A stretch of DNA of 36,046 bases from a virus (taxonomy: Duplodnaviria; Caudoviricetes), in IMG/VR virus record IMGVR_UViG_3300022697_000115, positions 1 through 36,046 of that record; one strand, given 5' to 3'. Within the stretch, counting starts at the first letter, position 1, and every line of letters begins with the position of its first letter. The position numbers were made by a program, and so were the translations under genes. The notes under the pieces were generated by a model. It was not told the DNA's origin, searched no databases, and saw only the letters and a program-made list of their open reading frames with translations. Below, piece by piece: positions 1 through 36,046 of this stretch.

Positions 1-99
1 TCGATATACGTGACTTTGCAAACATACATCAGTTAATAGACGTTTCTGAACTCAAGTCAAAAATAGCAAACGCAGAAACACTGAATGGTTATCTTAGAG
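1..99. repeat. Terminal direct repeat, copy 1 (circular assembly overlap)
   Basis: Bases 1-99 are identical to 35948-36046, and an ORF continues in frame across the join. Confidence 0.97.
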
Positions 100-527
100 A
101 TAAGGAATCTCACAGAGTTTTAGTTGAGCGCATCAAAAAAGGCAATTCAATTGTAACTGGCTACACTAATCGGATTGCCGAGATCGACGAAGACAAAAAA
201 ACGCAACTCGAAACAACAAAGTTTCCGGTTGATGGCCTTGGCTTTGATAGTGCTGGCGTTACGTTTAATAACATCCCCTTACTGCAAGCCTCCTTTGCTG
301 AGCAACTCAAAGTCAGCACCGCGATGGCAATGTCCTTTAATCCTGAGTTGCGCGTCATCCGCATAACTGACGGATCTATGCTTGATAGTGACAGCATGGC
401 CATGATGGAAAAAATTGCTCAAGAGAATGATTATCAAATTTGGGTTGAGGTTGTGGATGATACCGGGCAAGTAGGCGTTTACATAGAAGATGGCATGGTA
501 GCAGAAGCCAAAGACAGTGCTGCATAA
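1..527 (+). CDS. SMC/Rad50-like AAA ATPase, C-terminal part
   Basis: Open frame from base 3 to the stop at 527; QASFAEQ signature-like motif and RVIRITDGSMLD Walker B-like motif; in frame with 35266. Confidence 0.85.
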   Translation, partial: DIRDFANIHQLIDVSELKSKIANAETLNGYLRDKESHRVLVERIKKGNSIVTGYTNRIAEIDEDKKTQLETTKFPVDGLGFDSAGVTFNNIPLLQASFAEQLKVSTAMAMSFNPELRVIRITDGSMLDSDSMAMMEKIAQENDYQIWVEVVDDTGQVGVYIEDGMVAEAKDSAA

Positions 528-670
528 TGCCTAACAGCAAACCTCCTTCTCGCGCCACAAAGGATAGAAAAAACGCCCGCGAGCGGGAGAAAAGAATGAC
601 TAGTAACAGCAATTGGTTGAGTGACTTCGATCGGTATTGGTTGATGCATCCTTGGAGGGTAGTTAAGTGA
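527..670 (+). CDS. Small hypothetical protein (47 aa, MPNSKPPSRATK...)
   Basis: Start and stop overlap both neighbours (TAATG and GTGA). Confidence 0.5.
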   Translation: MPNSKPPSRATKDRKNAREREKRMTSNSNWLSDFDRYWLMHPWRVVK

Positions 671-1050
671 CTCACGGCGTAAAAATAAATTTTGGTAAGC
701 ACAAAGGTGATTTATTTACTCGGTTACCGGTTAGCTATCTGAAATGGATGGTTAACTCGAAAGCCCCTATGGCCGATATCGCGAAGGCTGAATTTGAACG
801 ACGCGGCGACACGATGCCACTAGTTGAGTTGTCCGGCCATGCAATCGATAACGCCAGCCTGAGAGTTAGAAAGATCTGGCACGAGGATCGTGGCGACGAA
901 GAAGGCCTGTATAGCTGGTTGCAACGGGTAACTCTCGAAGCAATAAAGCATGGTAAAAAATTGGAATCTGGAAAAATCAAACACAAAGGCATGAAGCTGG
1001 TTATTGAACAAGGTGAAGAATTCCCGGTATTGAAAACGATAATGAGGTAA
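667..1050 (+). CDS. Hypothetical protein with DUF3820/ExoX C-terminal-like N-terminal motif
   Basis: INFGKHKG...LPVSYLKW motif. Confidence 0.65.
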   Translation: MTHGVKINFGKHKGDLFTRLPVSYLKWMVNSKAPMADIAKAEFERRGDTMPLVELSGHAIDNASLRVRKIWHEDRGDEEGLYSWLQRVTLEAIKHGKKLESGKIKHKGMKLVIEQGEEFPVLKTIMR

Positions 1051-1052
1051 GT

Positions 1053-1217
1053 ATGAAATTAACTGACAGACTTTATTGGTTTTTTCGTAATTTAATTGCG
1101 TTCACCCTAATTATACTTTTTTCTCCTTTTACTATTTTAATCGCGGCTTTTAGGCTTATTGGAATATTGCTCGTAACTGATGGTAGCGAGGTTTTATGTT
1201 TCCCTTGGGAAAAATAA
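1053..1217 (+). CDS. Small membrane protein (54 aa)
   Basis: GAGG RBS, hydrophobic sequence, fills the operon gap. Confidence 0.5.
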   Translation: MKLTDRLYWFFRNLIAFTLIILFSPFTILIAAFRLIGILLVTDGSEVLCFPWEK

Positions 1218-1260
1218 TGCCTAACTCTAAACCAATCCTATTCAACGGCGAAGTGTCGAA

Positions 1261-1533
1261 GTGACTCAAACCATAATTGGCTCGGCAATTGAAGCGGTAG
1301 CAAATACACTAATAGGTTTCGGCGTGGCACTACTTTCACAATTAATTATATTTCCGTTATTTGGGATACATATAACTTTATCAACAAATATCTGGATTTG
1401 CTTATGGTTCAGTTTTGTTAGTGTAGCGCGAGGTTATATTTTGCGCCGATGGTTTAACGCGAGACTAAGTAAATGCGCTGAGAAAATAGAATTATTTGAT
1501 ATACCAAAATTTCTACGGCGTGGTAATGATTAA
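1261..1533 (+). CDS. Two-TM phage membrane protein
   Basis: EAVANTLIGF...FPLFG...SVARGYILRRWFN pattern common in phages. Confidence 0.7.
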   Translation: MTQTIIGSAIEAVANTLIGFGVALLSQLIIFPLFGIHITLSTNIWICLWFSFVSVARGYILRRWFNARLSKCAEKIELFDIPKFLRRGND

Positions 1534-1730
1534 TGAAAGTCGGCATAGTCCTAGACAAATGGAAGCTTAAAATATTTAAGAAAAACTTGGATAAGCATGG
1601 TTATGTATACGAACAAAGTAAAGGTCCGCATCGCACAATAATGCTGTCAGTAGAAACAGACGATATCGATAAACTAACGCCGATCATTAAGCAAATGAAC
1701 GACGAAGCGGCTAGATTAAAGAGGCATTGA
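1533..1730 (+). CDS. Hypothetical protein
   Basis: Start overlaps the upstream stop (TAATG). Confidence 0.6.
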   Translation: MKVGIVLDKWKLKIFKKNLDKHGYVYEQSKGPHRTIMLSVETDDIDKLTPIIKQMNDEAARLKRH

Positions 1731-1858
1731 TATGGGTAAATTCCCCGACATGGACCTAGAAAGCGTTTTTAAAGGCGTTATTGGATATTGGAAATACATT
1801 AAGGGGCCAGAGGATGAGTAACGACAAATAAAGAACGATATAAAAAGGAGATAAAGGT

Positions 1859-2119
1859 ATGAGTGATCAAGAAACCCACCCAGTACAAACACCAGGGTAC
1901 GGCAGCAGAGAAAAAGCAAGGATATCAACTAGAATTACGTTACGTGCTTATGAAGTTTATTGTCATTTATTTGGCCCACAAGAAGCAATGATTACGGGTA
2001 GTTGTCGCGGTGGATTTAGTGCCGGTGAATTGATTTCGTTTTTGTATATTCACTCGTTTCCAAAAGACGAATGGAAAGACAGGTTTGCAGAAACATTTGA
2101 AGGGATGAAAGGCTTGTAA
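1859..2119 (+). CDS. Hypothetical phage protein
   Basis: AGGAG/AAGG RBS, operon context. Confidence 0.65.
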   Translation: MSDQETHPVQTPGYGSREKARISTRITLRAYEVYCHLFGPQEAMITGSCRGGFSAGELISFLYIHSFPKDEWKDRFAETFEGMKGL

Positions 2120-2121
2120 TC

Positions 2122-2325
2122 ATGACTGACCTTCGAAAAGATTATTTCGACGAAAAAGAAGCGGCCGCGTATATGTGTGTTTCTTCTAGCAAATTTCGCC
2201 AGATGGTCAACGAGTATACAATAAGTGTTGGACATTTTGGTAAAAAAAAGATATACCGGAAAACTGATTTGCAACGAGTAATCGAACAGGAAGCATTTAA
2301 TGGCAAGTATTTATCAGCGCAATGA
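2122..2325 (+). CDS. xis: Excisionase-like HTH protein
   Basis: YFDEKEAAAYMCVSSSKF HTH_17-like motif; overlaps the integrase start. Confidence 0.8.
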   Translation: MTDLRKDYFDEKEAAAYMCVSSSKFRQMVNEYTISVGHFGKKKIYRKTDLQRVIEQEAFNGKYLSAQ

Positions 2326-3292
2326 TACTAAATCTTGGTATCTCAAGTGGAACCAGGGCGGTAAATCTTACGCCGTAAACCTGACGAAAAAATATAAAGT
2401 TATTCTCGAAAAAGAAGCGCTGAAGTATAAACAAGCAAAAGAAACTGAGCTTCGTTTCGGTAAGAAAATTCTAAGCGATAACCTGATTTTTTTGAACTAC
2501 GCAGAACAATACAAAGATTGGTTTGTTGTCGAATATCCAACCTCGTACTATCGCATCGAGCAATTAATCAATCAACATCTAGCGCCCTACTTTAATTTTA
2601 TGCCAATTGATTGCATTCGAATTCGCGACGTCGAGCTGTATAAAGTTCAGCGATTAAAGACCGGAATTAAGCGCGCTACCGTAACGAAGGAAATGCGAAC
2701 ACTAAAAGCTATGCTTAATAAAGCTTGTCAGTGGGAATACCTAAATTTTAATCCGATCGCTAACTTAACGTATCCAAAAAACATTGACTCCGCGCCGGCG
2801 AAGTTTTTTACTGTTGATGAATTGGAGCTGATTTACAACAAATCAGACCGGGCGCATTGGTGGCGATTTTTGGCTAATACAGGATTACGTCGCGGGGAAG
2901 CCTTGGCGCTGCAACGCAAATGGATTGGATCAGACGGCCTAAAAGTCGTGTCTACCGAGTCAGCAAGAACCAAGTCTGGTCAGTGGCGCGACATTCCGCT
3001 ATTCGAAGGTGCCAAAGAGGCCCTAGATAATTTCGAAAACAAAGAGAAGCATCTTTATCCGCGCATAAATCCTAGCAGTATGAGTCGAGCGGCTATCAAG
3101 GATTTCCAGCGCGCTGGTGTTGGTGGATCAATGCACGCACTTAGACACTCGTTTTGTTCTCATCTAGTGATGGACGGTACGAGCCTGCGAGTAGTGCAAC
3201 AATTAGCCGGACACTCAAAAATCGAAGTTACCGAAAAATATGCTCATTTGTCGCCGGATTTCATCGCGCAGAATGTAAAACTGAAAATTTAG
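2300..3292 (+). CDS. int: Tyrosine recombinase (phage integrase)
   Basis: TGLRRGE, HALRH, LAGH and terminal YAH catalytic motifs; adjacent to attP. Confidence 0.95.
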   Translation: MASIYQRNDTKSWYLKWNQGGKSYAVNLTKKYKVILEKEALKYKQAKETELRFGKKILSDNLIFLNYAEQYKDWFVVEYPTSYYRIEQLINQHLAPYFNFMPIDCIRIRDVELYKVQRLKTGIKRATVTKEMRTLKAMLNKACQWEYLNFNPIANLTYPKNIDSAPAKFFTVDELELIYNKSDRAHWWRFLANTGLRRGEALALQRKWIGSDGLKVVSTESARTKSGQWRDIPLFEGAKEALDNFENKEKHLYPRINPSSMSRAAIKDFQRAGVGGSMHALRHSFCSHLVMDGTSLRVVQQLAGHSKIEVTEKYAHLSPDFIAQNVKLKI

Positions 3293-3354
3293 ATTTGCCG
3301 TAGCTAACGTAGCGAAATGGTACTAGATAATACTAAATAATGGCAATTAGTGAA

Positions 3355-3386
3355 TAAAAAAGGGCCAGCGAAAAACGCTAACCCTT
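3355..3386 (-). terminator. Rho-independent terminator downstream of the tRNA 3' fragment
   Basis: Minus strand AGGGTTAGCG-TTTTT-CGCTGGCCCT-TTTTT. Confidence 0.7.
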
Positions 3387-3395
3387 TGATTATAT

Positions 3396-3442
3396 TGGCG
3401 TCCCCAAGGGGATTCGAACCCCTGTTACCGCCGTGAAAGGGC
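3396..3442 (-). other. attP core: 3' portion of tRNA-Glu(TTC)
   Basis: Reverse complement GCCCTTTCACGGCGGTAACAGGGGTTCGAATCCCCTTGGGGACGCCA gives anticodon arm, T-arm and CCA; the 5' half is absent. Confidence 0.92.
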
Positions 3443-3685
3443 CAGCTAGGCCCTTGATTGATCTAAATAATAATTTTTAACGTAGCTAAACCGTAGCTTT
3501 TACGATGATTTGTAGTTAATTTACGCACTACAACCCCATTATAGTGAGAAAGTAAGCCTACCTTATTGATTTATATATAAATAATATGTTTTTGTAGGTT
3601 ACAAATTAGACCATATTTGATTATATGTGGTCAAATTAATCAATAGCTTAGTGCAGCTTTTGCGAATACAATAATTAAATAAGAT

Positions 3686-3713
3686 TTGACTTAGGCGATA
3701 TAACGCCTATAAT
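3686..3713 (+). promoter_or_regulatory. Sigma70 promoter with internal palindromic operator
   Basis: TTGACT-16-TATAAT; TAGGCG-atataa-CGCCTA inverted repeat spans the spacer. Confidence 0.8.
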
Positions 3714-3762
3714 TAACTCATCAACAACAAACGAGCCCCAAGCGGGCGAGAGGATAATCCAA

Positions 3763-4236
3763 ATGAAAGCAACTATCACTAAAACAACATCCGGCGGCGC
3801 AAAAATTACAGTAACTCACAGCGCATGCTTTTTAGATAAGTCAGCAGACGGCCAAGTCTACGGTAGTGAGTTTTTTAGCTCGCTAGACTGGATACAGCTA
3901 AGCAAGGACGGAAAAGACCTACTAGGCGGTAAAGAGGTCTCTACGACTCTCCCTGGTTTGCCCAGCGGTGCTGTAGCTGCATTACGCAACGGAAATAAAG
4001 CTCAGCCGATTTCGCAGGAAACCTTCGATTTGATAAATATGGCAAAAGAAGAAGCTAAAGAAGCTGCTGAAAAAGAATTCGGCGATATTCCAAAAAAATT
4101 AGAAATGGAAGAAAATGAAAAAATAGAGCGCATGTCCGCAAATTTCGACGCTGAACAAAAAGAAATCAAATCAAAAGTAGAAAGAGGATTTTGCTTAAAG
4201 TGTAAATCCTACTGTTTTGGTGATTGTAGCGCTTAA
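3763..4236 (+). CDS. Hypothetical protein with C-terminal Cys4 motif (candidate anti-defence)
   Basis: GFCLKCKSYCFGDC; first gene after the strong promoter; GAGGA RBS. Confidence 0.75.
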   Translation: MKATITKTTSGGAKITVTHSACFLDKSADGQVYGSEFFSSLDWIQLSKDGKDLLGGKEVSTTLPGLPSGAVAALRNGNKAQPISQETFDLINMAKEEAKEAAEKEFGDIPKKLEMEENEKIERMSANFDAEQKEIKSKVERGFCLKCKSYCFGDCSA

Positions 4237-4245
4237 TTATTAAGA

Positions 4246-4360
4246 GTCGCCCTCCGGGGTGTTGGATTGAAACTGTCAATTATTGGTTTTTATTAGTCGC
4301 GCCTACGGGCGTGCGGGTTGAAACTTTTAAATGTTTTTTGTAATGCGCCCCTCGCGGGCG
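4246..4360 (+). CRISPR. Degenerate type I-C-like mini-array: two repeat mimics plus a third hairpin, with 22 and 20 nt spacers
   Basis: GTCGCCCTCCGGGGTGTTGGATTGAAAC (4246-4273), GTCGCGCCTACGGGCGTGCGGGTTGAAAC (4296-4324), GCGCCCCTCGCGGGCG (4345-4360); no cas genes in the genome. Confidence 0.7.
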
Positions 4361-4373
4361 AAAGGAAATCTAA

Positions 4374-4631
4374 ATGAATCATCAAATTAAAATTAATCGC
4401 GCAGCAAAATTAGCACCTAAGCTGCCTATGGCGGCACGCGAAATTTGGAAATCTATCCCTGAGTCGCTTACTAAGTCACTGAGCGCAAAAGAATTAGCTC
4501 AAGTCGTCAATGCGCTAGACTCACACTGGCACAGATCAGGGGCACACAAAGAAAAAGAGATCATTAACGAGGGGTGCGTCTGGTCTGACAAACGTAACGC
4601 GTTACTCGATGTAGTGCTCCCAAATGCCTAA
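4374..4631 (+). CDS. Hypothetical protein (candidate Acr)
   Basis: AAGGA RBS, 85 aa, operon context. Confidence 0.7.
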   Translation: MNHQIKINRAAKLAPKLPMAAREIWKSIPESLTKSLSAKELAQVVNALDSHWHRSGAHKEKEIINEGCVWSDKRNALLDVVLPNA

Positions 4632-4923
4632 GCGATTAACTATAACAAAACGTATACGCAAAGTTAAAAGCCAGGAAAGCAAGACGCTTCTTGGCATAGG
4701 CTGGGCGGTTAGTTGGGATCGAGAGCAAACCCAGTTAATCAAGCGACTTGGTGTTGCTGTAAGAGATGACGATTTTAACGAGCTTTGTATTTGTGTTGGA
4801 CAACTTAAAGAGATGTCCGAGAAAAAGTTTTCCGCACTTAAGAACGTCATTAATATAGTTTCTGGCACCGAGGGAGAAATTGACTTAGCAGCCTCCGAAA
4901 AATTTTATCTGGAAAGAAAATAA
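4624..4923 (+). CDS. Hypothetical protein
   Basis: Overlaps the upstream gene end; 99 aa. Confidence 0.65.
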   Translation: MPKRLTITKRIRKVKSQESKTLLGIGWAVSWDREQTQLIKRLGVAVRDDDFNELCICVGQLKEMSEKKFSALKNVINIVSGTEGEIDLAASEKFYLERK

Positions 4924-4959
4924 ATCTAACAAAAAGTAAGATGCAGCGGGGAAAATAAA

Positions 4960-5169
4960 ATGAAAATACGCTTAATTACTCAAGATTACAGCGCGGTTAA
5001 TATTATAAATAGATCAGAGTTAACGGCATATCAAGAGCGCGCCTACGCGTTTGGACTTAAAATGCTAAGAGTTGAAAATCCTTTTTTACGGATTGAGGCG
5101 CGGTCTAGATTGGGTGTAAACAAATTATGCTTTAGCGACCCTTATCATCGTTTAGACCCAGACAGTTAA
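4960..5169 (+). CDS. Hypothetical protein
   Basis: GGGG RBS, 69 aa. Confidence 0.55.
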   Translation: MKIRLITQDYSAVNIINRSELTAYQERAYAFGLKMLRVENPFLRIEARSRLGVNKLCFSDPYHRLDPDS

Positions 5170-5198
5170 TTTAATTATTTTTTTTGAGGATTATAAAA

Positions 5199-5462
5199 AT
5201 GAACTTAAAAAACCTGTCGGAAATTACAAAAGAATTGATTAATGATACAAAACTGGCTTTTGAAGTAAATTTTATGCTGGGAGCGTTTGAAGTGTTAAAC
5301 GAAAAGGAATTGCTTTTCACAGTTTTTTTAAATATCGATAGTGGCTACGATGTCATAGACGTGGGCTCGTTTAAAGAATCTGAAAATTTTATTGATTTAG
5401 AAGAAATCAGCTCAGCTGAAGCATTACAGTCAATATGTGGTTTATTAATAAAGTATAAATAA
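5199..5462 (+). CDS. Small acidic hypothetical protein (candidate Acr)
   Basis: GAGGA RBS before the ATG at 5199; Glu/Asp rich. Confidence 0.65.
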   Translation: MNLKNLSEITKELINDTKLAFEVNFMLGAFEVLNEKELLFTVFLNIDSGYDVIDVGSFKESENFIDLEEISSAEALQSICGLLIKYK

Positions 5463-5488
5463 CCGACAACGCAAACGTGGTAAATTAG

Positions 5489-5911
5489 ATGATAGAAATT
5501 ACAAACGATGGCCCGTCTATTGTAAGCACAAACTATTTTGATACTGAACACGCAGAAAAAGGATTTTTTTATCTGACGTGGAATGCGGGCGTGGGTAGGA
5601 TATTAGTTCCTGACGTGCAATTAAGTGCTTTAAACGAAATGGAAACCGCCGATTTTGTGATTGTCTCGCGTGGTTCTTGGGCCGATCAGAACGACCGGGA
5701 GGCGCTAGAATTGTTATGGGAAGACAGCTCAAAGTCGCCGTATGTCATCACGTTAGTAACAGAACAGTGTGACAGGCTGTTACCTGACACGGATCAAGGT
5801 GGTGGCTTTAAAATCGCCGCGTGGACACGCTCAGGAATAGCTAATGAATGGCCGGGAAAATACCGCGAAGTTGAAAACCTGCCGTTTTTAAAGTCATGGA
5901 AAGAACATTAA
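5489..5911 (+). CDS. Conserved mobile-element protein, resembling plasmid CcgAII-type proteins
   Basis: WNAGxxRxLVPD...ALELLWED...EQCDRLLP...QGGGF...WTR motifs recalled from plasmid proteins; family name uncertain. Confidence 0.55.
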   Translation: MIEITNDGPSIVSTNYFDTEHAEKGFFYLTWNAGVGRILVPDVQLSALNEMETADFVIVSRGSWADQNDREALELLWEDSSKSPYVITLVTEQCDRLLPDTDQGGGFKIAAWTRSGIANEWPGKYREVENLPFLKSWKEH

Positions 5912-5965
5912 ATAGCTCAAAGGCGAGCGGTAACTCAGTTATTAATTGTAAAATACGCGAAGGCA

Positions 5966-6232
5966 ATGAAAAATAATCTAACAACAACTTACATCGAATT
6001 TACGACACTCCAGCCCGGTTACGAAAAAGTTGACTGCGCGAGAGATTTGGCAGAAAGTTTTGATAGAGCGTACGACGTTAACAAGCTTAATAAATGGGCG
6101 CGTGGCGGAGAATCTTTACCTAAAAATGTGCGTGATCACATGCTACGTACTGTACTCGGGTATGCGATCGAGAAAGCTGGCGGGCACCTTGATGACGATA
6201 TCATTGATGATGTTTGCGATAGGATTATATGA
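5966..6232 (+). CDS. HTH-like protein (candidate Aca-type regulator)
   Basis: CARDLAESF...VNKLNKWARGGESLP resembles an XRE/Cro HTH. Confidence 0.55.
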   Translation: MKNNLTTTYIEFTTLQPGYEKVDCARDLAESFDRAYDVNKLNKWARGGESLPKNVRDHMLRTVLGYAIEKAGGHLDDDIIDDVCDRII

Positions 6233-6510
6233 CTGACCTAGAAACCCTATCAGCCCAACATGCCGCCCACAGCAGCGACGAGATTGATGCAATCAAGGAA
6301 GCGGCAATGGATATCATGCAGGTCCGCAAAGGTCAGCGTGCTGGTGTTAAGCGAGTATTAGATGTAGCGTTGTATCTTATTGCTAAGAAGCTTACGCCCG
6401 ATATGATTAATGTTGTGCGGGATGCGCCAAAACCGCCGCCGGAACCTAAAAATAAAGTCTTGGCTAGCCCTTTTCTGAGTGAAGATGACCACAGAAAATA
6501 CAAAACGTAG
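6229..6510 (+). CDS. Hypothetical protein
   Basis: ATGA overlap with the upstream gene. Confidence 0.65.
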   Translation: MTDLETLSAQHAAHSSDEIDAIKEAAMDIMQVRKGQRAGVKRVLDVALYLIAKKLTPDMINVVRDAPKPPPEPKNKVLASPFLSEDDHRKYKT

Positions 6511-6526
6511 AATCGTATGTAGCGAC

Positions 6527-6814
6527 TCAGTGGATTTGCTGCGCTTTAATGATTACATCGATTCGGCTTCGTTTAATTTTTATCAGTGAGTCGAGCACTT
6601 TTATTTTTACCGGGTCTGTCTCCCAGCCACGCTGTATCTCCAATTCTTCCGCGCGCTCTTGAAGTCTCGACAACGTTATGATCGTTACAATTTTAACCCC
6701 GTCCTCTTTTTTCATCCATCGAGCGTCCCCAGCCCAAGCGGCACCGCTGAGTAGTATTATGATGCCGAGATAAATTGTACGGAAGTCTGCAAATATGCTG
6801 GCGATCTTTTTCAT
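6527..6814 (-). CDS. Membrane-anchored coiled-coil protein (possibly lysis associated)
   Basis: N-terminal hydrophobic helix; coupled to the holin-like gene. Confidence 0.6.
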   Translation of the reverse strand: MKKIASIFADFRTIYLGIIILLSGAAWAGDARWMKKEDGVKIVTIITLSRLQERAEELEIQRGWETDPVKIKVLDSLIKIKRSRIDVIIKAQQIH

Positions 6815-7380
6815 TTCTTTAGCGCTCCGATTAGGTTGGCAATTGATCCAAACGGTTGCTCGGTTGCCGCACTATATCGCGCCATTTTTTCTTTTGTACG
6901 CATCCCGAAATAGGATCGCAGTAAAACGGTAGGTGTGGCAATAATGGCTAGCATAAGCTGCCATGAGTTCGCGAGCGCCGATAACGTATTGCTGTCTTCT
7001 GTTGCTATCGCTACAGCCCAAACCAAAACAAAGATAATAACAACCACGACGACTACCCAAGCCATCATTAGCGCTATAAATGGTCGAGTGCTTGATCCGG
7101 CTTCATCAGCTTGCGCGAGTGATGCCTGTATCCCCTCCCATGCGCTTATTTCTGCGATCTGTACATCAAGCTGTTTTTCCATTAATGACGCTCGCTGCGC
7201 AGGAGGCAACTGCTGTACTGCCAGCCTAATATCTCCGCCCGTCGCCGAATCTGGTAGTTTTTTATCATCGGGTAGAATTGCATTTATAGCACCAAGGATT
7301 GCAGGCCCTCCCGGTATAAACGTGGACGCAACAGAAAGAAGCGGACCTTTTAATGTTTCGAATAATTTGCTGAAATTCAA
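6811..7380 (-). CDS. Holin-like protein (GTA holin 3TM-like)
   Basis: PGGPAI N-terminus, TRPFIA followed by TM segments, YFGMR C-terminal motif. Confidence 0.7.
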   Translation of the reverse strand: MNFSKLFETLKGPLLSVASTFIPGGPAILGAINAILPDDKKLPDSATGGDIRLAVQQLPPAQRASLMEKQLDVQIAEISAWEGIQASLAQADEAGSSTRPFIALMMAWVVVVVVIIFVLVWAVAIATEDSNTLSALANSWQLMLAIIATPTVLLRSYFGMRTKEKMARYSAATEQPFGSIANLIGALKK

Positions 7381-7391
7381 AAAAATCCCCT

Positions 7392-9242
7392 TTATAAATG
7401 CTTAATAACAGTAGCTCTAAACGTCCCATTAGCGGGATTTAAAGTGCCAGTACTCGCATTCCAAAACCTAATTGTCACAGTATCAGCCGCAGAAACAAAT
7501 CCCCAGTAACCACAACAAGCCCCCGGAACCGACGCGTTAGGAACGCCTAAGATTACATCGTTACCGTCATCTACTACGGCCCCGTTAACAGTTATGGTCA
7601 AATCAGAATGTTCTTGGGTTAGCGTGCTAGGAAAGTCTAATGTAGCTTCGGCGCTTATAATATGATTAACAGTTGTTAGCGACCCTGCGCTAGATTGAGG
7701 GCCAATTATTAATCCAGTATGACGCAGGTTAAACTTATTAAGCTGTGTCTGAGCTGTGCCTGTTATTATGGGGTTTCCAGACGGCTTGACCATGTTAGAT
7801 ATGATGGTCCCAGACTGAGAGCCAGTTAACTCAATATCAGTCGTGTTATTTTGATAAAATCCGCCGATGTCATTATTGTTTCTGCTTGTTGTGACGCCGA
7901 CAGCACATATCTCAATACGGCCACGAATGACAGAGCCATCTGACTGTAGATTTATACCGATTGGACAAGCATCGATAGCGCCATAAAATAATAGCTCCGC
8001 ACCTGTATTAGCAATATCAATTCCTATCGCAGCACAGTTAGCAATAAAGCCACCTTGGACCAATATTCCAGTGACAGAGGATAGGGTGCGAATCCCAATA
8101 TCGGCACTTCGGATGTTTGTACCTAGGATGTGGGGCAGGATTATCGAGTCGCCAGTCCCATCTAGTAAAACCCCAGTTGCCCCAGTCTTTTTAAAACTCT
8201 TTATACCACAATTAATAATATGAGGATGATTCATTCGGCGAATACGTATAGCGCCAAGAGATTTGTCTTGCAAAGCGCTGTCGTCCTGAAACCCAATTGA
8301 TTCAATTCTGGGGCCGCCATGTATTGTTGCTGAAGCGCTCCCGAAATCGAATATGTAAATTCCTTTGTCAGTTACTAATTCGGTTGCTCCCGCTGTGGTT
8401 GTGGCTGATGTTCCATATTCCCCTTTCCCCTCCCCAATTATATTAACGTTGTGTTTCGTGGAAACGATCGCAGAATCAACACGACCCTTACCCGCTGAAT
8501 AATTAATTGTACCGCCAGATATTGGCATCGAGCTATGGCAATTATTTAGCGCGCTACTTATATCAAGCAGTGCTGTTCTGTCTTCATAATCTTTTATTTC
8601 GGCCCCAGTCATAAAACGAAATATATGGCCATACTGGTACTGCATATTTACTACACCGTTTTCTACGGACTTAGGGGGGTAAAATTGCTGCTGAGAACTC
8701 GTTAAATCAACCGCAGGACCAACTTGCGCATTCGTCATTGCTGCATTAAGGCTGCCGCCTGAATCGACTACAACCATCACCGTTGTATCAGTTACAAATG
8801 CTGACGAAAGCACGGTACCATAAACATTAGACCCGCCCGTTAATTTTACTCTGCGCCCCGCGTGGTACTTGGTTGTTTGATCTATACCAGAGATGGTAAA
8901 TGTGGTTGTTGATGTGCGTGTCGCGGCTTCGGCTTGACTCCATAAGTCCGCATCAAACCCTAAATCTGATACTGGATTTGCCGGGTAATTTGGCTGCGTA
9001 AATCCATTTTTATCGGTAAGTTCAACTGAGTATTCCCCTGGCTCATAAAATATATCTCCAAACTGTCCTTGATCATTTGCAACAACCGGATTTGTATTCT
9101 CTTTGCCTGCGGTTAGGTTCTTGTCAGTAAATGTGTCTTTTAATTTATTCGTGGACGCATCTCGGAAATATAGCAAAGCCCCTGGCAACGCCTTGAAATT
9201 TGCATCATTAACGGATTGATAAGGTAAAACGAAGCGGCCCAT
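7392..9242 (-). CDS. Tailspike / receptor-binding protein with beta-helix
   Basis: N-terminal particle-binding-like domain (LLYF...NTNPVVANDQGQF), pectin-lyase-like GI repeats, P22 gp9 position. Confidence 0.8.
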   Translation of the reverse strand: MGRFVLPYQSVNDANFKALPGALLYFRDASTNKLKDTFTDKNLTAGKENTNPVVANDQGQFGDIFYEPGEYSVELTDKNGFTQPNYPANPVSDLGFDADLWSQAEAATRTSTTTFTISGIDQTTKYHAGRRVKLTGGSNVYGTVLSSAFVTDTTVMVVVDSGGSLNAAMTNAQVGPAVDLTSSQQQFYPPKSVENGVVNMQYQYGHIFRFMTGAEIKDYEDRTALLDISSALNNCHSSMPISGGTINYSAGKGRVDSAIVSTKHNVNIIGEGKGEYGTSATTTAGATELVTDKGIYIFDFGSASATIHGGPRIESIGFQDDSALQDKSLGAIRIRRMNHPHIINCGIKSFKKTGATGVLLDGTGDSIILPHILGTNIRSADIGIRTLSSVTGILVQGGFIANCAAIGIDIANTGAELLFYGAIDACPIGINLQSDGSVIRGRIEICAVGVTTSRNNNDIGGFYQNNTTDIELTGSQSGTIISNMVKPSGNPIITGTAQTQLNKFNLRHTGLIIGPQSSAGSLTTVNHIISAEATLDFPSTLTQEHSDLTITVNGAVVDDGNDVILGVPNASVPGACCGYWGFVSAADTVTIRFWNASTGTLNPANGTFRATVIKHL

Positions 9243-10894
9243 TATTGTGTTCCCTTTTGTTCTGGTTGTGCGCTATCTGTCTCGATCAAGGCCGGCAATG
9301 AAATAGCCGCCGATCCAGCTACGACCTTTAAAATTCTATTTCCTTTTGCTATTTCAGCAGCCTCACGAGTTAGTCTGTTGCCTGTATTTAATAGGGGTTC
9401 TAAATCTATTTCAGGCCTGGCAAGCAATTCCGATAACTCCGCCGATGATCTTTGATTTTTAGGAAATCTTGACAAGTATGACGCCGCTATTTTCTTCGCG
9501 TCTGGCCCGGCTCTCACAATGATGTCGGCCAACTCGGCATTGTTGCGCGTAAGTTTTTGTGCAAGCTTACGAGATAGCTGGCCCAAGACAGGGACCGCTA
9601 TAGCACCAGGCGCCCCGAATACTGCGCCGCCAACCGATGCGCCAACTAACCCGCCCAGCACGTTAGTGGCGTGACCTTCAGAAAACCCGAGTCTGCCAAT
9701 AAGCTTGGCGATATTAGTTGCGGTAGTGCCTCGGACAACGTCCTGCATAGCATTAATCTCTTTAGGCTTAAAAAATCTTGATTTCTTTTTGTTATTTAAT
9801 ATAGATCGAAACTGAACGACAATACCATTTTCAAATCCACTAGCTTGATTTTTTGCTTTTTCAAAAGATTCGCTGATTAGCTCTGATCGTCTTGCTCGGC
9901 CCCAGAGCCCCCTGGCCACTTTAAACTTTGGGCCTATTTCAGCAACCTTCACGCCCGCGCCTTGAAAAGCAAGCGGGGAAACTTCGTCTAGAAAGCTGTC
10001 GATATTATCAATGACAATATTTCCTAATCTGGCATCTGCCGGCTCTAATGCTGACGCCGCACTTTGCGCGAGCTTTCTTAGGTTATCTATTTCGGTTAGG
10101 TTCGGTGTCGCGCCAACTTCGTTCTTAAGTCTCTTCAAAACCTTCGCTGTTTTTGGCGTTATATCTTCATCAAATCCTGACTTGCGTACAGCGCTTTCAA
10201 TTTTATTCACCATGCCTGCAAAAGGTTTTTTTCTCAATGTCACTCCCGAGTCATCAAGCTCCTTGTAAACTTTTCGTGAAACATCCTTTAATTGATCTAT
10301 ATCAGGCGCAGACTCTACGATTGCTTTCTGAACACGCCTTTCTTGAGATGCAACCTTTGTTTTGTTAGCGCCTTTTATTACGCCCTTCGCTGAAGCAAGA
10401 CCGATTATTTCTAGTAAAGCTGTTGGGATAGATTTTGCCGCTGCAGCTAAAGCCGGGCTTCCTGTTGACTCAAACGCCTCATCTCCTAAAAATGACTCGG
10501 CTTCACTTAATGCGCTTGCCACCGGCTCCATTACATCGGAAACAGCTTGCAATCCTTTTTTACCGGGCTCAGTTTTTGGTTTGAAGGTTAGGCTCTCTTT
10601 GACGCTTTCAACGGCCTTGGCTCCCGAGCCTTCCTCAGAAAACGGATTAAGCGACTGAATAATGCCGGCAATGCCTGCAATCGGCTCGGCTATGGCCCCG
10701 CTAATTAATGTAGCGGCAGGCTCAATAACACTGGCACCGGGAAAGTCTAACTCTGGTGTAGGATCAGAAACGCCAGAAGAAATATTATCGTCAGCACGTC
10801 GTCTAGGGGCATTTTTATTCTCCGCAAATAGGTCTCTACCTTTGGGCGCTACTGGGGCGGATATGTTAGCAAATAAGTCTCGCCCAGCCATCAC
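9242..10894 (-). CDS. DNA ejection protein (P22 gp16 position)
   Basis: Ala/Gly-rich helical protein with duplicated GRDLFA motif; gene order. Confidence 0.65.
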   Translation of the reverse strand: MMAGRDLFANISAPVAPKGRDLFAENKNAPRRRADDNISSGVSDPTPELDFPGASVIEPAATLISGAIAEPIAGIAGIIQSLNPFSEEGSGAKAVESVKESLTFKPKTEPGKKGLQAVSDVMEPVASALSEAESFLGDEAFESTGSPALAAAAKSIPTALLEIIGLASAKGVIKGANKTKVASQERRVQKAIVESAPDIDQLKDVSRKVYKELDDSGVTLRKKPFAGMVNKIESAVRKSGFDEDITPKTAKVLKRLKNEVGATPNLTEIDNLRKLAQSAASALEPADARLGNIVIDNIDSFLDEVSPLAFQGAGVKVAEIGPKFKVARGLWGRARRSELISESFEKAKNQASGFENGIVVQFRSILNNKKKSRFFKPKEINAMQDVVRGTTATNIAKLIGRLGFSEGHATNVLGGLVGASVGGAVFGAPGAIAVPVLGQLSRKLAQKLTRNNAELADIIVRAGPDAKKIAASYLSRFPKNQRSSAELSELLARPEIDLEPLLNTGNRLTREAAEIAKGNRILKVVAGSAAISLPALIETDSAQPEQKGTQ

Positions 10895-12153
10895 TGACTT
10901 ATCCTTTCTAGGACTTGCTGGCGGGTCACTCCGTGTATTCTCATGGTTTCAGTAACATCCTCCTCAGTCACGCCAGGTGGCAAAGAAGTTTTTGATTGAG
11001 ATTGTACGGCTGACTGAGTGGAACTTTGTGGGGCTTTTTGCGCTGACTGCCTACGTTGTAGCTGTATCCATTTCGCCGATGTATTCCCAGGTTCGGATAA
11101 AAATATAGCCTGGTCCTCAAGGTAGGTCGCTAATTTTTCCTGTGCTGAAATTTTATCTTCGGTCCATTTAATTAATTCTGGGCCCTGAAGAGCGTTCGGT
11201 AATGCAGTGCTTAACGCCAAAGTTAGCTCTCCCTCGGAAAGCGCCCCGAAAGTAACTGAGCCGACAACATCCAGCCCCAGCTTATTACGTAATTGGTTGA
11301 GCCGAACCGAGGCCGCCCTAAAGCTAGGTAGTTTACTGGATAAAGGCCCCGTGTCTGCACCGGCCTTGACTTCTCCAATAACTTTTTTAAGTAAAAGGTT
11401 GTTTCTTCTTAAGCTCGTGACTTCTTTCGACGCGGTACTGGCAGCCTTTGCGGCGTCTTTACCTAACGTCCTTCCTTGCGCTCGTTTCTGCTGCAGGTTT
11501 ACACCTCTGTCTTCAGCATTTCTGATTATTTGAGCTGACGCCTGCTCGGGGGAGATAGTTTCGACTGCCCCGCTTTTTCTGACGATTTGAACCACGCCGC
11601 CCGGCATCATAGAAGATGACTGAACTTCGTCTGCTCCGCTACTATCAAGTACTGCTTGTTTAGATTTAACGCGCTGCAACTCAGTCAACGCCGCTGCACC
11701 AAGATTTTCTAATGCGCCGTCTAGAGTTTCAGGATTTTGACCAAGTAAATCCATTGTGCTAGTTGCGTCTCGACCTCCTTTGATAAGAGATTCAATACGC
11801 CTTTTAATTTTTACAATTTTTTTCTCTGGATCTTTAGTGTTTCGGACGTCAAGAGCAAAGTCCGCCGCTTCCTGTTTTTGCTGTTGGCTATTTATTCCTA
11901 GCCCCTTAAGTAATTTAGTCGCAAGCTCTGGATTGTCGGCAAACATGCGAAGCTTTGAATCTTCCTGTGATTCATTTTCTGGCGTAACCGAAGGAACGCC
12001 GACAGCACGTTGCCGAGTAGAAAGTTGCGATTGCTGCTGCTCACGCAAAAGGTTCTTGTTCTGCTCATTTTGGAAAGCCTGGCGAACTGAAAGACCCTGC
12101 CCGACAGCGCCCAGTATATCGGGACCGATAGGACTAAATTGATTACGCGGCAT
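10891..12153 (-). CDS. DNA ejection protein (P22 gp20 position)
   Basis: Gln-rich helical protein with GALSEGE motif; gene order; start chosen at MPRNQF. Confidence 0.65.
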   Translation of the reverse strand: MPRNQFSPIGPDILGAVGQGLSVRQAFQNEQNKNLLREQQQSQLSTRQRAVGVPSVTPENESQEDSKLRMFADNPELATKLLKGLGINSQQQKQEAADFALDVRNTKDPEKKIVKIKRRIESLIKGGRDATSTMDLLGQNPETLDGALENLGAAALTELQRVKSKQAVLDSSGADEVQSSSMMPGGVVQIVRKSGAVETISPEQASAQIIRNAEDRGVNLQQKRAQGRTLGKDAAKAASTASKEVTSLRRNNLLLKKVIGEVKAGADTGPLSSKLPSFRAASVRLNQLRNKLGLDVVGSVTFGALSEGELTLALSTALPNALQGPELIKWTEDKISAQEKLATYLEDQAIFLSEPGNTSAKWIQLQRRQSAQKAPQSSTQSAVQSQSKTSLPPGVTEEDVTETMRIHGVTRQQVLERISQ

Positions 12154-13006
12154 TGGATAGTACCTCGTAATCAACGGTTAAGTAGCCGTACTCATCATAC
12201 CGAACCGCCTGTGGGTCATCCTCATACACTTCTTGAGCAATGACTCCCTCAGATGGTTGGTCACCAACTAGTAATTTTGCTTCTTCAGTCCAGTCCCACG
12301 TATACCAATTGTGGCCGTTAACCTCGCCAGTTTTTACAATATTTTCCTTAAGTCGGACATCTGAGAAAAAGGCTGCAGCGAGACCAGCACCGGTTTGTAT
12401 TGTATTTGACTTGGCTTGCTGTTGCGCTTGTATGCCTGATGCACGTTGCTGTGCACCTTGCTGTATTAATCCTGTGACGTTATTCGCCGTATTTTGCCCA
12501 AACTGGCTAACGTCACGCGTAGCAGTTTGACCGGTACCGGATATACCTGCGAGACGATTTAAGTTAGTGCCGAACTCAGTTGATGCGCGATTAAATGCAT
12601 TTTCTTGTAGAGCTGTGCGGATATTACCGCCACCTAGTCCACCAATTGCCGATGCGTTTCTTAATAGCGCTCTTTCCTGTTGATCGCGCAAAAACGTTTG
12701 CCCCGGCGTACGCTGAAACGCATCAATTGCTGCTTGCTGTTCCTCGGGCGTGCCAAATCCAAGTAGCGCTTGTTGTCGCCCAAGTGCAGACAAGCCCGCT
12801 TCTCTAAAGGGTCTAAAATTTCCTTCGGTGATATCAAATTGACGACGTTGCTCGGCGATTCCTTCGCGAGTACCTGCTAAGGACGCTTCGCTGGCTTTTG
12901 CAGACGCCTTTCCACCAAAAATATCAAGCGGATCCTTGAGTGGGCTATCATCTGTTTCTGCCACAGCGTCCTCTGCGCCAGGTAAAAAAAAGTCATCTAT
13001 AGCCAT
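12143..13006 (-). CDS. DNA ejection protein gp7-like with C-terminal peptidase S74-like chaperone domain
   Basis: TPGQTF...ASAIGGLGGGN gp7-like region, then SDVRLKENI...GVIAQEV...P.AV...GYLTVDY. Confidence 0.75.
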   Translation of the reverse strand: MAIDDFFLPGAEDAVAETDDSPLKDPLDIFGGKASAKASEASLAGTREGIAEQRRQFDITEGNFRPFREAGLSALGRQQALLGFGTPEEQQAAIDAFQRTPGQTFLRDQQERALLRNASAIGGLGGGNIRTALQENAFNRASTEFGTNLNRLAGISGTGQTATRDVSQFGQNTANNVTGLIQQGAQQRASGIQAQQQAKSNTIQTGAGLAAAFFSDVRLKENIVKTGEVNGHNWYTWDWTEEAKLLVGDQPSEGVIAQEVYEDDPQAVRYDEYGYLTVDYEVLSNAA

Positions 13007-13347
13007 TAAAATTCAATCCCGGTTGCGCGAAATGCAATAGTATTTATGGTTGATACCTTGACTTGTAATGTACCTCCTGCCGGTATCAAATGATTTTGTG
13101 GCTCAGCGGGCACATCGGTACCATTGGTGGCGGCTACCGCGCCCGCCGGAACAATCTTGTTTGTTGAGTCTGCACTCCCACCATTTGGGACTATGTGTAA
13201 GTCATAGGTTTCAGGGCTGGCCGAATCATTGCTCGCAGTAAAAGCAATAACACGGGTACCTGCCCCGGATGATGGCGCGGTGTATAGCGTTTGCAATGCG
13301 GTCGAGGATGGTCGTACGCCGTCTGCAAGTATTTTATTTATAGACAT
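13006..13347 (-). CDS. Virion structural protein (beta-rich)
   Basis: TLYTAP...motif; coupled within the tail operon. Confidence 0.65.
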   Translation of the reverse strand: MSINKILADGVRPSSTALQTLYTAPSSGAGTRVIAFTASNDSASPETYDLHIVPNGGSADSTNKIVPAGAVAATNGTDVPAEPQNHLIPAGGTLQVKVSTINTIAFRATGIEF

Positions 13348-13348
13348 G

Positions 13349-13699
13349 CTAATTCACTCGTAATTTTAGGTCGTCAATTTGTGCCTGCAGTTGCGCGATT
13401 ATCGCACTAACAGGCGTTACACTTAACATTTCAATCGTTTCGATACGTGCAATCAAATCCTTCTCGCTAGTATCAGCAGGATAAATACCCAACTGAATTT
13501 CAATATCGTCTAGTCTTTTATTGATCGCGGCAACCTGTCCAACTGACAGATTAATGGACGACGAGTCAATTTCTGTATCCGATACAGTTTCGTTTACCTG
13601 CCCGGCGCTTTGCTCAAGATACTGTACAAATCGCAGACTCGGCCTGCCATTCTCGTCGATAATCGATTCATCACGCCTTGGCGCTATAACTTCACCCAT
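13349..13699 (-). CDS. Coiled-coil tail protein (gp26 tail-needle position)
   Basis: Heptad pattern; follows the gp10-like gene. Confidence 0.55.
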   Translation of the reverse strand: MGEVIAPRRDESIIDENGRPSLRFVQYLEQSAGQVNETVSDTEIDSSSINLSVGQVAAINKRLDDIEIQLGIYPADTSEKDLIARIETIEMLSVTPVSAIIAQLQAQIDDLKLRVN

Positions 13700-15116
13700 A
13701 GCCTTGCTCGATCACTGCGTCCGTCCGAATTAGATTACACCGGACCGGATCAGTTTCGGTAATTCTCACAATTCGGTGTGAGGGTACGCGACCATTGCGG
13801 CGCCACGTTGGAATTATGTTATATTCCCCTTTCCTTCCAAACGATCTAGATTTCTCCGGGGTAAATGTTCGGGCTCCGTTGTCAGAAAAAGACATTCTGA
13901 TTCGAGGGTTATCGCCCTGGCCGGTCGTTAACCCAACACCGGACTCTATTGTTAATTTAATCTCTGGCCAGTACTGCGAATTTCCGTCAACAATGAACGG
14001 CTGACTAGTTCTTTCTCGGTAAATAATTAAGTCGTATTCAGAGTAAACGTCGCTAAGATATCCAATTCGCCCATCAACAGCATCACCACACAGTAACTTG
14101 TCGTAAGCGTAAACTATTGAGTTGACACGCCAGCTGCCCGTTAATCCTGAGCGCATTTGAAACCATTTTTTTGATGTGGCGTTATAACAAAATGTTTTTG
14201 ATTCAATGGCCGTCGAGTTAATTGTAAAAGCTGCAATGAACTGACCGCTTACCGTATAAGTAAACGAAAAAGCATCTGCAATTTCGTCACGAGTAAATTT
14301 TTGGATTGCGTTATCGATGGCGTCCGTTGATAATTTTTGCGCCGATTGGCTGCTAACCACCCGCCATATAGCTGCTTTCTCATTTTTACCGCCACCAATA
14401 AACAAAAATGTATTGTCAAAATCAAGCGGACTAAATTTCGCATAACATCCCTTTTGTATGTTGGCTCCTGGTATGCGGCGGAAGGGGAAGCCAGAGCCGC
14501 CAACATTTTGAAACACTTCTATTGATTCTTCGCCTAGCACAAATAATTCGTTGTGACTGACGTGCTCAGACACAATCAAATCCGGGTTGATTTCTGCCGT
14601 GCCAAAATCCAAGGGGTCAATGTTCGAGGGATCATTCAGTTCAGAGTTAAAAAATACCGACCCATCCGACGCTGAGAATACAAAATAGCCATCCTTATAA
14701 ACTACAATGTCTGACAACCTAAAATCAGGATCAGTTATAGGCTCAGTAGTTGTGCCGTTATAAACATAAGCCGTAGATCCGGGAACAACGATACAGAGCT
14801 TCACCCCGTTCGTAGCCATCGATACTCTGCCTGAGCCCGTAATCACTCCTAATGCAGTAGATACCCCGCTAGAATCCTGTGAGTACAGAGTATTGCCGTT
14901 AACGAAATACGGCACCTTGGCCATTTTTATCGAGCCGCGATTAGATCCAGCACCAGCACTTCCGAATGTAGATAATGATTGAGGTGTCAACAGCGAATTA
15001 ACCGCTAGTGCGCCGCCTTCAGTAATCGCCGGGATCCAGTTAATGCAATTCTGTGACGATATCGGTTTCGAATCGCTTTCGTAGAACCCTGAAAATATAT
15101 CGAGCTGCGTTTTCAT
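13692..15116 (-). CDS. Tail hub / packaged DNA stabilization protein (P22 gp10-like)
   Basis: DGYFVF, TAEINPD, SIEVFQN, GEY...WRRNG motifs; 474 aa. Confidence 0.85.
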   Translation of the reverse strand: MKTQLDIFSGFYESDSKPISSQNCINWIPAITEGGALAVNSLLTPQSLSTFGSAGAGSNRGSIKMAKVPYFVNGNTLYSQDSSGVSTALGVITGSGRVSMATNGVKLCIVVPGSTAYVYNGTTTEPITDPDFRLSDIVVYKDGYFVFSASDGSVFFNSELNDPSNIDPLDFGTAEINPDLIVSEHVSHNELFVLGEESIEVFQNVGGSGFPFRRIPGANIQKGCYAKFSPLDFDNTFLFIGGGKNEKAAIWRVVSSQSAQKLSTDAIDNAIQKFTRDEIADAFSFTYTVSGQFIAAFTINSTAIESKTFCYNATSKKWFQMRSGLTGSWRVNSIVYAYDKLLCGDAVDGRIGYLSDVYSEYDLIIYRERTSQPFIVDGNSQYWPEIKLTIESGVGLTTGQGDNPRIRMSFSDNGARTFTPEKSRSFGRKGEYNIIPTWRRNGRVPSHRIVRITETDPVRCNLIRTDAVIEQGYG

Positions 15117-15547
15117 CAGAAATTAGCTTTGTCTTTTTCCTCGAAGAATTTATCATCGTAATAATCGTGGCACTCGTTACCCGTTCCCTTGGGTAAAGTG
15201 CTGGGCATATCAACATCGCTTAAATCAGATATCGCTATTAACATCATTTGCATACTTAGTTTTGCTGACGCCGCAAGTGCTGCGCTTACAGGTTTCGAAT
15301 ATTCTGGGCACAAAATAACGGCTAAAGCGTCGGTTACTGCCATATTCGAAAACCTTGGTATTCTTACAGACTCAGTTACTTCAGAGATTGGCGAAAACCC
15401 AAAGTGATAAACAGGCTCCCAATTGCTAAGCATATCGTTAAGCAATAAACGGCCGTCCTCTATTTCATCAGATTCGAGCGGTGATTCAGCCGCACGTATC
15501 CCGGCGCGGGCGAATGCTCTTCTTATGATGTCTATTCCAGACGCCAT
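15116..15547 (-). CDS. Head-to-tail adaptor (P22 gp4-like)
   Basis: DIIRRAF...LNDMLSNW...LPKGTGN motifs; position. Confidence 0.8.
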   Translation of the reverse strand: MASGIDIIRRAFARAGIRAAESPLESDEIEDGRLLLNDMLSNWEPVYHFGFSPISEVTESVRIPRFSNMAVTDALAVILCPEYSKPVSAALAASAKLSMQMMLIAISDLSDVDMPSTLPKGTGNECHDYYDDKFFEEKDKANF

Positions 15548-15699
15548 TATTTACCGCTTTGCTTAGGCTTCGAGTCCTTGGGCTTGGGTTGCTTAGGCTT
15601 CGAGTCCTTGGGCTCCCAGCCATGCTCAGAAGCGTAGTTAACGCTAGCATCCGTGTCGTTTAACTCGATCTCTGTGCCGTTTGGCTTTACATATAGCAT
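15547..15699 (-). CDS. Small protein after coat (50 aa) with duplicated PKDSKPKQ
   Basis: MLYVKPNGTEIELND...; stop overlaps the gp4 start; 26-bp direct repeat at 15559-15584 and 15589-15614. Confidence 0.65.
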   Translation of the reverse strand: MLYVKPNGTEIELNDTDASVNYASEHGWEPKDSKPKQPKPKDSKPKQSGK

Positions 15700-15713
15700 G
15701 ATATTTACCTGGT

Positions 15714-15737
15714 AAAACGGGAGCATAAGCCCCCGTT
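15714..15737 (-). terminator. Terminator-like hairpin after the coat gene
   Basis: AACGGGGGC-TTAT-GCTCCCGTT-TT on the minus strand. Confidence 0.55.
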
Positions 15738-15765
15738 GGTTATAGCAGGATGACTCAGGTATTAA

Positions 15766-17040
15766 TTACCCGTGACCTTGGCCTGCGAAGAATGGGTTTA
15801 GCGTTGCATATGCTGGACGAAAATCAAATCTAACTTTGTTATTGTTTTCTAAAAATCCTACACCTTTGGATACACGTATTTGCAAACCGTCTTTCGACGT
15901 TGCAAGTGTATCTGTAGAGTGCAGTTTCTTAATGGGCACTGAACCAACTGAAAAAGCGTTTTTGTGCCAAAACAAGTTAGGCTGAATAACATCGCCCGCT
16001 GATCCTAGTAACGTTACAACATCGCCAGAGACTGCAGCGGTAGCCGTTGTATTGTAAGCGCCTGTTGCTTCGTAAATTGCCGGACCGGTTATTACGATGT
16101 TACCGGTACCGGTACCGCTCAATGTAACGCCAGCCGTGACGGTCCCAGTGAACAAAACATTTGCACCAGCGCCGTTAACAATCGGCTTACGAGTAGACAA
16201 GTTAAGACGATTACGGCCTGTAATCTGTATTGTCTCACCAGCCGCTATAACCAAGTTCGCTTGGAACCCCGCTAACGCTAACGTCTGCGTCATCGTATCC
16301 TTAGCGCCTAAATACGTAACAGTAGGATTGCCGGACAATGTGCCAGCACGATCAGCGCCCGTTGCAATAGTAAAGCTGTCAAGGGTGGTGGCGGCCAGCA
16401 CTTTCATGCCTGCAAAGTTTTCGGTTAAGATCGCCTTGCGATGAGATTCTGAAATTATTCCGCCCGCAGAACCACCCGCACCCAGGCTACGTTGTACGCC
16501 TGCTAGTGTTGACTGCGTGTATGGGTTAATCGCATAACACCAAGGCATATCTGATGGAATGCCTGAAGCGCTCATAACGGCCCCGGCTTCAGCGACATGG
16601 GCCCACGTACTAACATAACTACCCGGCGTGCCCGCTAGAAGCCCGGTATTCTTCATCATGTATGCGGCAAAATCTATTTCGAAATCGGTAACAATGCGGG
16701 TGGCCAATGGAGCAAGAAGCTGGTCTAACTCATCCATTTTTGTCGCTTCATCGGCTTCGTCATAATCAACAAATGCCGTGAAATAATCCTGGACAACACC
16801 TTGCGCTTTACCGGTAATGATATCGGACTTTGTCGCCCCTGATACGTCACCGTTCGAGGTTCGAACCGACGTGTAATCATTGGCTCGCTTAAAGTCTACC
16901 GTGTTGCCTGTATCAGGCTTAAACTTACCATCAAGTAATTGAGTATTTACGTTTTTAGATAAAACGCGACTGCTCTCAAAGGATTTCATAAAACCCTTCG
17001 CAAGTTTTCGCGTGAAATTGCTATCAAATGAATTTGCCAC
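15766..17040 (-). CDS. Major capsid protein (P22 gp5 coat family)
   Basis: ANSFDSNFTRKL..., NLFWHKNAF, VRFDFRPAYATLNPFFAG; Sf6/P22-like. Confidence 0.9.
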   Translation of the reverse strand: MANSFDSNFTRKLAKGFMKSFESSRVLSKNVNTQLLDGKFKPDTGNTVDFKRANDYTSVRTSNGDVSGATKSDIITGKAQGVVQDYFTAFVDYDEADEATKMDELDQLLAPLATRIVTDFEIDFAAYMMKNTGLLAGTPGSYVSTWAHVAEAGAVMSASGIPSDMPWCYAINPYTQSTLAGVQRSLGAGGSAGGIISESHRKAILTENFAGMKVLAATTLDSFTIATGADRAGTLSGNPTVTYLGAKDTMTQTLALAGFQANLVIAAGETIQITGRNRLNLSTRKPIVNGAGANVLFTGTVTAGVTLSGTGTGNIVITGPAIYEATGAYNTTATAAVSGDVVTLLGSAGDVIQPNLFWHKNAFSVGSVPIKKLHSTDTLATSKDGLQIRVSKGVGFLENNNKVRFDFRPAYATLNPFFAGQGHG

Positions 17041-17049
17041 AAAGCTCTC

Positions 17050-17814
17050 CTATTCGTACCTTACCCCGTCGGCCTCCTGATCAATAACTGCATTACCAGG
17101 CTTTATGGTTTCAACGGGAGCGGGCGCATTGGTTTTTTCAGTAGTTTTTGTCGTTGCAGTTAATCTACCTGCAATTTGACCCAATTTAATTGCAGCCATC
17201 ATAGGCGAGGCGCTAGCGATTTCGTCTGCAACGTCGAGATGTTTACCAAGGTAGTGGGCCATTTGCGGACCATTCTCCATTGACATAATTGCGTGTAACG
17301 TCTCTTCCTGAAAAATTGGAAGATTTTTTATATCGTTATCGTAATCAGGATTTTCAGTAATGTACTTAGCTTGCTTAACATTAAATCCATCTTCACGATC
17401 TCGCCTAACGTTATCATCTTTGGCTCGACTTACATCTTGTGCTTGCCGTTCGAAACGCTGGTCAACTCTGTAATTGACTAAAGCTTCATTAAACTTGCTC
17501 TCATCAAAATCAAAGTCTTCGAGCTTTGGTTCGCCGCTTGACACTTGATTTTCGGCGGAGTTATTCGCTTCCTCAAGTTCTTTTAAGCGTTTTACGGCAG
17601 CATCAGCACGCTGTGTCTCTGCATATTTCTGGGCTGTAATCTTGCTTATGCGATTGTTTACAGCTTCTTGAGCTGCATCAGGTAACGCATTTTGTGAGGG
17701 AGATGATTCCTCGGTCGCTTTAGGAGTTTGGTTTTCGTCTTGTGGAGTGGTGTCAGATTCGTCACCCTCCAAAGAATCGAGAACCGCTTCATCTGAAACA
17801 GTTTCATCGGTCAT
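17050..17814 (-). CDS. Scaffolding protein
   Basis: Acidic coiled coil with PKLEDFDFD and GPQMAHYLGKH; lies between portal and coat; GAGG RBS. Confidence 0.8.
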   Translation of the reverse strand: MTDETVSDEAVLDSLEGDESDTTPQDENQTPKATEESSPSQNALPDAAQEAVNNRISKITAQKYAETQRADAAVKRLKELEEANNSAENQVSSGEPKLEDFDFDESKFNEALVNYRVDQRFERQAQDVSRAKDDNVRRDREDGFNVKQAKYITENPDYDNDIKNLPIFQEETLHAIMSMENGPQMAHYLGKHLDVADEIASASPMMAAIKLGQIAGRLTATTKTTEKTNAPAPVETIKPGNAVIDQEADGVRYE

Positions 17815-17869
17815 TTTTTTAGCCTCTAAGGAGTGATAGCCCACACTAAGTAGTGGTCAACTTATCGCA

Positions 17870-17897
17870 ATAATAGCAAATAATTTTTTAATGGCAA
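17870..17897 (-). promoter_or_regulatory. Possible internal promoter for scaffold/coat
   Basis: TTGCCA-16-TATTAT with TG extended -10 in an AT-rich gap. Confidence 0.4.
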
Positions 17898-17924
17898 CTA
17901 TTTTGTAATTTTTGACAGAGAGGG

Positions 17925-20009
17925 TCATGTATTGTTAGCCACAAGCTCCTCTTGAGATAAATCAATAATCCCTTGTTGTGCTTTTTGCAACATAATTTCG
18001 CTGATGCCTAAATCTAAACCGAGCTCTGATTGTTCGGCGTAAGATTTAATTAAATCTTGGTATGCTTTGATAGCTCGACCTTGCGATGTCATTTTTATAT
18101 CAAGGGTAGACGCATCAGCTTTGTCGGTTTCTGAGTTGATTTTATCAATGCGGGCCATAATTTCCGCATTTTGGAAGCGTAGGTTTTCTAATAATTCCAT
18201 TTGTGTTTCGTCCGGCTTCTGTTCCTGATCTAGACCGAATTCCTTAACCTCATCCTCCGTTGGGGTTACGATCCCTTCGGAAATCATTTGCTTTCTAACG
18301 CGCTTGGTAAGTTCGTCCGTCTCAATTACGTTAATATTTTTAGCAATCAAATCGGTCGCCAGCGCTTCAAATCTTGGTGATGCCGCCGTTAAATCAATAA
18401 GCTGTTGCGCAGACTCTTGACGTAACGTGTTATATGCGGGTCCGGCTTCGACAAAAGTTTCATATTTACCTGCACTTAAGTCATTTACAATAACCTGCTC
18501 CCCGGTTTCTTTATCAATAATTGGCTGATTAAAGTCATCGAAAGATTTAGCATTTATCTCGACGTTTTCGGTTGTATTGTCAAAATTTAACACTCTAACA
18601 ACTTGCTGCCTGTCCATTATTCTTGGCAATAAATCAATAAGGATGTCGCCTGTATATTTAATTGATTTATGCAGGTTATCGCTGAATACATATGTAGACC
18701 TATCGCCTTTCTCAGCTTGCGACCTTACTGATTTTTCGCTCAATAACTGCGGGGCATTACCCATTGCTGGGGCGTATAATCCTGTGGTTGCCTCCAAGTC
18801 GTCGCCCGCTTGCGAAACCTGCTGGATAAGGGATTGTTGCAACTGAGGTGCACCGGATCGTTGTGGCGCTCCCGGCACATCTGGGTCAGGGTTAAAGTAC
18901 ATAAACGGCGAATTGTTTGTATTGAATTTCTTTAGTGCCGTCTCGTAGCCTGCTGCCTGCTTAGGCGTAATCCAGTAAGGATCTTTAGGCGTCATCGCCG
19001 TGACTTCTATGGAATTTGATGTGGCATAGTTATAGATTCGCTGCGGGTCTTTTGCTAAACGAACGATCCCACGAATATAATCTTCGCCCTCGATATTAAA
19101 AGTCCTACCATAAACTGGCACCAGGGGAATAAATTTACCCGCCCACGGCATTGGGCCTTTGAGTATTTCAGCCCCGTTCATAATGTAGCTTTGCACTTTT
19201 CTAACGTGGGATTTGCGAGTATCCACAACAACGATACCTTTCTCTTTTAATTCGTCGAGTACTTTTTCTTCTTCGGTGATATTCAGAACTCGACCATCCG
19301 ACATCAAGGCAATAGTTGCCGGCACCATTTCAACTTCCCAGTATTCGGCAATCCTTATTTTTTTATCCTGAAACCAGCCTTTGCAGTTGCCAGTGAAATA
19401 ATCTTGACCTTCAAAACTTGAAATGGTCGCGTTTGGATACTCTGACTTAAACGACTCTAGTGTTTTGTTCTGAATGTAAAAAGCCCAATTTGCGTCTCTC
19501 TTGTCGTACTTCTCGGCGCTAAGGTCAAAAAACAATGATGATGCGGCAGATTTTATCGGAGCTAAAACAATCTCTTGATCAAAAGAATCTTCGGCTTTAA
19601 ATTGAGTTAATATTCTCCATCCACCATACCCACCGGTGGTTTCTTCATCAAACGCGCTATCGTAAATACTCTCAGCGTCAGAATTTAATTCAATATTTCT
19701 AATCAGCCCGGCTTTAATTTTTGCAACGTCTTCAGACCCATCGGTTACGGGTCTAACTTTTATCTGGGTTCTGTTTTGACGCTGACCGCCGCACACCTGA
19801 TCAATCGCTCCGGCGACACGGTTTATTGTATATCTTGGCCTGTCTTTCCTTTTCTCGGACGCAATATCATCCCATTGCCCATCCTCAGCGTGAGCAAAAC
19901 GCATGTCCTCAAGCGCTAATTTTCGTTGATCTCGTTCCGCGCTATAAACACTCTCGAAGCGCTCCATTGCCAGCTTATGTATTTTTTCTAGTTCTGGGGT
20001 CATTTTCAA
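17925..20009 (-). CDS. Portal protein (P22 gp1-like)
   Basis: GQW...RPRYTINR, IPLVPVYG, AKDPQRIYNY, DLSAGKY motifs; 694 aa. Confidence 0.92.
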   Translation of the reverse strand: MKMTPELEKIHKLAMERFESVYSAERDQRKLALEDMRFAHAEDGQWDDIASEKRKDRPRYTINRVAGAIDQVCGGQRQNRTQIKVRPVTDGSEDVAKIKAGLIRNIELNSDAESIYDSAFDEETTGGYGGWRILTQFKAEDSFDQEIVLAPIKSAASSLFFDLSAEKYDKRDANWAFYIQNKTLESFKSEYPNATISSFEGQDYFTGNCKGWFQDKKIRIAEYWEVEMVPATIALMSDGRVLNITEEEKVLDELKEKGIVVVDTRKSHVRKVQSYIMNGAEILKGPMPWAGKFIPLVPVYGRTFNIEGEDYIRGIVRLAKDPQRIYNYATSNSIEVTAMTPKDPYWITPKQAAGYETALKKFNTNNSPFMYFNPDPDVPGAPQRSGAPQLQQSLIQQVSQAGDDLEATTGLYAPAMGNAPQLLSEKSVRSQAEKGDRSTYVFSDNLHKSIKYTGDILIDLLPRIMDRQQVVRVLNFDNTTENVEINAKSFDDFNQPIIDKETGEQVIVNDLSAGKYETFVEAGPAYNTLRQESAQQLIDLTAASPRFEALATDLIAKNINVIETDELTKRVRKQMISEGIVTPTEDEVKEFGLDQEQKPDETQMELLENLRFQNAEIMARIDKINSETDKADASTLDIKMTSQGRAIKAYQDLIKSYAEQSELGLDLGISEIMLQKAQQGIIDLSQEELVANNT

Positions 20010-21490
20010 AATTCCGATTCAAAATCTAAGTCGATAATAGGATTAACGACGGGAATATACAAACACATCATTACTGAGTCGGCCATGTTGGGTGACGGAA
20101 TATCTAATACCCACATATCATCCTTGCTCATGATTTGTATCAACCCGGAAGGATTTTTCTTTTTTGGGATTTTGCAGATTTCAGATTTAAGCTTTGCGAG
20201 GTCAGCAATACCCTCTGAATCAAAGCTAATCATTTCATCGGGATCGATGTATTTGCCTTTAACAACACAGAGGTATGTCATGTAGCAACGTCGAGCGAGC
20301 GCTGTGTAATACTGTGATCGATTGTTCTTAAATGTCTGGGCATAGGTTTTTGATTTCTTGGTTCCGGTTGGCGCAATATCAGAGGGTACAGGCATATAAT
20401 CCTGTTTAGCATTATCTTGGGCTTTACCTGAGAGCGAACCACGAAACATGTGATACGTTGTCTTAGTGCCAGCAAAAGCGGTTGCAACCTGCCGTTTAAG
20501 TCCGGCCCCCATGCCGTCACCGTCCCAAACAAAACAATCAGCACCATACTCAACCGCTAATCCAGCCGCCCAATCACAACCGTCGTCGATCTCCCCTTCG
20601 TCATTTTCCTGTACTGACAAAATGACAGATCCATGACGAACCGCAAAACCCTTTGAATCTTTCCCGGTGTCAGAGGGATCGTGAGCCGCTACAACCGCAC
20701 CTCTCGGCTTAAGCGCCTCAGATAGTCTTGGTATTTTGTGAGCGTCAACGCAAGCGTCAAACCATTCAGGCTTGATAATCGCGCCTGGTACCGTATCTCC
20801 GTATTCATTTTCCCAAATTGAATCATATTCGGCGCGAGACAGGTTTTCGTAATCGTCCTGGCGTTCTTGTTCTAACTCGGGAGGAAACCAAGGGTTGTCG
20901 CGCCAATTAACCTGGACGACCATCATCAGATCATCTTCATATCGGCCCGTTTTTCTTAAGCTGGACTCGGCTCTTTTAAGGTATTTTTCTGCAATCGCGC
21001 CCATTGAATCCCCCCAGTTCATGGTTATCCATATTTCGGGAGGTTCTTCGTCATTTTCGTTTGCAGCGGCACTGGATCGTATCGAAGGGGTTAATACTTT
21101 TAAACTATTTCCGCTTACCGATTCCCCCTCCTCGATCCATAGTCGTTTAACGCCAGCCAAGGATTTGAGTGATGTGATATTTCGGGCCAAGCCCTTGTAA
21201 AATATCTCCCCGCCTGAATGGCTACGGATTTCGTTATTCATGACCGTAAAGCCGTCAATACCTAGCCGGTCGATTTCTACCTTAAGATTTTCATGTACGG
21301 AGTCGTCTATCGAATTTTGGAATTCACGTGAGCAACATATACGCTCACCGCTGTCTGCAAACATCAGCATGATATCGCCAACACCGGTAGACTTTTGCGA
21401 GCCTCGGCCGCCTACAGCAATTTTAATACGTTTAGGTTTTGATAGGAGCCAAGATATAGGCTCTACAACTCGTAGGTCAATTTTTGGCAT
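20006..21490 (-). CDS. terL: Terminase large subunit (PBSX-type)
   Basis: GGRGSQKS Walker A, CSREFQNSIDDSV, WIEEG Walker B, SPNMADS nuclease end. Confidence 0.95.
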   Translation of the reverse strand: MPKIDLRVVEPISWLLSKPKRIKIAVGGRGSQKSTGVGDIMLMFADSGERICCSREFQNSIDDSVHENLKVEIDRLGIDGFTVMNNEIRSHSGGEIFYKGLARNITSLKSLAGVKRLWIEEGESVSGNSLKVLTPSIRSSAAANENDEEPPEIWITMNWGDSMGAIAEKYLKRAESSLRKTGRYEDDLMMVVQVNWRDNPWFPPELEQERQDDYENLSRAEYDSIWENEYGDTVPGAIIKPEWFDACVDAHKIPRLSEALKPRGAVVAAHDPSDTGKDSKGFAVRHGSVILSVQENDEGEIDDGCDWAAGLAVEYGADCFVWDGDGMGAGLKRQVATAFAGTKTTYHMFRGSLSGKAQDNAKQDYMPVPSDIAPTGTKKSKTYAQTFKNNRSQYYTALARRCYMTYLCVVKGKYIDPDEMISFDSEGIADLAKLKSEICKIPKKKNPSGLIQIMSKDDMWVLDIPSPNMADSVMMCLYIPVVNPIIDLDFESEF

Positions 21491-21510
21491 TGATGCCTGC
21501 CTAGCGTTAG

Positions 21511-22140
21511 CTATTTATCAATTGTGGTGACTGGGTGAATATGCCATTCGTTTTTTATAGGTTCGTCGTTGCTTGTAACGTCGGTCTTGTCTTTAAGCCC
21601 CAAATCCCTAGCTATAATATTGGCATTTAGTAAGTCAGCAGCCGCGCCAGCGAACTTTTGGCTACGAATGACGTTTTCAATTTGCACTACGATGGCCGAA
21701 AAATCATCTCTTTGTTTATAGTCTGACCAGGTGCTTTTACCAATACCTAGATATAAACATAGGCTCTCAATGGTCATCGCTCGAATTTTATGTACAGTCT
21801 CTCGGGTGACGCCGCCCCTGTAACTAAATAACTTCTCCTCAAGCAAAGGATTGTTGTCAACCCAGTCGAAATACTCACAAGCGACGCTCCAAAGTATTTC
21901 AGTATTTTCAAATATCTTTTCTCGGCCAACTTTCGTTCTTGCTAGCCAGAATTTATTGCCCTTCAGTGGGTGGTCTTTTTCTTTTGATTTCGACTTGGCT
22001 TTAGCGATTTTCTTTTGCACGCTGGCTGCTGTCGCGTTCTTTTTTTTGGTCTTTTTCTTTTTAGCGGCTCTCTTTTTGACGACAGGTTTCGCCTTTTTAA
22101 CGGTTTTCTTTTTAACCGATTTTTTCTTTTTCGCAGCCAC
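21511..22140 (-). CDS. terS: Terminase small subunit (P22 gp3-like) with Lys-rich N-terminal extension
   Basis: KGNKFWLAR...ACEYFDWVDNNPL...GAAADLLNANIIARDLGL matches the P22 gp3 pattern. Confidence 0.9.
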   Translation of the reverse strand: MAAKKKKSVKKKTVKKAKPVVKKRAAKKKKTKKKNATAASVQKKIAKAKSKSKEKDHPLKGNKFWLARTKVGREKIFENTEILWSVACEYFDWVDNNPLLEEKLFSYRGGVTRETVHKIRAMTIESLCLYLGIGKSTWSDYKQRDDFSAIVVQIENVIRSQKFAGAAADLLNANIIARDLGLKDKTDVTSNDEPIKNEWHIHPVTTIDK

Positions 22141-22451
22141 TACGCCAACACCGTAAACAACACGTAATCAGTCTTAATTAATTTACCACCCAATACAACG
22201 GAGCCCCTAACACGCCACTGGCCAACATAATCCAAATCACCATCTTGCAACGTATATTCTAAAAACTCCTTTGCAATGTAACCCATGTCGTCGACTTCTA
22301 CATTTTTGGTCCCAGATATTAAATTGGCGGTAAACGTTTTCTCGTCTCCGAACTTAGGTTGCAAATAGATCGTCTTATTGGTGGCTTTGCTGATATCGAC
22401 GCCAAAGTCTGCGTATATTTTTGAGCCGTATTCGTTTTTGTTATAGGTCAT
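22140..22451 (-). CDS. BppU-N/Ig-like beta protein
   Basis: YTLQDGDLDYVGQW motif; paralog of the upstream gene. Confidence 0.6.
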   Translation of the reverse strand: MTYNKNEYGSKIYADFGVDISKATNKTIYLQPKFGDEKTFTANLISGTKNVEVDDMGYIAKEFLEYTLQDGDLDYVGQWRVRGSVVLGGKLIKTDYVLFTVLA

Positions 22452-22452
22452 G

Positions 22453-22800
22453 CTAATTGTCCGGGCAATCTGGGTCGCCGACAGTAAAAGGGAATTGTGA
22501 CCCTTTAAAAAAATCATCGGGTGTTTTTGTGTCGTCTGTATAGGTCAGATAGGCGCACCAATCACCAGCCTGGTCTAGAAAGCCTGCCTCGATGGCGTAA
22601 GACACATATTCGTTCGCCGTGACCGCACCAATAACCGGGAGTACCGCATTCACAGTTTCCAGGACTACGTTTGGCTTGGTTTTAGTAACTACCGAGTCAT
22701 CAGGTTTTTTGAACGTAATAGTGAGCTCGGTGTTTGCTGTCATTACAAAGCCAGCATCTAAATAAATCTTTTTCCCAGATTCTAAAAGTTTAAACCCCAT
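22453..22800 (-). CDS. BppU-N/Ig-like beta protein
   Basis: TITFKKPD...YAIEAGFLDQAGDW motif. Confidence 0.6.
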   Translation of the reverse strand: MGFKLLESGKKIYLDAGFVMTANTELTITFKKPDDSVVTKTKPNVVLETVNAVLPVIGAVTANEYVSYAIEAGFLDQAGDWCAYLTYTDDTKTPDDFFKGSQFPFTVGDPDCPDN

Positions 22801-23659
22801 CTTTTATCTCCGATTCGCCGGCCACGCCATCTTGAGTAATTGTGCTTTTCCCGGCGACGGACTGGTTATTGATGAATGATCTACCTTGCACCGAGATAGT
22901 GATTGAGCTTGCCCCAGCTACCGCCGTGTTATCTATGGCGCTTGACCCTGCAACGCCGATAGAGCTTATAAATGATCTTCCCGCGATAGATGGCAATTCT
23001 ATTGCGCCGCCAGGTAATGCTAGCGGCCTAATCCAGGGCTTTGCATGATAATTATATGTTTCGTTATTCGCCCAAAATAACCACGAATTATTTTTAACCG
23101 CTAATGATCCAATACCTGGTGGCGGTGTGACGGTGCCAATCAGTTTGTAATAATCTTTGGCTTTGTAATGGTAATCGTAATCAATCGCCTTTTTACCAAT
23201 GATATCCAGCTCGATACGTCTTGGGGGTACAAATAATAAAGATGGCTCGGGCACTACTGACGGTATTGATATTTTCTTCGTGCCGTAATACTTATAACTT
23301 GGCTTAGCAGCCCTTACGGGCAACACCTTCCTTGGAATTAATAACGATTTAGATACCGCTGGCGTTAGTGACGGAACAAACGCAACACTTTTTTGATAAT
23401 ATTTAATGCTATGGACGGTCTCTCTAGCCGGTAGCTCTTTTGCGTCATGTACCAGAGAAGCTGGAGATATTGACAACAACGTCGGTATAAATTTCGCCCG
23501 TTTAGAATATAAATTATGGTCATACAGGTCATAAAATGCGTCGAAGTTAATAACCGGCTTAACCGGCAAACTTGTATTTGGTGCAACAGAAGCTAAAGAC
23601 GGAATAAAGTTCTGTCTCGGTAATCTCCGGGGATAGCTTCTAAATACACCGTAACTCAT
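22790..23659 (-). CDS. Pro-rich protein with C-terminal VAGxSxI repeats
   Basis: Six repeats of about 10-11 aa at the C-terminus; coupled to both neighbours. Confidence 0.65.
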   Translation of the reverse strand: MSYGVFRSYPRRLPRQNFIPSLASVAPNTSLPVKPVINFDAFYDLYDHNLYSKRAKFIPTLLSISPASLVHDAKELPARETVHSIKYYQKSVAFVPSLTPAVSKSLLIPRKVLPVRAAKPSYKYYGTKKISIPSVVPEPSLLFVPPRRIELDIIGKKAIDYDYHYKAKDYYKLIGTVTPPPGIGSLAVKNNSWLFWANNETYNYHAKPWIRPLALPGGAIELPSIAGRSFISSIGVAGSSAIDNTAVAGASSITISVQGRSFINNQSVAGKSTITQDGVAGESEIKDGV

Positions 23660-23919
23660 AGGCTATCGATTAATACACTAACTTCATTGTCAGACAAATT
23701 TTTAATCTCGCTTGCTAGAGCGTTGATTTCCGTGATCGTATTGAAAATTTCTTCCTTAACCGCATCGTTCTGCAAAAGTATAGAGCCGACACATTGGCGA
23801 CACTTGGGAGATTTTTTGTTTAACAGCTTTTGTAGTGGCTCCATACGTTTACGTTCAGATTTACGTTTTAGCTTTGCATCTCTGGCTGCAACGATATTAT
23901 CAATATTCTTTTTACTCAT
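23656..23919 (-). CDS. Hypothetical protein
   Basis: GGAG RBS; overlaps the next gene. Confidence 0.6.
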   Translation of the reverse strand: MSKKNIDNIVAARDAKLKRKSERKRMEPLQKLLNKKSPKCRQCVGSILLQNDAVKEEIFNTITEINALASEIKNLSDNEVSVLIDSL

Positions 23920-23969
23920 GTCTAAGCTCCGATTATTCTTTAGAATGATTCAGTTGTGGTATGCAGCGA

Positions 23970-24452
23970 TTAACCACCTTTTTCTTCGAAATATACGGCT
24001 GCACTGCAAGTAAGCGAATCACCTGGCGCATCATTCAAAGAAAAAGTCCACCTGTCGCCAGGGGTTATTAATGGCCGTAACTCTGGCGTCCATATCTTGC
24101 TGTATGGGATTCTTACGTTCCATGTTTCTTTCCCTTGCGGGTCTAATACACCAGTACCAACAACCATTCTTGTCGTATTGTTAGCTTCGACGGTTGCCGC
24201 TGGCGCTGAGTCGCCGTTATCTTTAGGTTGTGGCGTAACAGTGCTACCCCCACTACCTGATGTTACCGTGCCATCACCACGCACAAACTCAAGCTCTAGT
24301 ATTTCTTCGGCGGCATCGCCAACATCAGACGTCTGCCCCAATTCAACTGCGTGAATTTCAATAATTCCCGTTGATGCACACAAGATCTCAAACAAATCTT
24401 GTGCCGCCGTTATTGCTACATCTTCAAACTCTGCAATCTGAATTCTACCCAT
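23970..24452 (-). CDS. Beta-rich acidic putative structural protein
   Basis: GAGG RBS; TSGSGGSTVTP motif. Confidence 0.65.
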   Translation of the reverse strand: MGRIQIAEFEDVAITAAQDLFEILCASTGIIEIHAVELGQTSDVGDAAEEILELEFVRGDGTVTSGSGGSTVTPQPKDNGDSAPAATVEANNTTRMVVGTGVLDPQGKETWNVRIPYSKIWTPELRPLITPGDRWTFSLNDAPGDSLTCSAAVYFEEKGG

Positions 24453-24461
24453 GGTATATTT

Positions 24462-25331
24462 TCACCTCACTAAATGTTGTTTCATTGGGTTAGTTTTGTA
24501 AATTAGTGTTGATGCCGCTACAACACTCGCAGGGACATAAACTCTTGCATTAATTTTTTTATAGCAAAGCGACCAATTATTAGAATAATCTTTTATCTCG
24601 TACGCCGAAAGTACACGGTCGAAGTACCTTATGCCAATAATTTTACCGTCAAATGGTTTATTCCAAACGCCGCCACTTAAATAATCTGTGCCTACTAACA
24701 ATGACGAATTAGTGCCGCCGCTTGTATTTGTTAATCCTGAATATGTCTCTAGTTCCTCGCCATCAAAATAAAACGCACCGGAACTCGTAGCGCCAACACT
24801 GCGCGTCAATGCGTATTGATGTACCTCTCCTGCATTTGCCCCTACTGATGCTGACGTTATATATGACACATTACCGCCTGCACCTTGCTCCCAAAACACT
24901 TGTAGTGTTTTGTCGGACTTAATCGCAAAAAAGATTAAGTAATTATCCTCCTCGGCCTCACCTGATGAATTAACAGCCGTAAATGCCTGGTATGAGTCTG
25001 GTATTGCGTCAAATGACGCGTTTACGAGTATCGTGCAATCTCCTGTGTTTTGATACTCAGGGTGCGCACCAAAATCTATAACAGAATCAGATCCAGATAA
25101 ATCAAAGGCCGAGCCTTTCGAGGTATTATTTCTTGCAACGTTTTCAGGAGCGCCAGAATGCCCGTTTATTATTTCTGAATATCCGTACCTCGGAGAGATG
25201 TCAACATACATACCTCTTGTGTGCGGGTTACTGCGATCAATAGGGACTATGTGATCAGGTACTATAAGTCTTTTTCTTAAACTATTAGTCATGGCTATGC
25301 ACGCGGACCATCCACCATGGGAGTCACCCAC
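24462..25331 (-). CDS. LamG/concanavalin-A-like domain protein
   Basis: HQYALTR...FYFDG...PFDGKIIGIRYFDRVLSAYEI; true start may be at about 25292. Confidence 0.8.
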   Translation of the reverse strand: MGDSHGGWSACIAMTNSLRKRLIVPDHIVPIDRSNPHTRGMYVDISPRYGYSEIINGHSGAPENVARNNTSKGSAFDLSGSDSVIDFGAHPEYQNTGDCTILVNASFDAIPDSYQAFTAVNSSGEAEEDNYLIFFAIKSDKTLQVFWEQGAGGNVSYITSASVGANAGEVHQYALTRSVGATSSGAFYFDGEELETYSGLTNTSGGTNSSLLVGTDYLSGGVWNKPFDGKIIGIRYFDRVLSAYEIKDYSNNWSLCYKKINARVYVPASVVAASTLIYKTNPMKQHLVR

Positions 25332-25762
25332 AAATTCCAGTCAACACCTATAGTTTGCCCAGTAGCCGTATTTTTAAAATAAAACTCGTATATTTGGGAA
25401 GCTTGAAAACCCGGCAGTTCAGCGCCGTAAACATAGGCGAAAAAGTTATTGTCCGCAGCAACACCGAAAGGAATCCGGAATGTACCTATTTGAGTATCTG
25501 GGTTGTTGTCTGACGGTACCTCGGGATCGTTTGTGCCCTGAATATTAAGCGGCCTTGCAAATAAACCAATACTGCCAACTGTTGGCATAGTGGTATCGAA
25601 CTGACATTCAAGCACAAAATTAGCAAACCTTGCGTCGTCATCATTAGTCCACTCGCTTGATGCCTCAGAATATGCGTTGCTGGCAACTGTCGCAGTAGTG
25701 CCGTCATCTATCTGGTCTTGCGTCCCCCAAAATACGATGCTTGCATCAGTACTTATGGCCAT
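25295..25762 (-). CDS. Beta-rich putative structural protein
   Basis: Operon context; jelly-roll-like composition. Confidence 0.65.
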   Translation of the reverse strand: MAISTDASIVFWGTQDQIDDGTTATVASNAYSEASSEWTNDDDARFANFVLECQFDTTMPTVGSIGLFARPLNIQGTNDPEVPSDNNPDTQIGTFRIPFGVAADNNFFAYVYGAELPGFQASQIYEFYFKNTATGQTIGVDWNLWVTPMVDGPRA

Positions 25763-25764
25763 AC

Positions 25765-26070
25765 CTAGACCCCCGCGTCCGCATCAATGAATAAGTTTAT
25801 CGCGCTATTGACATTATTCTGGACTGCCGTATCAGACGCTCCGTTAATTGCTGGCAAAGTTGCACTCTTGTTTGCAGCAAGAACAGACATGACAATCCTT
25901 TTTGTTTCGAGCCTTGGGTTTGCAAACGCCTTGGCTGCCCATGCTTTGCGCGCCGTCGATGGTGTGGTTTCATTTAATATGCCTTGTGCGGCAACAATAA
26001 CCGCCGCATCTACTTTATTTCTAATAGCAGAATCATTAAATAAATTTCGTAATTCCAAAAGTGATGGCAT
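25765..26070 (-). CDS. Hypothetical helical phage protein
   Basis: GGAG RBS; RKAWA...SDTAVQNNVN motif. Confidence 0.65.
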   Translation of the reverse strand: MPSLLELRNLFNDSAIRNKVDAAVIVAAQGILNETTPSTARKAWAAKAFANPRLETKRIVMSVLAANKSATLPAINGASDTAVQNNVNSAINLFIDADAGV

Positions 26071-26078
26071 ATATTCTC

Positions 26079-26101
26079 CAAAAACCGCCCGAAGGCGGTT
26101 T
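26079..26101 (-). terminator. Rho-independent terminator
   Basis: AAACCGCC-TTCG-GGCGGTTTTT on the minus strand. Confidence 0.8.
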
Positions 26102-26123
26102 AAAGCTAGTTATTTTACGAAAC

Positions 26124-26489
26124 CTAAGCAGAAATCAAAGGGTCCATTTTTGGACTATAGAAATATACGGTTGCAAACATATCGCCAGCACTATAATTAA
26201 CCAACATTCGCTTAGGTAAATAATCTAACCCCGCAGTATCACGATGTTCAGCATTAGCGCTGTTATCGTTATTGGATTTATTTAGCCTATTTTTTGATTT
26301 TGAGTAAGCAGCCATATTTCCAACGTCAAAAACTGCATTCTTAAACGATTCAGTCTTAATACTGGTAAAATCACTTTCAACCGATTGGCTGTATTTTGTA
26401 ATACCTGCATCGGTTGGCGGCATTGCATAGGCGCTAAAACATAGAAAAACCATTGATATAAAAATTAATAATCGCATTCGAGTTCGCAT
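26124..26489 (-). CDS. Secreted/periplasmic hypothetical protein
   Basis: Signal peptide ending in SAYA; AAGGA RBS. Confidence 0.6.
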   Translation of the reverse strand: MRTRMRLLIFISMVFLCFSAYAMPPTDAGITKYSQSVESDFTSIKTESFKNAVFDVGNMAAYSKSKNRLNKSNNDNSANAEHRDTAGLDYLPKRMLVNYSAGDMFATVYFYSPKMDPLISA

Positions 26490-26530
26490 TCTCTTTCCTT
26501 TTATTTTGGATAAAACCTGCTTACAAGGGA

Positions 26531-26560
26531 AATATAGACTTTAGAGTTCAATTCTGTCAA
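26531..26560 (-). promoter_or_regulatory. Sigma70-like promoter
   Basis: TTGACA-18-TATATT on the minus strand. Confidence 0.5.
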
Positions 26561-26577
26561 TATTTTTGAAATCTCAA

Positions 26578-26994
26578 CTAAACCGGCAGCTCTTCTTGAG
26601 TTGGATTGTAAGGCCGCTTAATTGCCTTGCGACAAATATCATAAGCTAAATCGAAACCGTCCATTTCATCTTCCGACATTTTTGAAACTGCAATCGCCAT
26701 AGCTAAGGCTTTCTTTGATATCCCCATCGCTTCCATCTGTTGCCGTTCTGATTGCATGTCGGCACTGACTTCTGAGCGGTCGCTTTCAAATTCGCGAATT
26801 TTTCTAACAGCTGTGGCCACTTTTGTTTGTAGCTGTTTTAAGTTTTGCTTACTTAATTGTTCAAGCCGGGTTTCTTTTTTATCGTCGTTAGCGGCGGCCT
26901 TGCTGGCTTCATCTCGGTCGGCAGCACTAGAATGCGTACCGTCCACCACTTCTGGGTAACTTTTTTTCGTATCTTGTGATTGTTCCGTTTGCAT
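26578..26994 (-). CDS. GapR/DUF2312-like DNA-binding protein
   Basis: IREFESDRSEVSADMQ...MEAMGISKKAL...KMSEDE pattern; GAGGA RBS at the MQTEQ start. Confidence 0.6.
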   Translation of the reverse strand: MQTEQSQDTKKSYPEVVDGTHSSAADRDEASKAAANDDKKETRLEQLSKQNLKQLQTKVATAVRKIREFESDRSEVSADMQSERQQMEAMGISKKALAMAIAVSKMSEDEMDGFDLAYDICRKAIKRPYNPTQEELPV

Positions 26995-27016
26995 AATAAA
27001 ATCCTCTTTTGATAAA

Positions 27017-27463
27017 TTAGAATGGTGCTGGTTCGGATAACTGTAACTTTTTTTGCTTTTGAACTTGCTCTTGACCGATTTGGAAAATATCCATGACAAT
27101 TTTACCGCCTTTACAAACCTCCATCATTTCGATGCTGAGTTTTTTAACTTGCTTGTCGTCAGTCCAAAAATTTGACTTAGATAATGCGTCAAATAAACCC
27201 TTAGTGTAGTTATCAACATCACGTCTTCGCTTGTCGCGCGGGTATAATTTCAAACAAACTTCTAATATTTCACCGTTGGTGAATCTACCTTCGAGCTTAA
27301 ATTCATCGATAATGCCGCTTACATAGTTTCTATAATCCCGACCTTTATCGCTTACAATCATAGTCGCGAACTTTTGGCCTTTCCGGGCAAACGGAAACCA
27401 GTATGCATTTAGCGAGCAAGGAAAATTCAACGTCAGTCTAATCCTGTTATCTGATAGATCCAT
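27017..27463 (-). CDS. rusA: RusA Holliday junction resolvase
   Basis: PCSLNAYW, RRRDVDNYTKGLFDAL, DDKQV. Confidence 0.9.
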   Translation of the reverse strand: MDLSDNRIRLTLNFPCSLNAYWFPFARKGQKFATMIVSDKGRDYRNYVSGIIDEFKLEGRFTNGEILEVCLKLYPRDKRRRDVDNYTKGLFDALSKSNFWTDDKQVKKLSIEMMEVCKGGKIVMDIFQIGQEQVQKQKKLQLSEPAPF

Positions 27464-27682
27464 TAGTATGCTACCTAAAAGTGAAGGGCTTAATCTCTAA
27501 GGGATGAAGATCAAGCCCTCCGCTTACAACACATCTTTTCGCGATGTAAACGGCATAGTCACAAAGCGGAGTAGTCAGGTATAGTGCCTGTAACATGACT
27601 TTGCCTATGCTGCCAGTGTTATTTGCGCCACCGCTAGCTGGGTGCTGCTCAAAGGGGAGCATGAAGTTTATATTTGTTCTGA

Positions 27683-27814
27683 TCATTTGCGTCCGCCTAT
27701 CTCAATTCCGTTTTCTTTCGCGTAGTAAACTTTCAAATTCGGAAAGTATTCTCGAAGAAAATCGACTGCTCGCGTAATATCTGGCATGGCATCGCGGTTG
27801 CTTTGCTTGCTCAT
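27683..27814 (-). CDS. Small hypothetical protein (43 aa)
   Basis: MSKQSNRDAMP...YAKENGIEIG; ATGA overlap with the helicase stop. Confidence 0.55.
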   Translation of the reverse strand: MSKQSNRDAMPDITRAVDFLREYFPNLKVYYAKENGIEIGGRK

Positions 27815-28752
27815 GCTAAGTTAAACGACTCATTACCAATACCGCACATATTCATAACACGAGAGTTAGATCCGCTTACGTGTTGCAAATTTTCGTTATT
27901 AAACCAAAGATGAAAATCCCCTTCCCACTCACCGTTTCTTTGTTTTTTAACCATCAGAAGCAAGTCGGATTCTTTTTGTATATTTTCATCTGGATTATTT
28001 TTGTGAGAATCTTTTTCTTTTCGTTTATTAGCCCAAACGATAATTAAATTATCGGTCTGATCGATTATGTCGCCAGCGCCTTTTAAATCAAATTTGTCTG
28101 GCTTATCATATTCTGAAGACCCTTTCCTAACGTGGGCAACTAGGTGCACATGTTTACCGTAGTCTTTAGCTAAATCACAAAGTGAATTTATAAATTTCTT
28201 TTGTGTGTTGTGGTCATCCGTATTAATTCCACACTTCATGAGCGAGTCAATAATCATATGATCAATACCTAGGTGCTCAAAACAATATCGCGTCAGCGCC
28301 ACAATTCTAGTGTGCTTAACAAACCCACGCTGGTCATAAATCCAAAGCTTGTTATCGGTCCACTGATGGAATGTTTTAATATAATCTGGCGTAGGCTCTG
28401 GCAACCCTGTCGCCTGCAAAGTCATCCGGTGCATCGTTGCCTCTGGTGGCATTTCAAGCGAAGCAATGCAAGCCTTACCCCCTTGATGGTTAAAGCCCAA
28501 AACTACTTGACCAAGCGTCAATGATTTTCTGTGCCCGTTGATGCCGCCCCAGATTGTAACCTCGCCCGGCCTAAATCTCATGAGGCTATTTGTTTTCTCC
28601 CAAGGTAAGCGCCAGCCAGAAGACGCCTGTGGGCTGTGAATACGATTTATGACGCTCTCGCACCAATTGCTCGCAGGCTTAACGTTGCACGCATCCTCAG
28701 GTACGCTCTCGTAATAATTCCAGTCGATTTCCGTGTCAGGTATTAACTTCAA
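27811..28752 (-). CDS. DnaB/SF4-like replicative helicase
   Basis: FRPGEVTIWGGINGHRKS, SLEM, IIDSL, HLVAH, KQRNG. Confidence 0.88.
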   Translation of the reverse strand: MKLIPDTEIDWNYYESVPEDACNVKPASNWCESVINRIHSPQASSGWRLPWEKTNSLMRFRPGEVTIWGGINGHRKSLTLGQVVLGFNHQGGKACIASLEMPPEATMHRMTLQATGLPEPTPDYIKTFHQWTDNKLWIYDQRGFVKHTRIVALTRYCFEHLGIDHMIIDSLMKCGINTDDHNTQKKFINSLCDLAKDYGKHVHLVAHVRKGSSEYDKPDKFDLKGAGDIIDQTDNLIIVWANKRKEKDSHKNNPDENIQKESDLLLMVKKQRNGEWEGDFHLWFNNENLQHVSGSNSRVMNMCGIGNESFNLA

Positions 28753-29081
28753 AACGGCATCTCCAAAGTATCGATTTTATTCCAATGCGTGACCTCGCGA
28801 ATATTTACAATGTAATTTTCTAGCACCACGATGCGTCGATTATTTCTTGGCGACCAAAGAACCAAATTTTTAACGCCGTTGGTTTTTAGGCGATTTATCA
28901 TGGCAAGCAATTTTCGGATTGAAATTCCGGTTGCAGCTAAAACCACATCGAGGCCACGAAAAATTCCAAAGTCACCATCATGATCTGTAATCGACTCAGA
29001 AACACCGGCTACCAAAGAAACACAAACAGATTCCGGTTTTAATCCACGCTTTCGAATTTTAATCAGGTCATCGATGCTCAT
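28749..29081 (-). CDS. Hypothetical protein between initiator and helicase
   Basis: Coupled on both sides. Confidence 0.65.
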   Translation of the reverse strand: MSIDDLIKIRKRGLKPESVCVSLVAGVSESITDHDGDFGIFRGLDVVLAATGISIRKLLAMINRLKTNGVKNLVLWSPRNNRRIVVLENYIVNIREVTHWNKIDTLEMPF

Positions 29082-29695
29082 ACGCCACCGTCAAAATAAT
29101 CAACCACGTTAGAACCAAAATCGCCATCAAGAAAACCACCAGCTCGAAGCCAAGAAGCGGGATACGGAATATACTTTCCAGAATCCTTGGTCCAATCGTC
29201 CTGAGTCTTGGCCAACTCAACCGCAGAAATAATTTTCTGAGTTAATTGCTCGTCAGGTTTTAATTTGGTCCATGCTTTTTCAGCATCGAGCTTAGATTTT
29301 TTCTTCGGGTAAGATTTCCAAAATTGCGCAAACTTTTGCGCAAGTAGTTCTGTCTCTGTCTCTGTCTCTGTCTCTGTCTCTGGGGGTCCAAGTTGATATT
29401 GATCTGATATCACATCGATATCATCGTGATGTAAGAACACGCTAAGCTCATGTAATGATTGAGTTATGACTTTTTTATCTTTGCGCAATCTAAAACAAAT
29501 CACATCTATTTCGGGTATTGTCCCAGTTTTCGTCTCATCTTCCGACGCCAGTAGCCAAAGCCCAACTAAAACGCGAAAGGAACAGTCTGATATCAAGTTG
29601 ATATCAAGTTGATCCAGAATTTCACGGTGTAATTTTATCCAGGGTGGGCGACGATCTTTAAAGTGCTGGAACTTGTCCCAGTTCTTAATTTTCAC
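29078..29695 (-). CDS. Replication initiator (lambda O analogue)
   Basis: IKNWDKFQHFKDRRPPWIKL, ETETET linker, FWKSYPKK...YIPYPASWL. Confidence 0.8.
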   Translation of the reverse strand: MKIKNWDKFQHFKDRRPPWIKLHREILDQLDINLISDCSFRVLVGLWLLASEDETKTGTIPEIDVICFRLRKDKKVITQSLHELSVFLHHDDIDVISDQYQLGPPETETETETETELLAQKFAQFWKSYPKKKSKLDAEKAWTKLKPDEQLTQKIISAVELAKTQDDWTKDSGKYIPYPASWLRAGGFLDGDFGSNVVDYFDGGV

Positions 29696-29865
29696 GCACT
29701 CAACCCCTGCTCAACTTCCATCATTTCCACCTGCTCCGGAGAGCGCCCAGAAATCAATTTATACAATTTAGCTTGCATGATTGCCTGATGATTCTTATGG
29801 CACTTCACTAGATCCTCAGTAGCCTGATCAATCATTTGTTCGCGGGCTTGGTCGTCTTGGTTCAC
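29692..29865 (-). CDS. Small hypothetical protein (57 aa)
   Basis: GGAGG RBS; GTGA overlaps on both ends. Confidence 0.55.
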   Translation of the reverse strand: MNQDDQAREQMIDQATEDLVKCHKNHQAIMQAKLYKLISGRSPEQVEMMEVEQGLSA

Positions 29866-30008
29866 GCACATACCTCCGGTAATTCTTCAGGATCAACAAA
29901 ATCACTACCGCAGAAAAAACAAGCGCAACATGATTCAATGACGTAAAATTCCTCATCGCAAACCGAGCATATTTTTAACACATCGACTTCATGCTCATAA
30001 TATTCCAT
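29862..30008 (-). CDS. Small zinc-ribbon protein (48 aa)
   Basis: CSVC...CFFC; AGGAG RBS. Confidence 0.55.
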   Translation of the reverse strand: MEYYEHEVDVLKICSVCDEEFYVIESCCACFFCGSDFVDPEELPEVCA

Positions 30009-30019
30009 GTCAACTCCTA

Positions 30020-30365
30020 AGTAATATTTAATATGCGGCCTAAAATGTAATGGAGCTGTGACACAACAAATGCATTTTTGTCTAGGGATGCAAGCCCTCA
30101 TGGTGTCTAACAAACTCCGACCGCATACTGAATACAACTAATAATATTCAAGCTTGACCGGACCCGGCCCTTACATCTGCCACTTTTCCCGGGCCCGACC
30201 AAGCTTAAATATTACTAATGGGTTGGAGGGAAATTTCGTCATGTAACGCGCATCGATGTTAACCACGTTTTTATTTGGCGCTATCTTCTCTGCGGATTCC
30301 CTCTACCTTATCGCCGCAGTTCATTCGGCCTGGATGCTTGCCGACTCCTCTCTTTGGGTTGATAC
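30020..30365 (-). ncRNA. Structured non-coding RNA region
   Basis: 29-bp stem (30139-30217) closed by G-U pairs on the minus strand, plus a multibranch fold at 30032-30127. Confidence 0.55.
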
Positions 30366-30367
30366 GT

Positions 30368-30913
30368 TTAAGCTGGCGTTGCTTCTGTTAACTTTTCATC
30401 TATCACCCAGTCTTCCGCTAGCATGTCCGCTTGCGATGCCAACCACCCTGGTTGCCACTGTTTTGTTGCCGTGTACATTGCGAAGTACGGTTGGCAATCA
30501 AGAGGCTTATCTTCACCGATCCACTTGGCTGTTCGGTCGTTAACTTTCCTCGCTGTGTCGCTGGTATTAAATGGCGGCAAATACAAAGGCGGCATAAGAA
30601 CAATAAACATGCCCTTACCGTTCCACCCGGTGCGAGCAACTTTATGACCTTTATGCATTGCCTCTAGGGCTAAACCAAAAGTCATTTCATTGGTTTTTCG
30701 ATACGCTTCTTCAAACTGCTCTGCCGGGCTCCAAGAAACGTAATTATCGGTGTACTGGACTACATATCCTTTGTCATCACCGCATTCGTCGGCGGGTAGT
30801 TCCCAGCCTCTAAACTGGTTATATTCAAGACGAGTCATCGGTTTTGCGCCAGATATTTTAGTGCCTATGTATTGGTCCATATTTTCTAATGCCGGATAAT
30901 CATTACCTTTCAT
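30368..30913 (-). CDS. DUF2829 (Tad2-like) anti-defence protein
   Basis: MTFGLALEAMHKGHKVARTGWNGKGMF...GWLASQADMLAEDW. Confidence 0.85.
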   Translation of the reverse strand: MKGNDYPALENMDQYIGTKISGAKPMTRLEYNQFRGWELPADECGDDKGYVVQYTDNYVSWSPAEQFEEAYRKTNEMTFGLALEAMHKGHKVARTGWNGKGMFIVLMPPLYLPPFNTSDTARKVNDRTAKWIGEDKPLDCQPYFAMYTATKQWQPGWLASQADMLAEDWVIDEKLTEATPA

Positions 30914-30992
30914 TACTTTTCCTTTTGGTTTTGGTTTTAGATTGTTTTGTCAGGTGTGTATTCAATTCCCAACATTCTGACTCTTTTTGGTT

Positions 30993-31190
30993 TTAAGCCA
31001 CTCTCCTCTCACACAATCCATACATCCCATCACAGTCAACGTAAACAGCTTTATGCTCAATCAACGCATCAAGTCGTATGTTGAAATCTTCGGGGTGGTA
31101 TAGGTCTGCCTTCACTAAATTAAATAACGCAGCACGTGAGTAGCTGATACCCTTTTGCATTGTCTGCAATATACGCAAATAGTCACTCAT
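30993..31190 (-). CDS. Small winged-helix-like protein
   Basis: Three helices plus a beta hairpin pattern; similar to its neighbour. Confidence 0.55.
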   Translation of the reverse strand: MSDYLRILQTMQKGISYSRAALFNLVKADLYHPEDFNIRLDALIEHKAVYVDCDGMYGLCERRVA

Positions 31191-31375
31191 GGCTCGCCCT
31201 TGTAAAGTAAGCTTTCTTTTCGAAACATAAATCCAGCCCGTTGCAATAACCGGACTTCCTCCTCAAAATATTCTTTATCCATGCGACCACGTACACGGAC
31301 CATTTCCAAAAGACGCTCATCGGTATAGCCGACATCTTTTTGCATGGTCTTAACGATTCTTAGGTTGACGGCCAT
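31187..31375 (-). CDS. Small winged-helix-like protein
   Basis: LRIVKTMQK resembles the neighbour's LRILQTMQK. Confidence 0.55.
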   Translation of the reverse strand: MAVNLRIVKTMQKDVGYTDERLLEMVRVRGRMDKEYFEEEVRLLQRAGFMFRKESLLYKGEP

Positions 31376-31378
31376 GGG

Positions 31379-31780
31379 TTATCCTTTGGAGATTCTCGGC
31401 TCTACATGCATGCCGATTTGTTCCAGTTTAATTTTCAACTCGGCGAGCTCTCGTTCTTTCGCTTTCAATTCTTGATATTCTTTGTGTTTTACTAAAACGC
31501 ATCCAACTTGTTTGGCTTCAAATTGCAACATCGCGAAATTTCCTGTCAGCTCGTAAAACGGCAATCTGTTATGTAGCTGCAGAGTTGCCGTGTAATCTAA
31601 AATTCTGGAAAAGTGGCCTTTGTCGATGCCAAGTATCTCGGCCGCTTTCCGCTGGGTGTAGCGAAATCGTCTCGCGTCCCAATTCAATCCAAACGCGTCA
31701 TACGCTGTTTTGCATAACGATAAATGTTCTGTGCCGATTAGAGCGGGCCTTTTCTTGGCCGGTAATACTGGATACTGCAT
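31379..31780 (-). CDS. CII-position HTH regulator
   Basis: YTQRKAAEILGIDKGHFSRIL HTH; downstream of cro. Confidence 0.7.
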   Translation of the reverse strand: MQYPVLPAKKRPALIGTEHLSLCKTAYDAFGLNWDARRFRYTQRKAAEILGIDKGHFSRILDYTATLQLHNRLPFYELTGNFAMLQFEAKQVGCVLVKHKEYQELKAKERELAELKIKLEQIGMHVEPRISKG

Positions 31781-31837
31781 ACATCACCTGCTTTGTATCT
31801 GGTTGACTTGAGTTGCAAGTCGAATTTCGTGTTAAAT

Positions 31838-31867
31838 AAAAAACCGCCGATTGTGGTCGGCGGGTTT
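31838..31867 (-). terminator. tR1-like terminator after cro
   Basis: CCGCCGA/TCGGCGG stem followed by a T-run on the minus strand. Confidence 0.7.
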
Positions 31868-31869
31868 GG

Positions 31870-32064
31870 TTAGGCGGCTGAACCGTAAATGTCCGGCCGC
31901 AATTCGTGCCTAGATATGGCTGTAAGCTCTTCAACCTGCAATACCCGATCAACCGGAATTTGTGACCATTGAGATACTGCCTGACTTGATATTTTTAAAT
32001 ATTTAGCCAGCTTTGCTGTTCCGCCAGAAGCTTCAAGCACTTTTTCTATGATTTTTTTATTCAT
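31870..32064 (-). CDS. cro: Cro/YdaS-like repressor
   Basis: GGTAKLAKYLKISSQAVSQW...IP...RHELRPDIY. Confidence 0.9.
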   Translation of the reverse strand: MNKKIIEKVLEASGGTAKLAKYLKISSQAVSQWSQIPVDRVLQVEELTAISRHELRPDIYGSAA

Positions 32065-32070
32065 TCGAAA

Positions 32071-32135
32071 ATAGTAAGTGCCACTTACTTTTTTGTCAAG
32101 GTGTAGTTACTAGCTTTTAGGTAAGTTTCCCTTAC
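32071..32135. promoter_or_regulatory. OR-like region: three operators and a PR-like promoter
   Basis: GTAAG-N5-CTTAC at 32074-32088 and 32121-32135, degenerate copy at 32096-32110; minus-strand TTGACA-17-TACTAT. Confidence 0.85.
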
Positions 32136-32147
32136 AATGCCGACGAG

Positions 32148-32540
32148 ATGGACATAAATAAATTTAAAGACAGACTAAAATCCGCTCGTAAGTTGCGGAA
32201 ATTAAACCAAACTGAACTCAGCATTGCTTGCATAAATAAGCAAGGCGAGATAGCTACGCGAGAATACATATCTGGATTAGAGGGAGGGAAATACAAGCCT
32301 TCGTACGATAATTTTTTGCGGATTGCCGAAAAACTAGATTGCTCGCTAGATTATTTGGCTGGTTTTTCTGACATAATTGGCGAGATAGGCGAACATATTG
32401 AAAAATCATCAAAATATACCGAGATGCTCTATAGCATCCCAATAGAAACACGACACGAGCTAATTGGCAGAATAAAAGAAGCGCACTATCAATATGTATC
32501 AAATCCGCTCGACAGCGATAACAAGAAGGACAGGGAGTGA
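32148..32540 (+). CDS. CI-like XRE repressor (no S24 peptidase domain)
   Basis: RLKSARKLRKLNQTELS...LEGGKYKPS...IAEKLDCSLDYL; divergent from cro. Confidence 0.85.
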   Translation: MDINKFKDRLKSARKLRKLNQTELSIACINKQGEIATREYISGLEGGKYKPSYDNFLRIAEKLDCSLDYLAGFSDIIGEIGEHIEKSSKYTEMLYSIPIETRHELIGRIKEAHYQYVSNPLDSDNKKDRE

Positions 32541-32545
32541 TTAAA

Positions 32546-32878
32546 ATGAATACATTTAAGTTGGCTGTATTATTCTCGCTTTCGCTGCTTATTTCGGGGT
32601 GCGCGACCGTCGAAGCAAGAGTTTCCAGCATGCACGACTGGAAAATATGTCATCTTTTAGCCGACATGACGTACAAAGCTAAATCACAATGGCTCTGGCA
32701 TTTATCTAAAGAAATAAAACGCCGCAATCTTACCGAAAACAAAAAATGCAAGTCTATTTATGAGGCTCGCTTGGCTGTACACGTCAGAAAACGTCAAAAC
32801 TCAACCATTCAAATCACATCTGGGCAAGTACCCACAAGCAGAGCTCCCCTCACTTTTGAAAAAGCAATAAGCAACTAG
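32546..32878 (+). CDS. Lipoprotein co-transcribed with the repressor
   Basis: Lipobox LISG-C; alternative GTG start at 32537. Confidence 0.7.
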   Translation: MNTFKLAVLFSLSLLISGCATVEARVSSMHDWKICHLLADMTYKAKSQWLWHLSKEIKRRNLTENKKCKSIYEARLAVHVRKRQNSTIQITSGQVPTSRAPLTFEKAISN

Positions 32879-33020
32879 TAACGAAGAAATAACTAACTTC
32901 CTGATCATCTTGGCTATTTCCTAGTCACTACACCTGCGCCCCCAGAAAAACATTAAGTATTGTTTTTAATAAATAATTACAAGTTTATTGTGATTTTTTG
33001 CATTCTATTCATTTTTAATA

Positions 33021-33060
33021 GTAAGTTGTGCTTGACATAAATGTAAGCTGTACTTACTAT
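33021..33060 (+). promoter_or_regulatory. OL/PL-like promoter with two operators
   Basis: TTGACA(33032)-17-TACTAT; GTAAG-N5-CTTGA and GTAAG-N5-CTTAC. Confidence 0.85.
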
Positions 33061-33066
33061 TAAGTC

Positions 33067-33291
33067 ATGCAACCAAACATAACTAACCTCCCCCCACTCA
33101 TCAAAGCCCGTGAAGCATACCTAACTTCCGTCCTAGCAAGTCGTGGCTATGCCCGACAACAGCTGGTAAACGGTCGTTACGGTTACACGCTCCATTGCGA
33201 AAATGGTTGGGTCCGGATTGGCAAGTATCGGTCTGACGTACTGGCCTGCTTAGAAACCCTTGAATCGGAGTCTACAAGAACTAATGCTTAA
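33067..33291 (+). CDS. Hypothetical early protein
   Basis: ATG sits at the predicted PL start (leaderless). Confidence 0.6.
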   Translation: MQPNITNLPPLIKAREAYLTSVLASRGYARQQLVNGRYGYTLHCENGWVRIGKYRSDVLACLETLESESTRTNA

Positions 33292-33401
33292 TCTATCCCA
33301 AGCTCAGAAACGCAGCTGGCGAATCATGCTGAGAAATCACAGCGTGACCGATCCTAAATTCTACATGCGGAATATTAATCTGTTCCGCGCCATGGGGGTT
33401 A

Positions 33402-33596
33402 TTGGTGGCTAAAGACATCACTGTAACACTAGAACTTGAGCCGAGCATTGCCTTGGCGTTGGCGCAATTTTGTAAACGCATTGGTTGGCAGGATTGTGTG
33501 ACTAACTCTGTTAGTGATGCCGAAGCCTATGAAATGCTAGATGGGCTTGGCACTTTGCGGCTGGCTTTACGTGACGCAGGCTTTGACCCTCGATGA
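33402..33596 (+). CDS. Conserved small phage protein
   Basis: ALALAQFCKRIGW...EAYEM...ALRDAGFDPR; exact start uncertain. Confidence 0.65.
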   Translation: MVAKDITVTLELEPSIALALAQFCKRIGWQDCVTNSVSDAEAYEMLDGLGTLRLALRDAGFDPR

Positions 33597-33766
33597 GCTA
33601 CATCGAATGGATTGTTTTAGTACTTATGCTGCAATTTGTGTCCTGCGGCGCAGCGCTAATTTGGGCATGGAGAAATTATAAAAATGCCAAGTGATTTAAT
33701 TTTAATGATTGTGGTTTGCATCCATTTGATGGTGTTGATAATTTTATTTGAGAGGGTAATTAAAAA

Positions 33767-34561
33767 ATGAACGAGCTCGCAACACAAGGAAAATCCGGCC
33801 TGGCAATAAATGACAATTTTGCTAGCGCTAGTCAGATTCGCGCGCAAGTAAATCTCATTCAGGAAGTCATGCGCTCAGTCATGAAAGAGGATACTCATTT
33901 TGGGATTATACCCGGATGCAAAGTGCCAAGCCTCTATAAGGCTGGCGCTGAAAAGATCATGGCTACATTTAGATTATCAGCCGAACCATTTGCTGATGAT
34001 TTATCAACAAGCGACGAGGCCAGATTTAGGGTGACTGTCCGGCTTACGTCCCCTACCGGTGTGTTTGTTGGAGCAGGCATCGGTGAATGCTCTAGCGGTG
34101 AAGAAAAATATAAGTGGCGAGCGTGTTATATAGCCGAAGAATTTAACGAAACCCCCGACGATCGCAAGCGCGAGAAATGGTCGCAATACAAAGGTAAGCC
34201 CGCAAAAAAGCAAAAACAAGTTCGCACCAACGCTGCAGATCTTCGAAATACCGTTTTAAAAATGGCAAAAAAGCGAGCCCAAATTGATGCCGTTTTAACC
34301 GCCACCGCAGCGAGCGATATTTTTACTCAGGATATCGAAGACTTACCCAAAGAGTATGTGCGCGACATGGCAGACCCCGCACCTAGCGGTGTTAAATCAC
34401 AGCAATGCACTGCTGACGACGGCTTACTCAAATCATTAGAGGACGCGGCAAACAAAGGATGGCCCGCACTACAAGAGCGATGGAAAAACTTAACAGACAG
34501 CCAGAGAGCCGAGGTCGGCGGAAAGTTCGGAGACTTCAAAAAAATAGCGGAGACAATATGA
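33767..34561 (+). CDS. Putative single-strand annealing/recombination protein
   Basis: HFGIIPG..PSLYKAGAEK, NTVLKMAKKRA.DA, FTQDIED; paired with the exonuclease. Confidence 0.6.
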   Translation: MNELATQGKSGLAINDNFASASQIRAQVNLIQEVMRSVMKEDTHFGIIPGCKVPSLYKAGAEKIMATFRLSAEPFADDLSTSDEARFRVTVRLTSPTGVFVGAGIGECSSGEEKYKWRACYIAEEFNETPDDRKREKWSQYKGKPAKKQKQVRTNAADLRNTVLKMAKKRAQIDAVLTATAASDIFTQDIEDLPKEYVRDMADPAPSGVKSQQCTADDGLLKSLEDAANKGWPALQERWKNLTDSQRAEVGGKFGDFKKIAETI

Positions 34562-35256
34562 AACAGCAAAACGAAGATTGGTATATGGATCGCGCCGGGT
34601 GTGCTACGGCGTCAAAATTTAAAGATGTGATGGCCGTGGGAAAAACCGGAAAACCATTAAAAGCTCGTGGCGATTATTTGATTAACGTATTGACTGAGCG
34701 GTTAACTGGCGAACCTTTGATGTCGTTTACTAATGCCGCTATGCAGTGGGGCAACGACAACGAAGAGTTTGCACGCACAGCCTATGAAATAAAAACAGGT
34801 AATGCGGTGCTTGAGTCTAAGTTTGTTAGCCATGCCGATATTAAACATGTCGGTTGTTCCCCGGACGGTTTGGTTGATGATGATGGTGGCGCAGAGTTCA
34901 AGTGCCCCGCCAATTCTGCAAATCACGTCCAGACGATCATCAACAACACCATGCCGATTGAGCACACCGACCAGGTACAGGGTTGCATGTGGGTGACTGG
35001 CCGAAAATGGTGGGACTTTGTTAGCTTCGATCCCAGAATGCCTAAGCATTTACAGTTATTTGTGCAACGCATTTACCGCGATGAAAAATATATTGCCGAC
35101 ATGGAGAAAGGCGTTAAGTCGTTTCTTGGGGAGGTGCTTGTATTGCTTAAACAGCTACAAATGGCAGGCAATGATCCAGTTATCGAGCAGGCGGCGCCAA
35201 CCAAAGTTAACAGCAAAATCTCAAACGCCAAAAATGCCAACCCAGACCAATTTTAA
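34558..35256 (+). CDS. YqaJ/lambda-exonuclease family nuclease
   Basis: W...R.G..TAS, MQWG, GCSPDGLV, EFKCP, QVQGCMW; ATGA-coupled start at 34558. Confidence 0.92.
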   Translation: MKQQNEDWYMDRAGCATASKFKDVMAVGKTGKPLKARGDYLINVLTERLTGEPLMSFTNAAMQWGNDNEEFARTAYEIKTGNAVLESKFVSHADIKHVGCSPDGLVDDDGGAEFKCPANSANHVQTIINNTMPIEHTDQVQGCMWVTGRKWWDFVSFDPRMPKHLQLFVQRIYRDEKYIADMEKGVKSFLGEVLVLLKQLQMAGNDPVIEQAAPTKVNSKISNAKNANPDQF

Positions 35257-35265
35257 GGGATAACC

Positions 35266-36046
35266 ATGAAAATAATTAAACTGCAAATCGAAAACATTAA
35301 AAAATTAGTGGCCGTTAACATCGAGCCGAATGGTAATGTCGTTAAAATCAGCGGCAAGAATGCAGCTGGCAAAACATCCGTCCTCGATTCTATTTGGTGG
35401 GCGCTTGGCGGCACGAAGAAAGTACAGGACAAACCAATTCGCGATGGACAAAGCTCTGCAAAAATCACAATCGATTTAGGTGACCTGTTAGTTGAGCGTC
35501 ACTTTAACGCCAAGGGCTCTACGCTATTTGTTACCAACGAAGTCGGCAGCAAAGTTAAATCCCCTCAAGCGGTATTAGATAAATTGCTTGGGCGCATGAC
35601 CTTTGACCCTTTGGCGTTTATGAAGCTGGATAACACAAAGCAGCTCGCATACCTTAAGGAGCTACTTGGCCTTGATTTCTCCGCGCTCGATGATGATCGA
35701 GAAACACAATTTACTAAGCGCACCGAAGCTAAGCGAACTCTAGCCGATTTGGAAAGTCAGCGTGACGCTATTTCTTTGTGTGTAGACGCTCCGAGCGAAC
35801 CGATTGTTGTTTCTGAATTAATGACTGAGCTTGAACTTAACAACAACATTAACCAGGATCTTTTTAAGAACGACGCCAGGAAAGATCTAATTAGTAACGA
35901 GATTGCGTCACTAAATAATAAAATTACCGGCCTTGAGATGGAGCTTGTCGATATACGTGACTTTGCAAACATACATCAGTTAATAGACGTTTCTGAACTC
36001 AAGTCAAAAATAGCAAACGCAGAAACACTGAATGGTTATCTTAGAG
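35266..36046 (+). CDS. SMC/Rad50-like AAA ATPase, N-terminal part (continues across the origin to 527; about 402 aa)
   Basis: MKIIKLQIENIKK...ISGKNAAGKTSVLDSIWWALGG Walker A followed by coiled coil; missing from the ORF track because it runs off the window end. Confidence 0.85.
   Translation, partial: MKIIKLQIENIKKLVAVNIEPNGNVVKISGKNAAGKTSVLDSIWWALGGTKKVQDKPIRDGQSSAKITIDLGDLLVERHFNAKGSTLFVTNEVGSKVKSPQAVLDKLLGRMTFDPLAFMKLDNTKQLAYLKELLGLDFSALDDDRETQFTKRTEAKRTLADLESQRDAISLCVDAPSEPIVVSELMTELELNNNINQDLFKNDARKDLISNEIASLNNKITGLEMELVDIRDFANIHQLIDVSELKSKIANAETLNGYLR
35948..36046. repeat. Terminal direct repeat, copy 2
   Basis: Identical to 1-99. Confidence 0.97.

Follow-up and report, generated by a model that had tools for sequence, protein, structure and literature searches.

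The window, a 36,046-nt stretch of DNA analysed as a whole, derives from a circular, P22-like temperate phage genome (99-nt terminal overlap) and probably carries an early anti-defence operon. At the core of this operon is what appears to be a near copy of a type I-C regulatory guide, arranged as a Cracr array, that would repress the host cas5c-cas8c-cas7 genes, and ORF7 is predicted to encode the protein that shuts the promoter. The RNA is better explained as a spacer-guided repressor of a host cas/toxin promoter (Cracr) than as a repeat mimic that sequesters Cas proteins. Judging from sequence, it is likely that the phage guide would turn the host CRISPR complex into a repressor of host immunity. 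The features of the region are as follows.

2300..3292, + strand: tyrosine integrase (Pfam Phage_integrase, E 1e-16; PHROG 1, E 1e-47)
3392..3442, - strand: attP core, corresponding to a tRNA-Glu 3' end (98% over 51 nt to an annotated tRNA-Glu)
3686..3713, + strand: predicted sigma-70 promoter, TTGACT-16-TATAAT, matching 11/12 consensus positions
3692..3709, no strand: palindrome TAGGCG-N6-CGCCTA, predicted ORF7 operator, occurring once in the window
3732..3750, + strand: 5' UTR hairpin adjoining the ORF1 ribosome-binding site (repeat family D14; fold z -1.8)
3763..4236, + strand: ORF1, 157 aa, without homologue in the searches run
4246..4273, + strand: R1, degenerate type I-C repeat with hairpin and intact 11-nt handle
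4274..4295, + strand: S1, 22 nt, closely resembling a regulatory spacer of host loci and complementary, behind a TTC PAM, to the -35 box in a cas3-cas5c intergenic promoter
4296..4324, + strand: R2, degenerate type I-C repeat, the best repeat match in the genome (score 18)
4325..4341, + strand: S2, possible second spacer, 17 nt, without target found
4342..4362, + strand: R3, terminal hairpin with a repeat-like stem and no handle, directly 5' of the ORF2 ribosome-binding site
4374..4631, + strand: ORF2, 85 aa, basic, without homologue (weak phrog_18590 match, E 8e-4 over 24 aa)
4624..4923, + strand: ORF3, 99 aa, basic, without family
4960..5169, + strand: ORF4, 69 aa, basic, without family
5199..5462, + strand: ORF5, 87 aa, acidic (pI 4.2), start ATG at 5199, without family
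5489..5911, + strand: ORF6, 140 aa, member of an unnamed, conserved, beta-rich family found in phages and plasmids, with HTH genes as frequent neighbours
5966..6232, + strand: ORF7, 88 aa, XRE-type HTH protein of an unnamed family, predicted from its model and family comparison to be an Aca-type autorepressor
6229..6510, + strand: ORF8, 93 aa, without family (weak PADLOC PDC-S32 match, E 0.016)

Operon layout and the repeat-spacer array

The layout given in an earlier note on this DNA holds throughout. Eight small co-oriented ORFs of 69-157 aa are present at 3763-6510, presumably on one transcript, and both the near-consensus promoter (3686-3713) and the palindrome between its -35 and -10 boxes (3692-3709) were verified. 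The operon lies beside attP, which is located in tRNA-Glu (3392-3442) after the integrase gene, and it converges on the late operon, meeting the holin/tail end at 6527. One product, that of ORF5, is markedly acidic as claimed, and the product of ORF6 is acidic too (pI 4.5).

The promoter is the best of 15 sites in 2000-8000. Only two sites in the genome reach 11/12, and shuffles give 0.7 such sites, which means that chance could account for a strong promoter by itself. The palindrome fills the promoter spacer, and its final TA forms the first bases of the -10 box; an inverted repeat with 6-bp arms arises by chance in 114 of 5000 random spacers. The 5' UTR hairpin is 80% like the hairpin preceding ORF2 and has a repeat score of 10, which is inside the shuffle range. 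This structure might be either an Aca-type RNA motif or a repeat remnant.

The region between ORF1 and ORF2 (4246-4362) is organized as repeat, 22 nt, repeat, 17 nt and hairpin. No other site in the genome matches a real I-C repeat as well as R1 and R2 do (local scores of 15 and 18), and the best score per shuffled genome was 11-16 (20 shuffles). R3 matches the repeat stem at 14 of 16 nt with a score of 12, inside the shuffle range. A repeat-like hairpin with an 11-nt handle ending in TTGAAAC stands 5' of the spacer. The array resides on a mobile element and not within a CRISPR-cas locus, and PHROG scans of the main ORFs revealed no cas gene on the phage genome. Rfam gave no match at the repeats.

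A solitary repeat of the Racr type has no second repeat within 100 bp, and here the repeats are 22 nt apart. The proposal of the earlier note that the transcript includes RNA inhibitors stands in part: repeat mimics are present, but they are not solitary decoys, since two repeats flank a spacer, and S1 matches a promoter in type I-C loci. The search for an S2 target yielded only 8-nt matches in 18 cas loci. When viral sequences were searched with the two seeds for further phages carrying S1 or S2, two ordinary array spacers came up, plus 22 matches to S2, none of which has a repeat.

The putative S1 target in type I-C loci

A metagenome scan with the repeat tail and the S1 seed gave seven matches, three of which are repeat-spacer-repeat units located between cas3 and cas5c (L028-L030); the genes of these loci score above the cut-offs for Cas5c, Cas8c and Cas7c. 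The query already contained the first 9 nt of S1 (position 6 free), but the location of the units, the equal 22-nt spacer length and the target with a TTC PAM were not preset by the scan. Of the remaining 13 nt of S1, 10 are identical in L028 and L030 and 8 in L029, and over the full length S1 and the host regulatory spacers are identical at 17-19 of 22 positions. Against a threshold of at least 9 PAM-proximal nt in common with a host crlRNA spacer, S1 has 10 in L028-L030, the first 9 of which are the query.

The S1 target lies on a TTGACA box about 320 nt upstream of cas5c. Behind the TTC PAM, the match extends over 10 nt in L028 and L029 and 9 nt in G107, and it is broken at position 7 in L030, such that a promoter match behind the cognate PAM is found in three of the four loci. 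In L030, pairing of S1 stops after position 6, and the spacer native to that locus likewise has a mismatch at 7. Overall, S1 is a poorer match to the targets than the spacers that the loci carry themselves, with a mismatch at position 11. G107 is a gammaproteobacterial genome that was found via its Cas5 protein rather than the seed (one of 15 Cas5c-bearing genomes among 400 Gammaproteobacteria), and the module recurs there. The spacer and the target in G107 differ jointly from those of the other loci, and the two pair up to position 14 except at 6 and 12. In a control, random phage 22-mers matched the PAM and a 9-nt seed in the four promoter regions in 28 of 20000 cases; S1 starts with the complement of the -35 consensus, and therefore short promoter matches are easier than this control implies.

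The target promoter precedes an ORF of 50-56 aa, followed by cas5-8-7. The encoded protein has a single hydrophobic segment, at its C terminus, and matches nothing in Pfam, NCBIfam or PADLOC. The host units, too, end in a hairpin that is followed by the cas5c ribosome-binding site.

The 46-nt attP core is exact in 8 of 401 Pseudomonadota genomes, and a Cas5c match is absent from all eight. The best tRNA match to attP in G107 is only 88% over 43 nt. G107 and four other genomes gave no prophage or spacer match to the phage, and searches for close relatives of the locus gave the tRNA match only.

The ORF7 family and the other protein genes

An HTH-like gene had been noticed near the end of the operon, and ORF7 is indeed modelled as an HTH protein (pLDDT 96). 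The top rows of a fold search are almost all XRE-type HTH proteins, with matches to this fold at Z 4-6, and the nearest named clusters in the Atlas are HTH. The best Aca in this comparison is Aca7 (Z 6.2, rmsd 3.4, 58 aligned), tied with generic regulators. At the sequence level, ORF7 has no Pfam, PHROG or NCBIfam match, and a single-sequence search gave no relative. It does not match the Pfam Aca2_YdiL model, and a 76-sequence ORF7 profile found no Aca chain among solved structures at E up to 1; some named Acas are without a structure or Pfam model.

Of 18 ORF7-family genes examined (window included), 7 are preceded by a promoter palindrome whose last bases are the TA of the -10 box, another 2 have a palindrome of other geometry, and none was found for 9. 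The exact 18-nt palindrome is absent upstream of all five plasmid members. Forms of 19 and 20 nt appeared only once the search pattern was relaxed; two of these are the same Halomonas promoter, and one of those adjoins a TrfB/KorA gene. The first gene in one palindrome-bearing operon of the family falls in Pfam Antirestrict (E 1e-29), and a gene resembling Cas11e/Cse2 (PADLOC E 2e-7) is likewise found in an ORF7-family operon. No known acr gene was identified in any operon of the family. The ORF7 profile matches 8 of 400 Gammaproteobacteria and, in two orders, 1 of 7 and 2 of 81 genomes; among 401 Pseudomonadota, only the centre genome matched.

We conclude that the ORF7 family is likely to be a new Aca-type family. 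The Aca-like role suggested by the earlier note for 5966-6232 thus gains support from the modelled HTH fold, the recurring promoter palindrome and the antirestriction operon, with binding as a prediction. Five accessions of ORF6 and ORF7 relatives are absent from the literature searched by accession, and six identifiers are absent from one supplement of PMC13551039, each being a narrow test of prior publication.

Six of the eight operon ORFs are without homologue in the searches run. Single-sequence searches gave no relatives of ORF1 and ORF2, and ORF3, ORF4, ORF5 and ORF8 were compared with profile libraries and 94 collected loci (ORF5 also with the PDB). A match of ORF1 to IHF-alpha (E 0.05-0.07) was rejected as a charged-helix artefact. 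By composition only, ORF5 is an Acr candidate.

The comparison with known Acrs proposed earlier turned up no ORF matched by profile (Pfam, PHROG, NCBIfam), by sequence (PDB entries, for ORF1, ORF5 and ORF6) or by fold (ORF6 only). The ORF6 fold search gave no match, with a best Z of 3.9 (model pLDDT 88), which does not establish a new fold, and neither a PDB sequence match nor an Atlas lead was obtained. Homologues of ORF6 are present in 1157 plasmid records (enterobacterial plasmids). Among 16 distinct phage or genome loci, 8 have an HTH-profile neighbour beside the ORF6 homologue; one such neighbour is like Aca2 (PDB E 7e-6) and two are of the ORF7 family. A neighbour in locus L016 seemed to resemble AcrIF15, but it has no PDB match. 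In the one IncI1 plasmid example inspected, the ORF6 homologue precedes a site-specific recombinase outside any acr-like context. The view that these ORFs are anti-CRISPR or other anti-defence proteins keeps comparative support for anti-defence in general, but an Acr role for individual ORFs is not backed by a known-Acr match.

Alternative explanations, proposed mechanism and known systems

We consider it quite improbable that the RNA is only a Racr-type decoy that soaks up Cas5c and Cas7, with S1 being a capture leftover that has no guiding role in the phage's host. Such a decoy would fit the decay of pairing past position 10 relative to the host spacers and the fact that no host combining the attP tRNA with the I-C module was found, and the described RacrIC1 demonstrates inhibition by nothing more than an I-C repeat mimic carried in an acr mRNA (PMC10651486). 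However, the seed is intact (10 of 10 against the host spacers of L028-L030) whereas the repeats and the distal spacer have drifted, and a solitary repeat unit would lack the spacer that is enclosed here by two repeats. Guidance of host Cascade to the phage's own genome for self-regulation is highly improbable. Although the phage has its own -35 boxes, the window is without an exact PAM-plus-seed site, which largely refutes self-targeting and led us to reject it, and its two one-mismatch sites are at chance level (15 of 100 shuffles).

The presence of an antirestriction gene and the Cas11e/Cse2-like gene in ORF7-family operons, and of an Aca2-like gene among the ORF6 neighbours, argues against a further explanation, wherein the protein genes are not anti-defence but form an ordinary autoregulated moron-like unit, whose strong promoter the inserted RNA array would exploit. 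We regard this as somewhat unlikely, even though the ORFs gave no match to profiles or structures of Acr, defence or anti-defence proteins, ORF6 frequently accompanies a recombinase on IncI1 plasmids, and the ORF7 family also occurs as a stand-alone gene, among housekeeping genes in three genomes. A moron-like unit is compatible with the Cracr reading of the RNA.

We therefore favor the model of an anti-defence operon built around a Cracr array, in which the strong promoter would be active on DNA entry. Host Cas5c would cut the mRNA 3' of the R1 and R2 hairpins, if the published I-C processing rule applies, and the computed guides are 51 nt with S1 and perhaps 49 nt with S2. As suggested by the match in related loci, S1-loaded Cascade might bind TTC-TGTCAATTAT, which covers the -35 box in the promoter between cas3 and cas5c, where 10-nt pairing would be enough to block transcription and not to cut. 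Cascade synthesis would be lowered, and the 50-56 aa hydrophobic ORF under the same promoter would stay silent. This ORF is a candidate safeguard toxin that would be freed if protein Acrs or RNA competition strip Cascade from the host guide. From their context, some of ORF1-6 and ORF8 may counter CRISPR or other defences. Finally, ORF7 would build up, bind the palindrome over the promoter spacer and -10 box and close the operon, an autorepression predicted because of the HTH fold and the family-wide placement of the palindrome.

An extended version of the model, which we rate as unlikely, is that one transcript answers the I-C anti-anti-CRISPR safeguard: a captured guide would silence both an undescribed 50-56 aa membrane toxin and the cascade genes while new Acrs disable interference, all under a new Aca family. 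In this version, since the last array hairpin abuts the ORF2 ribosome-binding site, Cas5c processing would set downstream translation and make the operon a sensor of the CRISPR state of the host.

Cracrs are an already described class of Cas-repressing RNA anti-CRISPRs (bioRxiv 10.1101/2024.10.29.618823). The tests that Liu et al. describe in this preprint concern V-A, I-E and I-F, and I-C is represented by predictions, namely two-spacer arrays (9 arrays, with a Neisseria example). The phage locus shares with Cracrs the viral repeat-spacer-repeat unit, at least 9 PAM-proximal nt in common with a host crlRNA, the cas promoter match behind a PAM and a putative link to protein Acrs. It differs from those detailed in the preprint in that the array sits between two protein genes in an Aca-like operon, a ribosome-binding site directly follows the final hairpin, and the guide would target the cas3-cas5c intergenic promoter preceding the 50-56 aa hydrophobic ORF, although Table S2 of the preprint could list a related element.

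The host loci resemble the CRISIS/I-C crlRNA systems of Shu et al. (10.1101/2024.12.27.630466) in the order of cas3, promoter with a TTC-PAM target at -35, inserted gene, repeat unit and cas5c, and also in the 48-57 nt products and in unpaired positions 6 and 12. In contrast, the inserted 50-56 aa ORF fits none of the ten systems that those authors describe. RacrIC1 likewise imitates an I-C repeat and shares its transcript with the protein genes of a prophage operon, but Racrs as presented by Camara-Wilpert et al. are solitary repeats that act by sequestration, whereas in the phage unit a pair of repeats comes with a spacer that matches a promoter (PMC10651486). Finally, acr-aca operons (Aca1-Aca14), as outlined in PMC13551039, have a strong promoter under an inverted repeat, small genes of unknown function, an HTH gene near the end, and hairpins in the 5' UTR and between genes, and from these ORF7 differs in having no sequence match to a named Aca (solved structures, Pfam).

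The locus provides a type I-C Cracr candidate with a concrete PAM-flanked target, in a subtype for which the defining preprint, in its account of I-C, gives predictions. The conserved 50-56 aa ORF under CRISPR control is a candidate for a new toxin of the CRISIS/CreT type. ORF6 deserves attention as an unnamed protein without a fold match that is carried in over a thousand enterobacterial plasmid records, and the unnamed HTH family of ORF7 may serve to mark anti-defence operons in phages and plasmids.

Repeat mimics between ORF1 and ORF2

The region between the first two of the eight small genes in the operon (ORF1-ORF8, 3763-6510) carries two repeats, a spacer, a possible second spacer and a hairpin.

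4246-4273: R1, repeat
Between R1 and R2: S1, spacer of 22 nt
4296-4324: R2, repeat
Between R2 and R3: S2, possible spacer of 17 nt
4342-4362: R3, hairpin directly 5' of the ORF2 ribosome-binding site

In R1 and R2 the hairpin and 11-nt handle are preserved, and no other sequence in the genome matches a genuine I-C repeat (reference repeat from locus L033) as well. Under the published processing rule, S1 would end up in a 51-nt guide and S2 in one of 49 nt, close to the 48-50 nt given for I-C crlRNAs, the host regulatory guides. The first six nucleotides of S1, TGTCAA, are complementary to the -35 consensus, which points to a possible promoter-targeting guide like those described in the preprint on Cas-repressing RNA anti-CRISPRs, or Cracrs (10.1101/2024.10.29.618823). 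No convincing target for S2 was found among 18 cas loci and the viral sequences searched. R3 is indistinguishable from an Aca-type RNA hairpin. Complete type I-C arrays also occur on two viral contigs (L006:1-480 and L054), with a degenerate leader-side repeat in L006.

A host regulatory RNA carrying the S1 seed was predicted beforehand. The metagenome scan used the repeat tail plus this seed, so that the first nine spacer positions were part of the query, and gave seven matches: three non-repeat sequences, one ordinary array spacer and three repeat-22 nt-repeat units (L028-L030). These units lie immediately 5' of cas5c in cas3-cas5c-cas8c-cas7 loci (gene identities from L028 and L030), and S1 is identical to the spacers of L028, L029 and L030 at 19, 17 and 19 of 22 positions. 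Unit location, spacer length, identity beyond position nine and the promoter target all lay outside the query. In every one of these loci, some 320 nt 5' of cas5c, there is a TTGACA box and, after it, GAA; read from the opposite strand, this is a TTC PAM and protospacer. S1 pairs there over 10 nt in L028 and L029; in L030 pairing stops at position 7, where that locus's own spacer also breaks.

A Cas5c search of 400 gammaproteobacterial genomes recovered 15 loci, one of which (G107, locus L035) has the same module. Its own spacer and target differ from those of L028-L030, yet still pair with each other as far as position 14, apart from 6 and 12, the two positions that 10.1101/2024.12.27.630466 reports to be unpaired. 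S1 pairs with the G107 target over 9 nt, and its site is absent from the remaining 14 Cas5c loci. Random phage 22-mers reached a PAM plus 9 nt in the four promoter regions in 28 of 20000 cases, a figure that understates chance somewhat because S1 opens with promoter consensus. In two further I-C loci, L049 (G405:C190) and L038, cas3 and cas5c are separated by a repeat-like unit; that of L049 is reversed in orientation and followed by a small hydrophobic ORF.

All four target loci contain a conserved ORF of 50-56 aa with a single C-terminal hydrophobic segment.

L028:4050-4220: 50-56 aa ORF
L029:198-356: 50-56 aa ORF
L030:3954-4121, minus strand: 50-56 aa ORF
G107 (L035): 50-56 aa ORF

It lies between cas3 and cas5c, flanked by the promoter that is the predicted crlRNA target and by the repeat unit, and matches nothing in NCBIfam, Pfam or PADLOC. 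This order of promoter, inserted ORF and repeat unit is the layout of CRISPR-supervised toxin/defence (CRISIS) modules. From this layout we infer that the ORF is a candidate for a new CRISPR-supervised toxin or defence gene.

The operon promoter and the ORF7 family

The elements named in the earlier note (promoter, palindrome, small ORFs, repeat mimics and attP) were each found in the window. A promoter of 11/12 strength is expected 0.7 times per shuffled 36-kb genome, so strength alone is within chance. The palindrome with 6-bp arms in the promoter spacer, which arose in 114 of 5000 random spacers, is beyond chance and is the sole one of its form genome-wide. Another 11/12 promoter (26560, minus strand), upstream of unknown genes preceding the packaging genes, lacks a palindrome.

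ORF7 (5966-6232), described in that note as HTH-like, indeed models as an XRE-type HTH protein. A single-sequence search found zero relatives; a profile seeded by two distant relatives adjoining ORF6 homologues recovered 169 proteins at E <= 0.001. The model, built from 76 of these, predicts a five-helix domain (pLDDT 96) whose top fold matches are XRE-type HTH proteins, with Aca7 first (Z 6.2) and level with generic regulators. Foldseek gave no match at E <= 0.001.

We surveyed 18 family genes at 17 loci, the window included. The 18-nt palindrome TA-N4-N6-N4'-TA, in its exact form and with its end in the -10 box, occurs once in the window, twice in genome G305 and once in genome G110, each time 5' of the cluster's first gene, against a background of seven per 439 kb of other loci. 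The exact form is absent from all five plasmid members. With a relaxed pattern, palindromes of 19 or 20 nt are similarly placed in three plasmids, one from Marinobacter and two related ones from Halomonas. Repeats of other form span the promoter in a Pseudomonas plasmid member and at one stand-alone gene. In the flanking DNA examined, no palindrome was found for nine of the 18 genes, several of them near contig ends or with just 1.5 kb upstream.

The Marinobacter operon begins with an antirestriction gene, and in one phage operon relatives of ORF6 and ORF7 are accompanied by a Cas11e-like gene. This phage gene (L001:341-856), Cas11e/Cse2-like and directly 5' of those relatives, scores E 2e-7 with PADLOC and E 1.5e-4, under the cut-off, with Pfam; it is possibly a Cas-mimic anti-CRISPR. 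Recurrent GC-rich hairpins near ribosome-binding sites in the G305 operons, judged by eye, resemble those that PMC13551039 reports from the operons of Aca1 and Aca2. At locus L095 (G305:C51:36000-50000), two operons of small genes lie in tandem; both have a palindromic promoter and end with an ORF7-family gene. Solitary family genes stand amid housekeeping genes in three gammaproteobacterial genomes (L087, L088, L089). Overall, the family resembles in behaviour the Aca autorepressors of acr operons, and is likely a candidate member of that group.

ORF6 and the remaining genes

ORF6 (5489-5911) has 33 relatives in the protein collection at 53-69% identity; relatives also occur at 16 distinct phage or genome loci, with none in the cultured-phage set. 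Plasmids contribute 1157 records, 911 of them from Escherichia; the family is unnamed and frequent on enterobacterial plasmids, and every named relative among those listed is a hypothetical protein. Where chosen neighbours were scanned, eight of the 16 loci had one matching an HTH profile, several under curated cut-offs and one Aca2-like; two further loci have neighbours that look regulator-like by eye alone. In an IncI1 example (L023:7001-7414) the relative lies one base upstream of a site-specific recombinase gene. On a Shewanella plasmid (L025:879-6377) about fifteen small hypothetical genes surround the relative, and the six scanned gave no informative Pfam match. For ORF1-5 and ORF8 our searches revealed neither family nor relative, and context alone makes them candidates for an anti-defence role.

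The phage and its probable anti-defence locus

The window covers the entire record, and the genome is circular (99-nt terminal overlap). Its genes include a P22-like set for portal, capsid, head closure and ejection, together with a terminase, repressors and an integrase.

3392-3442, minus strand: attP, tRNA-Glu 3' end, behind the integrase gene

Repeated CGTAGCTAA..CGTAGC motifs on either side of attP (3281-3314 and 3463-3496) are likely integrase arm sites. The host is likely a gammaproteobacterium, because the nearest cultured-phage terminases (40-45% identity) belong to phages of Gammaproteobacteria. The phage is connected to the L028-L030 and G107 target loci by likeness of sequence alone.

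Taken together, the locus is likely devoted to anti-defence, with a predicted type I-C Cracr of identified target class inside an operon under a probable new Aca-type family. Cracrs are a known kind of element.

Follow-up and report, generated by a model that had tools for sequence, protein, structure and literature searches.

The window, that is, the whole 36,046-nt stretch analysed here, is the viral record IMGVR_UViG_3300022697_000115, which has direct terminal repeats and a completeness rated at 100%. A Pfam search of its 58 ORFs identified P22-type portal, coat, stabilisation and packaging proteins, together with a Cro/CI pair and a tyrosine integrase, and we conclude that the phage is temperate and P22-like. 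The tRNA-Glu fragment that lies 3′ of the integrase gene (Table 1) differs at 1 base from enterobacterial tRNA-Glu. Because this fragment, the likely attP, is nearly identical to its enterobacterial counterpart, we infer that the phage host is probably a gammaproteobacterium. Elsewhere in the genome, a pair of 43-nt inverted repeats (32070–32112 and 33019–33061), with a −35-like box in each arm, surrounds the CI region and likely represents the immunity operators.

Downstream of the attachment site, a predicted promoter precedes eight small ORFs, none of which belongs to a Pfam or NCBIfam family, and a short array of CRISPR repeat-like units lies between the first two. As 8.2 promoter-like sites are expected by chance, the weight of this promoter rests on its position and score rather than on the number of sites. 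A short palindrome (3692–3710) between its −35 and −10 elements may be an operator; among the genes of the accessory operon, none was identified as a repressor. The first gene, which encodes a 157-aa protein, stops 9 nt before the array. This protein has a confidently predicted fold (pLDDT 93) and 23 relatives with 29–49% identity, many with the terminal four-cysteine motif, but no match in Pfam, PHROG or PDB, and a literature search for a 9-residue motif of the relatives found no paper. None of 32 viral loci encoding relatives holds a type I-C mimic within about 1.5 kb, so the gene and the array are not a fixed pair. By position only, we regard the 157-aa protein as a candidate Acr. A second candidate anti-defence gene, encoding a protein with a Tad2-like domain (PF11195, E = 2.5e-25), lies in the early region (30368–30913, minus strand).

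Table 1. Features of the phage locus and of the host type I-C loci
Feature	Position	Strand	Remarks
Tyrosine integrase	2300..3292	+	Pfam
3′ part of gammaproteobacterial tRNA-Glu, likely attP core	3396..3442	-	3′ of integrase
Sigma-70-like promoter, 11/12 matches, likely start of accessory operon with array	3686..3713	+	best of 10 sites
157-aa protein gene	3763..4236	+	unnamed phage family; C-terminal four-cysteine motif; candidate anti-defence
psiR1, I-C repeat mimic, 28 nt	4246..4273	+	21.3 bits, E 2.2e-4, covariance model
psiS1 (spacer 1), 22 nt, 18% GC	4274..4295	+	starts with reverse complement of sigma-70 −35 hexamer
psiR2, I-C repeat mimic, 29 nt	4296..4324	+	20.0 bits, E 5.5e-4, covariance model
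psiS2 (spacer 2), 20 nt, 10% GC	4325..4344	+	AT-rich
psiR3, I-C repeat core hairpin without handle (terminal degenerate repeat)	4345..4360	+	model positions 5–19, E 0.071
Purine-rich ribosome-binding site and start codon of 85-aa ORF	4361..4376	+	directly 3′ of psiR3
Seven small ORFs (85, 99, 69, 87–92, 140, 88, 93 aa), likely rest of operon	4374..6510	+	no Pfam/NCBIfam
Host I-C CreR-type unit, G198	L374:3038-3137 and 3357-3381 (G198:C14)		cas3–cas5c gap
Host I-C CreR-type unit, G494	L397:1048-1081		cas3–cas5c gap
Host I-C CreR-type unit, G209	L327:1180-1202		cas3–cas5c gap; shortened stem like phage units

Three shortened type I-C repeat units surround two spacers

The array (4246–4360) consists of three type I-C repeat-like units, psiR1 to psiR3, around two spacers, psiS1 and psiS2. 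The original prediction of two units and a third hairpin, with 22 and 20 nt between them, is borne out by the coordinates and by the folds. Folded alone, psiR1 forms a 5-bp stem with a G-U wobble near its base, a UCCG loop and a 12-nt tail (−8.5 kcal/mol); this tail is the canonical 11-nt handle with one extra U in front. For psiR2, the corresponding fold has a 6-bp stem with a G-U wobble, a UACG loop and an 11-nt tail (−11.5 kcal/mol), and its handle carries two substitutions relative to the consensus. The handle-less psiR3 forms a 5-bp stem (−9.1 kcal/mol). These folding energies are within the range of shuffled sequences (z −0.9 to −1.6). The G-U pairs in the psiR1 and psiR2 stems can form only in RNA of the plus strand.

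Both psiR1 and psiR2 have, in shortened form, the GTCGC start, the GC stem and the 11-nt 3′ handle ending in TTGAAAC. They are 3–4 nt shorter than real type I-C repeats (28–29 versus 31–33 nt), having lost the top of the stem and retained the repeat start, the stem base and the 3′ tail. Cas5d is described as reading the stem base and the 3′ tail, and as cutting at the stem base to leave an 11-nt tag (PMC3973291).

We built a covariance model from 12 real type I-C repeats taken from the arrays fetched for this analysis. The three best matches in the phage genome were psiR1, psiR2 and psiR3, and the next of the six matches had an E-value of 0.98; these E-values are rough. A search for the pattern GTCGC..TTGAAA found the psiR1 and psiR2 sites and no others within the 36 kb. 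In 300 simulated Markov genomes, we counted 25 single units, three of them with a hairpin, and no tandem pairs. A looser tandem pattern occurred at 54 viral loci and, since only one of these had a hairpin of −7 or better, chance tandem matches appear to lack the hairpin. Rfam gave no match in the window. No phage relative carrying the array was found in viral contigs by way of the 85-aa ORF or the integrase, blastn of the array against phages and plasmids returned short chance matches only, and a handle-plus-seed scan of viral contigs returned at least 119 loci; among the matches listed, there was one ordinary array spacer and no related mimic. We conclude that the mimicry of type I-C repeats, as originally proposed, is real, and that the tandem arrangement is confirmed.

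Decay of a CRISPR array once captured by the phage, or hairpins unrelated to CRISPR, would account for the differences among the three units and for their scores of 14–21 bits, as against 42–55 bits for intact 32–33-nt repeats. However, this is no random loss: the two ends and the base of the stem persist, bases are missing from each side of the stem, which a UNCG loop closes, and neither spacer is of normal length. Moreover, shortened stems recur in the viral units of L005, L503 and L525 and in the host CreR-type unit of L327. We consider decay or coincidence extremely improbable.

Similar units occur on other viral contigs. An unrelated phage (L005:2501-2576) has the same anatomy as the array described here: a promoter of its own precedes two short-stem type I-C mimics of 26–27 nt, with a spacer of 23 nt and a hairpin resembling a terminator. 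Another contig (L503:376-452, minus strand) holds a 27-nt mimic nearly identical to psiR1, including the UCCG loop, followed within about 15 nt by what we take to be a type I-E repeat. Further solitary or two-unit type I-C repeats were seen in L027/L524, L525, L016, L018, L024, L003 and L510; no cas match was found within 2.5 kb of those in L003, L016, L018, L024 and L027.

The handle-less psiR3 lies directly against the ribosome-binding site that serves the 85-aa ORF, which raises the possibility of an mRNA switch that senses Cas proteins. Cutting of psiR2 would leave its handle, spacer 2 and psiR3 as a new 5′ leader, and Cas5c or Cascade would then set the stability or translation of the downstream ORFs according to the presence of a type I-C system. 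A precedent for an uncut terminal repeat that leaves a long tail is reported for CracrIE2 (bioRxiv 10.1101/2024.10.29.618823), and psiR1 can pair with psiR3 as an alternative fold. In the minimum free energy fold of a 140-nt segment, psiR1 indeed pairs with psiR3 and its own hairpin is absent, but this fold has an ensemble frequency of 0.006 (z −1.7), and a switch would leave the promoter-like seed of spacer 1, described below, unexplained. We therefore judge a switch of this kind very unlikely.

The spacers are short and the phage lacks cas genes

All 160 spacers in eight host arrays are 30–52 nt long, as against 22 and 20 nt in the phage, in line with the earlier view that the phage spacers are shorter than normal. 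Equally, the expectation that this complete genome has no cas genes held: none was detected by Pfam in the 58 ORFs, by a Cas5c family search or by tblastn with 13 Cas proteins. The Cas5c family search gave no match in its 14 control genomes and matched 32 of 400 genomes in a separate draw.

These properties bear on the class to which the array belongs. Its units resemble repeats of a host CRISPR subtype, are carried by a mobile element away from any cas locus and flank two different spacers shorter than those of hosts; these features are among those that define a Cracr array (units of this kind, and at least two different short spacers). A Racr is a solitary repeat unit, and here three units stand in tandem. 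Mini-CRISPR arrays that serve immunity between viruses have spacers of at least 30 nt, a length that neither phage spacer reaches. Such virus-borne mini-arrays are likewise cas-less and use host Cas proteins, but reportedly have normal repeats and full-length spacers; furthermore, no viral target was found for the phage spacers.

Three host type I-C loci carry CreR-type units that match their own cas3–cas5c gaps

In a draw of 400 Gammaproteobacteria, a Cas5c match was present in 32 genomes, and we fetched 30 loci (343,826 bases); a second draw from the class largely overlapped the first and added three loci. A covariance scan of 27 cas5c neighbourhoods gave 13 matches, from which seven repeat-like units were tested for self-targets. 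Three of the seven have a target with a TTC PAM in their own cas3–cas5c gap, with seeds of 14 (G198), 13 (G494) and 16 nt (G209). All three seeds contain a mismatch at position 6, and those of G198 and G209 contain another at position 12. For degenerate units near cas5c at L349:1440-1451 and L348:1090-1114, the search gave no self-target of at least 8 nt.

The G198 locus, in which the gene order is cas3, cas5c, cas8c, illustrates the arrangement. The CreR target lies between cas3 and cas5c and overlaps the −35 box of a predicted promoter of cas5c (11/12 matches). A two-repeat unit is located ~220 nt downstream of this site, and its 34-nt spacer pairs with the site over 14 positions. Judged by sequence, CreR-type autoregulation of type I-C systems exists in Gammaproteobacteria, and the three CreR–target pairs between cas3 and cas5c are new here. 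Separately, a short palindrome recurs upstream of cas3 in L360, L364, L371, L378 and L384, and is possibly the operator of an upstream regulator gene.

Spacer 1 resembles a host CreR guide

Searching the spacers with a TTC PAM against host cas promoters, as the original prediction had suggested, gave a match for spacer 1 and none beyond chance for spacer 2. Nine contiguous PAM-proximal bases of spacer 1 match, behind TTC, the −35 box of the predicted cas5c promoter in G198 (L374), which is the best PAM-seed match of this spacer in the 30 loci. The match ends at position 9 and covers 14 of 22 positions overall, whereas host CreRs reach 13–16. Compared with the G198 CreR spacer itself, spacer 1 has the same first five bases and agrees at eight of the first nine, the difference being at position 6; against the target of that CreR, it agrees at nine of nine. 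The suggestion that the TTGACA in the reverse complement of spacer 1 pointed to a promoter is supported, in that spacer 1 starts with the reverse complement of the −35 hexamer and that a Cascade promoter predicted in a real type I-C locus has this box followed by the PAM and is the apparent target of a host CreR.

A 9-nt seed behind TTC was found anywhere in the 30 loci for 854 of 5000 shuffled spacers and for 1452 of 7784 AT-rich 22-mers from the phage (17–19%), and in the non-coding DNA of these loci for 170 of 5000 shuffles and 244 of 7784 mock spacers. Only two of the 7784 AT-rich 22-mers, one of them spacer 1 itself, have a 9-nt seed at the L374 site, although this count was made after the site had been seen. 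Six of the 7784 start with the reversed −35 hexamer. We regard the strength of the match between spacer 1 and L374 as modest, and conclude that spacer 1 looks like a host CreR guide. With −35 boxes found universally, promoter guides of unrelated origin can come to share this seed, and the match therefore argues for targeting of a promoter and not for G198 as the host.

No better match to spacer 1 was present in 17 additional loci, of which some overlap the initial set or have weak Cas5 matches. A search for the repeat followed by TGTCA found 2 of 79 genomes, neither of which has a repeat hairpin there. Among 401 genomes it found five, namely G198, two with ordinary array spacers and two with chance sites. 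For spacer 2, nothing beyond chance was found in the cas loci tested; the best seed, 8 nt, was reached by 667 of 5000 shuffles.

Alternatively, the guides could send host Cascade to other DNA, such as a competing mobile element, the promoter of a CreT-like toxin or of another defence system, the interior of a cas gene or the promoters of the phage itself. A metagenome scan for the predicted 17-nt target returned 114 loci, and in no case did a cas gene begin next to the match; in 34 of them the flanks were only short. In tblastn searches, two of these loci (L243 and L258, which are one sequence) contained cas sequence; there, TTC and a 17-nt match to spacer 1, with a mismatch only at position 12, lie inside the coding region of cas8c. 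This match would fit targeting of a cas gene interior. However, normal interference would need longer spacers, given that host spacers have at least 30 nt, and no site with a TTC PAM was among the top matches in the phage. We consider targets of this kind highly improbable. Two phage sites that lie within an ORF, a 9-nt seed next to a GTC PAM near position 1068 and a 12-nt stretch at 1073, were treated as chance.

The repeat evidence (the hairpins and the covariance matches) would be equally consistent with a multiplexed decoy resembling a Racr, in which repeats cut by Cas5c would sequester Cas5c and Cas7 in short complexes that have no target, and the spacer sequence would be irrelevant. The array lies behind an unnamed gene, at a distance of 9 nt, and belongs to an operon with a strong predicted promoter, much as RacrIC1 lies 11 nt behind acrIC5 (PMC10651486); moreover, spacer 2 has no target that we found and spacer 1 has no long match. 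On the other hand, Racrs are defined as solitary repeats in the same source (PMC10651486), whereas here three units stand in register, and spacer 1, whose first bases are exactly the reversed −35 hexamer, has its seed in common with a real host CreR. We regard a pure decoy as possible but rather unlikely. As competition for Cas proteins is also part of the Cracr mechanism, the two readings differ only in whether the guide matters. The original prediction had offered aberrant Cascade or guided repression; guided repression by a Cracr has more support than aberrant Cascade formed by a Racr, and both stay putative.

The attachment site does not pin the host

The exact tRNA-Glu core is present in several orders, and 9 of 33 Cas5-positive genomes hold it; being so common, the core does not pin the host. 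Ten genomes matched the att pattern, mostly gammaproteobacterial MAGs of several orders, and none of the ten contained Cas5c. In G494, a relative of G198, the tRNA-Glu fragment differs from the phage att core at 1 base. None of the four genomes tested for the clade of G198 matched the att pattern, and in the same four no CRISPR-spacer-like match to the phage was seen. These checks do not support the clade of G198 as the likely host.

A model for the action of the array

We propose that the array is a two-spacer Cracr array, which would redirect host Cascade onto its own promoter and compete with crRNAs; we estimate the probability of this reading at about 0.6. What the sequences establish is how the repeats are built, that the spacers are short and cas genes absent, that host type I-C loci have CreR-type units aimed at TTC-PAM sites, and that spacer 1 matches one such site over 9 nt. 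Against the reading weigh the end of this match at position 9, the ease with which 9-nt seeds arise in the 30 loci, the checks on the clade of G198, the metagenome scan with no match beside a cas gene start, the chance-level matches of spacer 2, and the irregular psiR1 tail, psiR2 handle and psiR1–psiR3 fold. By analogy with the tested type V-A, I-E and I-F cases (bioRxiv 10.1101/2024.10.29.618823), we expect Cas5c to cut the transcript, Cascade to load the products and to bind the promoter with no cleavage by Cas3, and the RNAs to compete with crRNAs. Transcription from the promoter at 3686, within the operon next to attP, would occur in the lysogen or early in infection. Host Cas5c would cut the stem bases of psiR1 and psiR2, leaving handles of 11–12 nt, and RNA 1, ~51 nt long, would comprise a handle, spacer 1 and the psiR2 stem. 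Cascade with a guide of 20–22 nt would bind sites with a TTC PAM, the guide being too short to license Cas3. Once on the −35 box of the host Cascade promoter, the complex would lower transcription of cas5c-cas8c-cas7, and the short phage RNAs would also compete with immune crRNAs. Spacer 2 may address a second host variant, or a site outside our sample. The promoter of the true host is predicted to extend the spacer 1 match past position 9.

A more elaborate version of this model, which we consider quite unlikely, is a double device. RNA 1 would repress the Cascade promoter, the psiR2 cut would make RNA 2 a Cascade-bound leader of the seven-gene message, and the 157-aa four-cysteine protein would be a new type I-C Acr that leaves Cascade with short guides unaffected, in the manner of AcrIF24 in type I-F. 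If this were true, the host CRISPR machinery would both silence itself and set the output of a phage anti-defence operon.

Relation to known systems

The two-spacer Cracr reading has clear precedents. Nine two-spacer type I-C Cracr arrays have been predicted from RefSeq and IMG/VR (bioRxiv 10.1101/2024.10.29.618823), so the tandem short-spacer form is not the novelty that had been supposed. Nor is embedding in an mRNA, as RacrIC1 is already part of a bicistronic RNA, 11 nt behind an acr gene (PMC10651486). In the main text of the former source, type I-C Cracrs are mentioned three times, as predictions only, and the experiments concern types V-A, I-E and I-F; the Cracr spacers tested for types I-E and I-F measure 21–24 nt, and the authors' filter demands at least nine PAM-proximal bases matching a host CreR/CreA spacer (bioRxiv 10.1101/2024.10.29.618823). 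The literature searched, at the level of titles and the openings of abstracts, named no experimentally tested type I-C Cracr. The phage array may already be in Supplementary Table S2 of bioRxiv 10.1101/2024.10.29.618823.

Like Cracrs, the phage array is a cas-less viral array with degenerate repeats, two short spacers and a degenerate third repeat, of a subtype (I-C) among those predicted. The PAM-proximal part of spacer 1 also resembles that of a host CreR, at eight of the first nine bases, and matches a predicted cas promoter, which would fit a Cracr. It differs in that its stems are cut to 5–6 bp with UNCG loops and in that it lies inside a protein-coding operon; the named type I-C Cracr example targets Neisseria (bioRxiv 10.1101/2024.10.29.618823). 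The lengths of the host CreR spacer (34 nt in G198) and the phage spacer (22 nt) differ in the same direction as in the type I-F report of that source. RacrIC1 is alike in being a type I-C mimic directly behind a small phage gene, on one transcript, that competes for Cas proteins (Camara-Wilpert et al. 2023, PMC10651486). However, Racrs are described there as solitary, near-intact and untargeted repeats, whereas the phage array has three units and a promoter-like seed, and the gene upstream of RacrIC1 is an acr, whereas the 157-aa protein is no recognised Acr. The CreR/CreA mini-arrays (bioRxiv 10.1101/2023.03.10.532045, 10.1101/2023.03.03.530964) share degenerate repeats and partial pairing to a PAM-flanked cas promoter site, but are host-encoded, lie in the cas locus and act in cis, with a longer spacer in G198.

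The principle of counter-defence is thus already published, and the array is a new example of it. Together with the three host type I-C CreR–target pairs, the phage locus forms a concrete test set in which PAM, seed and cut sites are predicted. The array also suggests that a repeat of 27–29 nt with a 5–6-bp stem may suffice for Cas5c, which is relevant to compact type I-C guides, and repeat searches that demand 90% identity would miss such shortened units.
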